This document shows positions 1 through 64,000 of a stretch of DNA of 64,000 nucleotides, one piece after another. Each line of letters starts with the position of its first letter. Within the stretch, counting starts at the first letter, position 1. Source of the DNA: Kofleriaceae bacterium (GTDB lineage: Bacteria; Myxococcota_A; Polyangia; Haliangiales; Haliangiaceae). The translations under genes and the position numbers were made by a program. Under the pieces are notes generated by a model. It worked only from the letters and a program-made list of their open reading frames with translations, had not been told where the DNA came from and ran no database searches. The stretch lies in assembly GCA_048500355.1 (NCBI GenBank), contig JASNYD010000006.1, positions 352,211 through 416,210 on the forward strand. The letters run 5' to 3'.

Positions 1-23
1 CCGGCAACCGACCGGGAGTCACC

Positions 24-1207
<1,184 letters not shown>

Positions 1208-1211
<4 letters not shown>

Positions 1212-1447
1212 ACCCGGCGGACATCGAGGCCCGCATCAAGGCCGCCCTGCCCGACGCCGTGGTCACGCTCGAGGATCTGACCGGCACCCGCGACCACTGG
1301 AAGGCGCGCGTCGTGTCGACGGCGTTCGCCGGCAAGAGCCTGATCGCCCGCCACCGCCTGATCAACGCCGCGCTGGCCGAGGAGCTCAAGGGGCCGATCC
1401 ACGCCCTGACCATGGAGGTGCTCACGCCCGAGGAGGCCGCCGACTGA
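1208..1447 (+). CDS. BolA family protein
   Basis: A GTG start overlaps the kbl stop (GTGA). The ~79-aa product (IEARIKAAL..., HRLINAAL...) matches the BolA/YrbA signature and size. Confidence 0.7.
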
Positions 1448-1589
1448 CGGCTCGACGCGGCGCCTCGTGTGCGTCGGTGTGGGCGCGCGCGCACCGGCGC
1501 GGCGCTCGTCACGGCCAGCCTTTGCGCACGTTTTCCAGGCGAGGCCCGGACCGTCCGTGGCAACATGCCGGCCGGTAGCGGTACGTGGA

Positions 1590-4352
<2,763 letters not shown>

Positions 4353-4355
4353 CGG

Positions 4356-4775
4356 CTACTCGACGACGACCACGCCGGTCATCATGTCCATGCCGCAGGC
4401 GAAGCGGACCTCGCCGCTGGCCGGCACGGTCACCGCGAGCTTGACCGGCTGATCGACGGCGAGGTCGACCACCGGCCCGTCGCCGACCTTGACCTGGGCC
4501 GCGCACGCCGACTTCGACTTGCGGGTGACCTCGAGCTCGAGCTTCTCGCCGGCGCGCGCCGAGATCTTCGCCGGCTCGAAGCCCTCGTCGTTGACATGGA
4601 CCGGGACCGTGCGCGTACCGTCGGCGGTGACGGTGGCCGGCGGCGGCGGCGTGCGGCGGGGCGCGTCGGACTTCTTGTCGCAGCCCGCGAGCGCGAGGGA
4701 GGCGGCGACGACGACGAGCGCGGCGACGGGGGCGCGGGGGCGGGTGAACGCAAGGAGCGAGGGCGCGCGGGTCAT
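4356..4775 (-). CDS. Cupredoxin-like lipoprotein (putative copper-binding)
   Basis: It has a lipobox signal (LALAGC). The C-terminal FACGMDMMTGVV pattern (Cys/Met-rich) is typical of small cupredoxin-fold proteins. It ends 3 bp from the convergent kinase stop. Confidence 0.5.
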   Translation of the reverse strand: MTRAPSLLAFTRPRAPVAALVVVAASLALAGCDKKSDAPRRTPPPPATVTADGTRTVPVHVNDEGFEPAKISARAGEKLELEVTRKSKSACAAQVKVGDGPVVDLAVDQPVKLAVTVPASGEVRFACGMDMMTGVVVVE

Positions 4776-4932
4776 GGCCGACCAGCCTGCCACGAACCTC
4801 GGCGGTCGTCGACCGACGACGACCGCTCGCCATCGCGGCGATGGCGGTCTGGGGTGCGCGGAGGCGAGTGCGCGCCACGACGGTCGGGCGCCGCCGCGCG
4901 GGAGCGTGCGCCACGGCGGCCGGCGGCGCGGG

Positions 4933-5400
4933 TCACATCTCGTCGAAGCGCTGCATCACGGCGGCCACGTCGGCGTTACCGGCGCAGGCTCCCAGGCCCT
5001 CGCCGACCCGGGTCATCGCCGCCTGGACGCGGTCCTTGTGCTGCTCCATGTAGGCGTCGGCCTTCCGGTCGACGTCCTCGTTGCCCTCGTACGCCTTGAC
5101 CTCGGTCAGGAGCGCCTGGTGGCTCGTGAACACGCCGTCGAGGGCCTTGGCCATGGCCGGGCAGTCGTCACCAGCCGACTCCACCGCCGCCGCCATCGCG
5201 TCGAAGAAGTCGAGGCTGCGGCCGAACAGCGCCTCGAGCTCGGCGTCGGTGGGGCCGGCGGCGGGCGCCGGCTCCGTGGGCGCGGGTGAGGCCGAGGGGC
5301 CGGGCGCGGCGCTGCCCTTGGACTTGCCGCCACAGGCGGCGAGGGCGCCGGCGGCGATGACGGCGGTGGCGAGCGCGAACGAGCGAAGGCGGTGCTGCAT
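4933..5400 (-). CDS. Hypothetical lipoprotein
   Basis: The ORF has good codon bias and a signal peptide plus lipobox (AGALAACGG). No family was recognised. Confidence 0.5.
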   Translation of the reverse strand: MQHRLRSFALATAVIAAGALAACGGKSKGSAAPGPSASPAPTEPAPAAGPTDAELEALFGRSLDFFDAMAAAVESAGDDCPAMAKALDGVFTSHQALLTEVKAYEGNEDVDRKADAYMEQHKDRVQAAMTRVGEGLGACAGNADVAAVMQRFDEM

Positions 5401-5415
5401 CCCGGGAAGGATACG

Positions 5416-6090
5416 CTAGCCGTCGAACAGCGCCCGTTCGATCACGCGCGAAAGTGCAGCCCGCGCTCGCTCGACCTCGATCGTGGGCGGCCCGTGGAGG
5501 CCGGCGACCGCGCTCGCGCACTCGACCGCCGCGGTGTAGATGACCCAGGCCGTGGCCTCGGGATCGGGCACGGCGGCGCGGGTCGCGATGCGCTCGCACA
5601 GCGCGGTCAGGCGGGCCCGCGACGCGTCGTCGAAGGCGCGGCGCAGGCGGGCGACGTCCTCGTCGCGCAGCGACATCTCGACGAAGACCCGGTGCATGCG
5701 CGGGTAGGCGGCGACGTGCTCGAGCAGGATCGCGATCGCTTCCTCGATCGTGGCGTGGCGGGCCTTGCCGACGAAGCGCTCCGGGGTGAGCTGCTCGAGG
5801 ATGCGACGGTAGCCGACGGCGAGGTTGCGCCGGCAGACCTCGAGGAAGGCCTGCTTCTTGTCGTCGAAGTAGCGGTAGAACGTGCCCACCGACACGCCGG
5901 CGCCGGCGGCGATGTCGGGGGTGCCGGTGGCGTCGTAGCCATCCTTCATGAAGGCCGCGGCCGCCGCCTCGACCAGGGCCTCGTACGTGCGCCGCGCCCG
6001 CTCCTGGGCGAAGCGGCGCGCGCGCTGATCGACCAGCAAGAGCTCGATCTGCGGCGGTGGCGGTGGACGGACCGAGGCCGGACGCCCCAT
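5416..6090 (-). CDS. TetR family transcriptional regulator
   Basis: It has the N-terminal TetR HTH (TYEALVEAAAAAFMKDGYDATGTPDIAAGAGVSVGTFYRYFDDKKQAF). The start was placed at the internal Met (MGRPASV...) so that the divergent intergenic region holds the operator. The longer ORF runs to 6132. Confidence 0.8.
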   Translation of the reverse strand: MGRPASVRPPPPPQIELLLVDQRARRFAQERARRTYEALVEAAAAAFMKDGYDATGTPDIAAGAGVSVGTFYRYFDDKKQAFLEVCRRNLAVGYRRILEQLTPERFVGKARHATIEEAIAILLEHVAAYPRMHRVFVEMSLRDEDVARLRRAFDDASRARLTALCERIATRAAVPDPEATAWVIYTAAVECASAVAGLHGPPTIEVERARAALSRVIERALFDG

Positions 6091-6130
6091 GCCCTCCAGT
6101 TTCGCCTTGACGCCCGTCAACTCCAAGTCC

Positions 6131-6146
6131 AAACTGAAATCAGTTT
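6131..6146. promoter_or_regulatory. Perfect 16-bp palindrome AAACTGAA/ATCAGTTT, candidate TetR operator
   Basis: It lies between the divergent TetR gene and the diiron-protein gene. It is 19 bp upstream of the ATG at 6165 and just upstream of a GGGAGGA ribosome-binding site. Confidence 0.5.
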
Positions 6147-6164
6147 CACTTTCCGGGAGGAGCC

Positions 6165-7220
6165 ATGGCCGCCACCGCGACCGCCGTCGACACCTCGGGC
6201 CCGTCGATCGAGACGCTCGAGACCATCCTCAACGTGACCTACACGTGGGGCTACACCGAGACCCGCGAGAAGCTGCGCGACCTCTACCAGAAGGCGAAGC
6301 ACGGCCAGTGGATCCCCGAGGACGTGCTGCCGTGGCACCTCCAGCCCGATCTGACCCTGCCGATGGGCCCGGAGAACCTGCTGCCGCTCTACGGCTCGGA
6401 CATCTACGCGAAGCTGACCCCCCAGGAGAAGCAGCAGCTCAACCTCGAGACCTCGTCGTGGACGCTGTCGCAGTTCCTGCATGGCGAGCAGGGCGCGCTC
6501 CTGGCCACGGCCCAGCTCGTCGACTCGGTGCAGGACCTCGACTCCAAGCTCTACGGCGCGACCCAGGTCGTCGACGAGGCCCGCCACGTCGACGTCTACA
6601 ACCGCTACCTGCACGAGAAGATCGGCGTGTCGTACCCGTGCAACCCGCACCTGCGCACGCTCCTCGACATGGTGCTCAAGGACTCGCGCTGGGACATGAA
6701 GTTCCTGGGCATGCAGATCATGGTCGAGGGCCTGGCCCTGGCCGCGTTCGGGATGATCCGGGCCAACACCCAGGAGCCGCTGCTGCGCGACCTGACCGCC
6801 TACGTCATGGGCGACGAGGCTCGCCACGTCGCGTTCGGCGTGCTGTCGCTGCGCGACTACTACAAGGAGCAGCCCGAGAAGGTCCGGGCCGAGCGCGAGG
6901 ACTTCGTCTACGAGGCCGCGCGCCTCATGCGCGACCGGTTCCTGTTCCAGGAGGTCTGGGAGAAGATGGGCCTGCCGGTCAAGGAGTGCATGGCCATCGC
7001 CCTCGACAACCAGGGCCAGATCCTCTTCCGCCAGCTCCTCTTCGCCAAGATCGTCCCTGCCATCAAGAAGATGGACCTGCTCTCCGACCGCCAGCGCGCC
7101 CGCTTCGCCGACCTCGGCATCCTCCAGTTCGAGCACGCCCCCGACCCGTTCGCCGACCTCGAGCGCGAGGAGGCCGACCTCAAGCGCCGCCGCCGCGACA
7201 CCGAGCAGCCGCAGGCCTGA
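6165..7220 (+). CDS. Ferritin-like diiron protein (AurF/diiron-oxygenase-like)
   Basis: It carries paired E..H / DEARH motifs (DEARHVDVY, GDEARHVAFG) typical of diiron carboxylate proteins. It is 351 aa with a good ribosome-binding site. Confidence 0.65.
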   Translation: MAATATAVDTSGPSIETLETILNVTYTWGYTETREKLRDLYQKAKHGQWIPEDVLPWHLQPDLTLPMGPENLLPLYGSDIYAKLTPQEKQQLNLETSSWTLSQFLHGEQGALLATAQLVDSVQDLDSKLYGATQVVDEARHVDVYNRYLHEKIGVSYPCNPHLRTLLDMVLKDSRWDMKFLGMQIMVEGLALAAFGMIRANTQEPLLRDLTAYVMGDEARHVAFGVLSLRDYYKEQPEKVRAEREDFVYEAARLMRDRFLFQEVWEKMGLPVKECMAIALDNQGQILFRQLLFAKIVPAIKKMDLLSDRQRARFADLGILQFEHAPDPFADLEREEADLKRRRRDTEQPQA

Positions 7221-7223
7221 GCC

Positions 7224-7462
7224 GGGGACAGGATCCGGGGTCTCAACACCCTGACATCGCCAGCGTTTTCAGGGGCGTTGCGTTTCGGTCCGCGGACCCG
7301 CGCGCTACGTCGGCGGGCGCGCTCGCACAACATCGCGAGACGCCGTGGTTCGGTCGCGCCGGGCCGCGGCGAGCGAGCCGGGCGACAACCACCCGGAACG
7401 CAGCGGGCCCCAGAACTACAAGCATCCTGGTGGGTTGCGACCCCGGATCCTGTCCCCATTCG
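7224..7462. repeat. ~240-bp element bounded by 24-bp terminal inverted repeats (MITE-like or long hairpin RNA)
   Basis: GGGGACAGGATCCGGGGTCTCAAC at 7224-7247 is the reverse complement of 7439-7462 with 1 mismatch. It starts 3 bp after the diiron-gene stop and sits in a convergent intergenic region. Confidence 0.4.
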
Positions 7463-7531
7463 ATCGGTCGCGCCGTCGGGCTTCTTGGTCTCGAGTGGGT
7501 GGGCCGGGATCCGGAGCTTCCGCGGCCTCGC

Positions 7532-8988
<1,457 letters not shown>

Positions 8989-8992
<4 letters not shown>

Positions 8993-10209
8993 GCGCCGCC
9001 TCCGGTCCGCGCCCCCCGCGGGCGCGCCGCCACCGGCCGCGCGCCGTCGGCCTCGCCGGCGCCGTCGATCGCCGGTAGCCGCACCCGCGCCACCGTGCCC
9101 CGCCCCACCGCCGACTCGAAGGTCAGCTCGCCGCCGTGCTCCTCGACGATGCGCCGGCAGATGCCGACGCCCAGCCCCGAGCCGCGCTCGCCGCGGGTGG
9201 TGAAGAACGGCTCGCCCAGGCGCGCCAGGACCTCGGGCGGCATGCCGGCGCCGCGATCGGCGACGGTCAGGATCGCGGTGTCGGGCGCCGGCGCCGTCAC
9301 CGCCACCTCGATCTCCCCGCCGTCGGGGCTGGCCAGCGCGGCGTTGTGGACGAGGTTGATCACGACCTGCGTCAGCTTGTCGTGGTGCAGGCGGCACAGC
9401 GGGTGGGCGTCGAGGCGGCGCACCAGGCGCCGCCGCCGCACCTCGCGGTCGTAGCCGATGATCGCCAGCGCCTCGTCGACGACCGCCGCCAGATCGGCGG
9501 GCTCGCGCACCAGCGGCCGGCCGTGGTCGCCGCCCGAGAAGTCGCGGATGGCGTCGACCATGGCCAGCAGGCGCTTCTGGGCGTGGACGATCACGTCGGC
9601 CAGCTCGACCAGCTCGGGGTCGCTGGCCAGCCGGCTCTTGAGGGCCTCGGCGTAGCCGACCAGCGCGAGCTGCTGGCCGAGCTCGTGGGCGATGCCGCCG
9701 ACCACGCGGCCGACCGCGGCGAGCTGCTCCGCCACCACCAGCCGCTCGGTCGCGGTGGCCAGCTCGCTCGAGGTCGAGGTCAGCGCCCGCTCGCGGTGGT
9801 CGAGCTCGCGCTCGAGCCGCGCCATCCGCCGCTCCAGGCGCGCCCGCTCGAGCGCGGCCTCGAGCCGCGGCAGGAGCTCGGCCGCCACCACCGGGCGCGC
9901 GACGTGGTGCAGCCAGCCGAACGCGGCCAGCGCCCGCTCGGTGCCGTCGGCGTCGGCGGGCGCGGTCGTGACGATCACCGGCAGGTGCGGATCGACCACG
10001 CGCAGCGCCGCCGCCAGCTCGGCGCCCTCGGCGGCGCCGCCGAGCCGGAACCCGATCACCGCGGCGTCGAAGCGGCCGGCCGCCGCCAGCGCCCGCGCCG
10101 CCGCCGCCGAGGTCGCGACCTCGACCTCGTGCGGCACCTCCTCGCCCACCACCTCGGCCACCTGCCGCGCCGCCAGCGGGTCGTCGTCGGCCACCAGGAC
10201 ACGCACCAT
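8989..10209 (-). CDS. Hybrid sensor histidine kinase (REC-HisKA-HATPase)
   Basis: It has an N-terminal receiver (VLVADDD...), an H-box (IAHELGQQL), an N-box (NLVHNA) and a G-box (GSGLGVG). Confidence 0.85.
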
Positions 10210-10378
10210 GTCCAGACTCGTATCACGAACCGTCCATGCGTCTAGACAGAGTCCACGTCCCTGGACAGATCGAGGGGTCGAATCCAATCTAACTATTCGA
10301 GATCCCTTGTCCACGATCGCGGACTCGTGCGGAACGGCAATTGCGACAGCGGGGTGACGAAGCCCAAGGAGGAGACAG

Positions 10379-10912
10379 GTGACACGAACCCCGCTGGTCG
10401 ACCGCTGCCTCGATGCCCGCGCCCGCCACTACGCCCGGGCGGTCGCGCTCCGCTACGTGAAGGACGACGACGCGGCCGACGACGTCGCCCAGGAGGCGAT
10501 GCTGCTCGCCCACCGCCACCTGGCGAGCTTCCGCGGCGACTCGGCGTTCTCGACCTGGCTCTACCGGGTGACCGCGACCGCCGCGCTCATGCACCTGCGC
10601 CGCCAGCGCCGCCTGGCCCGCGAGGTGCTGGCGTCCGCCGGCCGCGACGACGACGACGGCGGCGGCCTCCTCGACAACCTCGCGGCTCCTGTCCGGCGTC
10701 CGGACGACGCGCTCGCCGACCGCCAGCGCTGCGCGCGCGCCACCCAGCAGGTGGCGCGGCTCGGTCCCAAGTACGGCCCGGTCTTCGACCTGCGCTACCG
10801 CGAGGGCTGCACCGAGACCGAGATCGCCGCCCGCCTCGGCCTGTCCCTGGCCACCGTCAAGACCCGCGCCCACCGCGCCAAGCTCGCCGCCCGCGCCGCG
10901 GCGGCGGCCTGA
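10379..10912 (+). CDS. ECF-family RNA polymerase sigma factor
   Basis: It has sigma-70 region 2 (DDVAQEAMLLAHRHLASFRG...FSTWLYRV) and region 4 (TETEIAARLGLSLATVKTRAHRA). A possible GGAAC -35 element lies upstream. Confidence 0.8.
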   Translation: MTRTPLVDRCLDARARHYARAVALRYVKDDDAADDVAQEAMLLAHRHLASFRGDSAFSTWLYRVTATAALMHLRRQRRLAREVLASAGRDDDDGGGLLDNLAAPVRRPDDALADRQRCARATQQVARLGPKYGPVFDLRYREGCTETEIAARLGLSLATVKTRAHRAKLAARAAAAA

Positions 10913-10964
10913 CGGCGAGCGGCGGGCGTTCGCGGCCGACGCCCGGGCGGGCTACAGTGCGCGC

Positions 10965-11870
10965 GTGCGCAAGAAGGTCGACCGGCGGCTCGCCGGCGAG
11001 GTCCTCGCCGAGCTCCTGCCGGGGGCGGCGCCCGCGGCCACCGAGCTGCTGCTCAAGGATCTGCACCTGCTCACCCGCGACGGCGACCTCAACGCCGACG
11101 CCCGGCGCAAGCTCAAGCAGATCCGCCACCTGCTCCAGCTCCTCGGCCCCGCCGTCGACGACGCGCTGGCCCGCCACGCCGACCCGATCGTCGTCGACTG
11201 CGGCGCCGGCAAGAGCTACCTCGGCTTCCTGCTCTACCTGACCCGCCTGGCCCCGGCCGGGCGCGGCCGGCTCCTGTCGATCGAGGCCCGGCCCGAGCTG
11301 GTCGCCGCCACCGCCGAGCGCGCCGCCCGCTTCGGCTGCGACCGCCTGACCGCGGTCGGCGGCGCGATCGCCCACGCCCCGCTGCCCGAGCGCGTCCACG
11401 TCGTCACCGCGCTCCACGCCTGCGACACCGCCACCGACGAGGCCGTGGCCCGCGCCGTCACCGCCGGCGCCGACTGGGTCGCGGTCGTGCCGTGCTGCCA
11501 GGCCGAGGTTGCCCGCCAGCTCGCCGAGCGCGGCCCGCGCGAGCCGGCGCTGGCCGCCCTGTGCGCGCACCCGTGGCACCGCCGCGAACTCGGCTCCCAC
11601 CTCACCAACGTCGTGCGCGCGCTCGCGCTCGAGGCCCACGGCTACCAGGTGACGGTCACCGAGCTCACCGGCTGGGAGCACTCGCTCAAGAACGAGCTCA
11701 TCCTGGCCCGCCGGGTCAAGCGCTTCGATCGCGCCGCCCAGGGCCGGCTCGACGAGCTGGTCGACCGCTTCGGCGTCGCGCCGGCGCTGGTGCGGGCGCT
11801 GCCGCCGGCGAGCGGCGCCGCGCCGCCCGCGCCCCCCGATCCGAGCGGGGGAACGGCTCAGACCTCGTGA
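10965..11870 (+). CDS. Class I SAM-dependent methyltransferase
   Basis: It has a glycine-rich SAM motif (VVDCGAGKSYLGF) and an acidic motif II. Confidence 0.65.
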   Translation: MRKKVDRRLAGEVLAELLPGAAPAATELLLKDLHLLTRDGDLNADARRKLKQIRHLLQLLGPAVDDALARHADPIVVDCGAGKSYLGFLLYLTRLAPAGRGRLLSIEARPELVAATAERAARFGCDRLTAVGGAIAHAPLPERVHVVTALHACDTATDEAVARAVTAGADWVAVVPCCQAEVARQLAERGPREPALAALCAHPWHRRELGSHLTNVVRALALEAHGYQVTVTELTGWEHSLKNELILARRVKRFDRAAQGRLDELVDRFGVAPALVRALPPASGAAPPAPPDPSGGTAQTS

Positions 11871-12694
11871 TACGCGCCCTCGGCGGCCGCCGACACCGGG
11901 ATGCTGGTGCGGGCCTGCGCCGCCTCGACCAGCTTGTCGATCTGGGCGTCGGTGGCGTCGGGGCTGTGGTGGAAGAGGACCAGCTTGCCGACGCCGGCGG
12001 CGCCGGCGAGGTGGACGCCCGCCGACACCGGCGAGTGACCCCAGCCCCGGGCCATGGCGTAGGCGGCGTCGTCGTGCATGGCGTCGTGGACGAGGAGGTC
12101 GGCGCCGGCGGCGAGGGCGAAGGCCTCGCGGGTCGGCCGGTGCGGCGCCGGGTACTCGACGTCGGACAGGAAGGTGACGACCCGGTCGTCGGCCTTGATG
12201 CGGAAGCCGGTGGTCCACATCGTGCCGTGGGGCACGGCCGCGGTCGTGACCTCGAACTCGTCGATCGTGAGCTCGCTGCCGGGCAAGAAGCTCTCGATGC
12301 TGACGCCGGCGGCCAGGTTCTCGAGGCCGTTGAGCGGGCTGTAGTGGGGCGCGAGCTGGTTCTGCAACGTGCCCTTGAGCGAGCTGCCGGCGGGGTCGGC
12401 GCCGAGGATGCGGAAGTGGTTGCCCTTGATGAAGAACGGCGTGAAGAAGGGCAGGCCCTGGATGTGATCGAGGTGGGTGTGGCTGAGGAGCACGGTCAGC
12501 GTGCCCTTGCCCTGGCCGAACTCGCCGGCCATCAGCGTCTTGGCGTACTCGGTGGCGCCGGTGCCGAGGTCGATGAGGAGACGGGCGCCGGCGGCGGTGA
12601 CCAGCTCGACCGAGGTCGTGTTGCCGCCGTAGCGCAGGAACTCCTTGCCGCACATCGCGAACGAGCCGCGCACGCCCCAGTAGCGGATCTTCAC
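11858..12694 (-). CDS. MBL-fold metallo-hydrolase (paralog 2)
   Basis: It has the HxHxDH motif (SHTHLDHIQG). The GTG start overlaps the stop of the upstream MBL paralog (GTGA). Confidence 0.75.
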   Translation of the reverse strand: MKIRYWGVRGSFAMCGKEFLRYGGNTTSVELVTAAGARLLIDLGTGATEYAKTLMAGEFGQGKGTLTVLLSHTHLDHIQGLPFFTPFFIKGNHFRILGADPAGSSLKGTLQNQLAPHYSPLNGLENLAAGVSIESFLPGSELTIDEFEVTTAAVPHGTMWTTGFRIKADDRVVTFLSDVEYPAPHRPTREAFALAAGADLLVHDAMHDDAAYAMARGWGHSPVSAGVHLAGAAGVGKLVLFHHSPDATDAQIDKLVEAAQARTSIPVSAAAEGAYHEV

Positions 12695-13611
12695 GCCGGC
12701 CCCCGCGGCCCGACCGCGAGCGACATGCCCTCGCACGCGGTGATGACGTCGACGCCGACCGCGGCCCCCTGCTCCTTGTAGCGGGCGGCGATCTCGTCCA
12801 TCTGGTCGTCGGTGTGCGACGGCGCGTGGTGGTAGAGGATGAGGCGGCGGACGTCGTTGCCGGCGACGATCTCGAGCGCCTGGTCGGGCGTCGAGTGGCC
12901 GTAGTGGGGGAAGCGCGCGTACTCCTCGGGCAGGAAGTGGGTGTCGTAGATGACGGTGTCGCAGCCGCGCACCGCCGCCACCAGCGCCCCCCGCATCTCG
13001 GCCAGCACCCGGCGATCCTCGTCGCTCAGCGGCTCGGGGCCGGACAGGAAGTGCTGCTTGTGCAGGACGTCGGTGAAGGGCGCGGTGTCGCTGACGTAGG
13101 CGACGCTGGTGCCGTCGGCGTCGAGGCGATAGCCGACCGCGCCGAAGGGGTGGTTGAGGGCGAAGGGCAGGATCGTCACGTCCTCGATGGTCATGACCAC
13201 GCCGGGGTCGACCTCGTGGAAGTTGATCTCGGCCGGGATGGCCTCGAGCGGCACCGGGAAGAACTCGTGGCGGGTGATGCCGCCGATCACCTGCTGCAGC
13301 TCGTCGGCGGCGGTGAGCAGGGCGTAGACCTCGACGGTGTTGCCCGAGCTGTACGCGGGCTCGAAGAACGGCAGGCCCTGGATGTGATCCCAGTGCACGT
13401 GCGACAGCAGGATGTGGTGGCGACGGGCGGCGCCGCCCGAATCGCGGGCCAGCTTCTGGCCGAGCGCGCGCAGGCCGGTGCCGGCGTCGACGATGACCGT
13501 CGTGCCCGCGCTGGTGCGCACCTCCACGCACGACGTCTGCCCGCCGTAGCGGACGGTCGCGCGGCCGGGCACCGGGTAGCTGCCCCGGACGCCCCAGAAG
13601 GTGATCTCCAT
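12691..13611 (-). CDS. MBL-fold metallo-hydrolase (paralog 1)
   Basis: It has the HxHxDH motif (SHVHWDHIQG) and the same overall layout as the adjacent paralog. Confidence 0.75.
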   Translation of the reverse strand: MEITFWGVRGSYPVPGRATVRYGGQTSCVEVRTSAGTTVIVDAGTGLRALGQKLARDSGGAARRHHILLSHVHWDHIQGLPFFEPAYSSGNTVEVYALLTAADELQQVIGGITRHEFFPVPLEAIPAEINFHEVDPGVVMTIEDVTILPFALNHPFGAVGYRLDADGTSVAYVSDTAPFTDVLHKQHFLSGPEPLSDEDRRVLAEMRGALVAAVRGCDTVIYDTHFLPEEYARFPHYGHSTPDQALEIVAGNDVRRLILYHHAPSHTDDQMDEIAARYKEQGAAVGVDVITACEGMSLAVGPRGPA

Positions 13612-13663
13612 GCTCCGAAAATTCTAGCGCGGTCGGGCCCGGGACCGAAATCGAACGCGCACT

Positions 13664-14503
13664 TCAATAAGGATCGTGCGGCCGGACCGCGACCTGGAGA
13701 TCGGCGACCACGGCGAAGTGATCCGAGGGCCAGACCCCGTCGCGGGGCTGGTCGAGGGCGACCCGGGCCGCCAGCGGCTCGCCCCGCAGGTGGCGGTCCG
13801 GGCCGCGGACGTAGACGTAGTCGATGCGGCGCGACGGCTCGCGCGAGCGCAGGGCGTAGGGGTTGCGGCGGTCGTAGGTCCAGCCCGGCCCCGCCGCCGG
13901 GTCCTGGCCGGTGGTGGCCAGCCAGGCGTCGGCGAAGTACACCGACTCGCCGCCGAGCGGGGTCAGGCCGCGCAGGAAGCGCATCTCGTCGGCGTCGGGA
14001 TCGGCGTTGAAGTCGCCGAGCAGGATCGGCGGCGGGCCGTCGACCGGGGCCAGGCGCTTGACGTGATCGGTGAGGGCGCGGACCTGGGCGCAGCGGGCGC
14101 TGCTCAGGTGGTGCTGGAAGGTGAGGTGGGTGACGAACACCGGGAACGGCCCGTGGGGGGCGTCGACGCGGGCGAAGGCGACGGTGCGGGTGTCGTGATC
14201 GGGCGGCGACGGCAAGGGCAGGCTGTCGGCGTCGCGCAGCGGGTGGCGGCTGAGGATCGCGTTGCCGAAGGTCAGGCCGCCGCCGATGTGCCAGGCCGGG
14301 ACGTGGTGCACGTGCCAGCCGGTGCCGGCGGCGATCTCGTCGGCCTGGCTGGGCAGGCCGGGGAAGCCCAGCACCTCCTGCAGCCCGATCACGTCGGCGT
14401 CGAGCGCGGCCAGGCCGTCGCGGATGAGGCCCAGCCGCTCCGGCCACGGCCCCTGCCGGTTCCAGATGTTGAGCGTGACGACGCGCAGGAGGTCGGTGCG
14501 CAT
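13664..14503 (-). CDS. Endonuclease/exonuclease/phosphatase (EEP) family protein
   Basis: It has LNIWNRQG...GLQEV near the N-terminus and GDFNADP / SDHFAV catalytic motifs at the C-terminus. Confidence 0.8.
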   Translation of the reverse strand: MRTDLLRVVTLNIWNRQGPWPERLGLIRDGLAALDADVIGLQEVLGFPGLPSQADEIAAGTGWHVHHVPAWHIGGGLTFGNAILSRHPLRDADSLPLPSPPDHDTRTVAFARVDAPHGPFPVFVTHLTFQHHLSSARCAQVRALTDHVKRLAPVDGPPPILLGDFNADPDADEMRFLRGLTPLGGESVYFADAWLATTGQDPAAGPGWTYDRRNPYALRSREPSRRIDYVYVRGPDRHLRGEPLAARVALDQPRDGVWPSDHFAVVADLQVAVRPHDPY

Positions 14504-14553
14504 GGGCCTGCCGAGTATGCCTGCAAGCGCCGCGGGCGTGCGACGATGCCCCC

Positions 14554-15090
14554 ATGTGGTCGCCCGAGCGTTACCAGGCCAGCCTGCGCTTCGCCGCCGA
14601 GCGCCACGCCGGCCAGACCGTCCCCGGCACCCACCTGCCCTACCTGCTGCACGTGACCTCGGTCGCCGGCGAGGTCATGCGCGCGATCGTGCTCGAGCCG
14701 GTGGCGGCGCCCGACCTGGCGGTGGTGTGCGCGCTGCTCCACGACGTGGTCGAGGACACGCCCACGCCGCTGGCCGAGATCGCGGCGCGCTTCGGCGACG
14801 ACGTCGCCCTCGGCGTGGCGGCGCTGAGCAAGGACGCCGCGCTGGCCAAGGCGCAACAGCTCGACGACAGCCTGCGCCGCATCCGCGCCTGCCCGGCCGA
14901 GATCTGGGTGGTCAAGCTCGCCGATCGCATCGTCAACCTGCAGGAGCCGCCTCCGCACTGGAGCGGGGACAAGCGCCGCCGCTACCGCGACGAGGCGCGC
15001 CAGATCCACGCCGCGCTGGCCCCGGCCCACGCCCTGCTCGGCCGCCGCCTCGACGAGCGGATCGACGCCTACGGCGCGTTCCTGACCTGA
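14554..15090 (+). CDS. HD-domain phosphohydrolase (SpoT/RelA-hydrolase-like)
   Basis: It has H...HD metal motifs (LHVTSVA...ALLHDVVEDT) and KLADRIVNL typical of HD/(p)ppGpp-hydrolase-like domains. Confidence 0.7.
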   Translation: MWSPERYQASLRFAAERHAGQTVPGTHLPYLLHVTSVAGEVMRAIVLEPVAAPDLAVVCALLHDVVEDTPTPLAEIAARFGDDVALGVAALSKDAALAKAQQLDDSLRRIRACPAEIWVVKLADRIVNLQEPPPHWSGDKRRRYRDEARQIHAALAPAHALLGRRLDERIDAYGAFLT

Positions 15091-15167
15091 GGCCTTCGCG
15101 CGCTCCGAGCCGCCCCGCGCCTGGGCGCGCCTGACCGAGGATCAAGTCGGTTGGCGGCGGGCCGCGG

Positions 15168-16209
15168 ATGCGGGTACGCTCGGCCGGGATGGAGCCGGTC
15201 GAGCTGGTCGACGTCCTCGACTCGCTGCTCGAGGGGCTGCAGGTGCTCGGCCCCGACTGGCGCTACCGCTACGTCAACGACGCGGCCGCCACCCACGGCC
15301 GCCGCCCCCGCGCCGAGCTCGTCGGCCGCACGATGCTCGAGTGCTACCCGGGCATCGAGGCGACGCCGGTGTTCGCGGTCCTGGCCCGCTGCATGCGCGA
15401 GCGGGCGGCGGAGACCCTGGAGACCGAGTTCGAGTACCCCGACGGCGCCCGCGGCTTCTTCGAGCTGCGCATCCGGCCGTACCGCGATGGCCTGATCGTG
15501 CTGTCGCTCGACGTCGGCGAGCGCAAGCGGCTGGCGCGCCAGATCGCCGAGGGCTACCGGCTGCGGGCGCTGGGCCAGATGGCGAGCGGGGTCGCCCACG
15601 ACCTCGGCAACCTGCTCAACCCCATCGGGCTCGAGCTGGTGCGCCTGGGCCGCCGGGTCACCGATCCCGAGGCCACCGCGTCGATCGAGCGCATCGCCGC
15701 CCTCGTCGGCCGGGGCGGCGAGACCGTGGCCCGGCTCCGCGACTACGGGCGCGCCGACGCGGCGTCGACGCCGGTCGAGCTCGACGCCGTGGTCGGCGAG
15801 GCGACCAGCCTGTGCCGCGAGCGCACCGCCCCGGGCGGCGGCGCCGTCGTCATCCGCGAGCGCCTGGGCGCGCCCCCCGCGGTCCTCGCCTGCCAGCGAG
15901 CTGCTGGCGGCGCTGGTCAACCTGGTGGTCAACGCCATCGACGCCATGCCGGGCGGTGGCTCGATCACGCTGCGCACCGGGGCAGGCGACGGCGTGGCCT
16001 GGGTCGAGGTCGAGGACACCGGCGCCGGGATGTCGGAGAGCACGCTGGCCCGCCTGGGCGAGCCCTTCTTCACCACCAAGGGCGCCGCCGGCACCGGGCT
16101 CGGGTTCGCCAACGTCCAGGCCTTCCTCCGCCGCCATGGCGGCACGATGCAGGTGCGCAGCGCGCCGGGGGCGGGCACGACCATCACCCTGGCCCTGCCG
16201 CTGGCGTGA
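15168..16209 (+). pseudogene. PAS-domain sensor histidine kinase with an apparent +1 frameshift near 15891
   Basis: The N-terminal PAS and H-box (MASGVAHDLGNLLNP) read in one frame up to about 15890. The N-box and G-box (LVNLVVNAIDA...GTGLG) continue in the +1 frame to 16209. A single extra T at about 15891 separates the two frames. Confidence 0.5.
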
Positions 16210-16243
16210 GCCGCCGGCGCGCGCCCGGTGTACAACCCCGGCC

Positions 16244-17314
<1,071 letters not shown>

Positions 17315-17345
17315 GCGCGACCGCGGCGCGACGGGCGGGCTCGTA

Positions 17346-17360
17346 GTAACGTTCCGTTAC
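17346..17360. promoter_or_regulatory. Perfect dyad GTAACG-TTC-CGTTAC (candidate enhancer-binding site)
   Basis: The inverted repeat lies ~45 bp upstream of a -24/-12 element. The same 15-mer recurs at 20707. Confidence 0.45.
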
Positions 17361-17391
17361 GTGGCGAACGGGATCTCGAGGGCTTGCGGGC

Positions 17392-17406
17392 CGGCACGGC
17401 GCTTGA
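17392..17406 (+). promoter_or_regulatory. Candidate sigma-54 promoter (GGCACG-N4-TTGA)
   Basis: It matches the TGGCACG-N4-TTGCW consensus at 10/11 informative positions with correct GG-to-GC spacing. It ends 14 bp before the ATG at 17420. Confidence 0.45.
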
Positions 17407-17419
17407 TGGATGGGGCGCC

Positions 17420-18819
<1,400 letters not shown>

Positions 18820-18823
<4 letters not shown>

Positions 18824-20709
18824 CCGGCGTGATCCTCATCCTCATCGGCTCGCTCGGCGTCGCGTTCTCGATCCTCATCCTGCGCTCGGATCCGACCCGC
18901 CACGACAACCGCGCCTTCGCCACCCTGGGGCTGCTCGACGCCACCATGGCGCTGTTCCGCGGCACCACCGCGCTCCACGGCGCCGACATCGCCGACCGCA
19001 CCGTGATGTACCCGTGCGCGCTCATGGCCCCGTTCCTGGCCTGGGCCACCCTCGAGTTCGCGTGGTCGTTCCCGTTCAACCGGCCGCTGCCGTGGCGGTG
19101 GCGGGTGCCGATCGCGGTCGCCACCCTGGCCACGCTGGTGCTGCTCGCCAGCGGCCGCTCGATCGAGCGCTCCAACCTGGCCAACGCCCTGTTCTTCGTG
19201 CCGGCGACGATCCTCATGATCGTGTGGCAGATGCGCAACCTGCGCCGGGTCGAGGGCGACCGTCTGGGCGCGCGCCTGGTGGTGGCGGCGCTGATCGTCC
19301 GCTGGATCACCGCCAACATCGTCTACGGGCTGTACAGCCGCATCGACGGCGAGCTGTGGTCGCAGCTCCTCTGGATCGAGACCACCCTCGTCGTCCTGTT
19401 CGGCTTCGTCCTCATCGGCCTGGGCTGCGTCCGCTCCAACCTGTTCACGTTCCGCAGCGCCCTGGGCGGGATCGCGCTGGAGGCGGCGTTCTTCCTCGCC
19501 GGCCTCGGCCTCACCGCCGTCGCCATGGTCGGCGCACTCGAGCTGCGCGAGCGCTTCCCCGGCCTCGGCCTCGCGCTCCTGCTCCTGGCCGCGCTCATCC
19601 CGCTGGCGGTGTTCGCGGTCACCGAGCGCCTGCGCCCGCGGCTCGAGGCCGGCGTCGATCCGCGCAAGGCCCGCAGCCACGAGCTGCTCGACCACGCCAT
19701 GGCCACCGCCACCGGCGACGTCGGCGAGCTGACCGCCACCGTCGAGCGCACCCTGGCCGCGATCAGCGACGGCGGGATCGTGCGCTTCCGCCCCGCCGCC
19801 GCGGCCGGCGACGACGAGGCCGAGCCGACCGCGCCGGCGACGTCGCGGACCGCGGCCCGCCGCGACGGCGCGACCCTGACGGTGCCGGTCCGCACCGGCG
19901 CCACCGTCCACGGCGCGCTCGAGCTCCGCGGCGGCATCCTCGATCGCGAGACCACGCTGGCCAGCGAGCGCCTCGCCGACCGCCTGGCCGCGGCCTGCGA
20001 GCTGCGCCGCCTCGCCGGCGAGCTGGAGGCGGCGAGCCGGCTGGCCGCGCTCGGGGCCTTCGCCGCCGCGATCGCGCACGACATCCGTACCCCGCTGACC
20101 AGCGTGCAGATGAACGTCCAGATGCTGCGGCGCAAGGTGGCGCTGCCCGCCGACGACATGGAGCACTTCGACATCGCGCTCGAGGAGCTGCGCCGCCTCG
20201 ACGCCCACGTCCGCGAGCTGCTCGACTACGCCAAGCCGCTCGCGCTCCACCGCGAGACCGTCGACGCCCGCGAGGTGGCCGAGGGGGCCGCCCGCACCGT
20301 CGCCCCGCTCCTGGCCGGCCGCGGTCAGCGCTTGACCTGCCGCCACGATCCCGACGTGCCGCCGATCGCGGCCGACCCCCACCGGCTGCGCCAGGTGCTG
20401 TGCAACCTGCTCGACAACGCCGCCCACGCCTCGCCGGCCGACGCCGCGATCGAGCTGGTCACGCGCCGCGACGGCGACCGGGTGGCGATCGACGTCGTCG
20501 ATCACGGCGCCGGCGTCGCCGCCGCCGACCTGACGCGCATCTTCGAGCCCTTCTTCACCACCCGCCCCGACGGCACCGGGCTCGGCCTCGCGATCTGCCA
20601 GAAGGTGGTGCGGGGCCACGGCGGCGACCTCGTCGTGCGCTCGCGCCCCGGCGACGGCGCGACCTTCACCGTGCTCCTGCCCACCGCCGCGCTGTCGACG
20701 GCGGCGTAA
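18820..20709 (+). CDS. Membrane sensor histidine kinase (multi-TM sensor + HisKA + HATPase)
   Basis: The GTG start overlaps the response-regulator stop. It has about 7 N-terminal TM helices, an H-box (IAHDIRTPL), an N-box (NLLDNAAHA) and a G-box (GTGLGLAIC). Confidence 0.85.
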
Positions 20710-20741
20710 CGTTCCGTTACCCGGGGTAGCGAAACGTTACC
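20707..20741. promoter_or_regulatory. Two tandem dyads (GTAACGTTCCGTTAC and GTAGCGAAACGTTAC) 20 bp apart, candidate enhancer
   Basis: The first dyad is the same perfect 15-mer as at 17346. It sits 60-85 bp upstream of a -24/-12 element and overlaps the kinase stop codon. Confidence 0.45.
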
Positions 20742-20793
20742 GGCGGTGGTCGCGGCCACCGCCGCAGGACGCAGACTTGGCGCGCTGCGCGCC

Positions 20794-20809
20794 CGGCACG
20801 CCAGGTGCT
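20794..20809 (+). promoter_or_regulatory. Candidate sigma-54 promoter (GGCACG-N4-GTGC)
   Basis: The GG and GC dinucleotides are spaced by 12. The element ends 13 bp before the GTG at 20822. Confidence 0.4.
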
Positions 20810-20821
20810 CTACGGGAGGGC

Positions 20822-21943
20822 GTGTGGACCCTGGCCCGCAAGATCCTCCTGCACGATCGGATCAAGTTCACGGTCGCGGCGGCGGGGGTGTCGATCAGCG
20901 TGATGCTGGTGCTGGTCCAGATCGGCCTGTACCTGGGCTTCATGCAGAACGCGTCGAACCTCATCGACCACGCCACCGCCGACGTGTGGGTGACCGGGGA
21001 GGGCAGCGAGAACTTCGACTTCTCGGCGCCCATCGACGAGCGCGCCTTCTACCGCGTGGCGTCGGTCCCGGGCGTGGCCCACGCCGAGCGCATGCTGCTC
21101 GCCTTCGGCCAGTTCCGGCTCGCCGACGGCGGCACCCAGGGCGTACAGGTGGTGGGGCTCGAGCCCGGCGGCCGCCTGCTGCGGCCGTGGAACGTCGTCG
21201 CCGGCGATCCGGCGCACATCCACCAGGCCGGCGCCATCATGGTCGACGTCACCGAGGCGGCCAAGCTCAAGCTCGACCGCGTCGGCGAGCGCCGCGAGAT
21301 CTTCGGCGTCCGCGCCGAGGTCGTCGGCCTGACCCGCGGCATCCGCAGCTTCACGACCTCGCCCTTCGTGTGGACCGACCTCGACAGCGCGCGCGCCTAC
21401 GCCCTCTACCCGGCCGAGCGCTTCAACTACGTCCTGGTCGAGGCCGCGCCCGGCGTCGACCCCGGAGACCTGGCCCGCCGCCTCGACCAGCTCCCCGGCC
21501 TCGACGCCTACACCGGACCGACGATGTCGGCGCGGGCCCGCCACTACTGGTCGTCGCGCACCGGCGTCGGCGCCGGCTTCTTCACCACCGCCGCGCTCGG
21601 CGTGATCGTCGGCCTCGTCGTCGTCGGCCAGATCCTCTACAACGGCACGCTCGAGCACCTGAAGGAGTACGGCACGCTCAAGGCCATGGGCGCCCGCGAC
21701 GGCGCCATCCTGCGCGTGATCGTCTACCAGGCGCTGATCTCGGCCGCGGTCGGCCTGGTGCTGGGCGGCGGCCTGGCCCTGGCGGCGCGGGCGGCGATGG
21801 CCGGCGCCAACCTCAACGTGCTGCTCACCCGCGACCTGGTGATCGTCACCGCGATCCTGACCGCGGTGATGTGCTGCCTGGCCTCGCTCCTGTCCGTCAT
21901 CAAGGTCCTGCGCCTCGATCCGGCCTCGGTCTTCAAGGGCTGA
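20822..21943 (+). CDS. ABC transporter permease (FtsX/DevC-like)
   Basis: It has an N-terminal TM helix, a large periplasmic loop and 3 C-terminal TM helices typical of FtsX/MacB-type permeases. The GTG start was chosen downstream of the promoter-like element. The ORF finder extends to a TTG at 20777. Confidence 0.75.
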   Translation: MWTLARKILLHDRIKFTVAAAGVSISVMLVLVQIGLYLGFMQNASNLIDHATADVWVTGEGSENFDFSAPIDERAFYRVASVPGVAHAERMLLAFGQFRLADGGTQGVQVVGLEPGGRLLRPWNVVAGDPAHIHQAGAIMVDVTEAAKLKLDRVGERREIFGVRAEVVGLTRGIRSFTTSPFVWTDLDSARAYALYPAERFNYVLVEAAPGVDPGDLARRLDQLPGLDAYTGPTMSARARHYWSSRTGVGAGFFTTAALGVIVGLVVVGQILYNGTLEHLKEYGTLKAMGARDGAILRVIVYQALISAAVGLVLGGGLALAARAAMAGANLNVLLTRDLVIVTAILTAVMCCLASLLSVIKVLRLDPASVFKG

Positions 21944-22002
21944 GGACCGCCCGAGCCGAGCCGTCCCCTCGTCGTCCACCCCTTCCGCCCGCGGAGCCCC
22001 CC

Positions 22003-22716
22003 ATGACCGAGCGCACCCCCATCGCCAGCCTGGCCGGCGTCTCCAAGATCTACGGCGCCGGCGAGACCCAGGTGAACGCCCTCGAGGGCGCCGACCTGTC
22101 GGTGTACCCCGGCGAGATCCTCCTCATCGAGGGGCCGTCGGGCTCGGGCAAGACCACGCTCATCTCGATCCTCGGCTTGCTCCTGCGTCCGACCTCGGGC
22201 GACGTGTTCGTGCGCGGCCAGCGGGTGACCGGCCTCGCCCAGCGCGAGCTGCCGTCGATCCGCGCCGGCACCTTCGGCTTCATCTTCCAGGGCTTCAACC
22301 TGTTCCCGGCGCTCACCGCCGAGGAGAACGTCGCGATCGCCATCAAGATGAAGGACCCGCGCGCGCGCGACGCCGACGCCGAGGCCCGACGGCTGCTCAC
22401 CGCGGTCGGGCTCGACAACCGCATGCACCACAAGCCCGGCGACCTGTCGGGCGGCCAGAAGCAGCGGGTCGCGATCGCCCGCGCCCTCGGCGGGAACCCG
22501 CCCATCATCATCGGCGACGAACCGACCGCCGCCCTCGACACCCGGACCGCGCTCGGCGTGATGGCGCTCCTGCGCGAGCTGGCCTCGATCCAGGGCCGCG
22601 CCGTCGTCGTCGTCACCCACGACCCCCGGCTCGAGCGCTTCGCCGACCGGGTGGCGCGCGTCGAGGACGGCCGGGTCACCGCCGTCGACACCATCGATCA
22701 CAGCCGCGCCGCGTGA
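22003..22716 (+). CDS. ABC transporter ATP-binding protein
   Basis: It has Walker A (GPSGSGKTT), the LSGGQKQRVAIARAL signature, Walker B (IIIGDEPTAALD) and an H-loop (VTHD). Confidence 0.9.
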   Translation: MTERTPIASLAGVSKIYGAGETQVNALEGADLSVYPGEILLIEGPSGSGKTTLISILGLLLRPTSGDVFVRGQRVTGLAQRELPSIRAGTFGFIFQGFNLFPALTAEENVAIAIKMKDPRARDADAEARRLLTAVGLDNRMHHKPGDLSGGQKQRVAIARALGGNPPIIIGDEPTAALDTRTALGVMALLRELASIQGRAVVVVTHDPRLERFADRVARVEDGRVTAVDTIDHSRAA

Positions 22717-23867
22717 GCGGCGCCTGCCCCCCGGAGGTCCCCGTGTCCACCCTCAGCGATCCCACCTCGTCCTCGCCCCCGCGCCGGTCGCGCGCCCTCG
22801 CCCGCCGCACCACCCTCGGCGCCGCGCTCCTGCTCGCCGCCGCCGCCGTCGCCGGCGTGGCGTGGTCGCGCTCCCCGGCGCCCGCCCAGCCCGCCGCCAC
22901 CGGCGGCGCGGCCGCCCCGTCGGCCCCGATCGCGGCCCTGGTCGCCCCGGGCCTGGTCGAGGCCCGCGGCAACCGCGTCGAGCTCGGCTTCGAGGCCAGC
23001 GGCCGCATCGCCGAGCTGCTGGTCGAGGAGGGCGACGCCATCGCCGCCGGCCAGCTCCTGGGCCGCCTCGACGACCGGATCGCGCGGGCCCGGGTGGCGC
23101 GCGCCGAGGCCGCGGTCGAGATGGCCGCCGCCCGCCTGCAGGCGACGCGGCGCGGAGCGCGGCGCGACGAGGTCCGCGCCGCGGCCGCCGAGGCCGACGC
23201 CGCGGCGGCCGCCGCCCGCGAGCGCGGCCTCGTCCGCGACCGCGCCGAGGCGCTGCTGGCGTCCCACCCCGACGCCATCCCCCTGGCCGAGGTCGACGCC
23301 GCCCGCGGCCAGGCCGACGCCAGCGCCGCCACCGCGCGCGCCGCCGGGGCCCGCGTCGCGCTCCTGCGCTCCGGCTCGCGCGCCGAGGTGATCGCCGAGG
23401 CCCGCGCCGCCCACGCCGCCGCCCTGGCCGAGCTCGAGGAGGCCCGCGCCCACCTCGCCCACCACGAGCTGCGCGCGCCGCGCGCCGGCGTCGCGCTCCG
23501 CCGCCTGCACGAGACCGGCGAGCACGTCACGACGATGCCGCCGACCACGGTCCTCGTCCTCGCCGACACCACCCACCTCGAGCTGCGGGTCGAGGTCGAC
23601 GAGGCCGACGTCGGCCGGGTCGCGGTCGGGCAGCCGGCGTGGGCCACGGCGCTGGCCTACGGTGACCGTCGCTTCACCGGTCGGGTCACCCGCGTCGTCG
23701 GCGAGCTCGGCCGCAAGAGCCCGCGCCTCGACGACCCGCGCGCCCGCATCGACACCCGCGTGCTCGAGGTGGTGGTCGCGCTCGACGACGCGCCGGCCTT
23801 GCCGCTCGGGCTGCGCATGGACGTCCACCTCGCGCCCACCGGCCCCCGCCCGGACGGCGCGCGATGA
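22713..23867 (+). CDS. HlyD-family membrane fusion/periplasmic adaptor protein
   Basis: It has a signal anchor, Ala-rich coiled-coil repeats and the beta-barrel/lipoyl segments typical of HlyD/MFP proteins. The GTG start overlaps the ATPase stop. Confidence 0.7.
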   Translation: MSGACPPEVPVSTLSDPTSSSPPRRSRALARRTTLGAALLLAAAAVAGVAWSRSPAPAQPAATGGAAAPSAPIAALVAPGLVEARGNRVELGFEASGRIAELLVEEGDAIAAGQLLGRLDDRIARARVARAEAAVEMAAARLQATRRGARRDEVRAAAAEADAAAAAARERGLVRDRAEALLASHPDAIPLAEVDAARGQADASAATARAAGARVALLRSGSRAEVIAEARAAHAAALAELEEARAHLAHHELRAPRAGVALRRLHETGEHVTTMPPTTVLVLADTTHLELRVEVDEADVGRVAVGQPAWATALAYGDRRFTGRVTRVVGELGRKSPRLDDPRARIDTRVLEVVVALDDAPALPLGLRMDVHLAPTGPRPDGAR

Positions 23868-25411
23868 CCGCCGGCCGCCGGCGCGGCGCGGCGCGGCGGT
23901 CGCGGCCGCGGTGGGTGACGCTCGGGCTCGCGCTCGTCGCCGCGACCGCGACCGCGACGGCGCCGGCGCTCGGCCCCGCCCTGGCCCAGGGCTCGCCCGA
24001 CGCCGGCGACCGCGCCGCCGACACCCGCGCCATCGGGCTGGCCGAGGCCCAGGCCCTCGCCCGCGCCCGCAACGACGCGCGCGCCGCCGAGGCCGCGGCC
24101 GCCGCGCGCGCCGCCGCGATGGTCGGCGCCGCCGACGGCGTCGACGACCTGATCGTCGAGGCCGCGGTCGAGGGCGTGCGCCGCACCGCCGAGCCCACCG
24201 CCGGGCCGTTCTTCCAGGAGACCGACCTCGACGCCCTCACCGTGCGCGCCGCGGTGTGGAAGCCGCTGCCGTGGGGCGGCCGCGTCGGCGTGCAGGTCCG
24301 CGACGGCGTCAGCCGGACCCAGGCGCTGGTCGCCGCGGGCGGGCCGCCCGCCGAGCTCGCGTACACGGTGCACGGCCCGCGCGCCGAGCTGGTCTGGCAG
24401 CAGCCGCTCCTGCGCGGCCGCGGTCGCGCCGCCCACGACGGCCCGCGCCGGGTGGCCCGGGCCGAGGCCGACGCCGCCCGCGCCAGCCTCGACCTCGCCG
24501 ACACCCGGCTCGCCCTCGACGTCGCCCGCGCCTACTGGGAGCTGGCCTACGCCGCGCGCGAGCTCGCGATCCGGCAGAGCGCGCTCGACCTCGCCGGCGA
24601 GCAGCTCGCGATCACCCGGGCCCGGGTCGGCGCCGGCCGCGGCGCCGAGCTCGAGGTGCTCGCGGTGGAGCAAGCGATCGCCGCGCGCGAGGCGGCGCTG
24701 GTCGGCGCGCGCCTCGAGCTGTCGGCGCGCGCCCTCGAGCTGCGGGTGCTGCTCGCCCTCGAGGACGGCGATCCGCGGCCGCTGGCCGCCACCGATCCGC
24801 TGGACGCCCCGACCTCGCCGCCGCCCGCGCCGGCGGCGGCGCTGGCCCGCGCCCTGGCCTTCTCGCCCGAGCTGCGCGCGATCGACCACCAGGCCCGCGC
24901 CGCCGGCGCCCAGCTCGACGCGGCGGCCCGCGCCCGCGGCCCCGGCCTCGACCTCGTCGTCCGTGGCGGCCCCGCCGGCAACGCCGCCGATCAGGCCGAG
25001 GCCTGGGGGCAGCTCGCGCGCGCCGACGGCTTCGAGGCTGCCGCCGCGCTGTCCTTCACCCTGCCGGTCGGCGATCGCGCCGGCCGCGGCCAGCACGAGG
25101 CGGCGCGCCTCGCCCGCCGCGAGCTGGCGCACCGGCGCGAGGCCCGACGCGGTCGCCTCACCGCCGAGGTGGCGCGCGCGGTCGACGCCGTGACCCTGTC
25201 GGAGCGCCGGATCGCCGCCGCGGCGCGGGCGGCCGAGCTGGCCGAGCGCAACGTCGCCCTCGAGCTCGATCGCTGGCGCACCGGGCTCGGCACCAACTTC
25301 GACGTGCTGACCCGCCAGGACCAGGCCGCCGCCGCCGCCGCCGCGCTGGCCCGCGCCCACGCCGACCGCCAGCTCGCGGTGGCGGCGCTCGTCGCCCTGA
25401 CCGGACCGTGA
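23864..25411 (+). CDS. TolC-family outer-membrane efflux protein
   Basis: It has a signal peptide and two long helix/coiled-coil repeats (LDLADTRLALDVARAYWEL...). It is 515 aa and its ATG overlaps the HlyD stop. Confidence 0.7.
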   Translation: MTAGRRRGAARRSRPRWVTLGLALVAATATATAPALGPALAQGSPDAGDRAADTRAIGLAEAQALARARNDARAAEAAAAARAAAMVGAADGVDDLIVEAAVEGVRRTAEPTAGPFFQETDLDALTVRAAVWKPLPWGGRVGVQVRDGVSRTQALVAAGGPPAELAYTVHGPRAELVWQQPLLRGRGRAAHDGPRRVARAEADAARASLDLADTRLALDVARAYWELAYAARELAIRQSALDLAGEQLAITRARVGAGRGAELEVLAVEQAIAAREAALVGARLELSARALELRVLLALEDGDPRPLAATDPLDAPTSPPPAPAAALARALAFSPELRAIDHQARAAGAQLDAAARARGPGLDLVVRGGPAGNAADQAEAWGQLARADGFEAAAALSFTLPVGDRAGRGQHEAARLARRELAHRREARRGRLTAEVARAVDAVTLSERRIAAAARAAELAERNVALELDRWRTGLGTNFDVLTRQDQAAAAAAALARAHADRQLAVAALVALTGP

Positions 25412-25481
25412 GCCGGCGCCGGCGCCGGCGGAGCGCCGCCGGGTCATGACCGCCGCCGAGCCCGCGTGATACGGTGCGCCG

Positions 25482-26633
25482 GTGTTGACCGCGAAGCCCT
25501 CGTACCACGTGGTCCTCCTGCCCGGCGACGGCATCGGCGTCGAGGTCACCGCCGACGCCCGCGCCCTGCTCGAGGCGCTGGGCCCGCGCCTCGGCGTCGG
25601 CTTCGCCCTCGACGAGATCCCGTGCGGCGGCCTGTACTACCAGCAGCACGGGCGCCGCGACTGGCCCGAGGGCGCCGAGCAGCGCTGCCACGACGCCGAC
25701 GTCGTCCTGCTGGGCGCAGTGGGCTGGAACGGGCCCGACGGCCAGCCGGTGACGATGAGCAACGGCAAGATGGCGGGCTGGTCGCCGGTGATCGGCAACC
25801 GCGTCCGCCTCGGCCTCTACGCCAACGTCCGCCCCATCCGCCTGCTCAAGGGCGTCAAGCACGGCCTGTCGGGCCGCTTCGCCCAGGTCTGGGAGCCGGG
25901 CATGGTCGACATGATCATGGTCCGCGAGAACACCGAGGGCCTGTACAGCGGCATCGGCGGCGTCGCCGGCGACGCCGCCATCGACACCCGCGTCATCACC
26001 CGGGCCGCCTCGCGGCGCGTGATCCGCAAGGCGTTCGAGCTCAGCCGCGGCCGCGGCACCGGCGCCCCGGTCGACGGCAAGAAGCGCGTCACCTGCGTGG
26101 TCAAGCACAACGTCCTCCACGGCTGCAAGCTGTTCGCCGAGGTCTTCCACGAGGTCGGCAAGGACTTCCCCGACATCGAGAAGGACGTCGCCATCGTCGA
26201 CTCGTTCGCGATGTTCCTCCTGACCCGGCCCGAGCACTACGACGTCGTCGTCACCACCAACATGTTCGGTGACATCCTCACCGACCTGGGCTCGGTGCTG
26301 CAGGGCGGCATGGGGATGGCGGTCGGTTGCAACGTCGGCGACGACCACGCGATGTTCGAGCCCATCCACGGCTCGGCGCCGCCCCTGGCCGGCCGCGACC
26401 TCGCCAACCCGCTGGCGATGCTGCTGGCCACCGCCGAGGCCCTGCTGTGGCTGGGCCGCCGCCGCGGCGACGAGCGGCTGATCAAGGGCGGGCGCGCGAT
26501 CGACGACGCGGTCGCCGCGATCATCGCCCGCGGCAAGCCGCTCACGACGGACCTGGTCGGCGCCGAGCGCGGCGCGCCGCGATCGGTGGTCGCCGCCGCG
26601 GTGCGCGACGAGGCGCTGGCCCGCCTGGCCTGA
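25482..26633 (+). CDS. Isocitrate/isopropylmalate dehydrogenase family protein (3-IPM/tartrate-DH-like)
   Basis: It has the LLPGDGIG substrate loop, [21 protein letters not shown], and the full-length fold. Confidence 0.8.
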
Positions 26634-27098
26634 GGCCGAGGCCGACGCCGAATCCGAGGCCGAGGCCCGGATCCGAGGCCGAATCCGAATCCGAATCCGA
26701 ATCCGAGGCCGAATCCGAATCCGAGGCCGAATCCGAATCCGAGGCCGAATCCGAATCCGAGGCCGAATCCGAATCCGAATCCGAACCCGAGGCCGAATCC
26801 GAACCCGAGGCCGAACCCGAGGCCGAATCCGAATCCGAATCCGAATCCGAGGCCGAATCCGAATCCGAATCCGAGGCCGAATCCGAATCCGAGGCCGAAT
26901 CCGAATCCGAGGCCGAATCCGAATCCGAGACCGAATCCGAGGCCGAACCCGAATCCGAATCCGAGACCGAGCCCGAGGCCGAATCCGAATCCGAGGCCGA
27001 ATCCGAATCCGAGGCCGAACCCGAGGCCGAATCCGAACCCGAGGCCGAACCCGAGGCCGAATCCAAGGCCGAATCCGAATCCGAGGCCGAATCCGAGG
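26634..27098. repeat. Intergenic array of ~77 imperfect hexanucleotide repeats (CCGANN)n
   Basis: The units are GAATCC/GAGGCC/GAACCC/GAGACC with a strict 6-bp period. The array fills the whole gap between two convergent genes. Confidence 0.85.
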
Positions 27099-27109
27099 CC
27101 GGAGGCCGG

Positions 27110-27960
27110 TCAGGGCGTCTCGAGCGGCGGCGCGGGCTCGAGGACGACCGGGACGGCGGGGGTGCCGCGCATGACGCGGGTGACGCCGCCGTCGCGGTAG
27201 CCGGCGCGCGCGGCCACGGGCTCGTCGGCGATGACGCCGGTGACCCGCACCACCTGGCCGACGGCGACGTCCTCGACGTGGAGGACGCCACCCAGCCGCC
27301 AGGACGCCGGCACGCCGAGCGCGGCGAGGCGCGGCTCGGCGCCGGTGACCTCCGGCGTGCCGAGGACGCGGTACTTGACCAGCGGCGGCGCGAGGCGGAT
27401 CACGCCGGTCACGACCACGTCGCCGCCGGGCGCCGCGACGACGAACGGCGCGACCGCGGACGCGCGCAGGAAGATCCCACCGACCCAGCGCACGCCGAGC
27501 TCGGCGGCGACGCTGGTCCCACCGTCCCACGGCCGGCGCACCGGGGCGTGGAGCGGATGCGCCGGCCCGATCGCGACGCTCGCCGTCGGCGCCGGCTGCG
27601 GGCGGCGCTCGACGATCGCGGCGATCGGCTGCTCGGCGCGGACGCGGCGGCGGCGGACGGCCTGCACGCCGGCGGCGCCCAGGGTCACCAGCGAGACCGG
27701 CATCAGGAACGGGATGACGATGCTGCCGCCGGCGAGCAGCGCGGTGATCATCCACATGTCGCGCTCCCCGCCCAGCTTCATGTCCGGGTAGGACATCAGC
27801 TCACGCAGGCCCGCCATCGGCGCGACCATGCCGGCGCCACACTCGACGCAGTCGCGGGTCGGAGGCTGGACCAGCCGACAGCCGAGGCAGCAGTGGCCGT
27901 GGCGCATCGCCGGCGTCGCCTCCTCACCCCTGGCGCCGTCGCGACCCATGCCGCCCGAGG

Positions 27961-27967
<7 letters not shown>
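27110..27967 (-). CDS. Hypothetical membrane protein with N-terminal Cys/His zinc-ribbon-like motif
   Basis: It has HGHCCLGC...CVEC, then a TM helix, then a soluble domain. The start is uncertain (27907-27967). Confidence 0.4.
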
Positions 27968-30258
<2,291 letters not shown>

Positions 30259-30268
30259 CCGCTCGAGG

Positions 30269-31147
<879 letters not shown>

Positions 31148-31189
31148 CCACGCGTCACGCCGTGGGTTCCCGGCGACCCCGACGATCGG

Positions 31190-31921
31190 TCAGGTGGTGG
31201 GGTCGCGGTCGACGTCGGCGCCGCGGCCGCGCTCGAAGATCTCGCCCAGCCGGCGCGCGATCTCGTCGCGGTCGCCCCGGCTCACCCACGGCAGCGACAC
31301 GCTCGCCAGGTCGTCGCCGGCCGGCGTCGTGAAGCGGACGTAGTCGCCGATGACCGAGCAGCCGAAGCGCGAGCGGCAGGTGATGCGGACCTCGCCGCTG
31401 CGGGTCGGGATGACCACCAGCCCGCTCTCGTGGGCGTCGAGCACCCGCACCGCGCGGGGGTGGAACAGCGAGCGGCGGTAGAGCGAGACGTGATCGCCGA
31501 AGTCGAGGAAGAGCACCTTGTCGAGCCCGCGGTCGCCGGCCGGCCCGATCTCGAGCGCCTGGCGCACGCCGCCGCCCAGCGCGGCCAGCGCCGCGGTCAT
31601 GCGGCGGACCAGCCGATCGAGCTGGCGGAGCGCGGTCAGCCCGTCGGCGCTGGTGATGAGATCGCGGGGCTCGGCGCCGAACACGCGCTCGACCTGGTCG
31701 GGCCGCGACTCCAGCCAGATGCCGACGCCCTCGCTGGGCAGGCCGCGGCGCGCCCGCCGCCGCGCCGCCCGCGTGATCGTGAGCACGCCCTCGGCGATCG
31801 CGAGCTGGACGTCGGCCAGCGCGACCGTGACGTGGCGGGGGGCGACCTCGAGCGAGAGCGTCCCGGCGCGGGTCGGCGACGTCATCACCTCGTCGGCGAG
31901 CGCGTCGCGGAAGGGCGCCAT
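31190..31921 (-). CDS. Hypothetical protein
   Basis: The coding frame is clear and it lies upstream in the same direction as the M50 protease. No family was recognised. Confidence 0.45.
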   Translation of the reverse strand: MAPFRDALADEVMTSPTRAGTLSLEVAPRHVTVALADVQLAIAEGVLTITRAARRRARRGLPSEGVGIWLESRPDQVERVFGAEPRDLITSADGLTALRQLDRLVRRMTAALAALGGGVRQALEIGPAGDRGLDKVLFLDFGDHVSLYRRSLFHPRAVRVLDAHESGLVVIPTRSGEVRITCRSRFGCSVIGDYVRFTTPAGDDLASVSLPWVSRGDRDEIARRLGEIFERGRGADVDRDPTT

Positions 31922-32055
31922 GAGATCAGCGTACCCGGTTCCGGTGGCGGTGCCGAGCATGGGTGGTACCAGGACCCGCGCCGGCGACCGCGGTTGCGCC
32001 CGGCCCCCCCCCGGCCGCCGTCCCCGAGCGCGATCGAGCTCCCCGGTCGCGGGCC

Positions 32056-32733
32056 CTACGCCCCCTTGAGGCGGAGGAAGACCGGGAGCACGAAGCCGGC
32101 GAAGGCGACGCAGCCGGCGACGATGAGGACCAGGTCGCGCCCGGTCAGGCGGACGTCGAAGTCGGGCTTGTGGTGGCGGACCACGCTCACCCAGGCCCCG
32201 GCCAGGCCGAGGAAGATCCACAGGACCGAGTGGTAGGCGAACGACAGGGTGTTGATGGCGAAGATCATGCCGGCGAACGACGCCAGGAGCGCCATCGCCC
32301 ACACCTGGGCCGGCCGCGCCCCGGGCACGTGCTCGAGCTCGATCACCCCGCGGACCAGGGTCTTCACCGACAGGTAGAGCAGCGCCACGAACAGGACCAG
32401 GCCGACCAGGCCGAGCTCGGCCAGGGCCAGGACGTACGAGTTGTGGGCGGTCAGGAAGTGGTGCTCGGAGAACTGGCGCTGGCCGACGCCGAAGAGCGGG
32501 CTCTGCTTGAACATCTGCAGCCCGGCCGCCCACGCCTCGTAGCGGAGCTGGGTCGACATGTCGGCGGCCGAGCCGCTGCGGCCGAGCAGCGCCACCATGG
32601 GCACGGCGGCGGCGCCGCCGGCCACCAGCGCGGCCGCGCCGAAGCGGCGGACGCCGTAGACCGCCACCACCAGGACCAGGACCACCAGCGCGCCGCGCGA
32701 GCCCGACAGGAGGACGCAGCAGAATGCGGCGTC
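32056..32733 (-). pseudogene. O-antigen ligase (Wzy_C) C-terminal fragment, truncated remnant
   Basis: It has the SGSRGA motif, AHNSYVLALAELGLVG and about 5 TM helices. There is no N-terminal half. The upstream coordinates are occupied on the opposite strand by a well-formed GT2 gene. Confidence 0.5.
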
Positions 32734-33663
32734 GTGTCCCCGCCGCTGGTCTCCGCCGTCATCCCCACGTTCAACCGCGCCCAGGACGTCCGGATCGCGG
32801 TCGGCACCGCGCTCGCCCAGACCTACCCGTCGGGCAGCCTCGAGATCATCGTGGTCGACGACGGCGGCAGCGACGACACCCGGGCCGTGCTCGACCGCGA
32901 GTTCGGCTCGCGGGTCCGCTACCTGCGCAAGGCCAACGGCGGGGTGTCGGCGGCGCGCAACTTCGGGATGACCGCGGCCCGCGGCGCGTACCTGGCGCTG
33001 CTCGACGACGACGACGAGTGGCTCCCGACCAAGATCGAGCGCCAGGTCGAGCTGCTCGAGGCCCGCCCCGAGATCGGCCTGGTCGTCACCGACGTCGAGC
33101 GCATGGACGAGGGTCGGCGCGGCTTCGAGATCTTCCGCCGCCGCGACGTCATCCCCGAGGACGGCTGGGTGCTGCCGTGGGTGCTGCGCAACCCGTCGCT
33201 GGTCCCGGCCTCGGCGATGTTCCGGCGGGAGGTCTTCGAGGTCACCGGCGGCTTCGACGCCTCGCTGCGCACCGCCGAGGATCTCGACTTCCACCTGCGG
33301 GTGGCGCTGCGCTTCCAGGAGGCGGTGATCGCCGAGCCCCTGACCCGGGCCATGCGCGGCCACCAGGGGCTGTCGGCGCTGGCCCGCACCAACCGCGACT
33401 ACCTCGACGTGCTGGAGGGCTTCCTCGACCAGTACGGCGACGCGGTGGTCCAGGCCGACCGCGACGCCGCCCTGTTCTGGGCCTACACCCGCAACGCCCG
33501 GGGCATCCTGTGGGACGGCGCCTACCGCGACGCCCTCGCCCTGGCCGGCAAGGCCGTGCGCCGGGCCCGCGGCCGGGGCGACGCGGTCGAGCTGGCTCGC
33601 CTCGGCGGCGACGTCGTCCGCAACGGCCTGGTCCGCCTGCGCCGCCGCCTGCGCGGCAGGTGA
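32734..33663 (+). CDS. Family 2 glycosyltransferase
   Basis: It has VSAVIPTFNR, VVDDGGSDDT, LLDDDDEW and the ED catalytic region. The start is a GTG. Confidence 0.8.
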   Translation: MSPPLVSAVIPTFNRAQDVRIAVGTALAQTYPSGSLEIIVVDDGGSDDTRAVLDREFGSRVRYLRKANGGVSAARNFGMTAARGAYLALLDDDDEWLPTKIERQVELLEARPEIGLVVTDVERMDEGRRGFEIFRRRDVIPEDGWVLPWVLRNPSLVPASAMFRREVFEVTGGFDASLRTAEDLDFHLRVALRFQEAVIAEPLTRAMRGHQGLSALARTNRDYLDVLEGFLDQYGDAVVQADRDAALFWAYTRNARGILWDGAYRDALALAGKAVRRARGRGDAVELARLGGDVVRNGLVRLRRRLRGR

Positions 33664-33704
33664 CGGCGCCGGCCGCGGCCTGGTAAGGTGCTCGGACCTG
33701 CGCG

Positions 33705-34748
33705 ATGGGTCGCCGTGAACAGCTCGCCTCGCTCCTCGCCCGCTCCGGCGGCTCCGGCGCCATCCTCGCGGCCCGCGCCCGCCTGCGGGTGCCGGTGCTC
33801 TCGATCCTGACCTACCACCACGTCGCCGAGCCCGGCCCCGACTACCACTTCGACCCCGACGTCGCCGACGTCACGCCCGAGCAGTTCCGTCGCCAGATGG
33901 CCCTGGTGCGGCGCCACTTCAACGTGATCGGCGTCGACGAGCTCCTGGCCGGCCTCGACGGCGCGCGCCTGCCCCCCAACCCGTGCCTGATCACGTTCGA
34001 CGACGGCTACCGCTCGAACCTCGACGTCGCCCTGCCGGTCCTGCGCGAGCTCGGCCTGCGCGCGGTGTTCTTCATCGCCACCCGCTTCGTCGGCGAGCGC
34101 CGCCTCTACTGGTGGGACCGCATCGCCTACGTGGTGGCGACCAGCCATCAGCCCGAGCTGACCCTCACCTACCCGCGGCCGCAGACCGTGTCCCTGGCCG
34201 ACCGGGCGCGGGCCCGCGCCGCCCTGGTCGCGGTGGTCAAGGACGAGCCCGGGCTCGAGCTGGCGCGCTTCCTCGACGAGCTGACCCGGGCCGCCGGGGT
34301 GGCCTGGTCGGCGGACCTCGAGCGCGGCCTCGCCGGCGAGCTGATCATGACCTGGGAGGAGATCCGCCGCCTGCGCGACGCCGGCATGGACGTCGAGTCC
34401 CACGGCCGCGACCACCGCGTGCTGCAGACCCTGGCGCCGGCGGCCCTGCGCGACGACCTGGCCGGGGCCCGCGCCGATCTCCTGCGCGAGCTGGGCCGGC
34501 CGGCCCGCGTCATCGCCTACCCCGTCGGCCGTCCTATCGTCCGGTTTCCGGACGTCAAGGCCGCGCTCGCCGACACCGGCTACCGCTGCGGCCTGACCAA
34601 CGCCACCGGCGTGGTCCGGCTGTGGCGGCGTCACGACCGCTACGACGTCGCCCGCGTCGCGCTCGATCGCGAGATCTCCGACGACATGTTCCTGGGCCAG
34701 CTCGCGGTGCCCGCCCTCGCCTACCCCGCCCGCCACTACGCCTCCTGA
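33705..34748 (+). CDS. Polysaccharide deacetylase (NodB/CE4 family)
   Basis: It has ITFDDGYRS (the TFDDG motif) and the downstream H-containing motifs. Confidence 0.8.
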   Translation: MGRREQLASLLARSGGSGAILAARARLRVPVLSILTYHHVAEPGPDYHFDPDVADVTPEQFRRQMALVRRHFNVIGVDELLAGLDGARLPPNPCLITFDDGYRSNLDVALPVLRELGLRAVFFIATRFVGERRLYWWDRIAYVVATSHQPELTLTYPRPQTVSLADRARARAALVAVVKDEPGLELARFLDELTRAAGVAWSADLERGLAGELIMTWEEIRRLRDAGMDVESHGRDHRVLQTLAPAALRDDLAGARADLLRELGRPARVIAYPVGRPIVRFPDVKAALADTGYRCGLTNATGVVRLWRRHDRYDVARVALDREISDDMFLGQLAVPALAYPARHYAS

Positions 34749-34763
34749 GGGAGCTCCGCCGCC

Positions 34764-35471
34764 ATGCTCGACGACGTCAAGGCCGCGCTCACCCACCTCC
34801 GCCGCGGCGACCTGCGCGCCGCCGCCGCCGAGCTCGAGCTCGGCGCGCGCGCCCAGGCCGTGCGGGCGCGCGCCCGCGAGGCGGTGCGCCGCACCTGGAT
34901 GCGGTACGCGCTGCGCGGCGTGCGCCAGAACGACGCCCACGATCGCCTCGATCTCGCCTACGCCGTCCCCGATCCCTGGCACATGGCCTCGGACCGCGAG
35001 CGGCACCGCTTCGCCGAGACCAACCGCGTGATCACCGAGCGCATCGCGCCGCGGGTCGGCTCGCTGCTCGAGATCGGGTGCGGCGAGGGCCACCAGAGCG
35101 AGGTCCTGGCCCGGCTGTGCGACGACCTGACCGGGCTCGACGTCTCGGCCACCGCCGTCGCGCGCGCCCGCAGGCGCCTGCCCGGCGCCACGTTCGTCGC
35201 CGGCGATCTGTTCGCGCAGCCGTGGGCCCACGACCGCGGGCGCTTCGAGCTGGTGACCGCGTGCGAGGTCATCTACTACATGAGCGACCGCCGCCGCTTC
35301 CTCGACACGATCGACGCCCTGGGCCGCGCCTGCCTGGTCACGTACTTCGCGCCGGCGGCGAAGAAGGTCGAGGCCGAGTGCCTGGCCATGCCCGGCGCCC
35401 AGCGCACCACCTTCCGCCACGACGACACCGAGTGGGTGGCGGTCTGGTGGAAGGGCGCGACCGCGCGCTGA
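34764..35471 (+). CDS. Class I SAM-dependent methyltransferase
   Basis: It has LLEIGCGEG (motif I) and LDVS (motif II). Confidence 0.7.
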   Translation: MLDDVKAALTHLRRGDLRAAAAELELGARAQAVRARAREAVRRTWMRYALRGVRQNDAHDRLDLAYAVPDPWHMASDRERHRFAETNRVITERIAPRVGSLLEIGCGEGHQSEVLARLCDDLTGLDVSATAVARARRRLPGATFVAGDLFAQPWAHDRGRFELVTACEVIYYMSDRRRFLDTIDALGRACLVTYFAPAAKKVEAECLAMPGAQRTTFRHDDTEWVAVWWKGATAR

Positions 35472-35477
35472 GCCCCG

Positions 35478-35530
35478 CGACCGGCGACCGGCGACCGGCG
35501 ACCGGCGGCAGGCGGCGGGCCGGCGGGCCG
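35478..35530. repeat. Degenerate heptamer tandem repeat (GACCGGC)4 followed by GC-rich variants
   Basis: The direct repeats start immediately after the methyltransferase stop. A TGTCGCC-GCTG-GCGACA hairpin follows at about 35548-35565. Confidence 0.6.
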
Positions 35531-35645
35531 GCGCGCCCCGGCCAGCCCCGTGGCCGGTGTCGCCGCTGGCGACAGGCCGGCGCACGCGAGTCCGCGGACT
35601 TGCGCGCGCCCGCGTCCGGCCCGGGCGTTGCTGAGCAGGGACCCA

Positions 35646-36463
35646 TGCGCCGGTCCCGTCACCTGTCGCTCGTCGCCTGGCTCCTGGCCGCCCTCCTGGC
35701 CGGATGCGCCGTGGAGGGTGAGCGCCCCGACCCCGGCGAGGTCGCCGGCGCGGACCCGGCGCTCGACGGCCCCGATGGGCCAGGCGACGGCTCCGACGAC
35801 GGCACCGACGGCGCGAGCGGCGGCAAGGACGACAGCGCCCTCACCCTGCCGCTGCGCTTCCTGCCCGGCGAGCTCGTCGTGCCGAGCGCGGCGATCCAGC
35901 ACGAGGTGCGCAAGGTCTTCCGCAGCGCGGCCGCGCTCGAGGCGGCGCTCGGCATCCCCAACCCCGGCATCGACTTCTCGCGCGAGTGGGCCGTGTTCTA
36001 CACGCCGGGCATGGCGCGCCCCGATCTGCTGCCCGGCTTCTGGGCGCGCATCGACACCGTGCGGGTCTCGTCGACCGGGCTGACGATCATGGTCACGACC
36101 TCGCTCGAGCAGAACGGCGCCTGCGCGGCGCGCCGCTCGCGACCGTTCCTCCTCGTCGCGGTGCCGCGGCCCGAGACCCCGCCGCCCTACACCCGCTTCT
36201 ACCGCGCCGACCGCACGCGCGCGTGCCCGGGCGGCGTCACGTATCACGACGGCGTGCCGTTCACCCCCGCCGAGGAGGCCGCCGCGCTGCGCGCCGCCAA
36301 CCTCGCGACCCCGGGCGAGCTCCACGCCGCCGGCATCACCGGGGCCCAGGCCTCGATCGTCACCGGCGGCCGCACCTGGTCCCGCCTCGCCGCGGTCGCG
36401 GGCACCGCCGGCATCGGGAGCGCGACCATGACCAAGCTGCGCGCCCTGGGCGCGTCGTTCTAG
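35646..36463 (+). CDS. Lipoprotein with C-terminal helix-hairpin-helix (ComEA-like) DNA-binding motif
   Basis: It has a lipobox (LLAGCA). The C-terminus has ATPGELHAAGITGAQASIVTGG...AGIGSATMTKL (HhH pairs). Confidence 0.5.
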
Positions 36464-36629
36464 CGGCTCGACCGGGTCCTCGCGCCGGCGCGGACGTCAG
36501 CGGCCGAGGTGCGCCGGTGCGGGAGGTGGGTGCACGGGCGTCCGCGGCGCCGTGTCCGGCCCGCCGCCGCGGGCGTGTCGCCGCGCCCACGCCCGCACCC
36601 AAGCCCTCGATCCGCGCCGGCTTTCCGGC

Positions 36630-36645
36630 TGGCACCGGCGGTGCA
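36630..36645 (+). promoter_or_regulatory. Candidate sigma-54 promoter (TGGCACC-N4-GTGCA)
   Basis: It is a near-consensus -24/-12 element with correct spacing. It ends 14 bp before the ATG at 36659. Confidence 0.45.
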
Positions 36646-36658
36646 CAGGAACCCCGGC

Positions 36659-37768
36659 ATGAGGAAGCTCCCGTTCGTCCTGTTCGCCGCGCTCCTGGCC
36701 GTGGCCGCGACGCAGGCCGCCGCCACGCCCCCGCCGCCGTCGGGCCGCCTGACGCTGGTGGCCGGCGAGCGCGAGCCTGCCGGCGCTCGCGCCGCGGTGA
36801 CCGCCGACGAGCTCGGGCGACTCGAGCAGGCGGTGACGGCGCAGCCCCGCGATCGCGCCGCCCGCTTCGCGCTGGTGCGCGCGCTCCACCGCGCCGGCAA
36901 GCTCGACGAGGCGGTGGCGGCGGCGCGGGCGTGGCGGGCGGTCGACGCCTACAACCTCGTGGTCGTCCGCATGCTGGGCGACCTCTACAGCGAGCGCGGG
37001 CAGCGCGATCAGGCCCGCCGCGCCTACTCGGCGGTGGTCGAGCTCCTGCCCGGCGACGTCGGCGCCCAGCGCGCGCTGGCGAGCGCCCTCAAGCAGGCCG
37101 GCGATCTCGAGGCCGCCCACCAGCGCCTGAGCGCGGCGGCGGCGGCGGCGCCCGGCGATCGCCGCCTCGCCTTCGAGCTGGCCGACGTCGCCCAGCGCCT
37201 CGGCCGCACCGCCGAGGCGCGCGCCGGGCTCGAGGCCCTCGTCGCCGACACCGCCGTGCCCGAGTCGGTGCGGTACCCGGCCCGCCAGCGCCTGGCGCAG
37301 GTCTACCACGCGATCGCGCGCGACCAGCCGGGCGAGGCCGCCGCCATGCGCCGCGCCATCGCCGGCCTCGGCCTCGCCGGCGGCAGCGAGAACGACATCA
37401 AGATCTTCCTCACCTGGGACACCGATCGCAGCGACGTCGACCTGTGGGTGACCAACCCCAGCGGCGAGCGCGTGAGCTACCAGCGCAAGCAGGGCTCGTT
37501 CGGCGACGCCCTCTACGACGACGTCACCACCGGCTACGGCCCCGAGAGCTACACCGCGCCCCGGGCCCAGCCCGGCGCGTACGTGGTGCAGGTCAACTAC
37601 TACCGCGCCGGCAGCGGCAACCTCTCCGAGGCCCGCGGCGAGGTCGTGGTCGTGCTCGACGAGGGCAAGCCGACCGAGCAGCGTCACGTCCTGCCCTACC
37701 GCCTGTTCGACAAGGGCGACACCGTCACCGTCGCGCGCATCGACGTGCGCGCTGGAGGCTCGCGATGA
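36659..37768 (+). CDS. Secreted TPR-repeat protein with C-terminal DUF2135-like domain
   Basis: It has a signal peptide and Ala-rich TPR-like helices. The C-terminal ~110 aa (IFLTWDTDRSDVDLWVTNPSGE...YVVQVNYY) resemble the domain usually fused C-terminal to VIT+vWA proteins (family assigned from memory). Confidence 0.55.
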   Translation: MRKLPFVLFAALLAVAATQAAATPPPPSGRLTLVAGEREPAGARAAVTADELGRLEQAVTAQPRDRAARFALVRALHRAGKLDEAVAAARAWRAVDAYNLVVVRMLGDLYSERGQRDQARRAYSAVVELLPGDVGAQRALASALKQAGDLEAAHQRLSAAAAAAPGDRRLAFELADVAQRLGRTAEARAGLEALVADTAVPESVRYPARQRLAQVYHAIARDQPGEAAAMRRAIAGLGLAGGSENDIKIFLTWDTDRSDVDLWVTNPSGERVSYQRKQGSFGDALYDDVTTGYGPESYTAPRAQPGAYVVQVNYYRAGSGNLSEARGEVVVVLDEGKPTEQRHVLPYRLFDKGDTVTVARIDVRAGGSR

Positions 37769-40530
37769 TCCCGACGAGGTTGTTCACCCTGGCCGCGCTG
37801 GGCGCGGTCACCACCCTCCTCGCCTGCGGCGCCGAGCCGGGCACGCGACCCGGCGCCGGCGCCCGCGGCGGCGAGCTCGCCGACGCGCCGGTGCGCCTGC
37901 CGCTGGAGCTGGTCCAGGCCCGCGGCGAGGTCGCGGTCCGCACCGCCGGCGATCCGACGTGGCGCCCGCTGGCCGCCGGCGCGCCGCTCACCGGCGTGCG
38001 CGAGCTCAAGGTCTCGCGCCACGGCGCGATCGTCTCGATCGGCCACGGCGACGCCGCCGGCCGGCTGTGGCTGCGCGCCGGCACCCACCTGCGCCTGGCC
38101 CAGGACGACCACGGCGTCCAGCTCGAGCTCGTGGCCGGCAAGAGCCGGGTGCGCCGCTCGGCGGCGGCGATGCCGGTGACGGTGATGACCGCGGGCGGCG
38201 CCCGCGCTGTCGCCGGCGACGTGCTCCTGACCGCGGCCCCGGGCGGCGCCACCGCGATCACCGCCACCGGCGCCCGCCCCGAGCTCGCCGACTGGAGCCT
38301 CGCCCTCGAGCGCGCGCCCGAGGTCGCCGGGCTCGGCCGCCTCGAGGCCGCGACCGACCACGGCGTCGACGAGGAGCTGGCGCTGCGCCGCGTGGACGTC
38401 CGCGTCCGCACCGCCGGCGATCACGCGCTCACCGAGGTCGAGCACGTCTTCTTCAACCCGGCCGCCGAGGCCCGCGAGGGCACCTTCCGCTTCCCGGTCC
38501 CCGACCGCGCCCTGCTCACCGGCCTGGCCATGGAGATCAACGGCGCGCTGATGGAGGGCGAGATCGTCGAGCGCGAGAAGGCGCGCAAGATCTACGAGAA
38601 GATCGTCGACGACATGCAGGACCCGGCGCTGCTCGAGTGGGAGCAGGGCAACTGGTTCAAGCTGCGGGTCTTCCCCATCGAGGCCACCGCCGAGAAGCGG
38701 GTGGTGATCCGCTACGCCCAGCCCCTGGTCGGCGACGCCGCCGGCTGGTCGTACGAGTACAGCCTCGGCCTGCCCGAGGGCGACGCCACGATCGGCGCGC
38801 TCACCGTCACCGTCGACGGCCAGGAGGTGGTGCGCGAGACCGACGTCCGCGCCGGCCTCGATCTCTCGGTGCCGGTGGCCGCGGCGGCGCCGGCGGTCAT
38901 GCGCGAGACCCGCGCCGACGGCACCTACACCGCGGTGCGGGTGACGCCCGACCCGGCGCTGTTCGCCGCGGCCGGCCCCGGCGCCGGCGCCCGGCCCCGC
39001 ACCCGCGACGTGGTGGTGGTGGTCGACACCTCGCGCAGCATGCTCGAGGCCCGCCCGCTGCAGCTCGAGCTGCTGCGCACCACCCTGGCCGAGCTCGGCG
39101 CCGCCGATCGCTTCGTGGTCCTGGCCAGCGACGTCGCGGTCACCGCCCACGCCCCGGCCCCGGTCGCCGTCAACCTGGCCGCGATCACCGACGCCGTGGC
39201 CTTCATCGACGGCATCGAGCCCGACGGCGCCACCGACGTCGCCGCCGCGCTGCGGGCCGCCGCCGCCCGCACCCCCAGCGACGTCATCTACCTCGGCGAC
39301 GGCGTCCCGACCTGGGGCGAGCTCGACCGCGCCGCCCTGGCCGGCCTCGCCGCCGACCTCGGCGCCCCCATCCACGCCGCGATCCTCGGCAAGGGCGCGT
39401 CGAGCGAGCTGTGGCAAGAGCTGGCCGGCGCCAGCGGCGGCCGCGCCATGGTGGTGCGGCGCGCGATCGACGCCGCCCGCTTCGCCCTCGCGGTCGGCCA
39501 CGGCGGCGACGGCGTCCGCATGCGCGGCGCCCGCGTCGTCCTCGCCGGCGGCGCCGCCGGCACGCTCTATCCGCACGCCGCGACCACGGCCTGGGACGGC
39601 GACACCTTGACCGCGATCGTCCACACCCCGGCCGGGGTCGCGCCGCCGCCCGCGCTGCGCCTGGTCGGGACCGTGGCCGGGCGCGCGGTCGAGCAGCCGA
39701 TCGCCCTCGACGGCGCGGTGGCGACCGCCGGCGTCGCCCGGCGCTGGGCGGCGCTCCACCTCGCGGCCCTCGACGCCGCCGGCGCGCCGCGCGAGGAGCT
39801 GGTGGCCGCCAGCCAGGCCCACGGCGTGCTGTCGCGCCACACCTCGCTGCTCGTGCTCGAGAGCGAGGAGGCCTACCGCGAGCACCAGATCGAGCGGCGC
39901 CAGGCCGCGCGACAGGCCGAGGCCGAGCGCCTGGCCCAGGCGGCCGCCGGCCCGCAGGTCACCGGCGGCGACCTCGACACCCTGGGCGCCCGCCAGCCCA
40001 GCCTCAGCCCCGACGAGATCCAGCCCGGCGATCCCGAGATCAAGATCCCGGCACCGCGCGACGCCCGCAGCGTGATCGTGACGTTCCCGTGGGGCGAGAC
40101 CAAGGTCGCCGAGTGGGACGGCGAGGTCGACGCCTGGATGGTGCGCTTCCTCGTCGCCATGGACACCCCCGACGGCGACTACCAGGCCCGCATCACCGTG
40201 ACCCACGCCGACGGCCGGGTCGAGATCCTGCACCTCGGCTACACGATCGACACCACGGCGCCGGCCATGAAGCTGACCGCGACCTGGACCGGCGATGGCT
40301 ATCGCCTCGAGGCCCGCCAGCTCCCGGCCGGCGGCTCGCGCCGCAAGGACGCCGACCGCGTCGAGGTCGTGCTGCCCGACGGCCAGCTCCTCCTGCTCGA
40401 GCAGCAGGCGTGGGGGCGGTTCGCGGGGACGTGGACGACCGCGCGCCTCGACGCCGCGGCCGCGCTGCGGGTGGTGGTCCGCGACCGCGCGCTCAACCAG
40501 GCGGTGCTGACCCTGACGGTGGCGCCGTGA
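37765..40530 (+). CDS. VIT (vault/inter-alpha-trypsin) + von Willebrand factor A domain protein
   Basis: It has a lipobox, a VIT-like N-terminal region (FRFPVPDRALLTGLAMEINGALMEGEIVEREKARKIYE) and a vWA MIDAS motif (VVVVDTSRSM...). It is 921 aa and its ATG overlaps the upstream stop. Confidence 0.75.
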   Translation: MIPTRLFTLAALGAVTTLLACGAEPGTRPGAGARGGELADAPVRLPLELVQARGEVAVRTAGDPTWRPLAAGAPLTGVRELKVSRHGAIVSIGHGDAAGRLWLRAGTHLRLAQDDHGVQLELVAGKSRVRRSAAAMPVTVMTAGGARAVAGDVLLTAAPGGATAITATGARPELADWSLALERAPEVAGLGRLEAATDHGVDEELALRRVDVRVRTAGDHALTEVEHVFFNPAAEAREGTFRFPVPDRALLTGLAMEINGALMEGEIVEREKARKIYEKIVDDMQDPALLEWEQGNWFKLRVFPIEATAEKRVVIRYAQPLVGDAAGWSYEYSLGLPEGDATIGALTVTVDGQEVVRETDVRAGLDLSVPVAAAAPAVMRETRADGTYTAVRVTPDPALFAAAGPGAGARPRTRDVVVVVDTSRSMLEARPLQLELLRTTLAELGAADRFVVLASDVAVTAHAPAPVAVNLAAITDAVAFIDGIEPDGATDVAAALRAAAARTPSDVIYLGDGVPTWGELDRAALAGLAADLGAPIHAAILGKGASSELWQELAGASGGRAMVVRRAIDAARFALAVGHGGDGVRMRGARVVLAGGAAGTLYPHAATTAWDGDTLTAIVHTPAGVAPPPALRLVGTVAGRAVEQPIALDGAVATAGVARRWAALHLAALDAAGAPREELVAASQAHGVLSRHTSLLVLESEEAYREHQIERRQAARQAEAERLAQAAAGPQVTGGDLDTLGARQPSLSPDEIQPGDPEIKIPAPRDARSVIVTFPWGETKVAEWDGEVDAWMVRFLVAMDTPDGDYQARITVTHADGRVEILHLGYTIDTTAPAMKLTATWTGDGYRLEARQLPAGGSRRKDADRVEVVLPDGQLLLLEQQAWGRFAGTWTTARLDAAAALRVVVRDRALNQAVLTLTVAP

Positions 40531-42329
40531 GCCGCGGCGCGCTGGTGGCGCTGGCGCTCACCGCCGCCGCGCCGGCGGCGCACGCGGCCGCGCCGACGGT
40601 GCACACCGACACCGCCGAGGTCCGGGCCTGCCTGCCGCTGCCCGACGGCGGCGCGCTCTTCGGCACCGCCGGCGGCCTGGTGCGGGCGACCGCCGACGGC
40701 CGGCGCCGCGCCCTGTGGACCGCGACCAGCGGCCTGCCCGGCACCCGGATCGAGGCGGTGCTCGGCGACGGCGACCACGTCTGGATCGGCGCCGACGGCG
40801 GCGCGGCGCGCGTCCGGGTCGACGGCGAGCGGCTGGCGATCGAGCGCACGCTGGCCAGCGCCCCGGTGCGCGACCTGGTCCGCCATGACGGCGCGCTCTA
40901 CGCCGCGACCTGGGGCGACGGCGTGCTGCGGGTCGGCGCGCGGGGCGGCGGCGCGCGGGTGGCGTTCGCCGGCGGCGCCCGCGGCGCGCGCGGTCGGGTG
41001 GCGGCGATGGCGGTCGGCGACGGCGCGTTGTGGGCCGGCACCGCGGCCGGCCTGTTCGTGCTGCGCGGCGCGCGCCTCGAGCCGGTGGCGCTGCCGCGCG
41101 CCGGCGGCGCCGCCGCGCCGGCGGTGACCTCGCTCCACGCCGACGGCGCCCGGCTGTGGATCGCGACCAGCGACGGCCTGTTCGTCCGCGAGGGCGGCGC
41201 GGTCCGCCCCCTCGGCGGCGGCTACCTGACGCGGGTGACCGCGGTCGGCGGCGCCGTCGTCGTCGCCAGCCTCGGCGACGGGCTGCGCGTGGTCGATCGC
41301 GGCCACCTGGTCGCGCTCGCCGGCGCGCCCCGTGCGCTGCGCCTCGCCCAGGCGGTGGCCGGCGCCGGCGAGGCCGCGTGCGCCGGCGGGCTCGAGGGCG
41401 CGTGGCTCCGCCCGTCCCGCGCCGCCGGCTGGCGCGCGGCGCCGGCGCCGGCGCCGGAGGTGCCGTCCAACGACGTGGCCGCCCTGGCCAGCGACGGCGG
41501 GCGGCTGTGGGTCGGCACGTTCGATCGCGGCCTCGCCGTCCACGACGGCCGGGGCTGGCGCGCGGTCGCCCACCCCGACCTCGACCGCCGCGTCAACGCG
41601 CTGCTGGTCGAGCCGCGGCCGGGCCGCGCGTCGCGGCTGTGGATCGGCACCGCCGCCGGCCTCATGGTGCTCGACGGCGACGACGTGGCCCGGCTCGGCC
41701 GCCGCGACGGCCTGCCCGGGCGCGGCGTGCTGGCGCTGGCGCGCCTGCGCGACGGCCGCATCGTCGCCGGGACCTCGAGCGGCGCGGTCCTGGTCGGCGA
41801 CGGCGCGCCGGTGCCGGTGGGGCCGCCGGGGACCCGGATCGGCAACGTGTGGGCGGTGGCCGAGGACGCCGACGGCTGGCTGTGGCTCGGCACCACCACC
41901 GGCGTGTGGCGCGGCCCGGCGACGGCCGAAGCCAAGGCGGGGCCGCGCGGCGCCGGCTGGCAGCGCCTGGCGGTCGCCACCGGACACCTCGACGACGACT
42001 GGGTGATGGCGATCGCCGCCCGCGGCCGCGCGGTGTGGGTCGGCGGCTACAAGAGCGGCGTCATCCGCTTCGACCTCGACGCGCCCGGGCGCGAGGTCAC
42101 CGGGCCCGGCGTCCGCCTCGGCGGCGGCTGGGTCAACCCGGCCGGCCTGCGCTGGGACGGCGACCGGCTGCTGGTCGCGACCCAGGACGGGCTCAAGCAC
42201 GGCGACGGGCAGCGCGCCCGCTGGACGCCGATCGGCGGCGCCCCGGGCAAGGACGTGACCGCGACCGCCGACGTCGACGGCGCGCGCTGGATCGCGACCC
42301 GCCGCGGCCTGGTGCGCGCGGCGCCCTGA
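40527..42329 (+). CDS. Beta-propeller repeat protein (two-component-regulator-propeller/Reg_prop-like)
   Basis: It has a signal peptide and about 12 repeats of LW[IV]GT..GL... typical of Reg_prop blades. The GTG start overlaps the upstream stop. Confidence 0.6.
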   Translation: MSRGALVALALTAAAPAAHAAAPTVHTDTAEVRACLPLPDGGALFGTAGGLVRATADGRRRALWTATSGLPGTRIEAVLGDGDHVWIGADGGAARVRVDGERLAIERTLASAPVRDLVRHDGALYAATWGDGVLRVGARGGGARVAFAGGARGARGRVAAMAVGDGALWAGTAAGLFVLRGARLEPVALPRAGGAAAPAVTSLHADGARLWIATSDGLFVREGGAVRPLGGGYLTRVTAVGGAVVVASLGDGLRVVDRGHLVALAGAPRALRLAQAVAGAGEAACAGGLEGAWLRPSRAAGWRAAPAPAPEVPSNDVAALASDGGRLWVGTFDRGLAVHDGRGWRAVAHPDLDRRVNALLVEPRPGRASRLWIGTAAGLMVLDGDDVARLGRRDGLPGRGVLALARLRDGRIVAGTSSGAVLVGDGAPVPVGPPGTRIGNVWAVAEDADGWLWLGTTTGVWRGPATAEAKAGPRGAGWQRLAVATGHLDDDWVMAIAARGRAVWVGGYKSGVIRFDLDAPGREVTGPGVRLGGGWVNPAGLRWDGDRLLVATQDGLKHGDGQRARWTPIGGAPGKDVTATADVDGARWIATRRGLVRAAP

Positions 42330-42342
42330 CTCGATCGGTGCG

Positions 42343-42714
42343 CTAGCGCCGCGCGCGGCGACCGGCGCGCACCAGGGCCGCGACCAGGAGCGCGTACTGG
42401 AGGCCGAGGAGCGCGACCATGACCGCCTCGCCGATGAGCAGCCCGCCGTGGGTGCGGGCGTCGATCGCGCCGTGACCGACGAAGACGTTGGCCCACGGGC
42501 CGCGGTGGAGCGCGGTCGGGCCGCCGGCGGCGGAGACCAGGTTGGGCACCAGCGCCCAGGCGCCGAGGGCGTAGGCGGCGACCAGCATGCGGCCGACCGG
42601 GCGCGCCAGCGGCGCGCGCGCGAACCACGCCCGCGCCACCGGCCAGACCGTGAGCGCGGTGCCGACGGCCATGCCGGCGGCCATGTGCAGGTTGGCGTGG
42701 GCCACGGCTACCCG
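42343..42714 (-). CDS. Small multi-TM membrane protein (C-terminal part of a possibly frameshifted gene)
   Basis: It has three TM helices. Its frame overlaps the end of the previous ORF. Confidence 0.35.
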   Translation of the reverse strand, partial: RVAVAHANLHMAAGMAVGTALTVWPVARAWFARAPLARPVGRMLVAAYALGAWALVPNLVSAAGGPTALHRGPWANVFVGHGAIDARTHGGLLIGEAVMVALLGLQYALLVAALVRAGRRARR

Positions 42715-43102
42715 CGCTCCGGCGGGGCCGGGCCGACCGCGGCGCCGGGCCCGACCGCCGCGCGCTCGCGCCGCGCCAGCTCGCGCCAGGCCACCGCCAG
42801 CACCGCCGCCGCGGCGAGGACGAACAGGACCGGGAACAGCATCGAGTCGTCGATGGCGCTCCGCCGATCGATGCTGCAGTGGAACCACCACACGTCGCAG
42901 TACGAGCGGTAGTGGAGCTGGTGGTAGTAGAGCGGGTCGCCCCACAGCCGCGGCAGATCGGGCACCACCGCCCACAGCCCCGAGGCCAGGCAGGTGAGGG
43001 CGAGGACGACCAGCGCGCGCGGGCTCACCCGGCGGCCGCGCCACCACCAGTGCGCGAAGAACGCCGCCAGCGGCAGCGTCGACGCCAGGAGCACGTGGAT
43101 CA
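42708..43102 (-). CDS. Small multi-TM membrane protein (N-terminal part of a possibly frameshifted gene)
   Basis: It has three predicted TM helices (MIHVLLASTLPLAAFF..., ALVVLALTCLASGLWAVV, MLFPVLFVLAAAAVLAVAW). Confidence 0.35.
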
Positions 43103-45525
43103 TGCCGGCGCGCCCGCGCCCGCCGCGCCGACGCGCCGGCGACGCCGCCGCCCCAGGAGCGGCGCGAGCAGCGCGGTGAGGACGACGCTGCCCGGCGCGG
43201 CGCCGGCCCCGCAGCAGCCGCCGGCCTCGCCCGGATCCCCGGGCGCCGGGTCGCTGCCGGTCGGCGCCACGAACGGGTCGCGCGCCGGATCCTCGGTCAC
43301 GGCGCAGCCAGCGTCGAGCCGGAGCACCAGCGGCTCGCCGTCGAGACCGCCGCCGCTGTCGCGGGCGGTGACCGTGACCTCGCACTCGCCGCCATCGGCG
43401 CGCGCGCTGACGTCGCTGCGGCCGCCGCGGCCGCGCGGCGCGTCGACCACGACGTGGGTGGCGGCCAGGCCGCCGCGGGTGCGGTAGGTGAGCGCCGGCC
43501 CGCCGGGGCCGCTCGACGGCGTGGTCGCGGTGACCACCGCCAGCCAGCGCCCGCCGCGCTCGGCGCCGACCACGTCGACGCCGCCGGCGCCGGTCACCGT
43601 CGCCACCACCGGCTCGCCCGCCGCCGCCGGCGAGGCGTCGACGATCGTGATCGCGCGCGCGCTCGGCCCCGGCACCGCCACCGCCCACTCGTCGCCGTCG
43701 AGGCGCGAGCGGTCGCAGTCGCCGCGCGGCTGGCCGGAGAAGCAGTCGCCGCGCGGCAGGTCGCGCACCACCGGGGTCACGCCGCCGGCGCCGAGCTGGA
43801 TCGTCAGGCGGCTGGCGCCGACCGTGCCGGTGGCGCGGCCGTCGCCGCCGGTGGTCAGGCTGGCCAGGGTGCGCAGGCGGTGGCGCATCGGTCCGGCGCC
43901 GCCGGCGATGTGATCGACGAGCACCAGCGTGGCGTCGCCGCCGTCGCCGTGCGGCACCAGCACCAGATCGCGCACCGCCCGCGACACGTCGGGCGGCACC
44001 TCGCGGAAGCGGTACTGCCCGGCGTACTCGCAGCGCGCCGCCACCACGCCGCTCTGGGTCTGCCGCCGCCACGCGAAGCCGACCTCGTCGGGGCGCCCCC
44101 ACGGCCCCTGCCCCGGCGCGTACCCCGGCGGCAGCACGGCGCTGGCCACGGTCGGGGCGTTGCCGGTCAAGGTCGACATCGTGCCGTAGGGGCTGGGATC
44201 GACGATCAGGTGGTCGGCGCCGCGCGACAGCACCAGGTTGCCTGCGTCGAAGAACAGGTGATCGCCGACCGCGCTGCCCGGCATGCAGCGGGTGACCAGC
44301 CAGCTCGCGTCCGGCGACCACGCGCTGCGGGCGTGGAGCGTGCGCGAGCCGCCGGCGACGTACCAGGTCGAGGCCGTGGCCGGCAGCGGGCTCGGGGCCG
44401 GGGCCCGGGCCTCGGCCAGGGCGGCGAGCAGGAGGAAGCCGTCCTCGGTGAGCTGGTGACGCTCGAGGAGATCCTGGGCCCAGGCCCGGGCCTCGTCGGG
44501 CCCGGCGTCGAGGAGGGCCGCCATCAGGGTCAGCGCGCCCAGCGGCCGGTAGGGGGCGTTGATCGTGGCGTCGCCGCCGATGAAGATCTCGCCGCCGCTC
44601 GGGACGCTGGCGTGGAGCGCGCGCGCCACCAGCGCGCCCTCCCAGGCGGCGTAGCCGACCAGGGGCACGCCGTTGTCGCGCAGGGCGCGGGCCGCCGCCG
44701 CGTACTCGATCACGCTGAGGTTGCCGTACTGCCAGCCCTCGAGCCAGTCGCCGCCGTCGAGGCGGCCGCCGGGGACGAGGTGGGCCGCCATCTCGACGCC
44801 GAAGACCTGATCGACCACGCGCTCCCACAGCGCGCGGCTGTCGGCGCCGCCCTCACCGCCCCAGGCCACGGCGATGAGCGCGGCGCCGAACAGGTAGCCG
44901 GCCTGGTAGTTGGAGCCGGGCTGGTCGGCGTTGTAGCCGCCCTCGGGGTACCAGTCGGTCCACGCCTTGAAGCGGCGCCGGGCGCGGGCCAGGAGCGCGT
45001 CGTCGACGCCGGGGGCGTCGCGCAGCCAGTCGTAGGCGATCGCGGTGTAGGGCGCGAAGGCGCGCATGGCGAAGCCGGAGTCGTGCCGGACCACGTCGTC
45101 GCCGCCGGCGCCGTCACCCACGGTCTGGTAGTCGTCGACCAGCACGCGGAAGAAGCGGACCGCCTCGGCGCCGTGCACCGGATCGCGGGTCGCCACCCAG
45201 GCGACGGCGCAGGCGCCGAAGTTCTCGGCGAAGTAGAGGCCCTGGAAGCCGCCGTCGGTGTAGCGGGATGGGTCGGCGTGGATGCGCTCGCAGCGGGTGA
45301 TGGCGCGCGCCACCGCCGAGCCCGGGCGCGCCGCCGCCGCCTCGAGCGCGGCCACGGTCGCCTCGTCGAGGAACAGGCGGGGATGGGGGCCTGCGGGCTC
45401 GGGCGGCGCCGCCGCCGCGGGGACGGCGGTGACGATCGCGGCCAGGGCGACCGCGGCGACCGCGAGCGCCGCGCGTGGGGTCCGCGCGCGGCGGCTGGCG
45501 CCGGCGGTGGGCGTGGGGCGTGACA
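43100..45525 (-). CDS. Secreted polysaccharide-lyase-like protein (heparinase II/III-like) with MYXO-CTERM-type sorting tail
   Basis: It has a signal peptide and alpha/alpha-toroid-like and W.EGW.YG motifs. The C-terminus has GGCCGAGAAPGSVVLTALLAPLLGRRRRRR (Cys-rich motif, TM, Arg cluster). Confidence 0.55.
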
Positions 45526-45592
45526 TGCCCCGCTCATAGCACGGCGGCGACGCCGACCTCGCCGCGACCATGGGTCGCGCCCCGACGCGGCG

Positions 45593-46528
45593 TCAGCGAC
45601 TGGCCGGCTTGCGGCCGACGAAGTCGATGCTGGTGATCGCGAGCTGGTCGCGGTCGTAGTGGCCGAAGTCGGGGTGGACCGGCGTGCGCGCGAGCTGGCG
45701 CAGGCGCTCGGGGTGCGGGCGCGAGGTGTCGACCTCGATCGTGAAGCCGGCGGCCCGCGCCATGGCGGTGAAGTCGGCGGCGCGCAGGCGGTTCTGGTAG
45801 AGGAAGGCGTTGTTCCACTTGCGCCAGGCCGCGTCCGAGTAGCGCAGGTAGTTGAGCTGATCGATCGCCGGGTCGGCGTAGGCGTAGTGGTCGCCGCAGT
45901 TGACCGAGTGGAAGACGACGCCGCCCGGACGCAGGACGCGCATGGCCTCGGCGAGGCAGCGCTCGATCGCCGGGGCCGGCACGTGCTCGAGCACGCTGTT
46001 CGAGAACACGACGTCGACGCTGCCCGCGGGCAGCCCGGTGACGGAGGCGTCGCCCGGCGCCCGGTAGGCGACCACGGCGTCGGTCGCGGCGTCGAGCGGC
46101 GCGCCGGCGGCGATGGCCTCGGCCAGGGGGCGGTAGGCGCGCTCGACGTCCGCCACCGGCCGGTCCGCGGCCTCGGCCACGAAGCCGAGCCGCTCGCCGA
46201 GGACCGTGACCAGCCGCCGGGTCAGCTCCGGCTTGACGTGACGGTTGAGGTCGAACGTGCTCACGCGCGCGGCGCCGGCGAGGTACAGCGTCAGCGGGAA
46301 CGTGGGGTACCAGCCGGTGCCCACCTCGACGAAGCGCGCGCCCGCGGGGTCGATCCCGACCGTGCGCAGGTGGCCGATCATCAACCGCCAGTCCTCGAGC
46401 TTGGCGTCCAGCTCGCGCTCGAAGTGGCGGAGGCCGCCGGCGCGGCGCTGGAGCACGTAGTGGAGGTGGTCGCCGAGCGGGACGTGGCCGAGGAACTTCT
46501 GGATCGCTCCCTTCAAGCGCCAGTGCAT
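45593..46528 (-). CDS. Class I SAM-dependent methyltransferase
   Basis: It has VEVGTGWYPTFPLTLYLAG (a motif I variant) and VLEHV (motif post-II). Confidence 0.7.
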   Translation of the reverse strand: MHWRLKGAIQKFLGHVPLGDHLHYVLQRRAGGLRHFERELDAKLEDWRLMIGHLRTVGIDPAGARFVEVGTGWYPTFPLTLYLAGAARVSTFDLNRHVKPELTRRLVTVLGERLGFVAEAADRPVADVERAYRPLAEAIAAGAPLDAATDAVVAYRAPGDASVTGLPAGSVDVVFSNSVLEHVPAPAIERCLAEAMRVLRPGGVVFHSVNCGDHYAYADPAIDQLNYLRYSDAAWRKWNNAFLYQNRLRAADFTAMARAAGFTIEVDTSRPHPERLRQLARTPVHPDFGHYDRDQLAITSIDFVGRKPASR

Positions 46529-46639
46529 CGCGGCACGCTAGCATGGGGGGATCGCGTGGCCACCGCGATCGGAGAACGATCGGACGCGACCGGGCGACGA
46601 TCGAACCGCGCGCGCGGACGACACGCGGGCGACGCGCGG

Positions 46640-48918
46640 TCAGCGCTTGCGCCGCAGCTTGACGTCGACCTTGTGGCCGTCGCGATCGGGATAGACGCGC
46701 TGGGTGGCGGTCAGGCCGCGGCGGGCGAGGACGAGCGACGTGGTCTCGAAGCCGGGGAGCGCGATCGTCGCCGGCGTCTTGCCGACCACGACGTCGCCGA
46801 TGGTCACCGTCGCGCCCGACGGCCGCGACGTCACCTTCACCTCGAAGACCGGCCGCTCGAGCCGCACCTCGAGCGCGGCCGCCCCCGCCGCGACCTGGCG
46901 GGTGACCGGCTGGTAGCGGTCGCGCCGGAACGTGACCTCGTAGGGCGTGCACGGGCCGTCGTAGGTGAACGGGGTCTCGCCGAGGATCTGGCCGTCGCGC
47001 ACGACCTGCACCGCCTCGGGGCTCGACGACAGCGCCACCGCGCAGGTGCCGGAGGCGGGCGGGGGTGAGGCGCCGGGCGCGATCGGGGGCGGCTCCGGCG
47101 GCGACTCGACCGCTGGCGGCGGGGTCGTGGCCGCGGCCGGCTCCACCGCGCCGCCCGGCGCGCCGGCGCGCGGCGATCCGCCGGGCGCGGCGGGGGCCGA
47201 CGCGCCGCTCGCCGCCGGCGCGGCGCTGGCCGCGGGCGGACGGCCCGCGGCGCCGCCATCACCGCCGCCGCCGCGCGCGGCGATGACGACCATGACCGCC
47301 ACGCCGATCACGATGAGGCCGGAGGTGACCGCGATGACCGGCCAGCGCCGGCGCGCCGCCGGGCCGCCGAGCTGGATCATCTCGGTCATGTCGTCGTCGC
47401 GATCGACGAGCTCGGGCGCCGACCACGCCGGAGCCGCCGATGACGGGTAGGGCCTCGGGTAGTACGGCGCGCCAGCCGCGACCGGCGCCATCGCGGCTGC
47501 GGGCGGCGGCGCCATCGCCGCCATGGGCGGCGGCGCCATCGCCGCCACGGGCGGCGGCGCCATCGACGCCACGGGCGGCGGCGCCATCGCGGCCACGGGC
47601 GGCGGCGCCATCGCCGCCACGGGCGGCGGCGCCATCGCCGCCACGGGCGGCGGCGCCATCGCCGCCATGGGCGGCGGCGCCATCGCCGCCACGGGCGGCG
47701 GCGCCATCGACCATCCCGGCGACGACGCCGGCGGCGGCGGCGACGGCGGGACGACGATCGGCACGGCCCGCGGCGGGAGCGTGGTCGGCAGCGGCTCCGT
47801 CGCGTCCGCGGAGCCGACCTCCGCGACCGCCTCGGGCAGCGCGACGACCACGTCGGTCGGGAGGTCGTCGCCGACGACGGTGACGGTGGGGACGATCGGC
47901 GCGGCCTCCACCGGACCCGACGGGACCGCGCTCATGCCGGCGGGCGCCGCGGTCGGCACCGTCGGGCCGAGGTCGAGCGCGCCCGGCGCGCCGTGCGAGG
48001 TCGACGCCGCCGCGGCGATCGCGTGCATCACCGCGCCGCGCGTCGGCTGGGTCGGACCGGTCTCGTGCTCGACGCCGTGGCGCGGCACCGGCACGCTGTC
48101 GGTGGGCACCCCCGGCGGCGTCCCCGCCGCCACGACCGCCGACGAGGACGCGCCGCGCGTCGGCGTCGACCGGGCCGGCGTCGAGCTCGCGGGCGCCGCC
48201 CCGGTCCCACCTGGACGCGGTCGCGCGGGCGCCGGCATCGCGGCCGGCGCGCCCGCCACCGACGGTGGGGCCGGACCCACGACCGGGATGCCCATGAGGG
48301 TGCGCTGCTGCTCGCGGCGCGCGCGGCCGTCCGCCGTCATCGGGGCCGCGCCGGCGCCCACCGCGGCGCCAGGGACCGGAACGGGGAGCGGCGCCTGCCG
48401 GATCGTCGGCGGCGCCGGCTCGCGCGCGGAGCCGGGCATGCGCACGGTGGCGAGGTCGGGCCGCGCCGCGCCGGCGGGCGCCATCGCCTCGACCGCGCAG
48501 GTCGCCGCCGCGGCGTCGACCGCGCCGCCCTGGGCGACGCCGATCGCGGCCCCCAGCGGCACGAGGTGGCGCGGCACCGCCGGCGGCACCGCCGCCGCGG
48601 CGTGCTCCACCATGTGAGCGAGCAGGCCCTTGCCGCGGGCGTCGAGGCGGAGGTAGCGCACGTCGATCGTCGCGCCGGCCGGCGCGCCGGCCGCCCCCGC
48701 CGTCGCGCCCCCCACGCTCACCTCGGCCTCGCCATCGAGCACCGCCACCCGCGACGCGAGGGTCACCACGACCCGCCCGCGCCCGCTCGCCACGGGCGCA
48801 CCCGTGACCGGGATCGCGGTCAGGCCCTCGGGCCCGGCCAGGGTGCGGAACACCCGGATCAGGTCCTCGACCGTCGCGCACCGGCTGACCAGGCGCCACG
48901 CGGTTCCGTTCGCCACGA
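46640..48918 (-). CDS. Pro/Ala-rich membrane protein with C-terminal PEGA domains and internal (MAPPPVAA)n repeats
   Basis: It has a TM helix (WPVIAVTSGLIVIGVAVMVVIAA) and two C-terminal PEGA-like modules. The start is uncertain (a GTG near 48918 is proposed). The longest ORF reaches 49201 and overlaps the divergent gene. Confidence 0.55.
47483..47710. repeat. In-frame 24-bp tandem repeat (~9.5 copies) encoding MAPPPVAA
   Basis: The unit is GGCGGCGGCGCCATCGCCGCCACG on the top strand and it lies inside the coding sequence. Confidence 0.8.
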
Positions 48919-49088
48919 GGATCGAGTGTAGGCAATTCCGGCGGGTGTAACCAGGCAGAAGCGCAAACCTCGGGTCACGCCCCGTGGCCGGCGGTTGACG
49001 CTCGCGCCGCCGGCGGCCCGGAGGCGTGGGGAAGGTCCACAACCGGTCCGGCCTTCGCCTGGCACCCACCTTGCGAGGTCCCCCGACC

Positions 49089-49868
49089 ATGCGGACCCGA
49101 ACCATCGTCGCCTCGCTCACCCTGTGTGCCCTCCCCCTCCTGGCCGGCGCCCGCGGCGACGGGTGCGCGGCGAGCTCGCGCTCGCCCGCCCCCGACGTCA
49201 CCGGCTGGTGGGACGTGACCTACGACGACGCCCTGAGCGTCGAGATCATCGTGGGCGGCTCGGTGTACACCGCCGAGACCGGCGCCCAGGGCGGCGCGAT
49301 CACGATCACCCACCAGGGGCGCCCGCTCACGTTCGACCTCGCCTGCGCGCGGCCCGAGGTCGTGTGCCCGAGCGAGGCCTGGCCGCGCGCGATCTTCGCC
49401 GAGCAGCGCGACGCCGGCTTCGAGCACCGCATGTACGTCACGCTGCCGGTGCAGACCTGCGCCGGCGCCCGGCGCGCCCCGGCGCCCGGCACCTGCGGGG
49501 CCGGCACCGCCAACCCCGAGTGCGACGACGTGTGCGACGGCGAGCTCGTCTCCCGCGACGAGGAGCGCTTCGGCGTGATCGGCGAGAGCGGACGGACGTT
49601 CCGCCTCTACCTCGGCGCCGGCGTCGCCACCAACGGCATCAACTGCGCGCTGCTCGGCTGGTCGGTCGCCGACGCCGAGCTCGACACCGTCGGCAGCGCC
49701 GCCGGCGGCGACTGGGAGGCGGTGGCGATGGACGCCGGCATGGTCACCGTCGGCTACTCCGGCGGCTGCCTGTGGGCCGGCGATCCGGACCTGGACGGCG
49801 AGCTCGAGGCCCTGATCCTGGGCGCCACCGTCAAGCTCACGACCGGCTTCACCGCCGATCGGCGCTAG
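49089..49868 (+). CDS. Hypothetical secreted Cys-rich protein
   Basis: It has a signal peptide and at least 10 Cys residues. Confidence 0.5.
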   Translation: MRTRTIVASLTLCALPLLAGARGDGCAASSRSPAPDVTGWWDVTYDDALSVEIIVGGSVYTAETGAQGGAITITHQGRPLTFDLACARPEVVCPSEAWPRAIFAEQRDAGFEHRMYVTLPVQTCAGARRAPAPGTCGAGTANPECDDVCDGELVSRDEERFGVIGESGRTFRLYLGAGVATNGINCALLGWSVADAELDTVGSAAGGDWEAVAMDAGMVTVGYSGGCLWAGDPDLDGELEALILGATVKLTTGFTADRR

Positions 49869-49982
49869 CGGAACGACCGGCTCGCGACGCGCGATCTCCC
49901 GCGAAAAAAGCCGCCAGGAGCCCTTTTCTCGCAGATCGCGCGATGCCATGAATTCGCATCCGACAACCCGGAGGAGATTTTC

Positions 49983-50210
49983 ATGGCCAAGGCTAAGTCG
50001 AAGGGTAAGGCCGCCAAGAGCGGCGGTGGCGAGATGCTGCTCATCGCGTCGAAGGTCCGCGCTGCCGTCAAGGACGCCGACTGCAACTTCGCGGGTGACG
50101 CGCTCGACGGGCTCAACGCGTACGTCCACTGGCTCGTCAGCCAGGCGACCGCGCGCGCCACGGCGAACGGTCGCAAGACCGTCCGCGCGCACGACTTCCT
50201 CGTCCCCTGA
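49983..50210 (+). CDS. Histone-fold DNA-binding protein (bacterial-histone/DUF1931-like) with Lys-rich N-terminal tail
   Basis: It is 75 aa with a strong GGAGGA ribosome-binding site. The core (LLIASKVRAAVKD...GDALDGLNAYVHWLVSQATARATANGRKTVRAHDF) matches the recalled pattern of small bacterial histone-fold proteins. The N-terminus (MAKAKSKGKAAKSGGG) is Lys-rich. Confidence 0.55.
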   Translation: MAKAKSKGKAAKSGGGEMLLIASKVRAAVKDADCNFAGDALDGLNAYVHWLVSQATARATANGRKTVRAHDFLVP

Positions 50211-50239
50211 GACCTGATCGAAGTCGACCGCGAGCGCGG

Positions 50240-50266
50240 GCGCCGGTGACGGCGCCCGTCGCGCTT
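50240..50266 (+). terminator. GC-rich hairpin downstream of the histone-fold gene
   Basis: The stem is GCGGGCGCC / GGCGCCCG with loop ggtgac. There is no clear U-tract. Confidence 0.3.
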
Positions 50267-50309
50267 TCGGCGCGGCGCCGCCACCCGCCGGCCGTGCCAT
50301 AGTCGAGGG

Positions 50310-51104
50310 ATGAGCCGCACCCGCTGGTGGCTGATCGGCGTGATCGCGCTCGCGACCGTGGCGAGCGGCGTCCTGGTCGGCCTGCTGGTCGTCAAGCGCA
50401 TCGAGTCCGGGCAGTGGCAGATGATCTCGAGCGCGGATCTGGTGGAGGTGAAGGCCCGCCTCACCGGCCCGGTGCCGCCGCGGCCCAGCCGCGTCATCTA
50501 CCTGGCGCGCGAGCCGCTGACGTTCACGCCGGGCGTGGACGACGCCGCGCGCGGCCAGTCGAGCGTGGTCGCGGCCAAGGCCGGCAAGCCGATCAAGGTG
50601 CCGGGGTGGAAGGGGACCGCCAAGGGCTGGGGCCAGGTGGTCACCTGCGTCGAGAAGCTGTTCGCGCCGTTCGACGTCGTGGTGACCGACCAGCGCCCCA
50701 CCGGCGACGACTTCGTCCTGGTCGCGGTCGGCGGGCGGCCCGGCGACGTCGGCGAGACCAACAAGCGCGTGGGCGGCCTGGCGCCGTTCTCGGGGGGCGT
50801 GATCCCGCGCGCGGTCGTGTTCGTGTTCTCGACGCAGCTCGGCAACCAGGTGACCCCGGTGTGCGAGACCATCGGCATGGAGGTCGCGCACGCCTACGGC
50901 CTCGATCACGGCTACCTGTGCAAGGACGTGATGACCTACCTCAAGCCGTGCGGGGCCAAGTCGTTCGTCGACCAGGACGTGCCGTGCGGCGAGACCAAGA
51001 AGCGGCCGTGCATGGGCGGCGCCCCCACCCAGAACTCGTACCGGCGGCTGCTCGAGATCCTGGGCCCGGCGCGGCCGGTCCCGGTGGCGGGCCCCGGGCG
51101 CTGA
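50310..51104 (+). CDS. Membrane-anchored hypothetical protein with degenerate metzincin-like motif
   Basis: It has an N-terminal TM helix. [12 protein letters not shown] resembles HExxHxxGxxH with the first His replaced by Met. Confidence 0.45.
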
Positions 51105-51152
51105 CCGACGACGCTGACCGACGACGCCGACCGAAGACGAGCGCCCGGTCAG

Positions 51153-51593
51153 ATCCGGGCTCGGGTTCGGGCTCGGGGCTGCATGACCCGCTCACCCTGA
51201 GCGGAGCCCCGAAGGGGCGGAGTCGAAGGGGCTCGGGTTCGGATTCGGATTCGGGTTCGGATTCGGGTTCGGGTTCGGGTTCGGGTTCGGATTCGGGTTC
51301 GGGTTCGGATTCGGGTTCGGATTCGGGTTCGGGTTCGGGGCTGCATGACCCGCTCACCCTGAGCGGAGCCCCGAAGGGGCGGAGTCGAAGGGGCTCGGGG
51401 CTGCATGACCCGCTCACCCTGAGCGGAGCCCCGAAGGGGCGGAGTCGAAGGGGCTCGGGGCTGCATGACCCGCTCACCCTGAGCGGAGCCCCGAAGGGGC
51501 GGAGTCGAAGGGGCTCGGGGCTGCATGACCCGCTCACCCTGAGCGGAGCCCCGAAGGGGCGGAGTCGAAGGGGCTCGGATCCGGAGCCGGGCT
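51153..51593. repeat. Composite intergenic repeat: five copies of a 60-bp double-hairpin unit plus hexanucleotide (NNTCGG)n arrays
   Basis: The 60-bp unit GGCTGCATGACCCGCTCACCCTGAGCGGAGCCCCGAAGGGGCGGAGTCGAAGGGGCTCGG lies at 51177-51236 and in four perfect tandem copies at 51339-51578. The copies are separated and flanked by 6-bp repeats that are the reverse complement of the 26634 family. Confidence 0.85.
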
Positions 51594-52436
51594 TCAGAAC
51601 GAGCCGCCGAGGACGACGGTGGCGCCGCCGGCCGCGGGCACGACGGCGAGCGACGGCTCGCGACCGCGGTCGAAGGTCAGGTAGCGGACGACGCCACCGG
51701 CGAGGAGCGCGCCGCCGACGCCGGCGACGATCACCGACGTCAGCCGCAGCGAGCGGGCGCGATCCTCGGCCGCGAGGTAGGCGTCGTAGCTCGTCCCCGC
51801 GCACACCGGATCACCGCACTGGGCGGCGCGCGCGCGGGTGTAGAGCACGATCGCCGCGACCTCGGCGACGACGCCGGCGCCCACCAGCGACATGCCGACG
51901 ACGTCGCGATGGAAGCGGCGGGCCCCGGCGTCCGCTGGCGGCATGGTGATCGCGCCGCCCGCGGCCGGACCCCGGACGTCGTCACCGCCCGGCGCGGAGG
52001 CGCCGTCACCGCCGCCGGCGCGTGCGTGCTCGGCGTCGAGGATCGCCTGGCAGGCGTCGACCTCGGCCTGCGCCGCCTCCGCCGCCCTGGGCCCCGGCTT
52101 GCTCTCGAGGAAGCGGGTGAAGTGCTCGATCGCGAGCCGGCAGGCCTTGCGCTCGGCGTGGAGGCGACCGATGACGTAGAGCAGGTCGGGGCGGCCGGTC
52201 TCGGCGTGCGCGGCCACGAACTCGCGCAGCGCGGTGTCGAGGTCGCCGGCCTCGTAGGCGGCGGTGGCGGCGGCCTCGCGGTCGGCCGGCTGGGCGCGCG
52301 CCGGCGTGGCGGAGCTCGCGAGCGCGGCCGTCAGGACGGTCGCCGCGACGACCGCGACCCCCGCGCGCGGCGTGGCCGGATCGTCGACGCGCGGCGCGAC
52401 GGCGGGCGGTGAGCGGCGAGCGACCGGGCGGGACAT
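51594..52436 (-). CDS. Hypothetical secreted/membrane protein
   Basis: It has a signal-like N-terminus and a C-terminal TM helix. The start was chosen at the Met that avoids overlap with the upstream kinase. Confidence 0.4.
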
Positions 52437-52446
52437 CGCGGTCGAT

Positions 52447-54675
<2,229 letters not shown>

Positions 54676-54798
54676 GCCGGAAGGCGGGACACGAGGCGTG
54701 GCCAGACCGCGGCGGCGTGGGTCATCATCTGTCGGCGCGCCACCGACACCGGCGCCTCACCCGCCCGTGGTGAGCGATCGGGCCGGATCACGTCCCGA

Positions 54799-56322
54799 TC
54801 ACGTCGCCGCGCCTGCGCCGGCCTCCCGGATCGCCGCCAGCAGCCCGTCGAGCTCGGCGGCCCCGGCCAGCGGGTTCATGAGCGCGGTGCGCAGCCACAG
54901 GCTCGCGCCGTGCCGCCCGCCCGGCCGCGCGGTGAGGAAGTACCAGCGCCCGGCCTCGAGGCAGCGCCGGCGCAGCGCCGCCTGCAGCTCGTCGAGGGCC
55001 AGCCCCGTCAGCGCCGGTGTCGGGCGGTAGCGGAAGACCACGATGTTGGCATCGGGCGCGGTGGCGAGCTCGAAGTCGGGCGCCGCGGCCAGGCGCGCGG
55101 CCAGGGCCCGGCCGAGGGCGAACACGCGCTCGACGTAGGCGCGGAAGAAGCCGACGCCGCAGGTGCGCAGGCTGGCGTCGAGGATCGTGCCCATCATCCG
55201 CTTGGTGCACTCCATCGTGCGCAGGCCGAGGTTCCACCACTCGCGATCGGGGGCGAACAGGTACGACGCCTCCTGGGCGAAGGCGGCGTAGGCGTGGGCC
55301 TCGTCCTTGTAGAGGACGGCGGTGCACAGGGCGGGCATGGCCAGGAGCTTGTGGGCGTCCCACACCACCGAGTCGGCGCGCTCGATGCCGGCGACCAGGT
55401 GGCGGTGGCGCGGCGACAGCGCGGCGGCCGCGCCGTGGGCGCCGTCGACGTGGAGCCACAGCCCGGCCCGCGCGCAGAAGTCGGCGATGGCGGGCAGCGG
55501 ATCGTAGGCGCCGGTCGCGGTCGAGCCCGCCGACGCCACCACCGCGATCGGCCGGCGACCGGCGGCGACCGCGGCGGCGTGGGCCCGCGGCAGGTCGTCG
55601 GCGCGCATGCGGTAGGCGTCGTCGCACGCGACCTCGACCGCGCCGCCGTCGCCCCAGCCCAGGGCGCGCACCGCGCGCGCCACCGAGTAGTGCGCGGTGG
55701 CGCCGACCAGCGCCGCCAGCGGCGGCCCGGCGTGGGCGCCGCCCCGCCACACGTCGTGGCCGGCGACGACCTGGCGCGCGGCGAGCAGCGCGGTCAGGTT
55801 GCCGAGCGAGCCGCCGGAGGTGAGGAGGCCGCCGGCGGTGGCCGGCAGGCCGAGGGTGCGCGCCATCCACGCGATCACCGCCAGCTCCTGCGGCGTCGCG
55901 GCGCCGCCCATCTCGTAGACCGCCATGCCGTTGTTGAGCAGCGCGGCGGCGGCGTCGGCGAGCGCGGCCGCCGGCAAGGGCGGCGGCACCTGGTGGCCGA
56001 GGTAGCGCGGGTGGTGGAGCCGGATCGAGTCGGTGGCGGTGGCGGCCAGCACCGCGGCCAGCGCGTCGTCGGCGCCGGGGTGCTCGCCGTAGTCGGCGGG
56101 CCAGCGCGCGAGCGCGTCGCCCGGCGGCCGGTAGGGGATGACCGGCCGGTCGTCGGGCGCGGTGGCGGCGGTGGGCACGCAGGCCGCGAGGTGATCGGCG
56201 AGCCCGTCGATGACGCGGTGACCGTCGGCGCGAAAGCGCTCGGGGTCGTAGGCGCGCGCGAGGACGTCGGGGACCGGCCCCGGGAGCGCGGCGTCGTCGG
56301 GGGCGGGGCCGTCGGCGGACAT
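54799..56322 (-). CDS. Group II pyridoxal-dependent decarboxylase
   Basis: It has SVVWDAHK (the PLP-Lys motif) and TSGGSLGNLTAL in an overall fold II decarboxylase layout. Confidence 0.75.
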   Translation of the reverse strand: MSADGPAPDDAALPGPVPDVLARAYDPERFRADGHRVIDGLADHLAACVPTAATAPDDRPVIPYRPPGDALARWPADYGEHPGADDALAAVLAATATDSIRLHHPRYLGHQVPPPLPAAALADAAAALLNNGMAVYEMGGAATPQELAVIAWMARTLGLPATAGGLLTSGGSLGNLTALLAARQVVAGHDVWRGGAHAGPPLAALVGATAHYSVARAVRALGWGDGGAVEVACDDAYRMRADDLPRAHAAAVAAGRRPIAVVASAGSTATGAYDPLPAIADFCARAGLWLHVDGAHGAAAALSPRHRHLVAGIERADSVVWDAHKLLAMPALCTAVLYKDEAHAYAAFAQEASYLFAPDREWWNLGLRTMECTKRMMGTILDASLRTCGVGFFRAYVERVFALGRALAARLAAAPDFELATAPDANIVVFRYRPTPALTGLALDELQAALRRRCLEAGRWYFLTARPGGRHGASLWLRTALMNPLAGAAELDGLLAAIREAGAGAAT

Positions 56323-56567
56323 GCGCCCTAGCCTAGAACACCGGGCGGCTGACGTGCCGGCCGCGGTGCGGCCTTGCGGGCGCCTCCGGCGCGGACGTCC
56401 GATGCTCGCTCCTCGCGTGGGCCCACGACGCGCGTCGTTGCGCTCCGGACGCCCGGCTCCTGCGCCGGCGGGGCGCGCCGGCTCACGCGCCTGCGGGGAC
56501 GGCGGCTCGGCCGGCCGCGCCGGCCCGGCCGGGCGCGCCGCGGTGCCGGCGGTAGTACGATGCCGCG

Positions 56568-57323
56568 ATGGAGCTCGGCCTGGTCGCGACGCTCGCGCTG
56601 TCCGGCGTCGCGCTCGTCGCCGGGCTGCTCGACGGCATCGCCGGCGGCGGCGGCCTGCTCACGCTGCCCGCGCTCCTCCACGCCGGCCTGCCCGCCGACC
56701 TCGCGCTCGGCACCAACAAGGGCCAGTCGGTGTTCGGCTCGGGCGCGGCCCTCCTGCGCTTCGCGCGCGCCGGCCAGCTCGCGCCCCGCCGCAGCGTCAC
56801 CAGCTTCGCCGCCGGGTTCCTCGGCGCCGCCGCTGGAGCCCTCGTCGTGTCCCAGGTCGACAAGGCCGCGCTGCGACCGATCGTGATCGCGCTCCTGTTC
56901 GCGGCCGCGTTCCTGATCGTCCTGCCGCGGCGCACCGGCGCCGCCGCGCCGCGCCGGCCGCTGACGATCGCCGTCACCCTCGCGCTCGCCATCGGCTTCT
57001 ACGACGGCTTCTTCGGGCCCGGCACCGGCACGCTCCTCATCGTCGGCTACATGTGGTTGCTCGCCGAGACCCCGGCGGTGGCCAGCGCCAACGCCAAGGT
57101 CGTCAACTTCGCCTCCAACCTGGCCTCGGTGCTGGCGTTCGCCGCCACCGGCCTCGTCGTGTGGTCGGTGTCGTTGCCGATGGCCGCCGGTCAGTTCGTC
57201 GGCGGTACGCTGGGCGCGCGCATCGTGCTCAGCCGCGGCAGCAACGTCGTGCGCGCGGTCGCGGTCACCGTCGCCCTGGCGATGGTCGCCACCCTGCTCG
57301 TCGACGTGCTGCGCGGGGGCTGA
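56568..57323 (+). CDS. TSUP-family (TauE/SafE) sulfite/sulfonate exporter
   Basis: It has the GxGGG motifs of each repeat (DGIAGGGG, FFGPGTG) and about 8 TM helices. Confidence 0.8.
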   Translation: MELGLVATLALSGVALVAGLLDGIAGGGGLLTLPALLHAGLPADLALGTNKGQSVFGSGAALLRFARAGQLAPRRSVTSFAAGFLGAAAGALVVSQVDKAALRPIVIALLFAAAFLIVLPRRTGAAAPRRPLTIAVTLALAIGFYDGFFGPGTGTLLIVGYMWLLAETPAVASANAKVVNFASNLASVLAFAATGLVVWSVSLPMAAGQFVGGTLGARIVLSRGSNVVRAVAVTVALAMVATLLVDVLRGG

Positions 57324-57639
57324 GCGCGGCGGCGAGCCCCGCGCGCCGCTCGGCCCCGCTACCACCGTGGTGGCGAGCGAGAGAGACGGCCCTTCGACAC
57401 GCCCTCGCTGGCGCGCGGGCGGCTCCCGGCGAACGGCGCCGGCAAGCACTCGACATCACTCGCGCGACGGCCGCGGCTTGTCGGCCTTCGACACGCCCTC
57501 GCTGACGCTCGGGCGGCTCAGGCCGACCGGATAGTGGGCTCGCCGTTCGTTTCCCGCAGTCTCCGACCGCGGTCGGTGAAGAGCTCAGGGCGACCGGGGG
57601 CGAAATGGGTCCGTCCTTGCTCGATGAGACCCCGGATCC

Positions 57640-58080
<441 letters not shown>

Positions 58081-58197
58081 GGAGGCGGGCGCGGCGCCTG
58101 GACCCGACACGGTGGAGGCGGCACGGTGGAGGCGGACTCATTCGGCCGCGGTTGCTTCGCGCTATGCCGCGCCGCGTCACCACACTATAGTCGGGGC

Positions 58198-60223
58198 GAT
58201 GTCGCACGTGCTGACCGACGCCCAGGGCCACGCCGTCAGGGACGAGCCGTGGATCTTCCGCACCTACGCCGGCCACTCCAGCCCGCGCGCCTCCAACGCG
58301 CTCTACCGCGCCAACCTCGAGCGCGGGCAGACCGGGCTGTCGATCGCCTTCGACCTGCCGACCCAGTGCGGCTACTCGTCGGACGCGCCCATCGCGCGGC
58401 CCGAGGTCGGCAAGGTCGGCGTGCCCGTCAACTCGCTCGACGACTTCCACGTGCTGTTCGACGGCATCCCGCTCGAGCGCATGAACACGTCGATGACGAT
58501 CAACGGCACCGCGATGTGGCTGCTCGCCCTCTACGTCGCGCTGGCCCGCGAGCGCGGCGTGGCCGAGGCCAAGCTGCGCGGCACCACCCAGAACGACATC
58601 GTCAAGGAGTACCTGGCCCGCGGCACGTACATCTTCCCGCCCGAGCACTCGCTGCGCCTGGTCGCCGAGACCTACGAGTACTGCGTCGACCGCATCCCCG
58701 AGTGGAACCCGTCCAACGTCTGCAGCTACCACCTGCAGGAGGCCGGCGCCCGGCCGGTGCAGGAGATCGCGTTCGCCCTCGCCAACGCCATCGGCATCCT
58801 CGACCTCATCCGCGAGCGCGGGAAGCTCGACGCCCCGGCGCTCGGCCGCTGCGTCGGCCGGCTGTCGTTCTTCGTCAACGCCGGCATCCGCTTCGTCGAG
58901 GAGATGTGCAAGATGCGGGCGTTCGCCGAGCTGTGGGACGAGATCGCCCGCCAGCGCTACGGCGTCACCGACGAGCGTCTGCGCCGCTTCCGGTACGGCG
59001 TCCAGGTCAACTCGCTGGGCCTGACCGAGGCCCAGCCCGAGAACAACGCCTGGCGCATCCTGCTCGAGGCCCTGGGCGTGACCCTGTCGCGCAACGCCCG
59101 CTGCCGCGCGCTGCAACTCCCGACCTGGAACGAGGCCATGAGCCTGCCGCGGCCGTGGGACCAGCAGTGGTCGCTGCGCCTGCAGCAGATCCTGGCCTTC
59201 GAGACCGACCTCCTCGAGTACCCCGACCTCTTCGACGGCAGCCCGGTGGTGGCCAGCAAGACCGCCGAGATCGCGACCGGCGCCCGCGCCGAGGTCGAGC
59301 GGATCCTGGCCATGGGCGGCGTCCGCGCCGCGATCGACTCCGGCTACATGAAGGGCGCGCTGGTGCAGTCGATGGCCGAGCGCATGACCCGCATCGGCTC
59401 CGGCCAGCAGGTGGTGGTCGGCGTCAACCGCTGGACCGACGCCCTGCCCTCGCCGCTGGTCGGCGGCGACGACGGCGGCGTGTTCAAGGTCGACCCGGCC
59501 GCGGTCGACGACGCCCTGCGCGCCCTCGACGAGACCCGCCGCCGCCGCGACCCGGGCCGGGTGCGCGAGGCGCTGGCCCGGCTGAGCGCGGCCGCGCGCT
59601 CGGGCGAGGCGCTGATGGAGCCGTCGATCGAGTGCGCGCTGGCCCGGGTCACCACCGGCGAGTGGGCCGACGCCCTGCGCGCGGTCTTCGGCGAGTACCG
59701 GGCCCAGACCGGCGTCGACGGCCAGCGCCTCGACCTCGACGAGGCCCGCGCCGCCCGCCTGCGCGCGCGCATCGAGGCCTTCGCCGCCGCCCGCGGTCAC
59801 CGCCCGCGGCTGGTGGTGGGCAAGCCCGGCCTCGACGGCCACTCCAACGGCGCCGAGGTGATCGCGGTCGCCGCCCGCCACGCCGGCTTCGACGTCGTCT
59901 ACTCCGGCATCCGCCTCACGCCCAAGGAGATCGCGCAGAGCGCGGTCGAGGAGGACGCCGATCTGATCGGCGCCTCGATCCTGAGCGGCTCGCACGTCGA
60001 GCTCACCCGCCAGCTCGTCGCCGCGCTCGCCGCCGCCGGCGGCGCCGACATCCCGGTGGTGGTCGGCGGCATCATCCCCCGCGCCGACATCCCCACCCTC
60101 GAGGGCCTGGGCGTGCGCCGGGTGTTCACGCCGTCGGACTACGAGCTGGGCGAGGTCATGGAGCGGATGATGGACGTGATCGAGGGCGGCGGCGCGGCCG
60201 GCGGCGAGGGTCGCCCGGGGTGA
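58198..60223 (+). CDS. Methylmalonyl-CoA mutase family protein (catalytic domain fused to B12-binding domain)
   Basis: It has [20 protein letters not shown]...[11 protein letters not shown] (mutase TIM-barrel) and C-terminal [18 protein letters not shown] (the DxHxxG B12 motif). Confidence 0.85.
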
Positions 60224-61146
60224 CCGCGCTGGTCGACGCCGCGCTCGCCGGCGACAAGCGCGCGATCGCCCGGCTGGTGACCTGCTTCGAGGACGACCGA
60301 CCGGCCGCGGTCGCGACCCGCCGGGCCGCCCTGGCCGCGCTCGACGCCGCCGGCGCCGGCACCGGCAGCGTCGTCGGCGTCACCGGCGCACCCGGCGTCG
60401 GCAAGTCGACGCTGGTGGGGGCGGTCGCCACCCGCCTGGTCGCCGACGATCCGGCGGCGCGGGTGGCGGTGGTCGCGGTCGATCCGTCGAGCCCGCTCAC
60501 CGGCGGCGCGCTGCTCGGCGATCGCACCCGCGTCCGCTTCCCGCCCGACGAGCCCCGCCTCTACTTCCGCAGCCAGGCCTCCGCCGCCGAGCTCGGCGGC
60601 GTCGCCCGCGCCACCCACCAGGCCGTGCGCGTGCTGGCGCGCCTGTTCACGACCGTCCTGGTCGAGACCGTCGGCGTCGGCCAGGGCGAGATCGAGATCG
60701 TGCGCCTCGCCGACCACACCTACCTCGTGCTCCAGCCCCACGGCGGCGACCACGTCCAGTTCATGAAGGCCGGCATCATGGAGGTGCCCGACGCCTTCGT
60801 CGTCAGCAAGGGCGACCTCGACGCCGCCGCCACCGCCACCTACCACGCCCTGGCCGCCAGCCTGCGCCTGGCCGCGCCCGGCGCCGGCGACCGTCCCATC
60901 TACCGCACCAGCGCCCGCACCGGCGCCGGGGTCGCCGAGCTGGCCGCCGCCGTCGCCGCCGCCCCGCGCGGCGGCCTGGTCGCCCGCGCCCCCTACTTCT
61001 TCGAGCGCTGGGTCGCCACCGAGTACGGCCGCGCCGGCCTGCGCCGCCTCGCCGCGCTCGCCCCGTCGACCGCGGCCTACCTCGCCGCCCACGGCGGCCT
61101 CGACGGCGGCCAGGAGGCCTTCGTCGCGGCCGAGGCCGACCGCTGA
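60220..61146 (+). CDS. meaB: Methylmalonyl-CoA-mutase-associated G-protein (MeaB/ArgK family)
   Basis: It has Walker A (GAPGVGKST), a switch region ([15 protein letters not shown]) and NKGD-like SKGD. The GTG start overlaps the mutase stop. Confidence 0.85.
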
Positions 61147-61271
61147 CCTCCAGGCGCCCGGTGTCAGCGGTCGCCGGTCGTCGGCGGTCGGCGGCGCTTG
61201 TCGGCGGGCGGGCGGTCTCATAGATTCGCGCTCTTCCGTGGGGCCGCGGCTCCACCAGGCTGGAGACACCC

Positions 61272-64000
61272 ATGGGCTTCGTCGATCTCTTCCGTCCCAA
61301 GTACCGCCACAGCGACGTGCGCGTGCGCCTCGAGGCCGTGCGCGCCCTGACCTCCGACGAGGCGGACATCCTCGCCACGGTGGCGCGCACCGACAAGGAC
61401 CCCGGCGTGCGTCGGGTCGCGATCGAGAAGCTCGACGAGGCCGAGGTGCTGGCCGAGATCGCGCGCCGCGACGCCGACAACGCCCTGCGCGGGCTGGCCA
61501 GCTCGCGCGCCGCCGGCATGTGGGTGTCGAGCGCGTGCCAGGACGACGACGAGCAGCTCGCCGAGGCGGCGCTGCAGGGGCTGCTCTCGCTGGGCGATCA
61601 GCGGGCGCTGGCCGAGGTCGCGAACCGGGCGGCGATCCGGGCCATCCGCCAGCAGGCTACCGACGAGCTGAAGGACCCGCGCGCGCTGGCCGAGCTCGCG
61701 CGCGCCACCAGCTCGCCCGAGGTGCGGCAGGCCGCGGTCGCGCGCATCGAGGATCTCGAGGTGCTGCGCGCCGTCGCCGTCGACTCGTCGGCCAAGGAGC
61801 TCGGCCTGCTCGCGGTCGAGCGCCTGGGCGGGCGCGAGGTGCTCGAGCAGGTGGCGCAGAAGGCCAAGACCAAGGCGGTCCGCCAGCGCGCCCGCAAGAA
61901 GCTCGACGACCTGCTCGCGGCCGAGGAGGCGAAGCGGCCGCGCGAGCCCGACGAGGTCCGCCGCCGCCGCGCCGAGAAGTCCCAGCTCGTGCGCGAGGTC
62001 GAGGCCCTGGCCGAGGTCTTCGAGTGGCGGGACTCGCTGATCGCGATCGAGAAGGCCGAGGCGGCGTGGGCGCCGCTCGGCGACACCGGCGACGCCGCCC
62101 TCGACGAGCGCTTCACGCGGGCGGTCGCCCGCTACCACGCCCGCCGCCGCACCGCCGAGCAGGTGCAGCAGGGCCAGGCCGGCGGTGGCGCCGCCGCGCC
62201 CGCGGCCGCGCCCCGCGAGACCGCCGCGCCCCGCCGCCGCGAGCGCGACGAGCGCGCCGGGCGCGACGACGACGACGGCGACGTCATCAACGAGGCGGCG
62301 ATGGCGGCGATGCGCGCCCAGGCCGAGGATCCGCGGCGCGCCGCCCGCGAGCGCGAGGCCCAGGCCCGCCGCGAGGCCCGCGCCGCCCAGGGCGCCGAGG
62401 CCGCCCCGGCCCCCGAGGCCGCGCCGGCGCCGCCGGTGTCGAAGGAGGAGACCGCCGAGCGCGCCCGCCAGATCGCGCAGAGCCTCGAGGCTCTGGTCGA
62501 CGAGATGGCCAGCCTGGTCACCGCCGACGACCTGCGCGCCATCGATCGCCTGCTCGAGCAGGCCCGCGCCGCGTTCGCCCAGGTCGGCCGCGCCGCCCCC
62601 GAGCTGCGCGCCCGCCTCGAGGCCCGCTACGACGAGGTCCGCGGCAAGCTGGTGGTCCGCGCCAGCGAGCTGCGCGAGGCCGAGGACTGGAAGCGCTTCG
62701 CCAACGTGCCGCGCGCCGAGTCGCTCGTCGCCCTGGCCAAGGAGCTGGCCGAGCTCGAGGTGCCGCGCCTCGAGGTCCTCAAGGAGCTGCAGAAGGCGTG
62801 GAAGGAGATCGGCCCCATCCCGGGCAAGAAGTCCAAGGAGCTGTGGGAGCAGTTCAAGGCCCACACCGATCACGCCTACGCCCGCATCAAGGCCGGGCGC
62901 GAGGCCGACGCCGCCAAGCACGCCGAGGCCGCGGCGGTGAAGGAGGCGCTGTGCGCCGAGGCCGAGGCCCTGGCCGAGTCGAGCGACTGGGAGGCGACGG
63001 CGCAGGCGCTCAAGGCCCTGCAGCAGCGGTGGAAGGAGTCGGGGCACGTGCCGCGCAAGCAGGGCGACGCCCTGTGGAAGCGCTTCCGCGCCGCCTGCGA
63101 TCGCTTCTTCGAGCGGCGCCAGCCGGTGCTCGACGAGCAGCTCACCGAGCTCAAGGACAACGCCGCCAAGAAGGAGGCGCTCATCGCCCGCGCCGAGACG
63201 GTCGTGGCCGCGGCCCCCGGCGAGGGCGGCTGGGGCAAGGCCATCGCCGAGATCAAGGCCCTGGGCGCGGCGTGGAAGGATGTCGGTCGCGTGCCGCGGG
63301 CCGAGGTCGAGCCGCTGTGGCAGCGCTTCCGCGCCGCCTGCGACGGCCTGTTCGCCAAGCGCGACGCCGCCCGCGACGCCGAGGCCCTGGCCCGACAGGC
63401 CGAGGTCGACGCCCTGCGCGGCGAGATCGAGGGCGTGCTGGCCGGCGGCGACGACGTCGCCGACCGCGCCCTGGCGGTGCGCCGGCGGGTGACCGAGCTG
63501 ACCGAGCACGGCGACGCGCCCGGCGGCGAGCTCGGCGAGCTCTACCAGACGATGCTGCGCCGGGTGATCGTCGAGCACGGCGACGCCCTGCGCGGCACCG
63601 AGCTCGATCCGGTGGCGATGGCCAGCCGGCGGAGCAAGCTGATCGCCCGCCTCGAGGGCCTCCTCCCGCAGGCAGCGCCGGCGGTGTCGGCCGACGCCTC
63701 GCCGGCGGAGATCGCGGCGCGGCTCAAGGACGCGATGCAGCAGAACGCCCTGTTCAAGGGCGACGGCCGCGACCCGTTCGACGTCGTCGAGGAGCTGCGG
63801 GCGGAGTGGGCCGCCGTCGGCCCGGTGGTCGGCGACGAGGCCGAGGCCGCCGCCGCGCGCTTCGCCGAGCTGGCCACGCGGGTCGCTGGCCCGGAGCGCG
63901 AGCGCCCCGCCCGCGGCGACCGCGACCGTGGCGAGCGCCGCGACCGTGGCGACCGTGACCGTGGTGACCGCGACCGCGGCGACCGCGGGGACCGTCGGGA
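61272..64000 (+). CDS. DUF349 repeat protein with N-terminal HEAT-like repeats (3' partial)
   Basis: It has at least four W[KQ]..G.VPR....LW.RF...D.FF.RR units typical of DUF349. The N-terminus has PBS-lyase/HEAT-like repeats (DVRVRLEAVRAL...DPGVRRVAIEKL). It runs off the window end inside an RD/RG dipeptide repeat. Confidence 0.7.
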   Translation, partial: MGFVDLFRPKYRHSDVRVRLEAVRALTSDEADILATVARTDKDPGVRRVAIEKLDEAEVLAEIARRDADNALRGLASSRAAGMWVSSACQDDDEQLAEAALQGLLSLGDQRALAEVANRAAIRAIRQQATDELKDPRALAELARATSSPEVRQAAVARIEDLEVLRAVAVDSSAKELGLLAVERLGGREVLEQVAQKAKTKAVRQRARKKLDDLLAAEEAKRPREPDEVRRRRAEKSQLVREVEALAEVFEWRDSLIAIEKAEAAWAPLGDTGDAALDERFTRAVARYHARRRTAEQVQQGQAGGGAAAPAAAPRETAAPRRRERDERAGRDDDDGDVINEAAMAAMRAQAEDPRRAAREREAQARREARAAQGAEAAPAPEAAPAPPVSKEETAERARQIAQSLEALVDEMASLVTADDLRAIDRLLEQARAAFAQVGRAAPELRARLEARYDEVRGKLVVRASELREAEDWKRFANVPRAESLVALAKELAELEVPRLEVLKELQKAWKEIGPIPGKKSKELWEQFKAHTDHAYARIKAGREADAAKHAEAAAVKEALCAEAEALAESSDWEATAQALKALQQRWKESGHVPRKQGDALWKRFRAACDRFFERRQPVLDEQLTELKDNAAKKEALIARAETVVAAAPGEGGWGKAIAEIKALGAAWKDVGRVPRAEVEPLWQRFRAACDGLFAKRDAARDAEALARQAEVDALRGEIEGVLAGGDDVADRALAVRRRVTELTEHGDAPGGELGELYQTMLRRVIVEHGDALRGTELDPVAMASRRSKLIARLEGLLPQAAPAVSADASPAEIAARLKDAMQQNALFKGDGRDPFDVVEELRAEWAAVGPVVGDEAEAAAARFAELATRVAGPERERPARGDRDRGERRDRGDRDRGDRDRGDRGDRR

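Follow-up and report, generated by a model that had tools for sequence, protein, structure and literature searches.

What is the long inverted repeat that fills the gap between two convergent genes of a Kofleriaceae bacterium, and how did it come to lie there? In an earlier reading of a 64,000-nucleotide stretch of this genome (hereafter the window), made from the sequence only, the repeat was described as a non-autonomous element resembling a miniature inverted-repeat transposable element (MITE), with a structured RNA or a terminator shared by the two genes offered as alternatives. The gap is bounded, as that reading had it, by genes for a diiron protein and a sigma-54 regulator. The first encodes an AurF-like diiron (ferritin-like) protein (6165-7220, plus strand; Pfam PF11583, 351 aa) and the second, convergent with it, a sigma-54-dependent response regulator (7532-8992, minus strand; 486 aa as called in L001, an ENA contig that is identical to the window through this region). 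The AurF-like reading frame stops at TGA 7218-7220 and the repeat begins three nucleotides later, in agreement with its earlier placement right after the stop codon.

The left arm of the repeat, GGGGACAGGATCCGGGGTCTCAAC, occupies 7224-7247 on the plus strand, exactly as first given, and this 24-nt terminal arm is referred to here as the head. The right arm, which reads GGGGACAGGATCCGGGGTCGCAAC on the minus strand, repeats it in inverted orientation with a single mismatch (23 of 24 positions complementary), again as described, but its true place is 7434-7457, five nucleotides further left than the 7439-7462 originally reported. With the right arm so placed, the element extends from 7224 to 7457 (234 nt), its arms stand 186 nt apart (about 190 in the earlier estimate) and 74 nt separate it from the stop codon of the regulator. 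When up to three mismatches are allowed, the 24-mer occurs at these two places only in the 64-kb window, and it has no match in 100 dinucleotide-preserving shuffles. A second sigma-54 response-regulator paralogue is present at 17423-18799 of the window (plus strand); its protein is 42% identical to that of the 7532-8992 (minus-strand) regulator, and at the DNA level the two genes show 70% complementarity across 310 nt (7988-8297 and 18091-18400).

A dispersed family of paired units

Public genomes, represented by one genome per species, were searched with the 19-nt core GGGGACAGGATCCGGGGTC, which occurs exactly in 55 genome stretches, almost all of them from MAGs of Kofleriaceae, Haliangiales, Myxococcales or "Deltaproteobacteria". 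Individual MAGs carry up to ~17 core loci (~17 in SMAG_U6175, 12 in "PRO4", 11 in SMAG_U13657 and six in OTE_78). Three or four matches, including those in a Thermoanaerobaculia MAG and a Streptosporangiaceae MAG, consist of the core alone and are probably due to chance. At up to three mismatches most cores are paired, and 29 bracketed elements could be delimited, each with an exact GGGG start and CCCC end and with unrelated flanks, measuring either 142-301 nt or 820-849 nt. An alignment of 92 copies from many MAGs defines a repeated unit of ~65 nt, composed of a near-invariant 24-nt head, a variable segment in which GATC...GTTT recurs as a loose pattern, and a lineage-specific tail (CACCGCGAAAA, AACGCAAAAC or AACGTAAAA according to lineage, and GTTGCGTTTCGG in the window and PRO4). 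The head starts GGGGACAGGATCC and, read directly, contains neither GTAG nor CGTC. What is conserved and repeated is this ~65-nt unit at each end, to the exclusion of an interior of ~100 nt, and not just the 24-bp arm to which the repeat had initially been confined.

The window element is a heads-outward inverted doublet of two such units. The left unit (7224-7289, plus strand; nhmmer unit profile E 5.9e-14) comprises the head, a variable segment containing a local CCCTGA...TCAGGG hairpin and the tail GTTGCGTTTCGG, and the right unit (7392-7457, minus strand; E 8.7e-13) has the tail GCTGCGTTCCGG. Between them lies a spacer of 102 nt (7290-7391), which is 88% identical to that of an orthologous copy discussed below and unrelated to the spacers of other copies. 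Over the window, the unit profile gives significant matches at the two element ends only (E 6e-14 and 9e-13), and neither the 24-mer nor the profile detected further copies or degenerate units in these 64 kb. A weak profile match at 57620-57639 was considered as a further copy and rejected, as it sits in a low-complexity tandem repeat. Additional copies of the ends, for which the sequence-only reading had proposed a search, are numerous in a sister genome and in other MAGs, the element itself being the one copy in the window; the multi-copy, extragenic status of the family is read from the sister and related MAGs, the window's own genome being covered over 64 kb. Long low-complexity tandem repeats with periods of 6, 12, 18, 24 or 60 nt occupy 26583-27179, 47411-47818, 51109-51630 and 57566-58033 of the window; some are mutually reverse-complementary (e.g. 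51229-51339 and 57846-58033, 85-88%), and they are probably repetitive coding regions.

Across loci, 26 heads-outward inverted doublets and no heads-inward ones were counted, together with 23 singlets, six of which are the flanks of transposase genes (17 otherwise), and a few same-strand pairs or clusters. A singlet:doublet ratio below 2 is the criterion that has been applied to REPINs (PMC3116915), and the ratio here lies below that value whether or not the transposase flanks are included. The units avoid genes, high-GC3 open reading frames covering 20% of unit DNA against 67% of the surrounding DNA. Clusters of three to five units occur at L027:4017-4523, L052:5735-5989, L018:1926-2318 and L047:1207-1424, include same-strand tandem copies 67-137 nt apart (patterns ++---, ---, +--- and ++-) and resemble the ordered REPIN clusters or BIME arrays of other bacteria.

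Target-site duplications, which had been suggested as a check, do not accompany the family: 21 of 28 elements lack direct repeats at their flanks, and the distribution of such repeats is no better than that obtained with mismatched flanks. Three 4-nt flanking repeats consist of the palindrome GATC, which also precedes solo units in the same MAG and is therefore part of the unit and not a duplication. In PRO4, a ~20-nt motif, TTCCnnGCnCTTCCnCGCC (sometimes with two tandem CTTCCnCGCC), lies just outside one element end only (L020:3257-3276; flanks of L003, L017, L024, L025, L031, L032, L035, L053 and L055) and also adjoins the 5' end of the transposase-bearing element of that MAG; the window copy is without it. 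This motif may be a left-end target sequence like those of IS200/IS605 or an asymmetric part of the element. In the window, a degenerate head-like GGGCCGGGATCCGG (7501-7514), situated 44 nt to the right of the element and not significant by the unit profile, precedes CTTCCGCGGCC, a sequence similar to the flank motif of PRO4. The head-like stretch could be a decayed remnant or chance.

The interior of the elements is far less constrained than their ends. A conserved hairpin within each unit was rejected by column-pair analysis (maximum excess pairing 0.16) and by RNAalifold, which returned no consensus helix; a register-free comparison of each unit's own segments with chimeras gave a marginal difference in intra-unit folding (-3.6 against -3.1 kcal/mol, p = 0.036). 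Seven doublets of 225-245 nt from the window/PRO4 lineage keep a spacer length of 93-113 nt. Shared interiors were also sought in the window's subfamily and rejected, spacer identity between loci being that of the shuffled baseline with the orthologous copy as the sole exception, and the spacers have no excess of structure (z -0.8 to +0.7). Since the spacers are unrelated, no two sampled copies of the window lineage look like recent products of whole-doublet copying. Full-length identity between two doublets of another MAG reaches 81%, as would be expected if doublets were copied whole.

The coding partner of the family

The three elements of 820-849 nt (L053, L016 and L011), one per MAG, have the same ends as the small elements and contain a single open reading frame of 227-250 aa, with no second one. 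All three proteins pass the Pfam Y1_Tnp profile (29-33 bits against a cut-off of 23), and their sole NCBIfam match is REP_Tyr_transpos, the REP-associated tyrosine transposase (RAYT), at 45-49 bits, below the equivalog cut-off of 80. They are mutually 55-58% identical, and across 26 homologues H60/H62 of the HUH motif and Y120 (in LYNDANAxRAGLV) are invariant. A single-sequence search of the PDB with the transposase returned only a marginal IS200 match. When a profile of the homologues was used, the best match was 4ER8, E. coli TnpA-REP (E 0.0047), ahead of the IS200 TnpA 2EC2 (E 0.013), with the HUH and catalytic-tyrosine motifs both aligned. An AlphaFold model of the transposase (pLDDT 86.6) also has 4ER8 as its best Foldseek match (E 2.6e-7, target TM 0.75, 164 of 165 residues, 15% identity), with the TnpAs of IS608, IS200 and ISDra2 behind it (TM 0.54-0.68). 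As far as the predicted fold allows, the closest solved relative of the protein is thus E. coli TnpA-REP (RayT/YafM), the partner of REP/BIME elements (PMC3479197). Public annotation mostly names the gene "transposase", and JGI occasionally "REP-associated tyrosine transposase / RayT". With the family transposase as a tblastn query the window gave no match, which, for this type of transposase, agrees with the earlier remark that none is nearby.

Within its element the gene has a fixed polarity. The distance from the 5' end to the ATG is ~102-111 nt, and the reading frame runs 33-36 nt into the 3' unit before it stops (L053:4877-4943, L016:1474-1546 and L011:1269-1335), so that the lineage-specific unit tail is translated as the C-terminus (e.g. 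TTTTCGCGGTG = FSRW). Beyond the units, small and coding elements share no internal sequence. Further loci (L062-L070) have a Y1 gene that is likewise flanked by family units. At L062 the RAYT is 64% identical to that of PRO4 and its units (2901-2963 and 3658-3720) are diverged (GGGGACAGGCTCC...), with heads that read GGGGACAGGCTCCTATCCC... and GGGGACAGGCACCTCAGTC..., and this supports co-evolution of repeat and transposase. That MAGs with transposases only 55-58% identical to one another have one and the same head implies that this sequence is strongly constrained. The PRO4-type gene and its 64%-identical relative are found at one syntenic position, in the order peptidase M1, phosphodiesterase, RAYT and multihaem cytochrome c, and the phosphodiesterase/cytochrome slot is kept in every contig of these two lineages read from many samples; in the other two MAGs the genomic context of the gene is different. 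RAYTs have been described as single-copy, stably placed genes flanked by repeats that they are thought to disseminate (PMC5581495, PMC3116915). The Kofleriaceae locus apparently fits this pattern, with a stable place and a single copy, the latter as judged from fragmented MAGs.

The same facts could be read in another way, namely that the Y1 gene and its two flanking units form an active autonomous IS200-like insertion sequence instead of a domesticated single-copy RAYT, and that the small elements are MITEs derived from it by deletion. Such a reading draws on the exact ends and heads-outward polarity shared by coding and small elements, on a protein that falls below the RAYT equivalog cut-off and resembles IS200-type TnpAs too, and on the differing gene context in two MAGs, and it has room because copy number rests on fragmented MAGs. 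Members of the IS200/IS605 group have subterminal hairpins and no long terminal inverted repeats, and they carry a multi-copy tnpA, often with tnpB. The Kofleriaceae elements share with them, and with PATEs, the Y1 HUH fold and the lack of target-site duplication and, in PRO4, a conserved sequence at one end only that resembles a left-end target. They differ in their long terminal inverted repeats, in their single open reading frame and in what is apparently one transposase gene per genome, again as far as fragmented MAGs can tell. Given that the 55 head-containing loci yielded a single coding element for each of the three MAGs, that 64%-identical lineages retain one syntenic slot in all contigs read, and that small and coding elements have no internal sequence in common beyond the units, an IS200-like origin is improbable.

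The Y1 partner also bears on how far the MITE label reaches. As a description of a small, non-autonomous inverted-repeat element it holds, since the ends belong to a dispersed multi-copy family, a coding partner has the same ends and the gap lacks the element in relatives (see below). As a statement of kinship with DDE transposases it does not. A classical MITE, derived by deletion from an insertion sequence with a DDE transposase and mobilised by a cut-and-paste mechanism, would also be small, non-coding, multi-copy and non-autonomous, with terminal inverted repeats; that the element is one is nevertheless very hard to credit, as three quarters of the family elements (21/28) are without a flanking direct repeat, the 4-nt GATC cases belong to the unit, and wherever these ends bracket a gene, its product is a Y1 HUH protein and not a DDE transposase. 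For the same two reasons, the lack of target-site duplication and a Y1 HUH partner of RAYT type, the element is termed REPIN-like here. It is likely to be mobile but non-autonomous, the REPIN-like part of a RAYT system, and it belongs to a family of extragenic repeats dispersed in the Kofleriaceae.

The gap in relatives and a reversed copy

Four orthologous loci with AurF identities of 84-90% keep the AurF/sigma-54 arrangement and have no family unit in the gap; at one of them (L061) the two genes nearly abut. The element is therefore a lineage-specific insertion and not a conserved feature of the gene pair. The gap as a whole is a variable region. In place of the element, it holds a called 101-aa ORF with a DUF1963 match at L059:4094-4399 and a called 68-aa ORF without a match at L060:4060-4266.

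A closer relative, L020 from the MAG PRO4, represents the same locus, with AurF 98.9%, regulator 98.6% and flanking DNA 97.6-98.2% identical to the window. It carries the same 234-nt element, 93.2% identical, as the reverse complement only, while the flanking genes keep their orientation. The junctions of the two copies coincide, on the left after ...CCTGAGCC and on the right before ATTCG.... On the left L020 has 20 extra nucleotides, TTTCCGCCCACTTCCCCGCC, bounded by GCC microhomology, so that its element is shifted 20 nt from the AurF stop codon, and on the right it has two; the rest of the right-hand spacer between element and regulator is largely unalignable between the two genomes. Comparison of the two orthologous copies gives 4 differences in 132 unit positions and 12 in the 102 of the spacer (Fisher p = 0.016). 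The reversal is unlikely to be an artefact of assembly, to judge from the k-mers of 127 and 141 given in the contig names, which exceed the 24-nt repeat. It may have arisen either by inversion in situ between the 24-bp heads or by excision and re-insertion at the same point, and both would account for what is seen.

No empty site at ~98% identity was found, L020 being the sole stretch that overlaps the window. L072, which has two differences from the window element, was considered as a third lineage that might polarise the inversion and was set aside, since it belongs to the window's own lineage. Metagenome scans gave no match for the centre of the element and, for the head with the subfamily tail, one solo unit, orthologous to L002; no transposition intermediate was found in them.

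The reversed copy is a concrete, testable case of recent element rearrangement at an orthologous site. It also invites a more speculative reading, in which the doublets are long-lived, selectively maintained invertible DNA modules and not mere passengers. The grounds for this are the identity of the head across genera with ~55%-identical RAYTs and the in-place flip at ~98% identity. The proposal is a long shot; if true, in-situ inversion between convergent genes, driven by the RAYT or by recombination between heads, would amount to an activity not described before and might serve as a regulatory switch.

The reversal and the gaps without the element likewise bear on the two roles, as RNA and as terminator, that had been raised at the outset. 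The element folds far better than its shuffles, as RNA (z -5.65 and -4.75 for the two strands) and as single-stranded DNA (z -5.55), because its ends pair: the two units form a head stem of 23 bp and a tail stem of ~13 bp. This excess of folding on both strands would suit a gene for a structured non-coding RNA with a long closing stem. However, Rfam 15 gave no match at the gathering score in the whole window and none at E <= 10 in 7000-7700, a promoter scan found no sigma-70-like site at the element, and the interior is unstructured, unrelated between family members and without fixed-register covariation. As the element is, moreover, reversed at an orthologous locus whose flanking genes keep their orientation, an RNA gene can be given almost no credence.

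A role for the element in the service of its host has more to commend it and would be compatible with a mobile origin. As a cis element it would now act as a bidirectional terminator, a stabiliser of mRNA 3' ends or a translation attenuator, roles that REPs of E. coli are reported to have. It lies three nucleotides past a stop codon, between convergent genes, its 23-bp stem is very stable on either strand, and its units are more conserved than its spacer between the orthologous copies. That REPs can play a part in termination and in the stability of mRNA is noted in PMC3733652. Against this stand the lack of a T/U tract, the relatives with the same gene pair and no element, including the one in which the genes abut, and the sister genome, where the element is reversed and 20 nt further from the stop codon. 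A scan for intrinsic terminators (GC-rich stem with T-run) found no site on either strand of 6900-7800, so the shared terminator of the sequence-only reading gains no support, for want of a T-tract. A present host function is thus possible and rather doubtful, and a secondary terminator-like effect may exist.

Relation to REPIN-RAYT systems

REPIN-RAYT systems consist of REP doublets that form hairpins and of REP-associated tyrosine transposases (Bertels & Rainey 2011, PMC3116915; Bertels et al. 2017, PMC5581495). The Kofleriaceae family resembles them in its inverted doublets outside genes, its many copies, the excess of doublets over singlets and the occasional ordered clusters. In both, copies of the repeat flank a Y1 HUH gene (in the Kofleriaceae apparently in a stable place), the transposase diverges in step with its repeat, and the spacer is less conserved than the ends and conserved in length. 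The spacers of REPINs, although less conserved and of critical length, have hairpin capacity and compensatory changes (Bertels & Rainey, PMC3116915), neither of which is seen in the Kofleriaceae spacers. The Kofleriaceae doublet is also longer (142-301 nt, 234 in the window, against roughly 100), it is built of ~65-nt units with a non-palindromic 24-nt head instead of palindromic REPs of 20-40 nt, and its transposase, at 227-250 aa, has an extra C-terminal region and scores under the NCBIfam RAYT cut-off.

The departure from classical REPs is wider still. These have a GTAG or CGTC tag at one end, according to PMC3733652, and are expected to be imperfect palindromes of 20-40 nt, whereas the Kofleriaceae unit has no such tag and no stem-loop of its own over its ~65 nt. 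The comparison with E. coli TnpA-REP is similarly mixed, with the best structural and profile match and aligned HUH and tyrosine motifs on one side and 15% identity on the other. The REPs of E. coli are reportedly short hairpins recognised together with the tetranucleotide GTAG, and neither a short hairpin nor this tag is evident in the Kofleriaceae units. The kind of system, REPIN/RAYT, is already known; the departures from it lie in a unit that is long and non-palindromic, a long spacer without conservation, a larger transposase and Myxococcota as the host phylum.

IS200/IS605 TnpA and E. coli TnpA-REP suggest, by analogy, a path by which the element may have reached its present site. On single-stranded DNA, the presumed intermediate, the two units would pair through the 23-bp head stem and the ~13-bp tail stem. 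The RAYT, acting in trans from a single chromosomal locus, would recognise this structure and catalyse cleavage at the sharply defined GGGG/CCCC ends, and the doublet would be moved or copied without duplication of the target. The window copy would have entered the AurF/sigma-54 gap recently in the history of its lineage, would subsequently have been reversed in one of the two sister lineages and may be mobile at present.

Studies of REPIN-RAYT systems, with their short palindromic REPs, have been almost confined to the Gammaproteobacteria and a small number of other groups. Within the literature collection searched, no report deals with RAYTs of Myxococcota or Kofleriaceae, although this does not prove their absence. 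The Kofleriaceae family extends the REPIN-RAYT principle to the Myxococcota and bears on the question of what a RAYT recognises. It accounts for many unannotated intergenic inverted repeats in Kofleriaceae MAGs and explains the "transposase" genes found on short contigs of these MAGs, as such repeats break assemblies.

Follow-up and report, generated by a model that had tools for sequence, protein, structure and literature searches.

The window, that is, the whole 64-kb stretch of DNA analysed here (G+C 75.9%), contains a two-component regulator-kinase gene pair followed on the same strand by the genes of a tripartite ABC exporter. In front of each gene group lie a short dyad-symmetric sequence and a sigma-54-type promoter element. 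The features of the locus are as follows.

17346..17360, no strand: putative upstream activator site, a single perfect dyad GTAACG-TTC-CGTTAC, GTAACGTTCCGTTAC; centre 53 bp upstream of the -12; kept in orthologues
17393..17406, + strand: sigma-54-type element GGCACG-GCGC-TTGA, GGCACGGCGCTTGA; GG at 17393-94, non-consensus GA at -13/-12
17420..18823, + strand: response-regulator enhancer-binding protein; ATG 14 nt after the -12, without a Shine-Dalgarno sequence; receiver, AAA+ with GAFTGA, HTH_8
18820..20709, + strand: polytopic membrane histidine kinase (HisKA and HATPase_c); GTG start overlapping the regulator stop (GTGA)
20706..20720, no strand: putative distal activator site, the identical 15-mer GTAACGTTCCGTTAC; overlaps the kinase TAA stop
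20726..20740, no strand: putative proximal activator site GTAGCGAAACGTTAC; one mismatch, 20 bp from the distal site
20795..20808, + strand: sigma-54 element GGCACG-CCAG-GTGC, GGCACGCCAGGTGC; conserved in 19 orthologous loci
20822..21943, + strand: DevC/MacB-type ABC permease; GTG start 14 nt after the -12 C
22003..22716, + strand: ABC ATPase, an internal gene; GGAG Shine-Dalgarno sequence 6 nt before the ATG
22713..23867, + strand: HlyD/DevB-type membrane-fusion protein; GTGA overlap with the ATPase gene
23864..25411, + strand: TolC-like outer-membrane efflux protein; ATGA overlap with the preceding HlyD/DevB-type gene

The regulator is a protein of 467 aa with a receiver domain (PF00072, residues 4-111, E = 5e-26), a sigma-54 interaction domain (PF00158, Sigma54_activat, E = 2e-67), a Walker A motif GESGTGK at residue 168, a GAFTGA loop at residue 215 and a Fis-type helix-turn-helix (PF02954, HTH_8, residues 411-450). 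It is a complete, bona fide NtrC-class enhancer-binding protein of the response-regulator class. Its best NCBIfam scores are against the AtoC, NtrC and ZraR models, all of them below the equivalog cut-offs (450 bits versus 714, 419 versus 559 and 365 versus 760, respectively), and the regulator is therefore not an orthologue of AtoC, NtrC or ZraR. The kinase has 629 aa and about seven hydrophobic segments in its N-terminus. The coupling of the two genes proposed in the first-pass annotation is borne out by the GTGA at 18820-18823, in which the regulator stop overlaps the kinase start. No rpoN gene is present in the 64-kb window, but the two enhancer-binding-protein genes within it imply that the organism has one. 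The upstream neighbour of the regulator is a panE-like gene, whose stop codon lies 32 nt before the dyad.

All parts of a tripartite exporter are encoded in the downstream operon, namely a permease with MacB_PCD and FtsX domains, an ABC ATPase, an HlyD adaptor and an outer-membrane factor. The permease scores below the DevC equivalog cut-off (124 bits versus 290). Its GTG start is supported by an ATG at the equivalent codon in the orthologous loci L002 and L096 and is also fixed by the conserved N-terminus (M/V)WTLARKILL. A GGGAGG in front of the GTG at 20822 was considered as a conserved ribosome-binding site and rejected, as it lies 2 nt from the start and is missing in L002, L003 and L004.

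The first-pass annotation had read the region upstream of the regulator gene as an autoregulatory sigma-54 promoter abutting the start codon. The perfect 15-bp dyad (6+3+6) that it described is found at 17346-17360. The promoter element does lie downstream of the dyad, although the gap to its GG is 32 bp instead of the ~35 bp given, and the element occupies 17393-17406, with 17392 being the C that precedes the GG. The regulator ATG at 17420 was placed correctly; 13 nt separate it from the element, which makes 14 nt from the -12 to the start. Calling this element near-consensus was an overstatement. Measured against the sigma-54 criterion of GG at -24/-25 and GC at -12/-13, 10 nt apart, the regulator promoter has the GG but carries GA in place of the GC. 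In the exporter promoter (20795-20808), GG at -24 and GC at -12 are both present, and this is the better element of the two. The recurrence of the dyad in front of the exporter had been overlooked in the earlier annotation. Between 16800 and 21200, no sigma-70-type promoter was found, and no intrinsic terminator either, including the interval between the panE-like gene and the regulator; Rfam gave no match anywhere in the window.

With up to two mismatches allowed, the dyad has three matches in the window against 0.55 expected, and all three sit at the two promoters flanking the two-component operon, twice as the exact 15-mer and once as the one-mismatch copy. The dyad is far above chance. The pattern GGCACGN4KTGM, in contrast, has two matches in the window against 1.4 expected, i.e. 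the -24/-12 string by itself occurs at chance frequency, and the case for the promoters therefore rests on position and conservation. The regulator promoter has one dyad only, centred at about -65; most characterised activator sites are farther from the promoter than that.

We turned to orthologous loci. Scanning reference genomes with the regulator returned mostly paralogues and four orthologous loci (L001-L004), all from Kofleriaceae-like Myxococcota, with regulator identities of 99, 82, 80 and 68%. A metagenome scan with the permease gave about 19 further orthologous loci (63-89% identity) and ~45 distant homologues; the orthologous loci are phylogenetically related, and their counts are not counts of independent events. 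Dyads are present at 19 of 19 orthologous exporter promoters that have a sigma-54 element, together with CGGCACG-N4-(G/C)TGC(T). Two dyads spaced 17-25 bp apart occur in 18 of these promoters, and the remaining one, in L096, has a single dyad. Across loci L081-L146, the dyad (at most one mismatch) turned up solely in loci of this exporter gene family, and at the same threshold it is absent from the about 45 loci with distant permease homologues. Every copy but two belongs to one of the two promoters; the two exceptions, in L098 and L128, precede a sigma-54-like promoter that lies ahead of an inserted lipoprotein gene. In a set of 41 site copies, hardly any variation is seen at the twelve half-site positions, in contrast to the variable 3-bp spacer. 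When nine regulator upstream regions were aligned, the sole invariant columns fell within the dyad half-sites, GGCACG and the -13 G. The -12 of this promoter is non-consensus in 9 of 10 orthologues (TTGA, TTGT or GTGA).

Measured from the -12, dyad centres are found at 53, 63/64 or 74 bp at regulator promoters and near 64, 74-78, 85, 95 or 105 bp at most exporter promoters, so that the dyad shifts by ~10.5 bp per step, equal to one helical turn. Such helical phasing is as would be expected for an enhancer-binding protein facing the sigma-54 polymerase. At the regulator promoters of L004 and L096, the two most distant orthologues, the dyads are degenerate, and autoregulation may therefore not be universal. 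From its positions and conservation, the dyad is the predicted shared operator of a two-operon regulon comprising the regulator-kinase pair and the tripartite ABC exporter.

We also compared the distance from the -12 to the start codon across orthologues. At the 19 exporter promoters it is 14 nt in ten cases, 15 nt in six, and 16, 17 and 18 nt in one each; the intervening sequence is variable and contains no conserved Shine-Dalgarno sequence, and its changes in length break the reading frame. At the regulator promoters, the distance is 14 nt in the window's own locus (W), L001, L004 and L096, and 17 nt in L002 and L081, giving 6 of 10 at 14-17 nt. Here the difference between 14 and 17 nt keeps the reading frame, which counts against the overall reading of the locus. 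The other four regulator genes have longer leaders (23, 35, 36 and 37 nt), all with GGAG(G) 4-5 nt before the start. Even so, a start codon still lies at 14-17 nt in three of these four: in L003 and L088 it is an ATG opening a 7-codon ORF (MPRAGGP or MPRAGAP) whose TGA overlaps the regulator ATG, and in L086 it is an in-frame GTG. Altogether, a start codon follows the -12 by 14-17 nt in 9 of 10 regulator orthologues. The inserted lipoprotein gene in front of the permease in L098 and L128 has its ATG 26 and 28 nt from the sigma-54 element and carries AGGAGG or GGGAGG 6-7 nt before the ATG. Over the regulator, exporter and inserted-lipoprotein promoters, a Shine-Dalgarno sequence is thus seen only at distances of at least 23 nt, and those of the long leaders all begin at least 14 nt after the -12, inside the predicted transcript. 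Of all the sequence evidence, this either/or pattern speaks most strongly for a transcription start just past the -12 box. Taking a transcription start at most 5 nt from the start codon as the criterion for leaderless, we infer that the short-distance mRNAs are leaderless. In C. jejuni, start-site mapping found transcription to begin 8-13 nt downstream from the GGaa-N6-tTGCTt motif (PMC3847290), and a start codon that follows the -12 C by 14-15 nt would accordingly coincide with the far end of this range or lie just beyond it.

On these comparative grounds, we consider it likely that an NtrC-type two-component regulon, in a Kofleriaceae-like Myxococcota metagenome-assembled genome of 76% G+C, has its control region at 17346-17420 and that its sigma-54 promoters give leaderless mRNAs. 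The regulator probably switches on its own operon and the neighbouring efflux-pump operon. In the proposed mechanism, the phosphorylated enhancer-binding protein (17420-18823) would bind the dyad GTAACG-N3-CGTTAC. The one dyad before the regulator-kinase operon, on the promoter-facing side of the helix, would confer positive autoregulation from a deliberately weak -12, and the two dyads ~20 bp apart would serve the DevC-type permease, ATPase, HlyD and TolC operon. At both places, the dyad-bound protein would remodel sigma-54 RNA polymerase at GGCACG-N4-KTGM, transcription would start 11-14 nt after the -12, at or within ~3 nt of the start codon, and both mRNAs would be leaderless and translated without a Shine-Dalgarno sequence. 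Each part of the first-pass reading holds up in the comparative tests; binding of the regulator to the dyad, autoregulation, RpoN dependence and the position of the transcription start are predictions for this locus.

Several other explanations were weighed against this reading. The one that survives best, although we regard it as unlikely, is that the sigma-54-like element of the regulator is non-functional, that the regulator is expressed by read-through from the panE-like gene or from an unrecognised promoter, and that the dyad is an operator of another kind, e.g. for autorepression. The GA at the -12, the chance-level count of the -24/-12 pattern and the lack of a detectable terminator between the upstream gene and the regulator agree with this, and a single dyad close to the promoter would suit a repressor site; M. 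xanthus PexR, an enhancer-binding protein doubling as a repressor, provides a precedent (PMC12754779). Yet GGCACG and the -13 G are invariant over nine orthologues in intergenic DNA that has otherwise diverged, the distance between dyad and promoter changes by helical turns, and the start codon keeps its 14-17 nt in 9 of 10 orthologues. The gene upstream of the regulator also varies among orthologues, and no promoter of the sigma-70 type was found.

It is less probable still that the dyads act as RNA or DNA hairpins that terminate transcription or stabilise 3' ends behind the upstream gene and the kinase gene. Both dyad locations do follow stop codons, 32 nt after that of the panE-like gene and overlapping the kinase TAA, and the tandem pair can form a hairpin of -27.7 kcal/mol (z = -2.67). 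A single dyad, however, folds no better than shuffled sequence (z = 0.04), and neither a T-tract nor a terminator match was found. The spacers of distal and proximal copies tend to complementarity (33 of 51 positions), but copies of one palindrome are complementary to each other by default, and the half-sites show invariance in place of covariation. Moreover, the offset between the two dyads is variable (17-25 bp), and the dyads co-occur with sigma-54 elements at phased distances. We keep a secondary 3' role at low confidence.

Last, it is very improbable that the regulator starts at the upstream in-frame TTG (17384), with the 'promoter' being coding sequence for the N-terminal extension LRAGTALDGWGA: such a TTG is in frame in W, L001, L002 and L081, an in-frame TTG being situated 12-13 codons upstream in several orthologues, and the difference between 14 and 17 nt is frame-preserving, but the third-position G+C in high-G+C orthologues is 0.67-0.80 against 0.88-1.00 in the gene (an argument that excludes L096, which shows no such contrast at 0.73 versus 0.68), no in-frame start exists upstream of the gene in L004 and L088, L003 and L088 read the conserved DNA in different frames, exporter promoters have this same element in clearly non-coding DNA past a stop codon, and the receiver profile begins at residue 4 of the product from the ATG at 17420. 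The N-terminal extension was rejected on its third-position G+C and on its being absent or out of frame in several orthologues.

Returning to the reading of sigma-54 promoters that adjoin start codons, we examined how far the arrangement extends within the window. Sites were scored by a simple consensus match, at least 10 of 12 positions of TGGCACG-N4-TTGCW, which is not a calibrated weight matrix. Seven window sites reach this threshold, and five of the seven (17392, 20794, 35617, 36630 and 49060) have a start codon at +14 or +15, compared with a background of about 3% of weaker sites at these offsets. The start codons at the five sites open long ORFs with high third-position G+C. The same geometry had been reported previously at 20794 and 36630; both cases are real, and those at 35617 and 49060 are additional. 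The three sites outside the regulon are the following.

35617..35647, + strand: sigma-54-like element CGGCCCGGGCGTTGCT; ATG of a lipoprotein gene (35645) 14 nt after the -12
36630..36661, + strand: sigma-54 element TGGCACCGGCGGTGCA; ATG (36659) of a secreted TPR/DUF2135 protein 15 nt after the -12
49060..49091, + strand: sigma-54 element TGGCACCCACCTTGCG; ATG (49089) of a 259-aa secreted protein 15 nt after the -12

The gene starts at these three sites encode signal peptides or a lipobox. At the TPR/DUF2135 promoter, a distance of 14-16 nt is kept in four orthologous loci (65-78% identity), and 14 nt are found for the L147 orthologue of the 259-aa secreted protein. In addition, the first T of a TANNNT motif lies 12-13 nt before the start codon of at least ten genes in the window, and the motif is nearly missing at other offsets within 40 nt of start codons. 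This placement suggests that sigma-70-type leaderless transcription is common in the organism and that the sigma-54 promoters obey the same rule. Judged by these spacings, the predicted leaderless geometry is a genome-wide habit and not peculiar to the regulator promoter. Outside this organism, sigma-54-like elements 14-17 nt before plausible starts are also found in Chthoniobacteraceae (including a flgB-like gene), Opitutales, Bdellovibrionales, another unclassified 'delta proteobacterium' and another Kofleriaceae genome. Our judgement is evenly balanced on the broader proposal that promoters of this kind, in which AUG or GUG follows the -12 C of a sigma-54 element by 14-17 nt, make up a systematic and hitherto undescribed class of leaderless transcription unit. 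Such a class would be kept across Kofleriaceae-like Myxococcota and would occur also in Verrucomicrobiota (including the flgB-like gene), Bdellovibrionota and other sigma-54-bearing phyla, and an inserted leader would be compensated by a Shine-Dalgarno sequence or by a leaderless upstream ORF of 7 codons that is translationally coupled to the gene through ATGA.

The organisation of the locus follows well-known systems in most respects. With the enterobacterial NtrC-family systems NtrB/NtrC-glnAp2, ZraSR and AtoSC it shares a regulator with receiver, AAA+ (GAFTGA) and Fis-type HTH domains encoded beside its kinase, a -24/-12 promoter preceded by dyad activator sites, and positive autoregulation from a sigma-54 promoter, which for the present locus is a prediction. 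The locus differs from NtrC, ZraSR and AtoSC in its recognition sequence GTAACG-N3-CGTTAC, in the single site at ~-65 and the -12 GA of the autoregulated promoter, and in a start codon 14 nt after the -12; the glnA, zraP and ato mRNAs have ordinary leaders. The exporter shares its permease (MacB_PCD, FtsX), ABC ATPase, HlyD/DevB adaptor and outer-membrane factor with DevBCA-TolC and MacAB-TolC but differs from them in gene order, which here is permease, ATPase, adaptor and outer-membrane factor. Two-component control through sigma-54 is not the textbook arrangement for such pumps.

The closest relative within the phylum is PexR of M. xanthus, for which tandem interrupted palindromes CACCG-N6-CGGTG are activator sites upstream of sigma-54 promoters validated by 5'-RACE, and for which a leaderless pexR mRNA (at most 5 nt) from a sigma-A promoter has been proposed (PMC12754779). 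Tandem palindromic activator sites are thus common to both systems, whereas PexR differs in that its leaderless transcript comes from sigma-A and not from sigma-54, in not being a response regulator and in its targets, ahpC and katB. Leaderless genes with a -10 box adjoining the ORF have been described in Deinococcus-Thermus (PMC12340547). The leaderless genes of Deinococcus-Thermus and Actinobacteria resemble those proposed here in having a promoter element at a fixed short distance from the start without a Shine-Dalgarno sequence, and they differ in that the adjoining element here is a sigma-54 -12 box, which needs an ATP-driven activator. To our knowledge, Actinobacteria and Deinococcus-Thermus lack sigma-54. 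A full-text search of the literature, with subscription journals outside its scope, found no description of sigma-54-driven leaderless mRNAs, and earlier reports may exist; the transcription-start-mapping papers that it found treat leaderless mRNAs and sigma-54 separately. The locus would therefore be an ordinary enhancer-binding-protein regulon in an apparently undescribed leaderless sigma-54 layout.

Sigma-54 promoters are the one bacterial class that stays silent until an ATPase activator opens the DNA, and leaderless mRNAs are translated by direct binding of the 70S ribosome to the 5' start codon. Should this pairing prove routine, the sole point of control ahead of translation would belong to the activator, and no 5' UTR would be left in which regulation could act. 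For this hitherto uncharacterised two-component system, the analysis defines a predicted recognition sequence, GTAACG-N3-CGTTAC, and a predicted two-operon regulon. The weak -12 at the autoregulated promoter, set against the consensus GC at the target promoter, offers a testable hint on basal expression in an autoregulated sigma-54 circuit. The system occurs in Myxococcota from soil and sludge, where it is predicted to control a tripartite ABC exporter. The -12 box may also allow start codons to be predicted precisely in these high-G+C genomes, in which starts are often miscalled: in L149, a gene was called at 5190, and the sigma-54 element together with the signal peptide indicates a start at 5280.

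Besides the regulator and exporter promoters with their predicted leaderless layout, the window has three more sigma-54-like promoters, each 14-15 nt before the start codon of a gene for a secreted protein or lipoprotein:

35617-35647, sigma-54-like promoter
36630-36661, sigma-54-like promoter
49060-49091, sigma-54-like promoter

For two of the three, a spacing of 14-16 nt is kept in orthologues; the orthologous sites compared were L147:1820, L148:9971, L149:9971, L150:9972 and L147 at about 10425, all in related loci from other genomes or metagenomes. Upstream of 36630, direct repeats of CGTGTC (36551-36556 and 36574-36579) and a CCACGC (36587-36592) are likewise conserved in orthologues, and these elements may be binding sites of a different activator. 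The regulator is not the only enhancer-binding protein of the response-regulator class in the window; a second one (GAFTGA, HTH_8) adjoins a hybrid histidine kinase:

7532-9397 and 8989-10314, both minus strand, second enhancer-binding protein and adjoining hybrid histidine kinase

A sigma-54-like match at 8439 on the minus strand falls within the gene of this enhancer-binding protein and is probably spurious.

Beyond the window, good sigma-54 consensus matches were found 14-17 nt before plausible gene starts in loci from Verrucomicrobiota, Bdellovibrionota, another unclassified 'delta proteobacterium' genome and another Kofleriaceae genome:

L049:1212, 7986 and 8550, sigma-54 match
L065:7571 and 3452 (minus strand), sigma-54 match
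L064:4207, sigma-54 match
L071:1506, sigma-54 match
L073:9141 (minus strand), sigma-54 match

The plausible starts are those of signal peptides and of a flgB-like gene. The placement of a sigma-54 element close to the start codon may be a widespread layout. In the related locus L149, the gene called at 5190-6419 contains a sigma-54 element at 5249, inside the called gene, and a signal-peptide start (MMSKLMILASCLALS) lies 17 nt after the -12 position of that element, which together suggest that the true start is 5280 rather than 5190. This gene is an example of a probably miscalled start that the promoter-to-start distance rule could correct.

Short promoter-to-start distances also occur with -10-like TANNNT motifs, which precede the following gene starts in the window (each position is that of the gene start):

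5400, minus strand, TANNNT
10965, plus strand, TANNNT
25482, plus strand, TANNNT
27997, plus strand, TANNNT
30258, minus strand, TANNNT
31921, minus strand, TANNNT
46528, minus strand, TANNNT
48916, minus strand, TANNNT
56322, minus strand, TANNNT
56568, plus strand, TANNNT
58199, plus strand, TANNNT

The first T lies 12-13 nt from the ATG or GTG (14 nt at 48916), and the motif is nearly missing from other offsets up to 40 nt before those start codons, which open long ORFs of high third-position G+C. Judged from these sequence patterns, this Myxococcota genome seems to use sigma-70-type leaderless mRNAs as a major mode; a literature search found no paper documenting such a mode for Myxococcota.

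In the regulator promoter, the stretch that separates the dyad from the -24 element contains a conserved block, GGATCTCG-N5-8-TTG(C/G)G (17372-17389), with aligned counterparts in L003, L081, L086 and L088; the block matches neither the dyad nor an IHF consensus. In addition, two of these loci carry a 7-codon upstream ORF, MPRAGGP or MPRAGAP:

L003:5981-6004, 7-codon upstream ORF
L088:1609-1632, 7-codon upstream ORF

The start of this ORF lies 16-17 nt downstream of -12, and its TGA overlaps the regulator ATG (ATGA). The ORF may be leaderless, with its translation coupled to that of the regulator.

At the exporter promoter, the tandem dyads (20706-20740) can pair mutually in a computed fold, forming a hairpin of -27.7 kcal/mol at the kinase gene's 3' end. 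The spacer in orthologues usually reads xTx in the distal site and xAx in the proximal site, a pattern that would reflect either sites inverted relative to each other or a hairpin with a secondary RNA role. A palindrome, AAGTGC-N3-CGCGATCGCG(CGG), is conserved between the dyads and the -24 in one orthologue clade (exporter promoters of L003, L083, L084, L087 and L088), is absent from the window, and may be a site for another factor. In the permease orthologue L095 (L095:1-64), the sigma-54 element is replaced by a sigma-70-type TTGACT-N18-TAGTAT ending 9 nt before the permease ATG, a reading that covers 61 nt upstream, with dyads possible farther upstream; as predicted from this stretch, the promoter class is switched with near-leaderless spacing retained. 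In two further loci, a small lipoprotein gene has been inserted after the sigma-54 promoter and ahead of the permease:

L128:3584-3700, inserted lipoprotein gene
L098:728-830, inserted lipoprotein gene

Both inserted genes have a leader of 26-28 nt and a canonical GGAGG 6-7 nt before the ATG.

Follow-up and report, generated by a model that had tools for sequence, protein, structure and literature searches.

A dyad of the form GTAACG-N3-CGTTAC stands upstream of a gene for an NtrC-family response regulator in a Kofleriaceae bacterium (contig JASNYD010000006.1), and a pair of such dyads stands upstream of the ABC efflux operon that follows. Do these elements serve the adjacent regulator, and what do they control? 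The original prediction held that the regulator autoregulates and activates the pump operon. Every sequence-level prediction of this model that we examined in the 64,000-nucleotide stretch analysed (hereafter the window) and in related loci was borne out. We put at roughly 80% the probability that the dyads are upstream activating sites of the adjacent regulator, through which it would control its own gene and the DevC-like pump operon.

The regulator gene is followed by a gene for a sensor histidine kinase, whose GTG start overlaps the regulator stop codon (GTGA), and by four pump genes (Table 1). The regulator carries the GAFTGA motif at residue 215 and scored 2.3e-67 for Sigma54_activat, as a cognate activator of a sigma-54 promoter should; its domain order and the adjacent kinase gene are those of an NtrC-family two-component system. 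Among solved structures, Aquifex NtrC4 (4l4u) comes nearest, and the helix-turn-helix is near-invariant in all 38 dyad-linked orthologues. The pump genes form one operon that encodes, by Pfam, the complete set of a tripartite ABC exporter, and their synteny is conserved in related loci (L081–L083, L085, L088, L089 and L184). None of the six proteins matched an NCBIfam equivalog. The regulator did not reach AtoC (450 bits against a cut-off of 714), NtrC (419 against 559) or ZraR (365 against 760); the cut-offs of DevC, DevA and DevB were also missed, and the pump proteins are therefore described as DevC-like and so on, not as equivalogs.

Table 1 Regulatory elements and genes of the regulator–pump locus (window coordinates).
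Feature	Position	Strand	Sequence or domains	Remarks
Single dyad	17346–17360		GTAACGTTCCGTTAC (GTAACG-TTC-CGTTAC)	Upstream of regulator gene; found by pattern search; centre ~−65 from predicted transcription start 17418
−24/−12-like element	17392–17407	+	cGGCACGGCGCTTGAt	Non-canonical −12 (GA for GC); 13 nt before ATG 17420
NtrC-family response regulator	17420–18823	+	REC, sigma-54 AAA+ with GAFTGA, HTH_8 (Pfam)	
Sensor histidine kinase	18820–20709	+	HisKA and HATPase_c after about seven hydrophobic segments in residues 1–270	
Distal dyad	20706–20720		GTAACGTTCCGTTAC, second copy (GTAACG-TTC-CGTTAC)	Centre 20713, ~−107 from predicted transcription start 20820
Proximal dyad	20726–20740		GTAGCGAAACGTTAC (GTAGCG-AAA-CGTTAC)	Centre 20733, ~−87 from predicted transcription start
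Sigma-54 type promoter (predicted)	20794–20809	+	cGGCACGCCAGGTGCt	GG 20795–6, GC 20807–8, 10 nt between; predicted transcription start ~20820
DevC/MacB-like permease	20822–21943	+	MacB_PCD, FtsX	GTG start; first gene of pump operon
DevA-like ABC ATPase	22003–22716	+		ATG 22003 after GGAG; open reading frame open from 21940
Membrane-fusion adaptor, HlyD/DevB-like	22713–23867	+		Start position provisional
Outer-membrane efflux protein, TolC/OEP family	23864–25411	+		

The dyads are far more frequent than chance predicts. With at most one mismatch, GTAACGNNNCGTTAC matched three times in the 64-kb window, where 0.01 matches are expected, and 100 shuffled sequences never gave three. No further copy appeared in the window at up to two mismatches; a dyad-like site at 48974, with three mismatches, is no more than chance predicts. 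The coordinates given earlier for the copy upstream of the regulator proved exact on rereading. The two copies upstream of the pump are likewise real, but each lies one base before the position first assigned to it (20707–20721 and 20727–20741), and the 20-bp distance between their centres stands as predicted. Spacings of 17–25 bp were found among 15 non-redundant pairs. The TAA stop codon of the kinase (20707–20709) falls within the distal dyad. The pump promoter has the arrangement that defines upstream activating sites, at least two tandem dyads on one helix face ~70–150 bp upstream, and the regulator promoter has one dyad only.

Downstream of the paired dyads, cGGCACGCCAGGTGCt has the GG and GC doublets of a sigma-54 promoter and two mismatches to TGGCAC-N5-TTGC; the consensus applied was yTGGCACGrnnnTTGCw, with GG and GC exactly 10 nt apart. 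Matches to TGGCACN5TTGC with at most two mismatches numbered 32 against 44 expected in this window of 75% GC, so that such a match alone is not above chance; its weight comes from the conserved position across orthologous loci. Among 54 non-redundant permease promoters, the −12 tetramer was NTGC in every case. The window contains no RpoN box; rpoN is expected in this genome, as in Myxococcota generally. The element lies where it had been predicted, with 13 nt between the C of its GC and GTG 20822, and the predicted transcription start falls 2 nt upstream of that codon. The earlier choice of GTG 20822 over TTG 20777 as the permease start was also upheld, as conservation begins exactly at the GTG. 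Consistently, the permease called independently in a relative of 99% identity is the same 373-aa protein. In L081, L082 and L086 the start that gene callers assigned to the permease lies upstream of the promoter, and the same is true of the window open reading frame that begins at TTG 20777.

Ten pump-carrying Haliangiales/Kofleriaceae loci were retrieved through their proteins, not through the motif. All ten have paired dyads and GGCAC(G)-N4-NTGCT upstream of the permease, with the upstream dyad degenerate in four, and in all ten the −12 C lies 13–15 nt from the start codon. The permease start is conserved as V/M-W-T/N-LARK, whereas the DNA flanking and between the elements has diverged and kinase identity falls to as low as 43%. 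In an alignment of the ten permease upstream regions, invariant columns occurred only within the dyads, in GGCAC and TGCT, and at the coding start; the proximal dyad columns were invariant or nearly so, and the distal dyad was often degenerate in one half. The stretch from the dyads to the promoter has no conserved columns in this alignment that would point to an IHF-like site. Every promoter-region substitution in the 99%-identical relative falls outside the elements.

Rearranged loci show the same association. In L082, L084 and L085, where inserted genes part the kinase from the permease, the elements stay with the permease; L087, with no downstream pump gene, has no dyads after the kinase and keeps the dyad upstream of the regulator. 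Across the fetched loci, the exact dyad matched 16 times in nine orthologous loci, and each match lies upstream of either the regulator or the permease. A contig search with the kinase protein returned 80 loci, 79 of which encode unrelated kinases because only a generic IFEPFFTT pattern matched widely. These 79 loci (889 kb) served as a negative control and contained no exact dyad.

The regulator promoter follows a related but distinct pattern. At orthologous regulator promoters, where up to two dyad mismatches were tolerated, a single dyad and GGCAC-N5-TTGA/T lie upstream of the gene in 10 of 11 loci; the exception, L001, has a regulator without an upstream dyad and counts against the model. 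All 11 loci have GGCAC. At −12, 31 of the 32 non-redundant orthologues read TTGA, TTGT, GTGG, ATGG or ATGA, and a single one reads TTGC. With TTGA in the window, the GC doublet is lacking at −12 and this is therefore not a canonical sigma-54 promoter; since GGCAC at −24 and the TG of the −12 element are conserved, we treat it as −24/−12-like without classing it as canonical. The non-GC variant is itself conserved and perhaps permits basal, activator-independent expression. Invariant columns in the alignment of regulator promoters showed the same restriction as those upstream of the permease. A GATCTCG...CTTG block upstream of the regulator promoter is common to closer relatives only.

The distances between dyads and the −24 element change in steps of about one helical turn. 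They cluster at ~42, 52, 62, 72 and 83 bp upstream of the permease and at ~40, 50 and 61 bp upstream of the regulator. Rayleigh tests with a period of 10.5, on sets not found by the motif, gave p = 0.016 for 10 permease loci and p = 0.0016 for 8 regulator loci, values that are optimistic because the sequences are related. The ~10-bp steps thus indicate dependence on the face of the helix, as expected of upstream activating sites.

Scanning metagenome contigs for the motif yielded 94 stretches. The gene that follows the motif encodes the permease in 54–56 of them and the regulator in at least 22, counts that are biased because this set was found with the motif itself. In a few others it encodes an outer membrane protein or another conserved target, and in some loci the dyad pair precedes a gene not linked to the regulator. 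Outside the window, the putative regulon takes in a secreted copper-monooxygenase-like protein.

We considered whether the dyads could instead be operators of another factor encoded elsewhere, or sites at which the same regulator acts mainly as a repressor or roadblock. The sequence evidence on the bound protein is indirect; the unrelated TyrR-like GcsR also uses GTAACG half-sites (PMC4894688), and the metagenome pairs before genes unlinked to the regulator would suit another factor. The dyad, however, precedes the regulator even where pump genes are absent (L087) or where genes separate kinase and pump (L084), and no other regulator gene is conserved nearby. Repression by a myxobacterial enhancer-binding protein, PexR, is known (PMC12754779). 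In the loci studied here, the dyads always lie upstream of the −24/−12 element, in helical phase with it and without overlapping the promoter, and therefore have the geometry of activation rather than occlusion. Taken together, these observations make both versions unlikely. Less probable still, and the least likely of the alternatives, is a structural role for the palindromes, in which the RNA of the two dyads would fold as a hairpin and so terminate or attenuate transcription of the regulator–kinase operon. A 71-nt RNA spanning both dyads does fold as one long hairpin (−38.3 kcal/mol, z = −2.9), and its start coincides with the stop codon of the kinase gene in the window as well as in L001 and L086. 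Adjacent palindromes would pair in any case, though, and no U-tract follows. The N3 spacers are complementary at a mean of only 1.4 of 3 positions (18 non-redundant pairs). A single dyad also stands before the regulator, even where the preceding gene is encoded on the other strand (L082, L086), and in L082, L084 and L085 hundreds of bases separate the pair from the kinase, while it always stays beside the permease promoter. We rejected the terminator reading on the lack of a terminator-like site and of consistent spacer complementarity.

The predicted promoter could also be questioned: GGCAC...TGC may match by chance or be one more half-palindromic site for the regulator, with the pump expressed from a non-consensus sigma-70 promoter or by read-through from the kinase. 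Matches of this type are common in DNA of 75% GC, and the −12 element of a sigma-54 promoter seldom lies 13–14 nt from a start codon. In L001 the element even reads as a perfect palindrome, GCACG-N3-CGTGC, which prompted us to consider it as a third regulator site. This candidate was discarded, as the bases needed for a full palindrome vary among the 10 loci, in all of which GGCAC(G) and TGCT are invariant, and yTGGCACGrnnnTTGCw fits better. Against a chance match, a like geometry recurs at dyad-free sites of better consensus before genes for signal-peptide proteins. An E. coli-type scan of 17150–21000, which is weak evidence for Myxococcota, detected neither a sigma-70-like promoter nor a terminator-like site. 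We consider a promoter of another kind, or a spurious element, very unlikely.

From the elements themselves, their statistical excess, conservation, gene association and helical phasing, and the protein domain content, all observed directly, we infer the binding protein, the sigma-54 dependence, the transcription start position and the signal in the following model of regulator-driven activation. The seven-transmembrane kinase would sense a membrane or envelope signal, possibly the pump substrate, and phosphorylate the regulator. Regulator dimers on the two dyads (~−107 and ~−87) would build an AAA+ ring on one helix face. Through a short DNA loop, the ring would touch sigma-54 RNA polymerase at cGGCACG-N4-GTGCt (20794–20809), and ATP would drive promoter opening. 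Transcription would begin ~0–3 nt from GTG 20822 and yield an essentially leaderless mRNA for permease, ATPase, adaptor and outer membrane channel. The single dyad at ~−65, together with the weaker, non-canonical −24/−12 element (TTGA), would provide positive autoregulation of the regulator–kinase operon. Enhancer-binding proteins usually need at least two sites, whereas the regulator promoter has a single one and distal dyads are degenerate in several loci, which weighs against the model.

The abutment of promoter and start codon extends beyond the pump operon. It was also seen at the regulator gene and at unrelated secreted-protein genes at 36659 and 49089, and sigma-54-like promoters that abut start codons would imply leaderless mRNAs, taken here as those whose transcription starts no more than 5 nt from the start codon and that have no Shine-Dalgarno sequence. 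If transcription starts ~12 nt after the GC, the permease leader would be 0–3 nt, and no column is conserved between TGCT and the start codon; the internal ATPase gene, by contrast, has a GGAG. GTG is a poor leaderless start codon in E. coli. We see about an even chance that sigma-54 promoters of Haliangiales/Kofleriaceae routinely place the −12 GC 13–14 nt before the start codon, to give leaderless transcripts without a Shine-Dalgarno sequence and often with GTG. A literature search that left most subscription journals outside its reach found no earlier description of sigma-54-driven leaderless genes or of the dyad sequence. If the reading is true, transcription gated by an activator would feed straight into leaderless translation. 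The conserved abutment would then join two familiar mechanisms in a new way, should mapping of the start confirm it. It would also offer a practical rule to correct start-codon calls in these GC-rich genomes. More broadly, the analysis supplies a testable operator motif, GTAACG-N3-CGTTAC, with a promoter and a regulon, for an uncharacterised two-component system widespread in soil Myxococcota and predicted to control a tripartite ABC efflux pump. Such predictions are scarce for these uncultured lineages, which encode dozens of enhancer-binding proteins without known targets.

Among known systems, NtrC at glnAp2 of enteric bacteria, the archetype of a two-component enhancer-binding protein, offers a close parallel. 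There too, a REC-AAA+-HTH_8 protein is encoded in a regulator–kinase operon, which is autoregulated as predicted for the window, and two dyads about two helical turns apart lie upstream of a GG-N10-GC promoter. The NtrC site is TGCACC-N5-GGTGCA and differs from the window dyad. At the window locus the sites are nearer the promoter, which itself abuts the start codon, and the predicted target is an efflux pump rather than nitrogen assimilation. BceRS-BceAB modules of Firmicutes pair an intramembrane-sensing kinase system with an adjacent FtsX-domain ABC transporter that it induces, with an OmpR-type regulator, sigma-70 promoters and a transporter without adaptor or outer membrane channel. Here, too, a two-component system adjoins an FtsX-domain transporter; a sensing role for the transporter in the window is pure conjecture. 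The pump itself resembles DevBCA-HgdD of Anabaena and MacAB-TolC in its MacB_PCD/FtsX permease, ABC ATPase, membrane-fusion adaptor and OEP channel. It differs from DevBCA in the DevC score (124 against a cut-off of 290 bits) and in the gene order permease-ATPase-adaptor-channel. The same literature search, again with most subscription journals beyond it, found no sigma-54 control of DevBCA or MacB pumps.

The half-site GTAACG/CGTT recurs in GcsR of Pseudomonas aeruginosa, which binds tandem copies of TGTAACG-N4-CGTTCCG upstream of a sigma-54 promoter (PMC4894688). GcsR is TyrR-like, with another domain order, arms 4 nt apart rather than 3, and glycine cleavage genes as targets (PMC4894688), and the resemblance is probably coincidental. 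PexR of Myxococcus xanthus, like the window regulator, is a Myxococcota enhancer-binding protein with tandem palindromes, in its case three repeats of CACCG-n6-CGGTG at the targets ahpC and katB (PMC12754779). Unlike a response regulator, it perceives peroxide by means of a GAF domain, and its sites also overlap a sigma-A promoter, where it represses (PMC12754779). Its tandem interrupted palindromes lie upstream of validated sigma-54 promoters and are conserved across the phylum (PMC12754779).

The pattern GTAACGNNNCGTTAC, a palindromic dyad (GTAACG-N3-CGTTAC), occurs three times in the window at ≤1 mismatch, versus 0.01 expected. The dyads flank the first genes of a six-gene stretch, all on the plus strand, in DNA of ~75% G+C. 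GTAACGTTCCGTTAC lies ahead of the gene for an NtrC-family response regulator and recurs at the end of the histidine kinase gene, where GTAGCGAAACGTTAC follows it; no further copies were found in the window at two mismatches, and three-mismatch matches there are at chance level. The original prediction located the first dyad and the 20-bp centre spacing of the downstream pair correctly, and placed that pair one base too high, at 20707–20721 and 20727–20741. A −24/−12 element of the sigma-54 type, cGGCACGCCAGGTGCt, was confirmed upstream of the pump permease, with GG-N10-GC spacing and 13 nt from its C to the GTG. A similar element, cGGCACGGCGCTTGAt, stands 13 nt ahead of the regulator ATG. On their own, −24/−12 matches are no commoner than chance predicts in a window so rich in GC (32 found versus 44 expected). 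Within the window, the predicted regulon comprises only the regulator–kinase and pump operons.

Features of the locus, of dyad-free candidate promoters and of related loci (window positions unless a locus is named)
Feature	Position	Strand	Remarks
Second sigma-54 activator gene	7532–9397	−	GAFTGA at ~8326, minus strand
Regulator dyad	17346–17360
GATCTCG-N5-7-CTTG block	17365–17390
Regulator −24/−12 element	17392–17407		−12 tetramer TTGA
NtrC-family response regulator	17420–18823	+	REC, sigma-54 AAA+, HTH_8
Histidine kinase	18820–20709	+	~seven hydrophobic segments in first 270 residues
First pump dyad	20706–20720
Second pump dyad	20726–20740
Pump −24/−12 element	20794–20809
MacB_PCD/FtsX permease	GTG 20822 to 21943	+
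ABC ATPase	22003–22716	+	GGAG ahead of start
Membrane-fusion adaptor	22713–23867	+
Outer-membrane efflux protein (OEP)	23864–25411	+
CGGCCCGGGCGTTGC, weaker site	35617–35647		13 nt ahead of lipoprotein start MRRSRH...
TGGCACCGGCGGTGC, no dyad	36630–36661		14 nt ahead of ATG opening signal peptide MRKLPFV... (TPR protein)
GTCACGCCCCGTGGC, dyad-like	48974–48988		three mismatches
TGGCACCCACCTTGC, no dyad	49060–49091		perfect consensus; 14 nt ahead of ATG opening signal peptide MRTRTIV...
OEP gene after dyad	L098 154–1775
Conserved secreted Cys-rich protein, ~390–430 aa	L097 2987–4242
Same family	L101 2484–3868	−
Same family	L102 603–1879
Same family	L179 817–2087

The kinase GTG start overlaps the regulator stop. 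All six proteins score below the NCBIfam equivalog cut-offs; the regulator's nearest relatives are found in Kofleriaceae/Haliangiales assemblies, and a 99%-identical copy is present in GCA_900696455.1. The second sigma-54 activator encoded in the window may serve one of its other sigma-54-like promoters.

Comparison loci were fetched through proteins rather than by motif: L001 through the kinase (43% identity) and L081–L089 through regulators (66–85% identity). The gene order regulator–kinase–permease–ATPase–adaptor–channel is conserved. In all 10 permease-carrying loci, one dyad is exact or has one mismatch, with a second 19–25 bp upstream or downstream; the upstream copy is degenerate in L083, L084, L085 and L089, where the CGTTAC arm is intact and the left arm divergent. 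GGCAC(G)-N4-NTGCT lies 50–84 bp beyond the dyads (dyad centre to GG) in 10/10, followed after 13 nt (window), 14 nt (eight loci) or 15 nt (L089) by GTG/ATG and W-T/N-L-A-R-K. Aligning these upstream regions left only the dyads, GGCAC, TGCT and the coding start invariant; the intervening DNA has diverged. In the 99%-identical relative, every substitution in both regions falls outside the elements. Automatic calls in L081 (9386), L082 (9754), L086 (9333) and the window (TTG 20777) extend the permease by 6–19 codons across its own promoter, as had been suspected of the TTG; the conserved start is the RTG directly before W-T/N-LARK.

Genes have been inserted between kinase and permease in L082 (small ORFs), L084 (Ser/Thr kinase) and L085 (hydrolase), and the dyads and promoter remain directly upstream of the permease in all three. 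At its kinase stop, L082 retains degenerate traces of dyads, which look like the scar of an insertion, and an intact pair lies 440 bp downstream beside the permease. The kinase stop TAA coincides with the TAA of the first GTAACG half-site in the window (20707–20709, inside the first dyad of the pair), L001 (7840–7842), L086 (9285–9287) and L082 (9189–9191). In L087, which lacks a downstream pump gene, no dyads follow the kinase. The regulator gene is preceded in 10 of 11 loci by one dyad (≤2 mismatches) and then GGCAC-N5-(T/G)TG(A/T/C); L001 has the promoter-like element and no dyad. The GATCTCG-N5-7-CTTG block between regulator dyad and −24 element, common to the closer relatives L081, L083 and L088 only, could be a bending-protein site or merely reflect recent common ancestry. 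All 16 exact dyads in nine orthologous loci occupy these two positions, versus none in 79 unrelated loci (889 kb) also returned by the kinase search, which hold a single match at ≤1 mismatch.

The spacing of the elements follows the DNA helix. For the permease, proximal dyad centres cluster at ~42, 52, 62, 72 and 83 bp from the −24 GG, and for the regulator at ~40, 50 and 61 bp, so that the lengths gained or lost correspond to full turns of the helix. On sets not ascertained by motif, Rayleigh tests (period 10.5) gave p = 0.016 (permease) and 0.0016 (regulator); relatedness among the sequences makes these values optimistic. An activator obliged to face its promoter would be expected to show such phasing. 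A predicted transcription start at ~20820 puts the pump dyad centres at ~−107 and ~−87; the regulator dyad lies at ~−65 from its predicted start.

The regulator carries GAFTGA, and its helix-turn-helix, which includes WNKR(R/K)ACAxL(D/E), hardly varies among 38 dyad-linked orthologues, which fits an unchanged recognition sequence of the predicted binder. No other conserved regulator gene was found nearby across the compared loci.

Alternatively, the dyad pair could act as an RNA hairpin with a terminator role, since the two adjacent palindromes can fold as one long hairpin (−38.3 kcal/mol, z = −2.9). Several observations count against this. Neither a U-tract nor a terminator-like site was found, the N3 spacers of paired dyads are not consistently complementary (1.4 of 3 positions, 18 pairs), and the pair travels with the permease, not the kinase; moreover, single dyads also precede regulators with an upstream neighbour on the opposite strand. 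An E. coli-type scan identified no sigma-70-like promoter. Reading the −24/−12 element as a palindrome, as L001 had suggested, was rejected: the palindrome-completing bases vary across loci and TGCT is fixed. As far as sequence comparison can reach, the original proposal that the regulator activates the pump operon and its own gene is supported, dyads and −24/−12 elements being conserved upstream of both.

We scanned a metagenome collection for an exact dyad, 31–61 nt, GGCAC-N6-TG, 14–17 nt and RTG. In the resulting 94 stretches, a set biased by motif ascertainment, the downstream gene encodes a permease (54–56), a regulator (at least 22), a TolC-like OEP (2) or a secreted Cys-rich protein (4). 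In L098 and L141, the OEP gene, not the permease, directly follows the dyad, GGCACGCGACTTGG, 15 nt and ATG, which points to another gene order in the operon or to a channel gene under its own control. The Cys-rich protein has the motifs HHLLLY, THYLN, SHMHRRG and NEMCMF and a weak Cu2_monoox_C match. Its genes, unlinked to the pump, follow a double dyad (upstream copy degenerate in L179), GGCACG-N4-NTGC, 14 nt and ATG; neither the window nor the protein-retrieved loci contain the family, which is likely a further regulon member in other genomes.

The 13–14-nt gap between −12 element and start codon is not confined to the dyad regulon. It is seen at each of the window's three GGCAC-N6-TGC sites, and the sites at 49060, 36630 and 35617 share the pump operon's promoter-to-start geometry. 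GTCACGCCCCGTGGC, ~80 bp upstream of the 49060 consensus, is within chance expectation, and it is placed as a binding site for a different activator might be. Among dyad-free GGCAC-N6-TGC sites across 617 kb of related loci, a gap of exactly 14 nt stands out as a spike (4/21; other offsets 0–2), and 0/36 sites in the 889 kb of unrelated loci have a 13- or 14-nt gap. Should transcription begin ~12 nt beyond the GC, as is usual, the mRNAs would carry a 0–3-nt leader. Consistent with this, the stretch from TGCT to the start codon shows no conservation in the alignment, in contrast to the GGAG ahead of the internal ATPase gene. The regulator promoter lacks the −12 GC in 31 of 32 non-redundant orthologues (TTGA 11, GTGG 8, TTGT 5, ATGG 4, ATGA 3, TTGC 1), and the permease promoter has it (TGC) in 54/54; judged by these orthologues, the non-GC −12 is a conserved deviation. 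The leaderless geometry and this variant are the parts that merit experiment.

In myxobacteria, sigma-A promoters have been proposed to give rise to leaderless mRNAs (PMC12754779); no report of sigma-54-driven ones was found in the literature searched. The predicted architecture is that of a standard NtrC-type enhancer/sigma-54 switch, and what is new in the prediction is the recognition sequence and the target class. The nearest described myxobacterial analogue is PexR of M. xanthus, which has tandem CACCG-n6-CGGTG sites upstream of sigma-54 promoters (PMC12754779). GcsR has the GTAACG half-site in common with the dyad but differs in protein family and spacing (PMC4894688).

Follow-up and report, generated by a model that had tools for sequence, protein, structure and literature searches.

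Three intergenic loci in the stretch of DNA analysed here (64,000 nucleotides at 75.9% G+C, called the window below) were found to carry arrays of hexanucleotide units built on the four-base core CCGA, equivalently written GA[GA]NCC, and the best explanation of our data is that they belong to a repeat family typical of some Kofleriaceae (order Haliangiales) and other Myxococcota. This family is probably a lineage-specific, fast-evolving compound hexanucleotide satellite, neutral and tolerated in 3' spacers. The four-unit pattern CCGANNCCGANNCCGANNCCGA matched 137 times in the window, always within the three loci, and 100 shuffles gave no match. Self-identity reached 0.77-0.79 at lag 6, compared with 0.08-0.41 at lags 1-5 and at lag 7. 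The intergenic position of all three loci, already proposed in a preliminary description of this DNA, was borne out by gene calling based on GC3 and by the Pfam assignments of the flanking genes. The arrays display the attributes of long simple sequence repeats, namely a short unit repeated head to tail, a length beyond chance, a non-coding position and an occurrence at several loci. Three core substitutions were counted among about 159 units of the window (about 636 core positions), and the abundant unit types all differ from each other at positions 5-6 only. The window contains exactly three occurrences of CCGGATCCGA, all of them at the 5' boundary of an array on its C-rich strand. No Rfam covariance model matched anywhere in the window at the gathering threshold, and no tRNA was found by a tRNA scan of the same sequence. 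Assignment to a CRISPR array, which consists of 23-50-nt repeats and unique spacers, was discarded, the units being contiguous 6-mers without spacers.

The largest array (array 1; 26636-27108, C-rich on the forward strand, about 75 CCGANN units) was delimited by chaining CCGA occurrences at 6-nt spacing and by TRF, and both approaches agreed with its initially described position. The CCGA chain covered 26636-26665 (5 units) and 26673-27098 (70-71 units), while TRF reported for 26636-27108 a period of 18 with 27.5 copies (score 515) and a period of 30 with 15.6 copies. A degenerate leader (26636-26672), containing CCGGATCCGA at 26667, precedes a core of 71 units in perfect phase (26673-27098), which is followed by a degenerate tail, CCGGAGGCCGG. 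Units were mainly CCGAAT (39) and CCGAGG (21), accompanied by CCGAAC (7), CCGAGA (2), CCGAGC (1) and CCAAGG (1). The array had been presented as strictly 6-bp-periodic, and nearly is; a single 7-nt unit, CCCGGAT (about 26666-26672), breaks the phase once. Self-identity rises from 77% (lag 6) to 86% (lag 18) and 92% (lag 234). The array takes up the entire interval separating two convergent genes. On its left, a forward-strand gene of the isocitrate/isopropylmalate dehydrogenase family (Iso_dh; 25482-26633, Pfam PF00180, E=1.4e-73, GC3 0.99) ends with a TGA stop codon at 26631-26633, and the array begins 2 nt downstream. On its right, it ends about 1-12 nt short of the stop codon (27110-27112) of a hypothetical gene on the reverse strand (27110-27907, or to 27967).

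A locus announced at 57640-58080 was also recovered, as array 3, at 57632-58067. It comprises about 70 CCGANN units with the C-rich strand forward and CCGGATCCGA at its start, and its unit composition (CCGAAC 23, CCGAGC 23, CCGACT 14, CCGACG 7) is distinct from that of array 1. Two 5-nt units (CCGAG, about 57836 and about 58027) each shift the phase by -1, and both are borne on a 191-bp higher-order duplication. Self-identity increased from 78.5% (lag 6) to 83% (lag 191), the 5-nt unit having been duplicated along with its block. The array lies between two forward-strand genes, encoding upstream a TauE/SafE family protein (56568-57323; Pfam PF01925, E=5e-41) and downstream a methylmalonyl-CoA mutase (58199-60223; Pfam assignment). 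Its end is separated by 131 nt from the start codon of the mutase and lies upstream of a conserved promoter-like motif; an array-less relative, L267, whose mutase is 88% identical, keeps both that start and the TATAGTCGGGG..ATG motif upstream of it.

The remaining locus (51153-51593) proved to be composite. The preliminary description had assigned it entirely to the same hexamer family in reverse orientation, which held for array 2 (51231-51338) and a few edge units, the remainder being mostly a different, 60-bp repeat. Array 2 has its C-rich strand in reverse and consists of 18 CCGAAC/CCGAAT/CCGAGC units, read as (GGGTTC/GGATTC)n on the forward strand. To its left, on the forward strand, a single copy of a REP-like two-hairpin element (51179-51230) sits inside hexamer units, and a short G-strand hexamer run, GATCCGGGCTCGGGTTCGGGCTCGGGG (51152-51178), lies left of this first REP-like element. 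To its right are four exact copies of a 60-bp tandem repeat (51341-51578, forward strand), made of the REP-like element and a 10-nt hexamer-type linker, GGGCTCGGGG. The boundary unit CCGGATCCGA is found at 51575-51584 on the reverse strand, at the 5' end as read on the C-rich strand. A 58-nt element present in five exact copies, of which the first is at 51179 and the other four belong to the 60-bp tandem, thus accounts for about 300 of the 441 bp of the locus. The REP-like element (50-60 bp) folds into two or three short hairpins. Because of an internal repeat of 184 bp, the copy number of the 60-bp tandem is beyond what short reads can resolve. The simplest reading of the locus is that a REP-like element was inserted in a hexamer array and that unequal exchange between the hexamer units on its two sides later multiplied it. 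A gene for a bacterial histone-fold protein was also observed in the window, at 49983-50210.

The distribution of the family was analysed by searching one genome from each of 185,579 species for the pattern (CCGARN)8CCGA, which gave at least 120 stretches. Many of the matches listed were either pure microsatellites of a single unit or, in unrelated taxa, repeats within coding sequence. The mixed-unit arrays among them came overwhelmingly from Myxococcota MAGs, of which one Kofleriaceae MAG, Gw_SlAct_bin_340, held 13 of the 120 stretches and four or five further MAGs several each. When TRF was applied to the window and to 46 Myxococcota loci, the period-6 arrays all had a CCGA/TCGG core, including arrays beyond the search seed. 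This recurrence of the same core at many loci of related Myxococcota genomes upheld the earlier proposal of a single hexamer family. At least 13 loci of Gw_SlAct_bin_340 (104 kb) contained 18 arrays, about five of them beyond the seeds, or about one per 20 kb, a density resembling the three per 64 kb of the window; by extrapolation, hundreds of arrays could be present per genome. The dominant units of this MAG were GAGACC, GAGGCC and GAGTCC, and its core was found to vary (GAGGCG and GAGACG units). Applied to viral contigs, the generic pattern reached saturation, with mostly single matches among those listed, and is therefore not diagnostic alone. A control set of 80 MCM loci, related or unrelated, drawn from JGI metagenomes (900 kb, of which 393 kb at 66% G+C or above) yielded no period-6 array of at least 48 nt.

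The arrays were young and lineage-specific. Downstream of Iso_dh orthologues with 90, 88, 86 and 81% identity no array was present; the corresponding spacers were of 50 nt, overlapping, of 570-710 nt or of 190 nt, and those of 570-710 nt were filled with REP-like CCCTTCGAC...GCTCAGGGCGAACGG elements. Likewise, REP-like elements but no hexamer array were found upstream of the MCM orthologue with 88% identity, and 69 kb of relatives' loci were devoid of arrays. The candidate explanation of a conserved element at orthologous sites was therefore rejected, the arrays being absent in all relatives examined. Their location was biased. Array-bearing spacers were convergent in 13 cases, tandem in 19 and divergent in 5, compared with a background of 35, 138 and 42 in the same loci (chi-square p=0.025), and divergent spacers made up 39% of background intergenic bases against 13.5% for arrays. 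A majority of arrays (57 of 62) lay outside GC3-called genes, and many began within 20 nt of a stop codon. This bias matches tolerance at 3' ends combined with selection against promoter disruption, the niche that REP elements also occupy. Regarding strand, of 10 arrays flanked by co-directional genes in Gw_SlAct_bin_340, 9 had a G-rich sense strand, which hints at a strand-specific constraint; this was absent from the other MAGs (4 versus 5). Array strand was concordant with local GC skew in 29 cases and discordant in 28, and an orientation set by the replication strand was rejected on these counts. A general rule based on Rho loading, in which the C-rich strand would always correspond to the transcript of the upstream gene, was also rejected given the mixed orientations and the prevalence of G-rich sense strands in that one MAG.

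Assembly artefacts, which the preliminary description had named as a refuting outcome, were contradicted by the recovery of identical sequence in independent assemblies and sequencing runs, and the arrays are real. The dehydrogenase protein was found at 100% identity on seven contigs. One ENA contig (k141_245094, 47 kb) reproduces array 1 base for base, and five Logan contigs from five separate SRA runs, identical in sequence, all break off inside the array after about 67-73 nt. Array 3 was recovered on three ENA contigs from two samples, all matching the window exactly. Array 2 was found with a few SNPs and an equal number of units in an NCBI metagenome assembly (contig L134; GCA_013328875.1). 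The longest exact internal repeats (77 bp in array 1, 74 bp in array 3) are shorter than k, hence an assembly at k=141 can resolve both arrays. CCGA-core arrays are also carried by the long-read MAG contigs L011, L059 and L097, and the higher-order structure is of a non-trivial kind that an artefact would not create. An expansion or collapse of a short repeat during assembly, producing the arrays or at least their lengths, has accordingly very little probability left. In its favour, short-read contigs of many runs end at the arrays, the 184-bp repeat leaves the copy number of the 60-bp tandem at locus 2 unsecured, one contig (L132) departs from array 2 into unrelated hexamer-like sequence, and two of the ENA contigs over array 3 share only 22 nt (57796-57817). 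To these is added a contig of GCA_013328875.1 (L146), in which array 1 is shorter by exactly 90 bp (15 units, or 5 x 18 bp), in phase, the difference corresponding to 26976-27065 of the window. A 31-nt repeat is common to the junction, so that this short version may be an assembly collapse; it is otherwise a real copy-number allele of a slightly different strain. The suggestion that the arrays are prone to length variation was thereby weakly supported in array 1; array 2 has an equal number of units in that assembly.

The arrays are also non-coding, as first proposed, since codon composition, frame shifts, start codons, phase and orthologues all agreed on this point. Best-frame GC3 was 0.70 in array 1, rising to 0.83 in array 2 and to 0.88-0.90 in array 3 (GC3 was 0.50-0.90 over the arrays overall), far below that of the window's genes (0.92-0.99). 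Array 3 passes through three dipeptide registers, PSPT, RTRL and EPDS, with two frame changes, and the third codon positions of Pro, Ser and Ala are invariant in the window arrays, which is unexpected for coding sequence. The phase of the array relative to the upstream stop codon, determined at 39 junctions, was near uniform (6/7/4 in C-rich sense, 11/5/6 in G-rich sense), which argues against a read-through or coding origin. The preliminary description had stated that ORFs through the arrays lack starts. This was largely true of the Glu-frame ORFs of the window and of a related MAG, which either lacked start codons or had arginine-rich junk flanks, but not of ORF 57605-60223, which begins with an ATG and continues in frame into the mutase; the mutase of L267, the closest relative (88%), begins at the same Met, without N-terminal extension. 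The hypothesis that the arrays encode low-complexity dipeptide repeats of the type (E-S/A/P/T)n, (P-x)n or (F/L-G)n, as small genes or as extensions of their neighbours, could invoke this ORF, the fact that all six frames are open across the arrays, and the (F/L)G frame of array 1, which is that of the convergent gene past its TGA. It could further invoke the unit variants GCC/GCG and ACC/ACG of the Kofleriaceae MAG, which look synonymous in the Glu frame, and the occurrence of the generic pattern inside real genes of Streptomyces and other taxa as well as its frequency in viral contigs. Against it, however, a continuous frame with a start, gene-like codon usage and homologues bearing the repeat were all missing, orthologous proteins sharing the same ends with the repeat absent. 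A C-terminal extension by read-through of the convergent gene was likewise rejected, the phase at the 39 junctions not being significantly coupled to the stop codons. In agreement with this, the public annotation of L001 has no gene called in the array. The dipeptide-coding explanation is so improbable as to be close to refuted.

Predicted folding differed among the arrays and provided information on two further explanations. Compared with shuffles, RNA of the C-rich strand was less structured for array 1 (z=+4.05) and array 2 (z=+1.9) but not for array 3 (z=-0.7). RNA of the G-rich strand folded into G-U-rich hairpins for array 2 (z=-8.8) and array 3 (z=-8.4) but not for array 1 (z=-1.4). As DNA, both strands of array 1 were less structured than shuffles (z=+5.4 and +4.7), array 2 gave z=-0.4, and the G-rich strand of array 3 folded better (z=-3.4). 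Canonical G4 motifs were found 16 times in the window, seven of them in the arrays (two in array 2, five in array 3) and none in array 1. These last motifs, together with the DNA folding of array 3, could be taken to indicate that telomere-like (GGGTTC)n G-quadruplexes or slipped hairpins drive the expansion or regulate replication or transcription. However, array 1 is the largest and is without G4 motifs, which refutes predicted G4 formation as a family-wide property; both of its DNA strands are less structured than shuffles, array 2 gives z=-0.4, and the dominant units of the Kofleriaceae MAG give no GGG runs. An expansion driven by hairpins was rejected as a general mechanism on similar grounds, pairing of the G-rich RNA being based on G-U pairs and the DNA of array 1 being less structured than shuffles. 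An involvement of non-B DNA is therefore considered very unlikely.

A larger, though still minor, share of probability goes to a functional recognition platform, an idea already raised in the preliminary description, in which a lineage-specific DNA-binding factor (e.g. nucleoid-associated) or an RNA-binding factor would read the CCGA/UCGG core every 6 nt. The roles covered by this same doubtful reading are chromosome organisation, insulation of convergent transcription, Rho loading on C-rich RNA, or protection of 3' ends by G-rich hairpins. It would account for a core that is constant across loci and species while positions 5-6 vary, for the CCGGATCCGA boundary common to all three window arrays, and for the bias to 3'-end and convergent spacers. 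No intrinsic-terminator-like site was found in or near arrays 1 and 3, the C-rich RNA of arrays 1 and 2 is less structured and the G-rich RNA of arrays 2 and 3 forms hairpins as reported above, and the window encodes a histone-fold protein; all of these are compatible with such a platform. On the other hand, the arrays are missing from orthologous spacers of relatives with 81-90% protein identity, meaning that no individual array is conserved. The array strand does not relate to gene direction in a consistent way from one genome to another, folding differs by array, with z=-1.4 for the G-rich RNA of array 1 and both of its DNA strands unstructured, the core itself varies in the Kofleriaceae MAG, and the binding protein is hypothetical. 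A more specific version of this reading, which we hold to be improbable, is that (GA[GA]NCC)n represents a core-constrained functional family of about one site per 20 kb (hundreds per genome), recognised by a dedicated protein reading CCGA/UCGG at 6-nt spacing and marking or terminating gene 3' ends. Its reader could be a nucleoid protein acting on DNA, such as the histone-fold protein of the window, or an RNA reader. If this were true, 3' ends would be marked or terminated in a genome of 76% G+C without U-tract terminators, and single arrays could turn over fast while the whole system is kept.

For the neutral satellite, which we favour, the reality of the arrays, their non-coding status, their lineage specificity, the higher-order structure and the location bias are direct observations, and the mechanism as well as the neutrality are inferred. 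The higher-order periodicities and the in-phase difference of 90 bp suggest that the arrays grow by slippage combined with unequal recombination. In an intergenic spacer, a short seed would first lengthen by replication slippage, and blocks of several units (18, 30 and about 190-234 bp) would then be multiplied by unequal recombination or segmental duplication. Selection at gene borders would be the only brake on expansion, so that the arrays would persist mainly in 3'-end spacers, convergent or tandem, and may fill a spacer entirely. REP-like hairpin elements would land in the same permissive spacers, and one of them, in array 2, may have been amplified by unequal exchange between its flanking hexamer units. 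The likely consequences are a local instability of length, C-rich transcripts that are unstructured and G-rich ones that fold into G-U-rich hairpins. A sequence-specific cellular function is not required by the evidence. Several observations are nevertheless left unaccounted for by purely neutral slippage: the same four-base core is kept across loci and species while positions 5-6 differ by locus, CCGGATCCGA is found three times in the window and always as the 5' array boundary, and G-rich sense strands prevail (9 of 10) in one Kofleriaceae MAG. As for the satellite mechanism, the length polymorphism that it predicts is represented by one case, possibly an assembly collapse.

Bacteria are generally poor in short tandem repeats according to a survey (PMC12699852). 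The closest known category is that of the LSSRs of prokaryotes, with units of 5-11 nt and examples in Burkholderia, Xanthomonas and, for heptanucleotides, cyanobacteria (Mrazek et al. 2007, as summarised in PMC4679880). As far as that summary goes, the present arrays resemble LSSRs in being composed of short head-to-tail units beyond chance, mostly intergenic, with a sporadic, lineage-specific distribution in large free-living genomes; LSSRs are there attributed to slippage, with function not established (PMC4679880). Differences from the LSSRs so summarised are that the present arrays are compound, with two to five unit types having a common 4-nt core and periodicities of 18, 30 and 190-234 bp, and that they are very long (70-75 units, 430-470 bp). 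They are moreover made of hexamers, whereas the 2007 survey, as reported in PMC4679880, was dominated by heptamers and units of a multiple of three tended to code. Myxococcota are not among the taxa that PMC4679880 highlights. The TAACTGA heptamers of marine Beggiatoaceae and some cyanobacteria form short runs mainly upstream of start codons, for which a post-transcriptional role was proposed (PMC4679880). They too are a single short-unit family with very many intergenic sites in related and unrelated lineages and a function left unresolved (PMC4679880), but the present arrays are much longer and favour gene 3' ends, divergent spacers being under-represented.

Other comparisons concern the niche and the behavior of the arrays. 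With REP/BIME sequences they share the 3'-end spacers of convergent or tandem genes, and REP-like hairpin elements were indeed found in the same spacers (at locus 2, upstream of array 3 and in the orthologous spacers of relatives). Unlike these imperfect palindromes, which form hairpins, the hexamer arrays are direct repeats without palindromic unit or consistent single-strand structure. As in contingency SSRs and VNTR/MIRU loci, copy number may shift by slippage or recombination, and the 15-unit difference in array 1 may be such an event. Contingency SSRs, however, have units of 1-8 nt located in promoters or 5' coding regions of surface or restriction-modification genes, whose expression they switch in host-adapted pathogens, while the present arrays belong to an environmental myxobacterium and lie behind stop codons, with housekeeping genes (dehydrogenase, mutase) as neighbours. 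Assignment to contingency loci was rejected, arrays 1 and 2 lying between convergent stop codons and array 3 ending well ahead of the mutase start. Finally, the (CCGARN)n pattern is identical in high-GC genes encoding dipeptide linkers (SD, PT/PS, acidic E-rich tails), and generic-pattern matches in real genes were found in Streptomyces, Planctomycetota and viral contigs. The present arrays differ from such linkers in the lack of a consistent frame, an atypical GC3, the absence of coupling with the frames of neighbours and the absence of extensions in orthologues.

No description of a CCGA-core hexamer family or of myxobacterial hexanucleotide arrays was found in literature searches. The kind of element, a bacterial long SSR or satellite, is already known; what is new is a hexamer satellite that stands out by its length, by its compound units and by its common core, arrays of at least 70 units being exceptional for bacteria. 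Even on the ordinary reading, ORFs through such arrays are spurious, which annotators should know. If hundreds of sites were present per genome, the arrays would be a main cause of the fragmentation of Kofleriaceae MAGs in short-read assemblies, as well as a source of rapid structural variation and of ready strain-typing markers. The common four-base core would then raise the question of whether a sequence-specific process or protein maintains this satellite family.

The intergenic spacers occupied by the hexamer arrays were also used by a family of REP-like small hairpin elements of the form CCTTCGAC...GCTCAGG(G), which reads CCCTGAGC...GTCGAAGG on the opposite strand. Within the window these elements were located at 51179-51236, 51341-51578, about 57385-57440 and about 57480-57535; elsewhere, they were found on two contigs from other assemblies or genomes (L139, 11400-11850; L140, 5450-5700) and at the mutase locus of a relative (L267, 9540-9790). 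REP-like elements were present instead of hexamer arrays in the orthologous spacers of relatives. The search of Rfam returned no match for this family.

Other tandem repeats were also detected in the window. A 13-nt repeat, CGCTGACCGACGA (51099-51139, 3.2 copies), overlapped the stop codon of the gene at 50310-51104, so that each copy repeated TGA. A 24-bp repeat, CGGCGCCATCGCCGCCACGGGCGG (47483-47709, 9.5 copies, 94% identical), was enclosed in a 72-bp higher-order repeat inside long ORFs and is probably a coding repeat.

For arrays between co-directional genes in the Kofleriaceae MAG Gw_SlAct_bin_340, the G-rich strand (NNTCGG) was the sense strand in nine of 10 cases (count based on loci L008, L028, L054, L060, L083, L096, L110 and L111), versus a split of 4 to 5 among other Myxococcota MAGs. 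Array strand showed no relation to GC skew. Three separate TCGG-core arrays were found inside 1.2 kb on a long-read contig of a Sandaracinaceae MAG (L059, 1135-2317), and these arrays included the variant units ACACGG and ACTCAG, so some lineages do not keep the core constant.

The surroundings of the arrays in the window displayed several further features. Between array 3 and the promoter region of the methylmalonyl-CoA mutase gene lay two copies of a 14-nt direct repeat, CACGGTGGAGGCGG (58108-58135). Directly 5' of the mutase start codon, a motif GCTATGCCGC...TATAGTCGGGG(A)CGATG was conserved between the window (58150-58201) and the relative's locus (L267, 9940-9982). A scan for the sigma-70 consensus found nothing; a -10-like TATAGT stood 7-8 nt before the ATG, and this spacing suggests a mutase mRNA that is leaderless or has a very short leader. 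Locus 2, for its part, began ~1 kb downstream of a gene (49983-50210, plus strand) for a bacterial histone-fold protein of 75 aa. Among PDB sequences, it matched the DUF1931 domain protein 9qt0_A (E=5e-9) and the CBFD_NFYB_HMF domain proteins 8cmp_A and 8fvx_A (E about 8e-5); Pfam gave only a sub-threshold match to CENP-X.

Near its end (last 50 nt), contig L132 (ENA ERZ27309508, k141_211635) matched array 2 over nine units and then went on as GGGCAAAGCGGGGCCGGGCAGGTCGGGCTCGGGCAGGTC..., a continuation not present in the window. Either the contig is a chimera that joins array 2 to a different array of the genome, or it records a structural variant.

The arrays of the window also had a 5' boundary in common. 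The sequence CCGGATCCGA, with the 8-bp palindrome CGGATCCG inside it, occurred exactly three times in the window (26667-26676 and 57632-57641 on the plus strand, 51575-51584 on the minus strand), in every case forming the opening unit or units of an array read on the C-rich strand. Its position at array starts may be the sign of a common seed or of polar growth.

Follow-up and report, generated by a model that had tools for sequence, protein, structure and literature searches.

A tailed, α3-truncated histone of the predicted face-to-face (FtF) type encoded in a Kofleriaceae genome

The histone gene and its flanking elements

The DNA analyzed here (the window) is a stretch of 64,000 nucleotides from a Kofleriaceae bacterium. 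On its + strand, an open reading frame (ORF) at 49983-50210, closed by a TGA stop codon at 50208-50210, encodes a protein of 75 amino acids. The original prediction had described this product as a bacterial histone expressed from a strong ribosome-binding site, and the ORF encodes exactly the sequence that was quoted. Because the ATG at 49983 is the earliest start codon after the preceding in-frame stop, the start of the ORF is unambiguous. The strong ribosome-binding site is also in place, as GGAGGAG at 49970-49976, 6 nt 5' of the ATG. The features of the locus are as follows.

49888-49942, no strand assigned: imperfect inverted repeat (outer arms, CGCGCGATCT / AGATCGCGCG) of doubtful function
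49904-49909, + strand: A6 tract, putatively UP-element-like, kept among relatives as an A- or T-tract about 12-15 nt 5' of CTTYC
49921-49931, + strand: CCCTTTTCTCG, the conserved CTTYC block, putative -35
49942-49964, + strand: conserved block GATGCCATGAATTCGCATCCGAC, putative -10 and leader start, conserved in the window's clade
49970-49976, + strand: Shine-Dalgarno sequence GGAGGAG, with an AGGAG-type site in this position in almost every related locus
49983-50210, + strand: coding sequence of the 75-aa histone, based on the ORF, its homologues, and a GC3 of 0.91
49983-50030, + strand: N-terminal tail, residues 1-16, MAKAKSKGKAAKSGGG, with 5 Lys, a net charge of +5, and low pLDDT
50031-50207, + strand: histone fold, residues 17-75, based on the AF2 model, Foldseek, and the family alignment
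50236-50267, + strand: GC hairpin GCGGGCGCCG-GTGA-CGGCGCCCGT followed by CGCGCTTT, terminator-like

The GC3 of the flanking + strand ORFs (49026-49868 and 50310-51104) was 0.97-0.99. The minus-strand and other-frame ORFs that overlap the histone gene are the usual artefacts of DNA with 76% GC. The histone sequence is found unchanged in a Kofleriaceae bacterium MAG, under MBE7451937.1 / MCL4225339.1 and with the annotation "hypothetical protein." Its homologues formed 1077 clusters at 90% identity; at 50% identity, there were 1186 clusters with E <= 1e-3 and 169 with E <= 1e-10. Relatives were present in 239 species-representative genomes, and the best 80 of these 239 came overwhelmingly from Kofleriaceae, Haliangiales, or "Myxococcales" MAGs. 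Both the homologue clusters and the relatives argue that the histone ORF is real, far beyond chance. When all six frames of the window were searched for R[KTR]T....D, the motif occurred only in the ORF at 49983-50210, and a second histone gene was thus not found.

The histone gene looks monocistronic. An upstream 280-aa ORF adjoined it in 12 of the best 80 loci, in both orientations, while the histone kept its own flanks. Because this neighbor is infrequent and flips orientation, the histone gene can be regarded as an autonomous single-gene unit. Neither of the ORFs flanking it had a Pfam match, and a functional link to the neighbors was rejected on these two grounds. Further from the gene, the window encodes a PEGA-domain protein and a Ser/Thr kinase.

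A local AT-rich island had also been proposed at the gene. The GC content does drop to 0.56-0.59 at 49900-50049, compared with 0.759 for the whole window, but the island is not unique, as the window holds seven 100-nt patches with GC <=0.60, including the one at the histone gene. This low-GC patch is simply the intergenic region (GC 0.61) plus the Lys/Ala/Gly codons.

Sigma-70 and terminator consensus scans of 49500-50600 returned no sites, and an Rfam search over 49700-50400 gave only a chance match (E = 0.9). For the related loci, the 10-mer GGTGTAAAAG occurred exactly once per locus in 30 of the best 80, always on the coding strand and 35-55 nt 5' of the histone ATG, and nowhere else in those 30 loci. 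The alignment anchored on this 10-mer read GAAAAAC-N12-CTTcC-N17-TAAAAG followed by ..CCTCA.., with the CTTYC block of this larger clade 17 nt 5' of the TAAAAG hexamer. These blocks suggest a sigma-70-like geometry, with the A-tract at the position of an UP element. In the window and its nearest relatives, the corresponding places are taken by GAAAAAA, CCTTTYCTCG-N2-GATC, and G(G/A)TGCCATGAATTCGCATCCGAC. Here, the GATGCCATGAATTCGCATCCGAC block, which is unique within the window, stands where the larger clade has the GGTGTAAAAG motif.

A co-varying 5'-UTR stem-loop around the TGTAAAAG / CATGAAT block was also considered and was rejected by a partner-swap test, in which the loci's own arms gave -7.59 kcal/mol and the arms of other loci gave -7.33 kcal/mol (z = -0.88, p = 0.19). 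As own arms paired no better than swapped ones, the block is conserved as sequence and not as structure. The candidate arms included GAGGTG..CACCTC among the loci and GATGC..GCATC in the window.

The imperfect repeat of about 20 bp said to bracket the -35/-10 region does exist. Its outer arms, CGCGCGATCT at 49888-49897 and AGATCGCGCG at 49933-49942, are complementary at all 10 nt and are separated by 35 nt. The repeat extends to an imperfect hairpin of ~19 bp (RNA fold, -29.8 kcal/mol; z = -2.76), with the A-tract and the -35-like block lying between the outer arms. However, the window holds 43 inverted repeats with perfect 10-nt arms no more than 60 nt apart, versus 34 +/- 5 in first-order Markov simulations, so the repeat is unremarkable in itself. 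Among seven relatives checked, the same arms recurred only in L001, a near-identical contig; L003, L004, L005, and L009 had no inverted repeat, and L002 and L014 had different ones at a similar position. The promoter or operator label is thus unsupported, given the chance-level frequency and the recurrence of the arms in a near-identical contig only.

The repeat begins 20 nt after the stop codon of the upstream ORF and therefore could also be the terminator of that gene. That it is a functional operator, or a hairpin terminating the upstream ORF at 49026-49868, and not a by-product of GC-rich sequence surrounding the conserved promoter-like blocks, is possible but doubtful. The perfect arms, the fold energy, the position just past a stop codon, and the different repeats of L002 and L014 would fit such a function, as would the 9-bp helix in the alignment fold, in which 3 pairs were changed on both sides. 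Against this, the frequency in the window is at chance level, four of the seven relatives have no repeat, the consensus fold is weak (-7.08 kcal/mol in total) with a slightly unfavorable covariation term (+0.77), and no T-tract lies 3' of the hairpin. In addition, the inner A/T complementarity of the repeat coincides with the A-tract and the CTTYC block, which are conserved as sequence.

Downstream of the gene, the predicted GC hairpin was recovered at 50236-50259, beginning 25 nt past the stop (30 bp had been stated). It has a 10-bp GC stem with only TTT after a 5-nt gap and was missed by the consensus scan. Of 75 loci, 54 had a stem of >=7 bp in the 80 nt past the stop, as did 41% of random segments of that length. 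The majority of the 54 hairpins were of the GGGCGCC-loop-GGCGCCC type, 15-55 nt past the stop, and 30 had a T-rich tail. The hairpin at 50236-50259 is best read as a putative terminator of the histone gene.

Histone fold and family assignment

For the 75-aa protein, no Pfam model scored above threshold, the only matches being CENP-X (E = 0.055) and HincII (0.22); no NCBIfam model reached threshold either, with archaea_histone at 0.061. When the PDB sequences were searched with phmmer, HLp (9qt0) was matched at E = 5.4e-9, HBb (8cmp/8fvx) at ~8e-5, and HTkC (9f2c) at 3e-4. A single-chain AlphaFold2 (AF2) model was built from 32 family members (alignment A1). Its pLDDT was 81 overall and 85-96 in the core, with helices α1 at residues 22-31, α2 at 40-61, and a three-residue α3 at 69-71. 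The order of the fold is α1, L1, α2, L2 with R64-K65-T66...D71, α3, F72, and a C-terminal extension of three residues, LVP.

In a Foldseek search of the PDB with this model, every confident match was a histone. HLp ranked at the top (rmsd, 0.8-0.9 Å; TM, 0.94-0.95 normalised to HLp; 42-43% identity), followed by HBb (rmsd, 1.1-1.4 Å; 32% identity) and HTkC (rmsd, 1.1 Å; 39-40% identity). Nucleosomal H3 ranked after these, at an rmsd of ~3 Å and E > 0.02. The structure check attached to the original prediction thus returned a histone fold and not a non-histone one. The protein almost certainly has the histone fold and belongs to the α3 family.

As reported previously, the groups of α3-truncated histones include face-to-face (FtF) tetramers and bacterial dimers (Schwab et al. 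2024, PMC11390915). At their dimer-dimer interface, FtF histones have an Arg and an Asn, and the bacterial dimers are without these R/N residues (PMC11390915). The features of the α3-truncated group (three helices with two connecting loops, a shortened α2, and an α3 of 3-4 residues) are all present here, as α3 is only three residues long and the alignment to HLp is ungapped from α1 through F72. The RxTxxxxD motif (RD clamp) corresponds to R64-K65-T66-V-R-A-H-D71 and is invariant in A1. The FtF spacing, an Arg four residues before an Asn that itself lies two before the RxT Arg, is found as R58, N62, and R64, again invariant in A1. The solvent-exposed α1 lysine of FtF histones (HMM K16 / HLp K15) is K24, which is invariant in A1, as is K30. 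In sequence, the protein is also nearer to the FtF histone HLp than to HBb (E = 5.4e-9 versus ~8e-5), and the Foldseek order agrees. By every one of these sequence-level criteria, the protein is an FtF histone and is neither an HBb-type dimer nor a DUF1931 pseudodimer.

The other classes were considered and rejected. An HBb-type bacterial dimer is at odds with the presence and invariance of R58 and N62 and with the weaker HBb match. Nucleosomal histones, of the archaeal HMf type or the eukaryotic core, have an α3 of ~10 residues and a four-helix-bundle interface; α3 is three residues long here, and the rmsd to H3 is ~3 Å. The comparison with DUF1931 that had been suggested did not hold: those pseudodimers combine two histone folds in a single chain and have lost the DNA-binding residues, whereas the protein is a single 75-aa fold and had no DUF1931 match in Pfam even at E <= 10. 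The "DUF1931" label on 9qt0 is the depositor's name only.

Among known systems, the closest match is HLp of Leptospira perolatii (PDB 9QT0/9QT1/9QT2, PMC12701072), with 40-43% identity and an rmsd of 0.9 Å. The two share the truncated α3, the RD clamp, the R/N/R/F tetramer residues, most DNA contacts, and a single small gene. However, the N terminus of HLp is ~9 residues long and not basic (MAQNAEKDT), whereas the tail here has 16 residues and a charge of +5; HLp ends at F63, whereas the present protein goes on with LVP; and HLp adjoins smc/map, a neighborhood that the window's histone gene does not have. HTkC of Thermococcus kodakarensis (PDB 9F2C) is alike in fold and predicted tetramer type (39-40% identity; rmsd, 1.1 Å) but is archaeal and has no tail. 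HBb, or Bd0055, of Bdellovibrio bacteriovorus (PDB 8CMP, 8FVX, 9EZZ; PMC11317129, PMC10627809) is an abundant nucleoid protein of a related predatory lineage. It shares the α3-truncated fold and the RKT motif but differs in its 32% identity, in the absence of the R/N tetramer residues, and in being a strict dimer that bends or coats DNA without wrapping it.

In the FtF family of Schwab et al. (PMC11390915), Myxococcota are already listed among the bacterial phyla with FtF histones, and the present protein has every motif of that family (RxTxxxxD, R48/N52, and the α1 lysine). That family was defined by predicted tetramers, whereas the assignment here is drawn from signature residues. With the 75-aa protein, a catalogued FtF family with one solved representative gains a further, uncharacterised member.

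Predicted assembly on DNA and role

HLp is a stable tetramer in which R49, S52, and N53 pack against F63, T61, and R55, together with an R55-D62 clamp (Hu et al. 2025, PMC12701072), and the tetramer wraps ~60 bp of DNA (PMC12701072). In the ungapped alignment to HLp, residue i of the present protein corresponds to HLp residue i-9, and the residue roles were taken from PMC12701072. The HLp tetramer residues R49/N53/R55/F63 are R58/N62/R64/F72 here, and the RD clamp is R64-D71. The HLp DNA contacts A13, S14, K15, K17, K21, G29, and T57 correspond to A22, S23, K24, R26, K30, G38, and T66. T56 of HLp is replaced by K65, which yields the RKT motif of other histones, and S52, T61, and L47 are replaced by A61, H70, and T56. 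The DNA contact T27 is F36 here and T in most family members. In the 32 sequences of A1, K24, K30, R58, N62, R64, K65, T66, D71, and F72 are invariant, and S23 and G38 are nearly so.

Based on these residues, the following assembly is proposed. Monomers with the modeled fold would pair head to tail into histone-fold dimers, as the conserved core residues suggest. Two dimers would then join into a ring-like tetramer through the α2 C terminus, L2, and α3, using the signature residues R58, N62, R64, and F72. By analogy with HLp, ~60 bp of DNA would run around the perimeter without sequence specificity, contacted by the N terminus of α1 (A22-S23-K24), R26, K30, and the L1/L2 bridge (G38, K65, and T66). 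The disordered 16-residue tail would exit the fold beside the α1 DNA contact and, at +5 per chain or ~+20 per tetramer, might add phosphate contacts or neutralise charge. Finally, the gene looks monocistronic and carries a conserved promoter-like region, a strong Shine-Dalgarno sequence, and a terminator-like hairpin of its own, an anatomy that matches what is expected of an abundant nucleoid protein; its product may well be abundant.

An FtF tetramer that wraps DNA is a likely form of the protein, judging by its signature residues. Weighing against this reading are the replacements of S52, T61, L47, and T27 of HLp, the subthreshold Pfam and NCBIfam scores, and the empty promoter and terminator scans. 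It is unlikely, in comparison, that the histone remains a dimer like Bdellovibrio HBb (Bd0055), bending or coating DNA without a closed wrapping tetramer. HBb, too, matches strongly in structure (rmsd, 1.1-1.4 Å; 32% identity), the RKT motif and truncated α3 are common to both, and bacterial dimer histones are on record in "Myxococcota_A" (PMC11390915). In addition, one to five extra residues follow F72 in the family of the 75-aa protein (LVP in the protein itself), and this C-terminal extension could disturb the FtF interface contact. What argues against a dimer is that HLp is far closer in sequence than HBb (E = 5e-9 versus 8e-5) and that R58 and N62, the FtF-defining residues missing from bacterial dimers, are invariant here. 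A use of the fold for protein-protein interaction or specific gene regulation of the CENP-X/NF-Y type, and not for general packaging, is very improbable: the sole weak Pfam match touching on it is CENP-X (E = 0.055), whereas the HLp DNA-contact residues are conserved, the tail is strongly basic, and a single-gene unit with wide vertical conservation in Kofleriaceae/Haliangiales suits an architectural protein.

Overall, the locus is probably best explained by an α3-truncated FtF histone that is the Kofleriaceae counterpart of Leptospira HLp. A role as a nucleoid protein is credible by homology to HLp and to the Leptospira interrogans histone (PMC12701072, PMC10627809), an FtF histone that is highly abundant and essential (PMC10627809, PMC12701072). 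On balance, we would expect the 75-aa protein to be an abundant nucleoid protein as well, with high expression anticipated from the anatomy of the gene.

The presence of FtF histones in Myxococcota and their basic tails were already catalogued in 2024, and the gene extends this catalogue and leaves the current understanding unchanged; as a new member of the family, it is genuine and rather ordinary. To our knowledge, bacterial histones have been studied experimentally in two lineages only, with Bdellovibrio HBb and Leptospira HLp. The well-conserved, tailed histone of the predicted FtF type, present in 239 or more species-level genomes of which the best 80 are mostly Kofleriaceae/Haliangiales, would provide a third lineage, in which it could be asked whether basic tails alter DNA wrapping by FtF histones and whether bacterial histone tails are modified. 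In addition, the conserved flanks (promoter-like block, Shine-Dalgarno sequence, and terminator-like hairpin) offer handles for expression studies.

The lysine-rich N-terminal tail

The tail MAKAKSKGKAAKSGGG is predicted to be disordered, with pLDDT values of <50 at residues 1-3 and 5-12 in the AF2 model. MAKAK is near-invariant in A1, and the tail starts with MAKAK or VAKAK in 62 of 75 species-level loci. Over these 75 loci, the median tail length was 16 aa (range, 8-59), the median net charge was +5, and the composition was 30% K, 26% A, and 18% G. The codons GCC/GCT/GCG/GCA and AAG/AAA vary synonymously between loci, which shows that the tail is coding. Because residue 18 is M, V, I, S, or T among relatives, there is no alternative conserved start.

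The original prediction had likened this segment to a eukaryotic histone tail. A lysine-rich, disordered, and conserved N-terminal extension is indeed real, but its likeness to eukaryotic tails is compositional only. The tails of eukaryotic and Asgard-archaeal histones are likewise disordered, Lys/Gly/Ala-rich, and N-terminal to α1; however, those histones are nucleosomal with a long α3, and nothing in the sequence suggests homology past composition. Bacterial FtF histones are commonly tailed, with mostly positive tails, and no tail sequence is conserved across bacteria (Schwab et al., PMC11390915). The near-invariance of MAKAK as the tail start within Kofleriaceae/Haliangiales adds a little to that work.

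Strongly expressed genes in bacteria typically carry Ala and Lys codons right behind the ATG. Thus, the conservation of MAK(AK) may equally reflect selection for translation initiation and not a function of the tail.

A bolder scheme can be drawn for Kofleriaceae/Haliangiales, in which the FtF histone would be the main chromatin protein, the MAKAK tail would be regulated, with lysine acetylation or N-terminal processing tuning DNA wrapping, and the upstream element would belong to a dedicated high-output or autoregulated promoter. We regard this scheme as improbable. If true, it would represent a bacterial histone-tail system in which tail charge controls DNA wrapping. The gene-specific upstream element in it is GGTGTAAAAG, or GCCATGAAT in the window's clade. 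The phylum is invoked as a partner in some eukaryogenesis models.

A Myxococcota precedent for a eukaryote-like, basic, low-complexity DNA-binding segment is the H1-like Lys/Ala/Pro-rich C-terminal domain of Anaeromyxobacter CarD (cited in PMC2919716). That segment sits on an RNA-polymerase-binding regulator and not on a histone fold, and the comparison is an analogy only. In the long-tailed relatives L026, L049, and L066, the composition resembles that of the CarD H1-like domain.

Variation in the histone fold and its tail

The proteins at the top of the family-profile search of the 50%-identity library were 118 to 132 aa long (P0121-P0125, P0128, P0129, P0131, P0132, and others). These doublet proteins, which have no basic tail, carry two copies of the same α3 histone fold in tandem, each closed by NGRKTVR.HD. 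The doublets are fusions and close kin of the singlet histone family, separate from DUF1931, the pseudodimeric histones with two folds per chain.

Within the singlet fold, a pair of loop residues was strongly conserved.

50082-50087, plus strand: Cys-Asn pair (C34-N35) in loop L1 of the histone

This pair was invariant across the 32-sequence family alignment, whereas HLp, the FtF histone of Leptospira perolatii, has Phe-Met at this position. In a few more distant loci, the Cys was replaced by F or L.

Some related loci (L026, L027, L036, L046, L049, and L066) encode much longer, histone-H1-like N-terminal tails, for example MAKAKAKKKAPAKKKKPAVKKAAVKE, and among the 75 loci used for tail statistics, the tail net charge reached up to +15. 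For three long-tailed loci (L026, L036, and L049), the upstream regions were distinct and more AT-rich, with a GC content of 0.43-0.47. The N terminus of L072 and L073 was acidic and non-basic (MEESNMSGE).

Close relatives of the Kofleriaceae histone were also found in bins of other phyla: L061, L072, and L073 are labelled Acidobacteriota, and L037 is labelled Pseudobdellovibrionaceae. Horizontal transfer or binning errors could account for these placements.

Gene neighbourhood and GATC palindromes

The position of the 280-aa gene, which lies directly upstream of the histone gene in the window, varied among relatives. At L006 (1440-1460), only ~19 nt separate the stop of this gene from the histone ATG, and a separate promoter region is absent at the histone gene. 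In six loci (L013, L014, L029, L030, L055, and L070), the 280-aa neighbour is convergent with the histone gene and not upstream of it.

GC-rich palindromes centred on GATC (GCCGATCGGC, CGCGCGATCT, and AGATCGCGCG) recur near the histone promoter region.

49853-49862: GATC-centred palindrome
49888-49897: GATC-centred palindrome
49933-49942: GATC-centred palindrome

A GATC within the putative -35/-10 spacer was invariant in the window's clade. Any connection with DNA methylation is pure speculation.

Tandem repeats elsewhere in the window

Between the ORFs ending at 51104 and 51594 lies a repeat tract (51229-51578), in which a hexamer array runs on into a longer tandem repeat; the tract has several open frames on both strands.

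51229-51339: GGGTTC hexamer array, 18.5 copies
51331-51578: 4.1 tandem copies (99% identity) of a 60-nt unit, GGGCTCGGGGCTGCATGACCCGCTCACCCTGAGCGGAGCCCCGAAGGGGCGGAGTCGAAG
47483-47709: 24-nt repeat, 9.5 copies, 94% matches, inside minus-strand ORF 46640-49201

The 24-nt repeat codes for (MAPPPVAA)n, and the 853-aa product of its ORF is proline-rich, with a PEGA domain at the C terminus.

Follow-up and report, generated by a model that had tools for sequence, protein, structure and literature searches.

The repeats that fill the space between two convergent genes near 51 kb of the window (the whole 64-kb stretch of DNA analysed here, of about 76% G+C) are probably a copy of a REP-like palindrome lodged in a fast-evolving microsatellite and then tandemly duplicated, most likely selfish or neutral DNA and not a dedicated regulator. 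The array is of known kinds, a REP/REPIN-like repeat plus a long simple-sequence repeat, and not a new regulatory device. The source organism is a Kofleriaceae-type myxobacterium, known from metagenomes only; homologues of the 264-aa protein encoded next to the array are labelled Kofleriaceae, Myxococcota or Haliangiaceae g__UBA2376.

Structure and authenticity of the array

A + strand gene at 50310-51104 (GC3 0.99) converges on a - strand gene at 51594-52436/52454. The 489-nt spacer between their ends at 51104 and 51594 is filled by repeats, in agreement with an earlier note on this DNA which had placed the structure in the gap between two convergent genes. From left to right the following parts can be distinguished:

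51101-51139, + strand: 13-nt direct repeats (CTGACCGACGACG twice, then CCGACCGAAGACG), starting within the stop codon of the upstream gene
51152-51176, + strand: left hexamer run GATCCG GGCTCG GGTTCG GGCTCG G, ending GGGCTCGG
51177-51236, + strand: 60-mer copy 1, an exact copy; covariance model R1 scores 64.7 bits at 51190-51235
51237-51338, + strand: hexanucleotide microsatellite of 17-18 units, GTTCGG x11 and ATTCGG x6
51339-51578, + strand: four perfect tandem 60-mers; model R1 matches at 51352, 51412, 51472 and 51532; right edge present in contigs L252-L254
51579-51593, + strand: degenerate hexamers ATCCGG AGCCGG GCT, reaching the convergent gene at its stop codon

The 60-mer GGCTGCATGACCCGCTCACCCTGAGCGGAGCCCCGAAGGGGCGGAGTCGAAGGGGCTCGG (GGCTGCATGACC...GGGGCTCGG) is present in five exact + strand copies starting at 51177, 51339, 51399, 51459 and 51519, with 0 mismatches and an expectation of 0 from shuffled sequences. 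This exact-match count agrees with the earlier description of one unit at 51177-51236 and four in tandem at 51339-51578, and TRF reports a period of 60 (4.1 copies, 99% match) together with a period-6 array at 51229-51339. The sequence GGGCTCGG stands directly before copy 1 and also terminates each 60-mer, while the GATCCGG at 51578 repeats that at 51152, the pair bounding the whole composite in a low-complexity context. Three full copies of the 13-nt direct repeats are found in the sister strain (L255).

Such repeats break short-read assemblies, and all the short-read contigs end inside them. Contigs with identical flanking genes from other samples give the left edge (L001-L006) or the right edge (L252-L254) of the array; samples with this locus include ERZ27309506-8, SRR9305633, SRR11593520 and SRR21762700. 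Those assembled at k=141 reach one full unit from the left and two or more from the right; the array is therefore real and has at least three tandem copies, the number of four tandem copies coming from the present assembly alone. Recurrence of both edges, with one to two or more units, in independent assemblies rules out an assembly artefact. A coding repeat is also ruled out: the highest GC3 of any frame over 51153-51593 is 0.74 against 0.99 in the neighbouring gene, and the region is therefore non-coding; moreover, the arrays shift frame. No tRNA, tmRNA or sigma-70 promoter was found at the locus. Nor is it a CRISPR array, the units abutting or being separated by hexamers, with no unique spacers of similar length.

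The two hairpins previously pointed out, CCGCTCA-ccc-TGAGCGG and GCCCC-gaa-GGGGC, were found in all five copies, and the fold of the 60-mer contains a third small one, GAGUC/GGCUC. An exceptional thermodynamic stability of the 60-mer is unsupported, its folding energy being no better than that of shuffled sequence (RNA z -0.74, DNA z -1.7).

The unit belongs to a dispersed palindromic family

Judged from its sequence, the unit core CCCT-GAGC-GGA-GCCCC-GAA-GGGGC-GGA-GTCGA-AGGG belongs to a family of dispersed palindromic repeats. In a GTDB scan using one genome per species, the exact 34-nt core was retrieved at four non-orthologous loci in three other MAGs, Kofleriaceae or deltaproteobacterial, with one or two loci each: PRO4 (L007, L008) and two Kofleriaceae (L009, L010). 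With these loci and the copies of a wider superfamily described below, the earlier proposal of a REP/MITE-like repeat family is borne out.

In PRO4, the L007 copy reads GTTCGCCCT-GAGC-GGA-GCCCC-GAA-GGGGC-GGA-GTCGA-AGGGCG and adjoins a (CCGATC/CCGAAC)n array, across which lies an inverted second copy with the inner hairpin GCGCC-GGA-GGCGC. The single L008 copy, downstream of an unrelated gene, shares 50/60 nt with the window unit and leads into a (GCTCGG)n array via the junction AGGGGCTCGG, identical to that of the window. L009 carries two tandem copies of about 39 nt without hexamers. In the L010 member, GTTCGTCCT...AGGACGAA, the outer stem is altered on both sides. It sits at 5493-5538 in frame within the hypervariable linker of tatB, with the ORF intact and tatC directly downstream; with this linker and closest homologues about 70-79% identical, the boundaries of the inserted segment relative to an empty site are not definable.

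Canonical copies fold into three parts. The outer stem (e.g. GTTCGCCCT/AGGGCGAAC) is followed by a conserved 7x8 internal loop, in which GAGCGGA faces GGAGTCGA; this loop is purine-rich and of the general form GAGC-GRA opposite GGA-GTCGA. A variable inner hairpin completes the fold. Outer stems show compensatory changes, as in GTTCGCCCT/AGGGCG versus GTTCGTCCT/AGGACGAA. The 60-mer of the window consists of a 10-nt flank foreign to the family, GGCTGCATGA, then the REP-like element (left arm CCGCTCACCCT, GAGC-GGA, inner hairpin GCCCC-GAA-GGGGC, GGA-GTCGA, AGGG) and finally the hexamer GCTCGG where the right arm belongs. Because this right outer arm is gone and replaced by hexamer sequence, the window unit folds unlike canonical copies: the left arm CCGCTCA pairs instead with TGAGCGG, part of the conserved loop, and forms the first hairpin. 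This alternative pairing is possible only in the subfamily with CCGYTC arms. The ‘double-hairpin unit’ of the earlier note is thus not the conserved entity, its canonical relatives being built of outer stem, internal loop and inner hairpin.

Hexamer arrays in the window and in related genomes

Two further hexamer arrays and three related elements are present in the window:

26632-27108, + strand: hexamer array (CCGAAT/CCGAGG/CCGAAC)n, about 79 units
57388-57434, - strand: related element c, GTTCGCCGG-GAGC-CGCCCGCGCGCCAGCGAGGGCG-T-GTCGA-AGGGCCG, in the same frame as element b
57479-57528, - strand: related element b, with outer stem GGTCGGCCT/AGGCCGAC, GAGC, inner hairpin CGCCC...GGGCG and GTCGA
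57538-57595, - strand: related element a, GGTCGCCCTGAGC-TCTTCACCGACCGCGGTCGGAGA...GGGAAACGAACGGCGAGC
57638-58065, + strand: hexamer array (CCGAGC/CCGAAC/CCGACT/CCGACG)n, about 71 units, directly adjoining elements a-c

The array at 26632-27108 occupies the whole spacer of another pair of convergent genes, 25482-26633 (+) and 27110-27967 (-), and that at 57638-58065 has a TauE-family gene on one side and a methylmalonyl-CoA-mutase-family gene on the other. The palindromic family itself is sparse, model R1 detecting it at two loci only in the 64-kb window. Element b (16.5 bits, E 0.02; DNA fold z -3.4) provides the sixth window occurrence of the core frame CCTGAGC...GTCGAAGG (57485-57522, minus strand; 0.01 expected) and differs from the 60-mer by a clean outer stem and a different inner hairpin. 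It has a 92% identical copy in L008; together, elements a and b form a dispersed repeat of about 130 nt, with 92% identical copies at both ends of that contig.

Comparison of related sequences indicates that the 51-kb array arose recently and is dispensable. Four further samples, among them ERZ3604704 and SRR17055912/15, contain a sister strain whose neighbouring protein is 98% identical. This strain has a hexamer array at the same site with the unit mix CGTCGG, AGTCGG, GCTCGG, GTTCGG, and no 60-mer in the first 130 nt of the spacer, the extent of its contigs. Three more distant relatives (69-74% protein identity) keep the gene order, a 264-aa gene converging on a TPR gene, then kinase, PLP decarboxylase, TauE and mutase genes, with the convergent stop codons 7, 1 and 0 nt apart and without the element; the genes therefore do not need the array. 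No hexamer array or family member was found in about 57 kb of the loci of these three relatives. At the site of the 57.6-kb array, they have two small genes which are absent from the window, where repeats stand instead.

Arrays of at least 6 units were found in the window lineage and PRO4 only, with none in the other ~250 loci scanned (~1.8 Mb). In six arrays from at least three genomes, each with its own unit mix, the entropy of the CCGA positions is 0-0.4 bit against 0.2-1.6 bit for positions 5-6. This near-invariant core is not predicted by plain slippage, and the account given here still lacks some constraint or mechanism. The (CCGANN)n arrays and hairpins could be a platform for a lineage-specific DNA- or RNA-binding protein reading CCGA/TCGG every 6 nt, which might help to organise the nucleoid or function as a sponge. 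The conservation of CCGA across differing unit mixes and the confinement of the arrays to the window lineage would agree with such a protein. We find it quite improbable, however: the sites that bear arrays are not conserved, strains 98% identical to each other already differ in theirs, a repeat of 6 bp does not keep phase with the DNA helix, and the idea is drawn purely from the conservation pattern. We know of no candidate binding protein.

The relation between hexamers and palindromes bears on a second possibility. A family element lies within about 40 nt of four of the five arrays (window 51 kb and 57 kb, L007, L008), and in L007 and L008 elements flank the array on both sides, inverted in L007. 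This proximity, the near-invariant CCGA core, the shared junction AGGGGCTCGG, the L008 copies of elements a and b and a loop common to several phyla keep alive, as a minority reading, that hexamers and hairpins are products of one process. In its strong form, the mobilisation machinery of the element would itself make the arrays, as target-site footprints or by templated addition, and array plus hairpin would be a composite mobile unit. Besides this proximity, the identical junction AGGGGCTCGG at non-orthologous loci of two genomes, the 7-mer GGAGTCG, which the conserved motif of the element shares with AGTCGG hexamers in the sister strain, and the GATCCGG bounding the whole composite speak for it. 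We nevertheless consider it very improbable, as the 26.6-kb array has no element, L009, L010 and all family relatives outside Kofleriaceae are elements without arrays, and no enzyme has been identified. In line with the earlier view of hexamers and 60-mer as parts of one composite element, the two are physically entangled, down to a junction also present in L008.

The occurrence of AGGGGCTCGG at a different PRO4 locus (L008) is poorly explained by independent truncation. It hints that element and hexamers may move or arise together.

Origin of the tandem copies

The reading that we prefer, insertion into a microsatellite followed by local duplication, is supported by the borders of the 60-mer. 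The flank GGCTGCATGA lies left of the element in all five copies and does not belong to the family, L008 having GAAGGAGA at this place; segmental duplication of a single resident copy, and not a series of five insertions, therefore gave rise to all of them. The period of 60 nt equals 10 x 6 and is also the spacing of the two GGGCTCGG direct repeats. The earlier suggestion that perfect identity reflects recent expansion is supported, the shared GGCTGCATGA flank and the GGGCTCGG spacing both pointing to local duplication.

We propose a scenario in three steps. In this lineage the (NNTCGG)n/(CCGANN)n microsatellite first expanded into the formerly near-zero spacer of the convergent genes, as is directly visible from comparison with the relatives. 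One dispersed REP/REPIN-like copy, recognizable as such, would then have come into the array. Finally, unequal recombination or replication slippage between GGGCTCGG repeats may have amplified an exact 60-nt block, in which the element has its private 10-nt flank on one side and a single hexamer on the other, giving four tandem copies plus one 102 nt away, all identical. Such exchange or slippage between flanking hexamers would account for the period of 60, for unit ends grading into the hexamers and for the perfect identity of the copies. The hairpins could form in single-stranded DNA or at the 3′ ends of both convergent transcripts, and if they influence termination or mRNA stability, this would be a side effect that does not explain why the structure exists. 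No transposase or other mobilising gene was found in the sequences analysed, and it is from the dispersed, non-orthologous distribution alone that we infer the family to be ‘mobile’.

A wider superfamily

Many contigs from soil and metagenomes share the GAGC...GTCGA frame, as do plasmids of Sphingobium and Moraxella, and both stems covary in these copies. The loop was seen in Myxococcota, acidobacteria-like soil contigs, Sphingomonadaceae and Moraxella. BLAST against PLSDB retrieved 54 plasmids with 274 places, all unannotated; among the carriers are Sphingobium megaplasmids, with a maximum of 22 places each, as well as Moraxella osloensis, Sinorhizobium and Comamonas. In Sphingobium, an inverted doublet lies directly after htpG. 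Viral contigs scanned with the full canonical arms gave no match. In a loose scan of viral contigs (CCTGAGC-N0-30-GTCGAAGG), gap lengths among the matches listed peak at 2 nt (32) and 3 nt (14), with about 3 at any other length, and the minimal form ...CCGTTCGCCCT-GAGC-YT-GTCGA-AGGGCGAACGG... is seen, also among the matches listed, in viral contigs of 31-71% G+C.

A metagenome scan for CCTGAGCGRA-N11-15-GGAGTCGAAGG, leaving the inner 11-15 nt free, gave at least 128 matches in at least 120 loci, with at least 82 distinct inner segments. Among the matches listed, 55% of inner segments have at least 4 perfect terminal pairs, against 1.4% of shuffles. Their stems are diverse (GGCGC/GCGCC, GCACC/GGTGC, GCAAC/GTTGC, AGAGCC/GGCTCT and others), and 25 of 45 inner hairpins among these matches carry GNA triloops (GAA 11, GTA 6, GCA 5, GGA 3). 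Conservation extends to flanks outside the scan pattern, with tGTCAT preceding CCT... and AYC following ...AGG. The pair beside CCT/AGG (alignment positions 6-41) covaries, with UA 20, CG 6, UG 2 and none unpaired. As the inner helix of alignment A2 was pre-selected for pairing, the unbiased test of this helix is the comparison of inner segments with shuffles.

Model R1 finds 158 copies in 100 of the listed metagenome loci, often clustered. Adjacent copies within 120 nt in these loci are head-to-head in 14 cases and tail-to-tail in 2. The whole doublet of L225, like that of L231, forms a long inverted repeat with the ends TGTCAT...ATGACA; inverted doublets are also present in Sphingobium L131 and L011, the doublet arms measuring about 45-55 nt. 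Tandem runs of the family exist at L009, L132, L241 and L247. Relative to flanking genes, as delimited by a crude ORF caller, copies are in the same or the opposite orientation in 52 and 35 cases upstream and in 41 and 44 downstream; there is no strong bias.

These data bear on whether the array has been exapted as a bidirectional transcription stop or an mRNA 3′-end protector for the convergent genes. In that case, the GC-rich hairpins would stop exonucleases or make RNA polymerase pause, and Rho would load on the C-rich hexamer strand as on a rut-like tract. The array lies exactly between two stop codons, its hairpins are stable on both strands, and the CCGANN-strand hexamers, as read from the sequence, contain more C than G and do not pair with themselves; besides, enterobacterial REP elements stabilise upstream mRNA. 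However, we regard such an exaptation as unlikely. An intrinsic (Rho-independent) terminator was rejected, with 0 hairpin-plus-U sites on either strand in 50900-51800; orthologous pairs in the three relatives abut without the element; the three arrays of the window differ in orientation relative to genes; the superfamily is without strong strand bias; and the folding energy of the 60-mer is unexceptional. The terminator or attenuator role put forward earlier is thus left unsupported, and the array could terminate or stabilise transcripts only incidentally.

A known RNA family was rejected: no Rfam 15 family reached its gathering threshold, neither in the window nor in 34 member-carrying loci, and matches with E values of up to 10 were mere noise. 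Inspection by eye also led us to drop the ideas that the conserved loop is a hammerhead, a group II domain V, a K-turn or a T-loop, consensus positions being a misfit. Full-text searches with sequence strings, or with keywords for myxobacterial REP or hexamer arrays, retrieved no earlier description, although one may exist. It is conceivable, if doubtful, that the GAGC-GRA / GGA-GTCGA hairpin defines an uncatalogued cross-phylum superfamily, REPIN-like, whose conserved loop and GNA-triloop mini-hairpins would be read as single-stranded DNA by a widely shared enzyme; in the Kofleriaceae lineage of the window this machinery, or its footprints, would also make the (CCGANN)n arrays, so that hairpin and hexamers would come from a single process. 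The GNA mini-hairpins hint that these elements may matter as single-stranded DNA.

Comparison with known repeats

REP, BIME and REPIN elements of E. coli and Pseudomonas are mobilised by RAYT transposases (Y1, IS200-like) (PMC3116915, PMC3337134). The elements described here resemble them as short imperfect palindromes, mostly extragenic and often directly after stop codons, with a conserved short motif and covarying stems, an orientation independent of flanking genes and, in the superfamily members of other genomes, single, clustered and fixed-polarity inverted doublet copies. They differ in several respects. There is no 5′ GTAG; the conserved part is an internal loop, and the alignment termini are TGTCAT / GTTCGC / GCTCAC. 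REP sequences are normally lineage-specific, whereas one loop is here common to several phyla. Moreover, the window copy is a direct tandem array of a truncated half-element and not a doublet; stems kept by compensatory change are found in the superfamily, while the window copy itself has no outer stem. A search for RAYT with the regex PxHxH...YxxxNP on six-frame translations gave 0 matches in about 1.8 Mb of fragmentary loci, a weak test, and ORFs between inverted copies are ordinary genes. As to a MITE, the doublets have inverted arms, but no TSD was defined and no parent IS was seen.

The hexamers have their own counterparts. Long simple sequence repeats with units of 5-11 nt are known from free-living bacteria with large genomes (Mrazek et al. 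2007, as presented in PMC4679880), and Beggiatoaceae carry intergenic arrays of TAACTGA (PMC4679880). All share long head-to-tail intergenic arrays, a sporadic phylogeny and rapid change between close strains. Here, on the other hand, the hexamer is degenerate, two of its positions being free and the other four forming an invariant core, and the arrays, which reach 430-480 bp, are located at gene 3′ ends in association with a palindromic repeat family. With 18, about 71 and about 79 units, and a sister strain whose array at the 51-kb site is made of another mix of units, they behave as microsatellites.

Rickettsia palindromic elements (RPE) are palindromic repeats sitting in frame inside genes. 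Similarly, the L010 member lies in frame in the tatB linker and leaves the ORF unbroken, whereas the window copies are intergenic. The DNA mini-hairpins d(GCGNAGC)/CCGAAGG are a structural motif, not a repeat family, CCGAAGG being part of the ssiA priming signal (PMC13037366). GNA triloops closed by C-G are the classic DNA mini-hairpins of extra stability. The inner hairpins of the family are likewise closed by C-G with GNA triloops in 25 of 45 cases, and the window unit contains CCGAAGG. Finally, the arms GCUGAgCUUGcCGAAG ... UUCGgCAAGcUCAgC of Rfam RF02901 AaHKsRNA41 (Aggregatibacter sRNA 41) resemble the minimal doublet form, at 20 bits against a gathering score of 97, which is below the Rfam standard; the window unit gives no match.

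Implications

This analysis removes a candidate ‘new structured regulator’, as the perfect tandem copies are probably selfish DNA duplicated via microsatellite microhomology. It also brings out a palindromic superfamily, absent from Rfam, whose loop is conserved from myxobacteria to Sphingobium and Moraxella. This superfamily is probably the source of many spurious metagenomic ‘hypothetical proteins’, and its members are able to sit in frame within genes, as in tatB. In Kofleriaceae-type genomes, spacers of 0-7 nt, and even two small genes, can be replaced by hexamer arrays of about 0.5-0.9 kb. That such replacement takes place within the divergence of close strains represents unusual bacterial genome dynamics.

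Palindromic repeats and hexamers between the TauE-family and mutase genes

In two relatives, at 18531-19666 of locus L259 and 14614-15782 of locus L264, the TauE-family and MM_CoA_mutase genes are separated by two small genes (119/172 aa and 130/191 aa). At the same place the window has an 877-nt stretch (57324-58200) made up of palindromic repeats and hexamers, and no trace of the relatives' two small genes was found in the window by tblastn. Directly upstream of the mutase start codon lies the motif CGCTATGCCGCGCCGCGTCACC.CA.TATAGT (window 58160-58195; L259 about 19620-19660). The motif is shared with this one relative, which stands at genus-level distance, and is probably a promoter or other regulatory site.

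Within this interval, the palindromic elements a and b form a composite:

57468-57597, minus strand: composite repeat a+b, about 130 nt, with copies at 1-132 and 6830-6915 of L008, a locus of MAG PRO4

The window genome and MAG PRO4 share the composite at 92% identity, and in PRO4 it is carried by both ends of contig L008, there too adjoining a hexamer array. Based on the CCTGAGC motif, the composite makes up a second type of dispersed repeat.

Array boundaries and further arrays

The composite of hexamers and 60-bp palindromic units is bounded on both sides by GATCCGG (window 51152 and 51578), and other arrays begin with a GGATCC-containing hexamer (window 26667-26680 and 57632-57640; L008 about 6545). 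These edge sequences could represent a target-site duplication, a junction signature or a mere low-complexity coincidence.

One short-read contig covering the left array edge (ERZ27309508, locus L006, 1531-1640) runs through 9-10 hexamer units and then leaves for non-window sequence, GCAAAGCGGGGCCGGGCAGGTCGGGCTCGG... This exit is probably a join to a different hexamer array elsewhere in the genome, and additional arrays would therefore be present there.

Other direct and tandem repeats

51101-51139: 13-nt direct repeats, CTGACCGACGACG twice, then the variant CCGACCGAAGACG
47483-47709: tandem array of a 24-nt unit (9.5 copies, 94% match) within the long minus-strand ORF 46640-49201

The stop codon of the gene at 50310-51104 contains the start of the 13-nt direct repeats. 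Since the sister strain (L255) carries three perfect copies, this repeat is strain-variable too. The 24-nt tandem repeat is presumably a coding repeat.

Family members elsewhere

In another Kofleriaceae genome (SMAG_U15526, locus L010, 5493-5538), a member of the REP/REPIN-like family lies in frame in the hypervariable linker of the tatB ORF, an arrangement that recalls how Rickettsia palindromic elements insert inside genes. The minimal doublet of the wider superfamily (L011, a locus carrying inverted doublets, 230-302) has arms like those of the consensus of Rfam RF02901, AaHKsRNA41, an Aggregatibacter "sRNA" (20 bits, below threshold), and AaHKsRNA41 may itself be a REPIN-like repeat.
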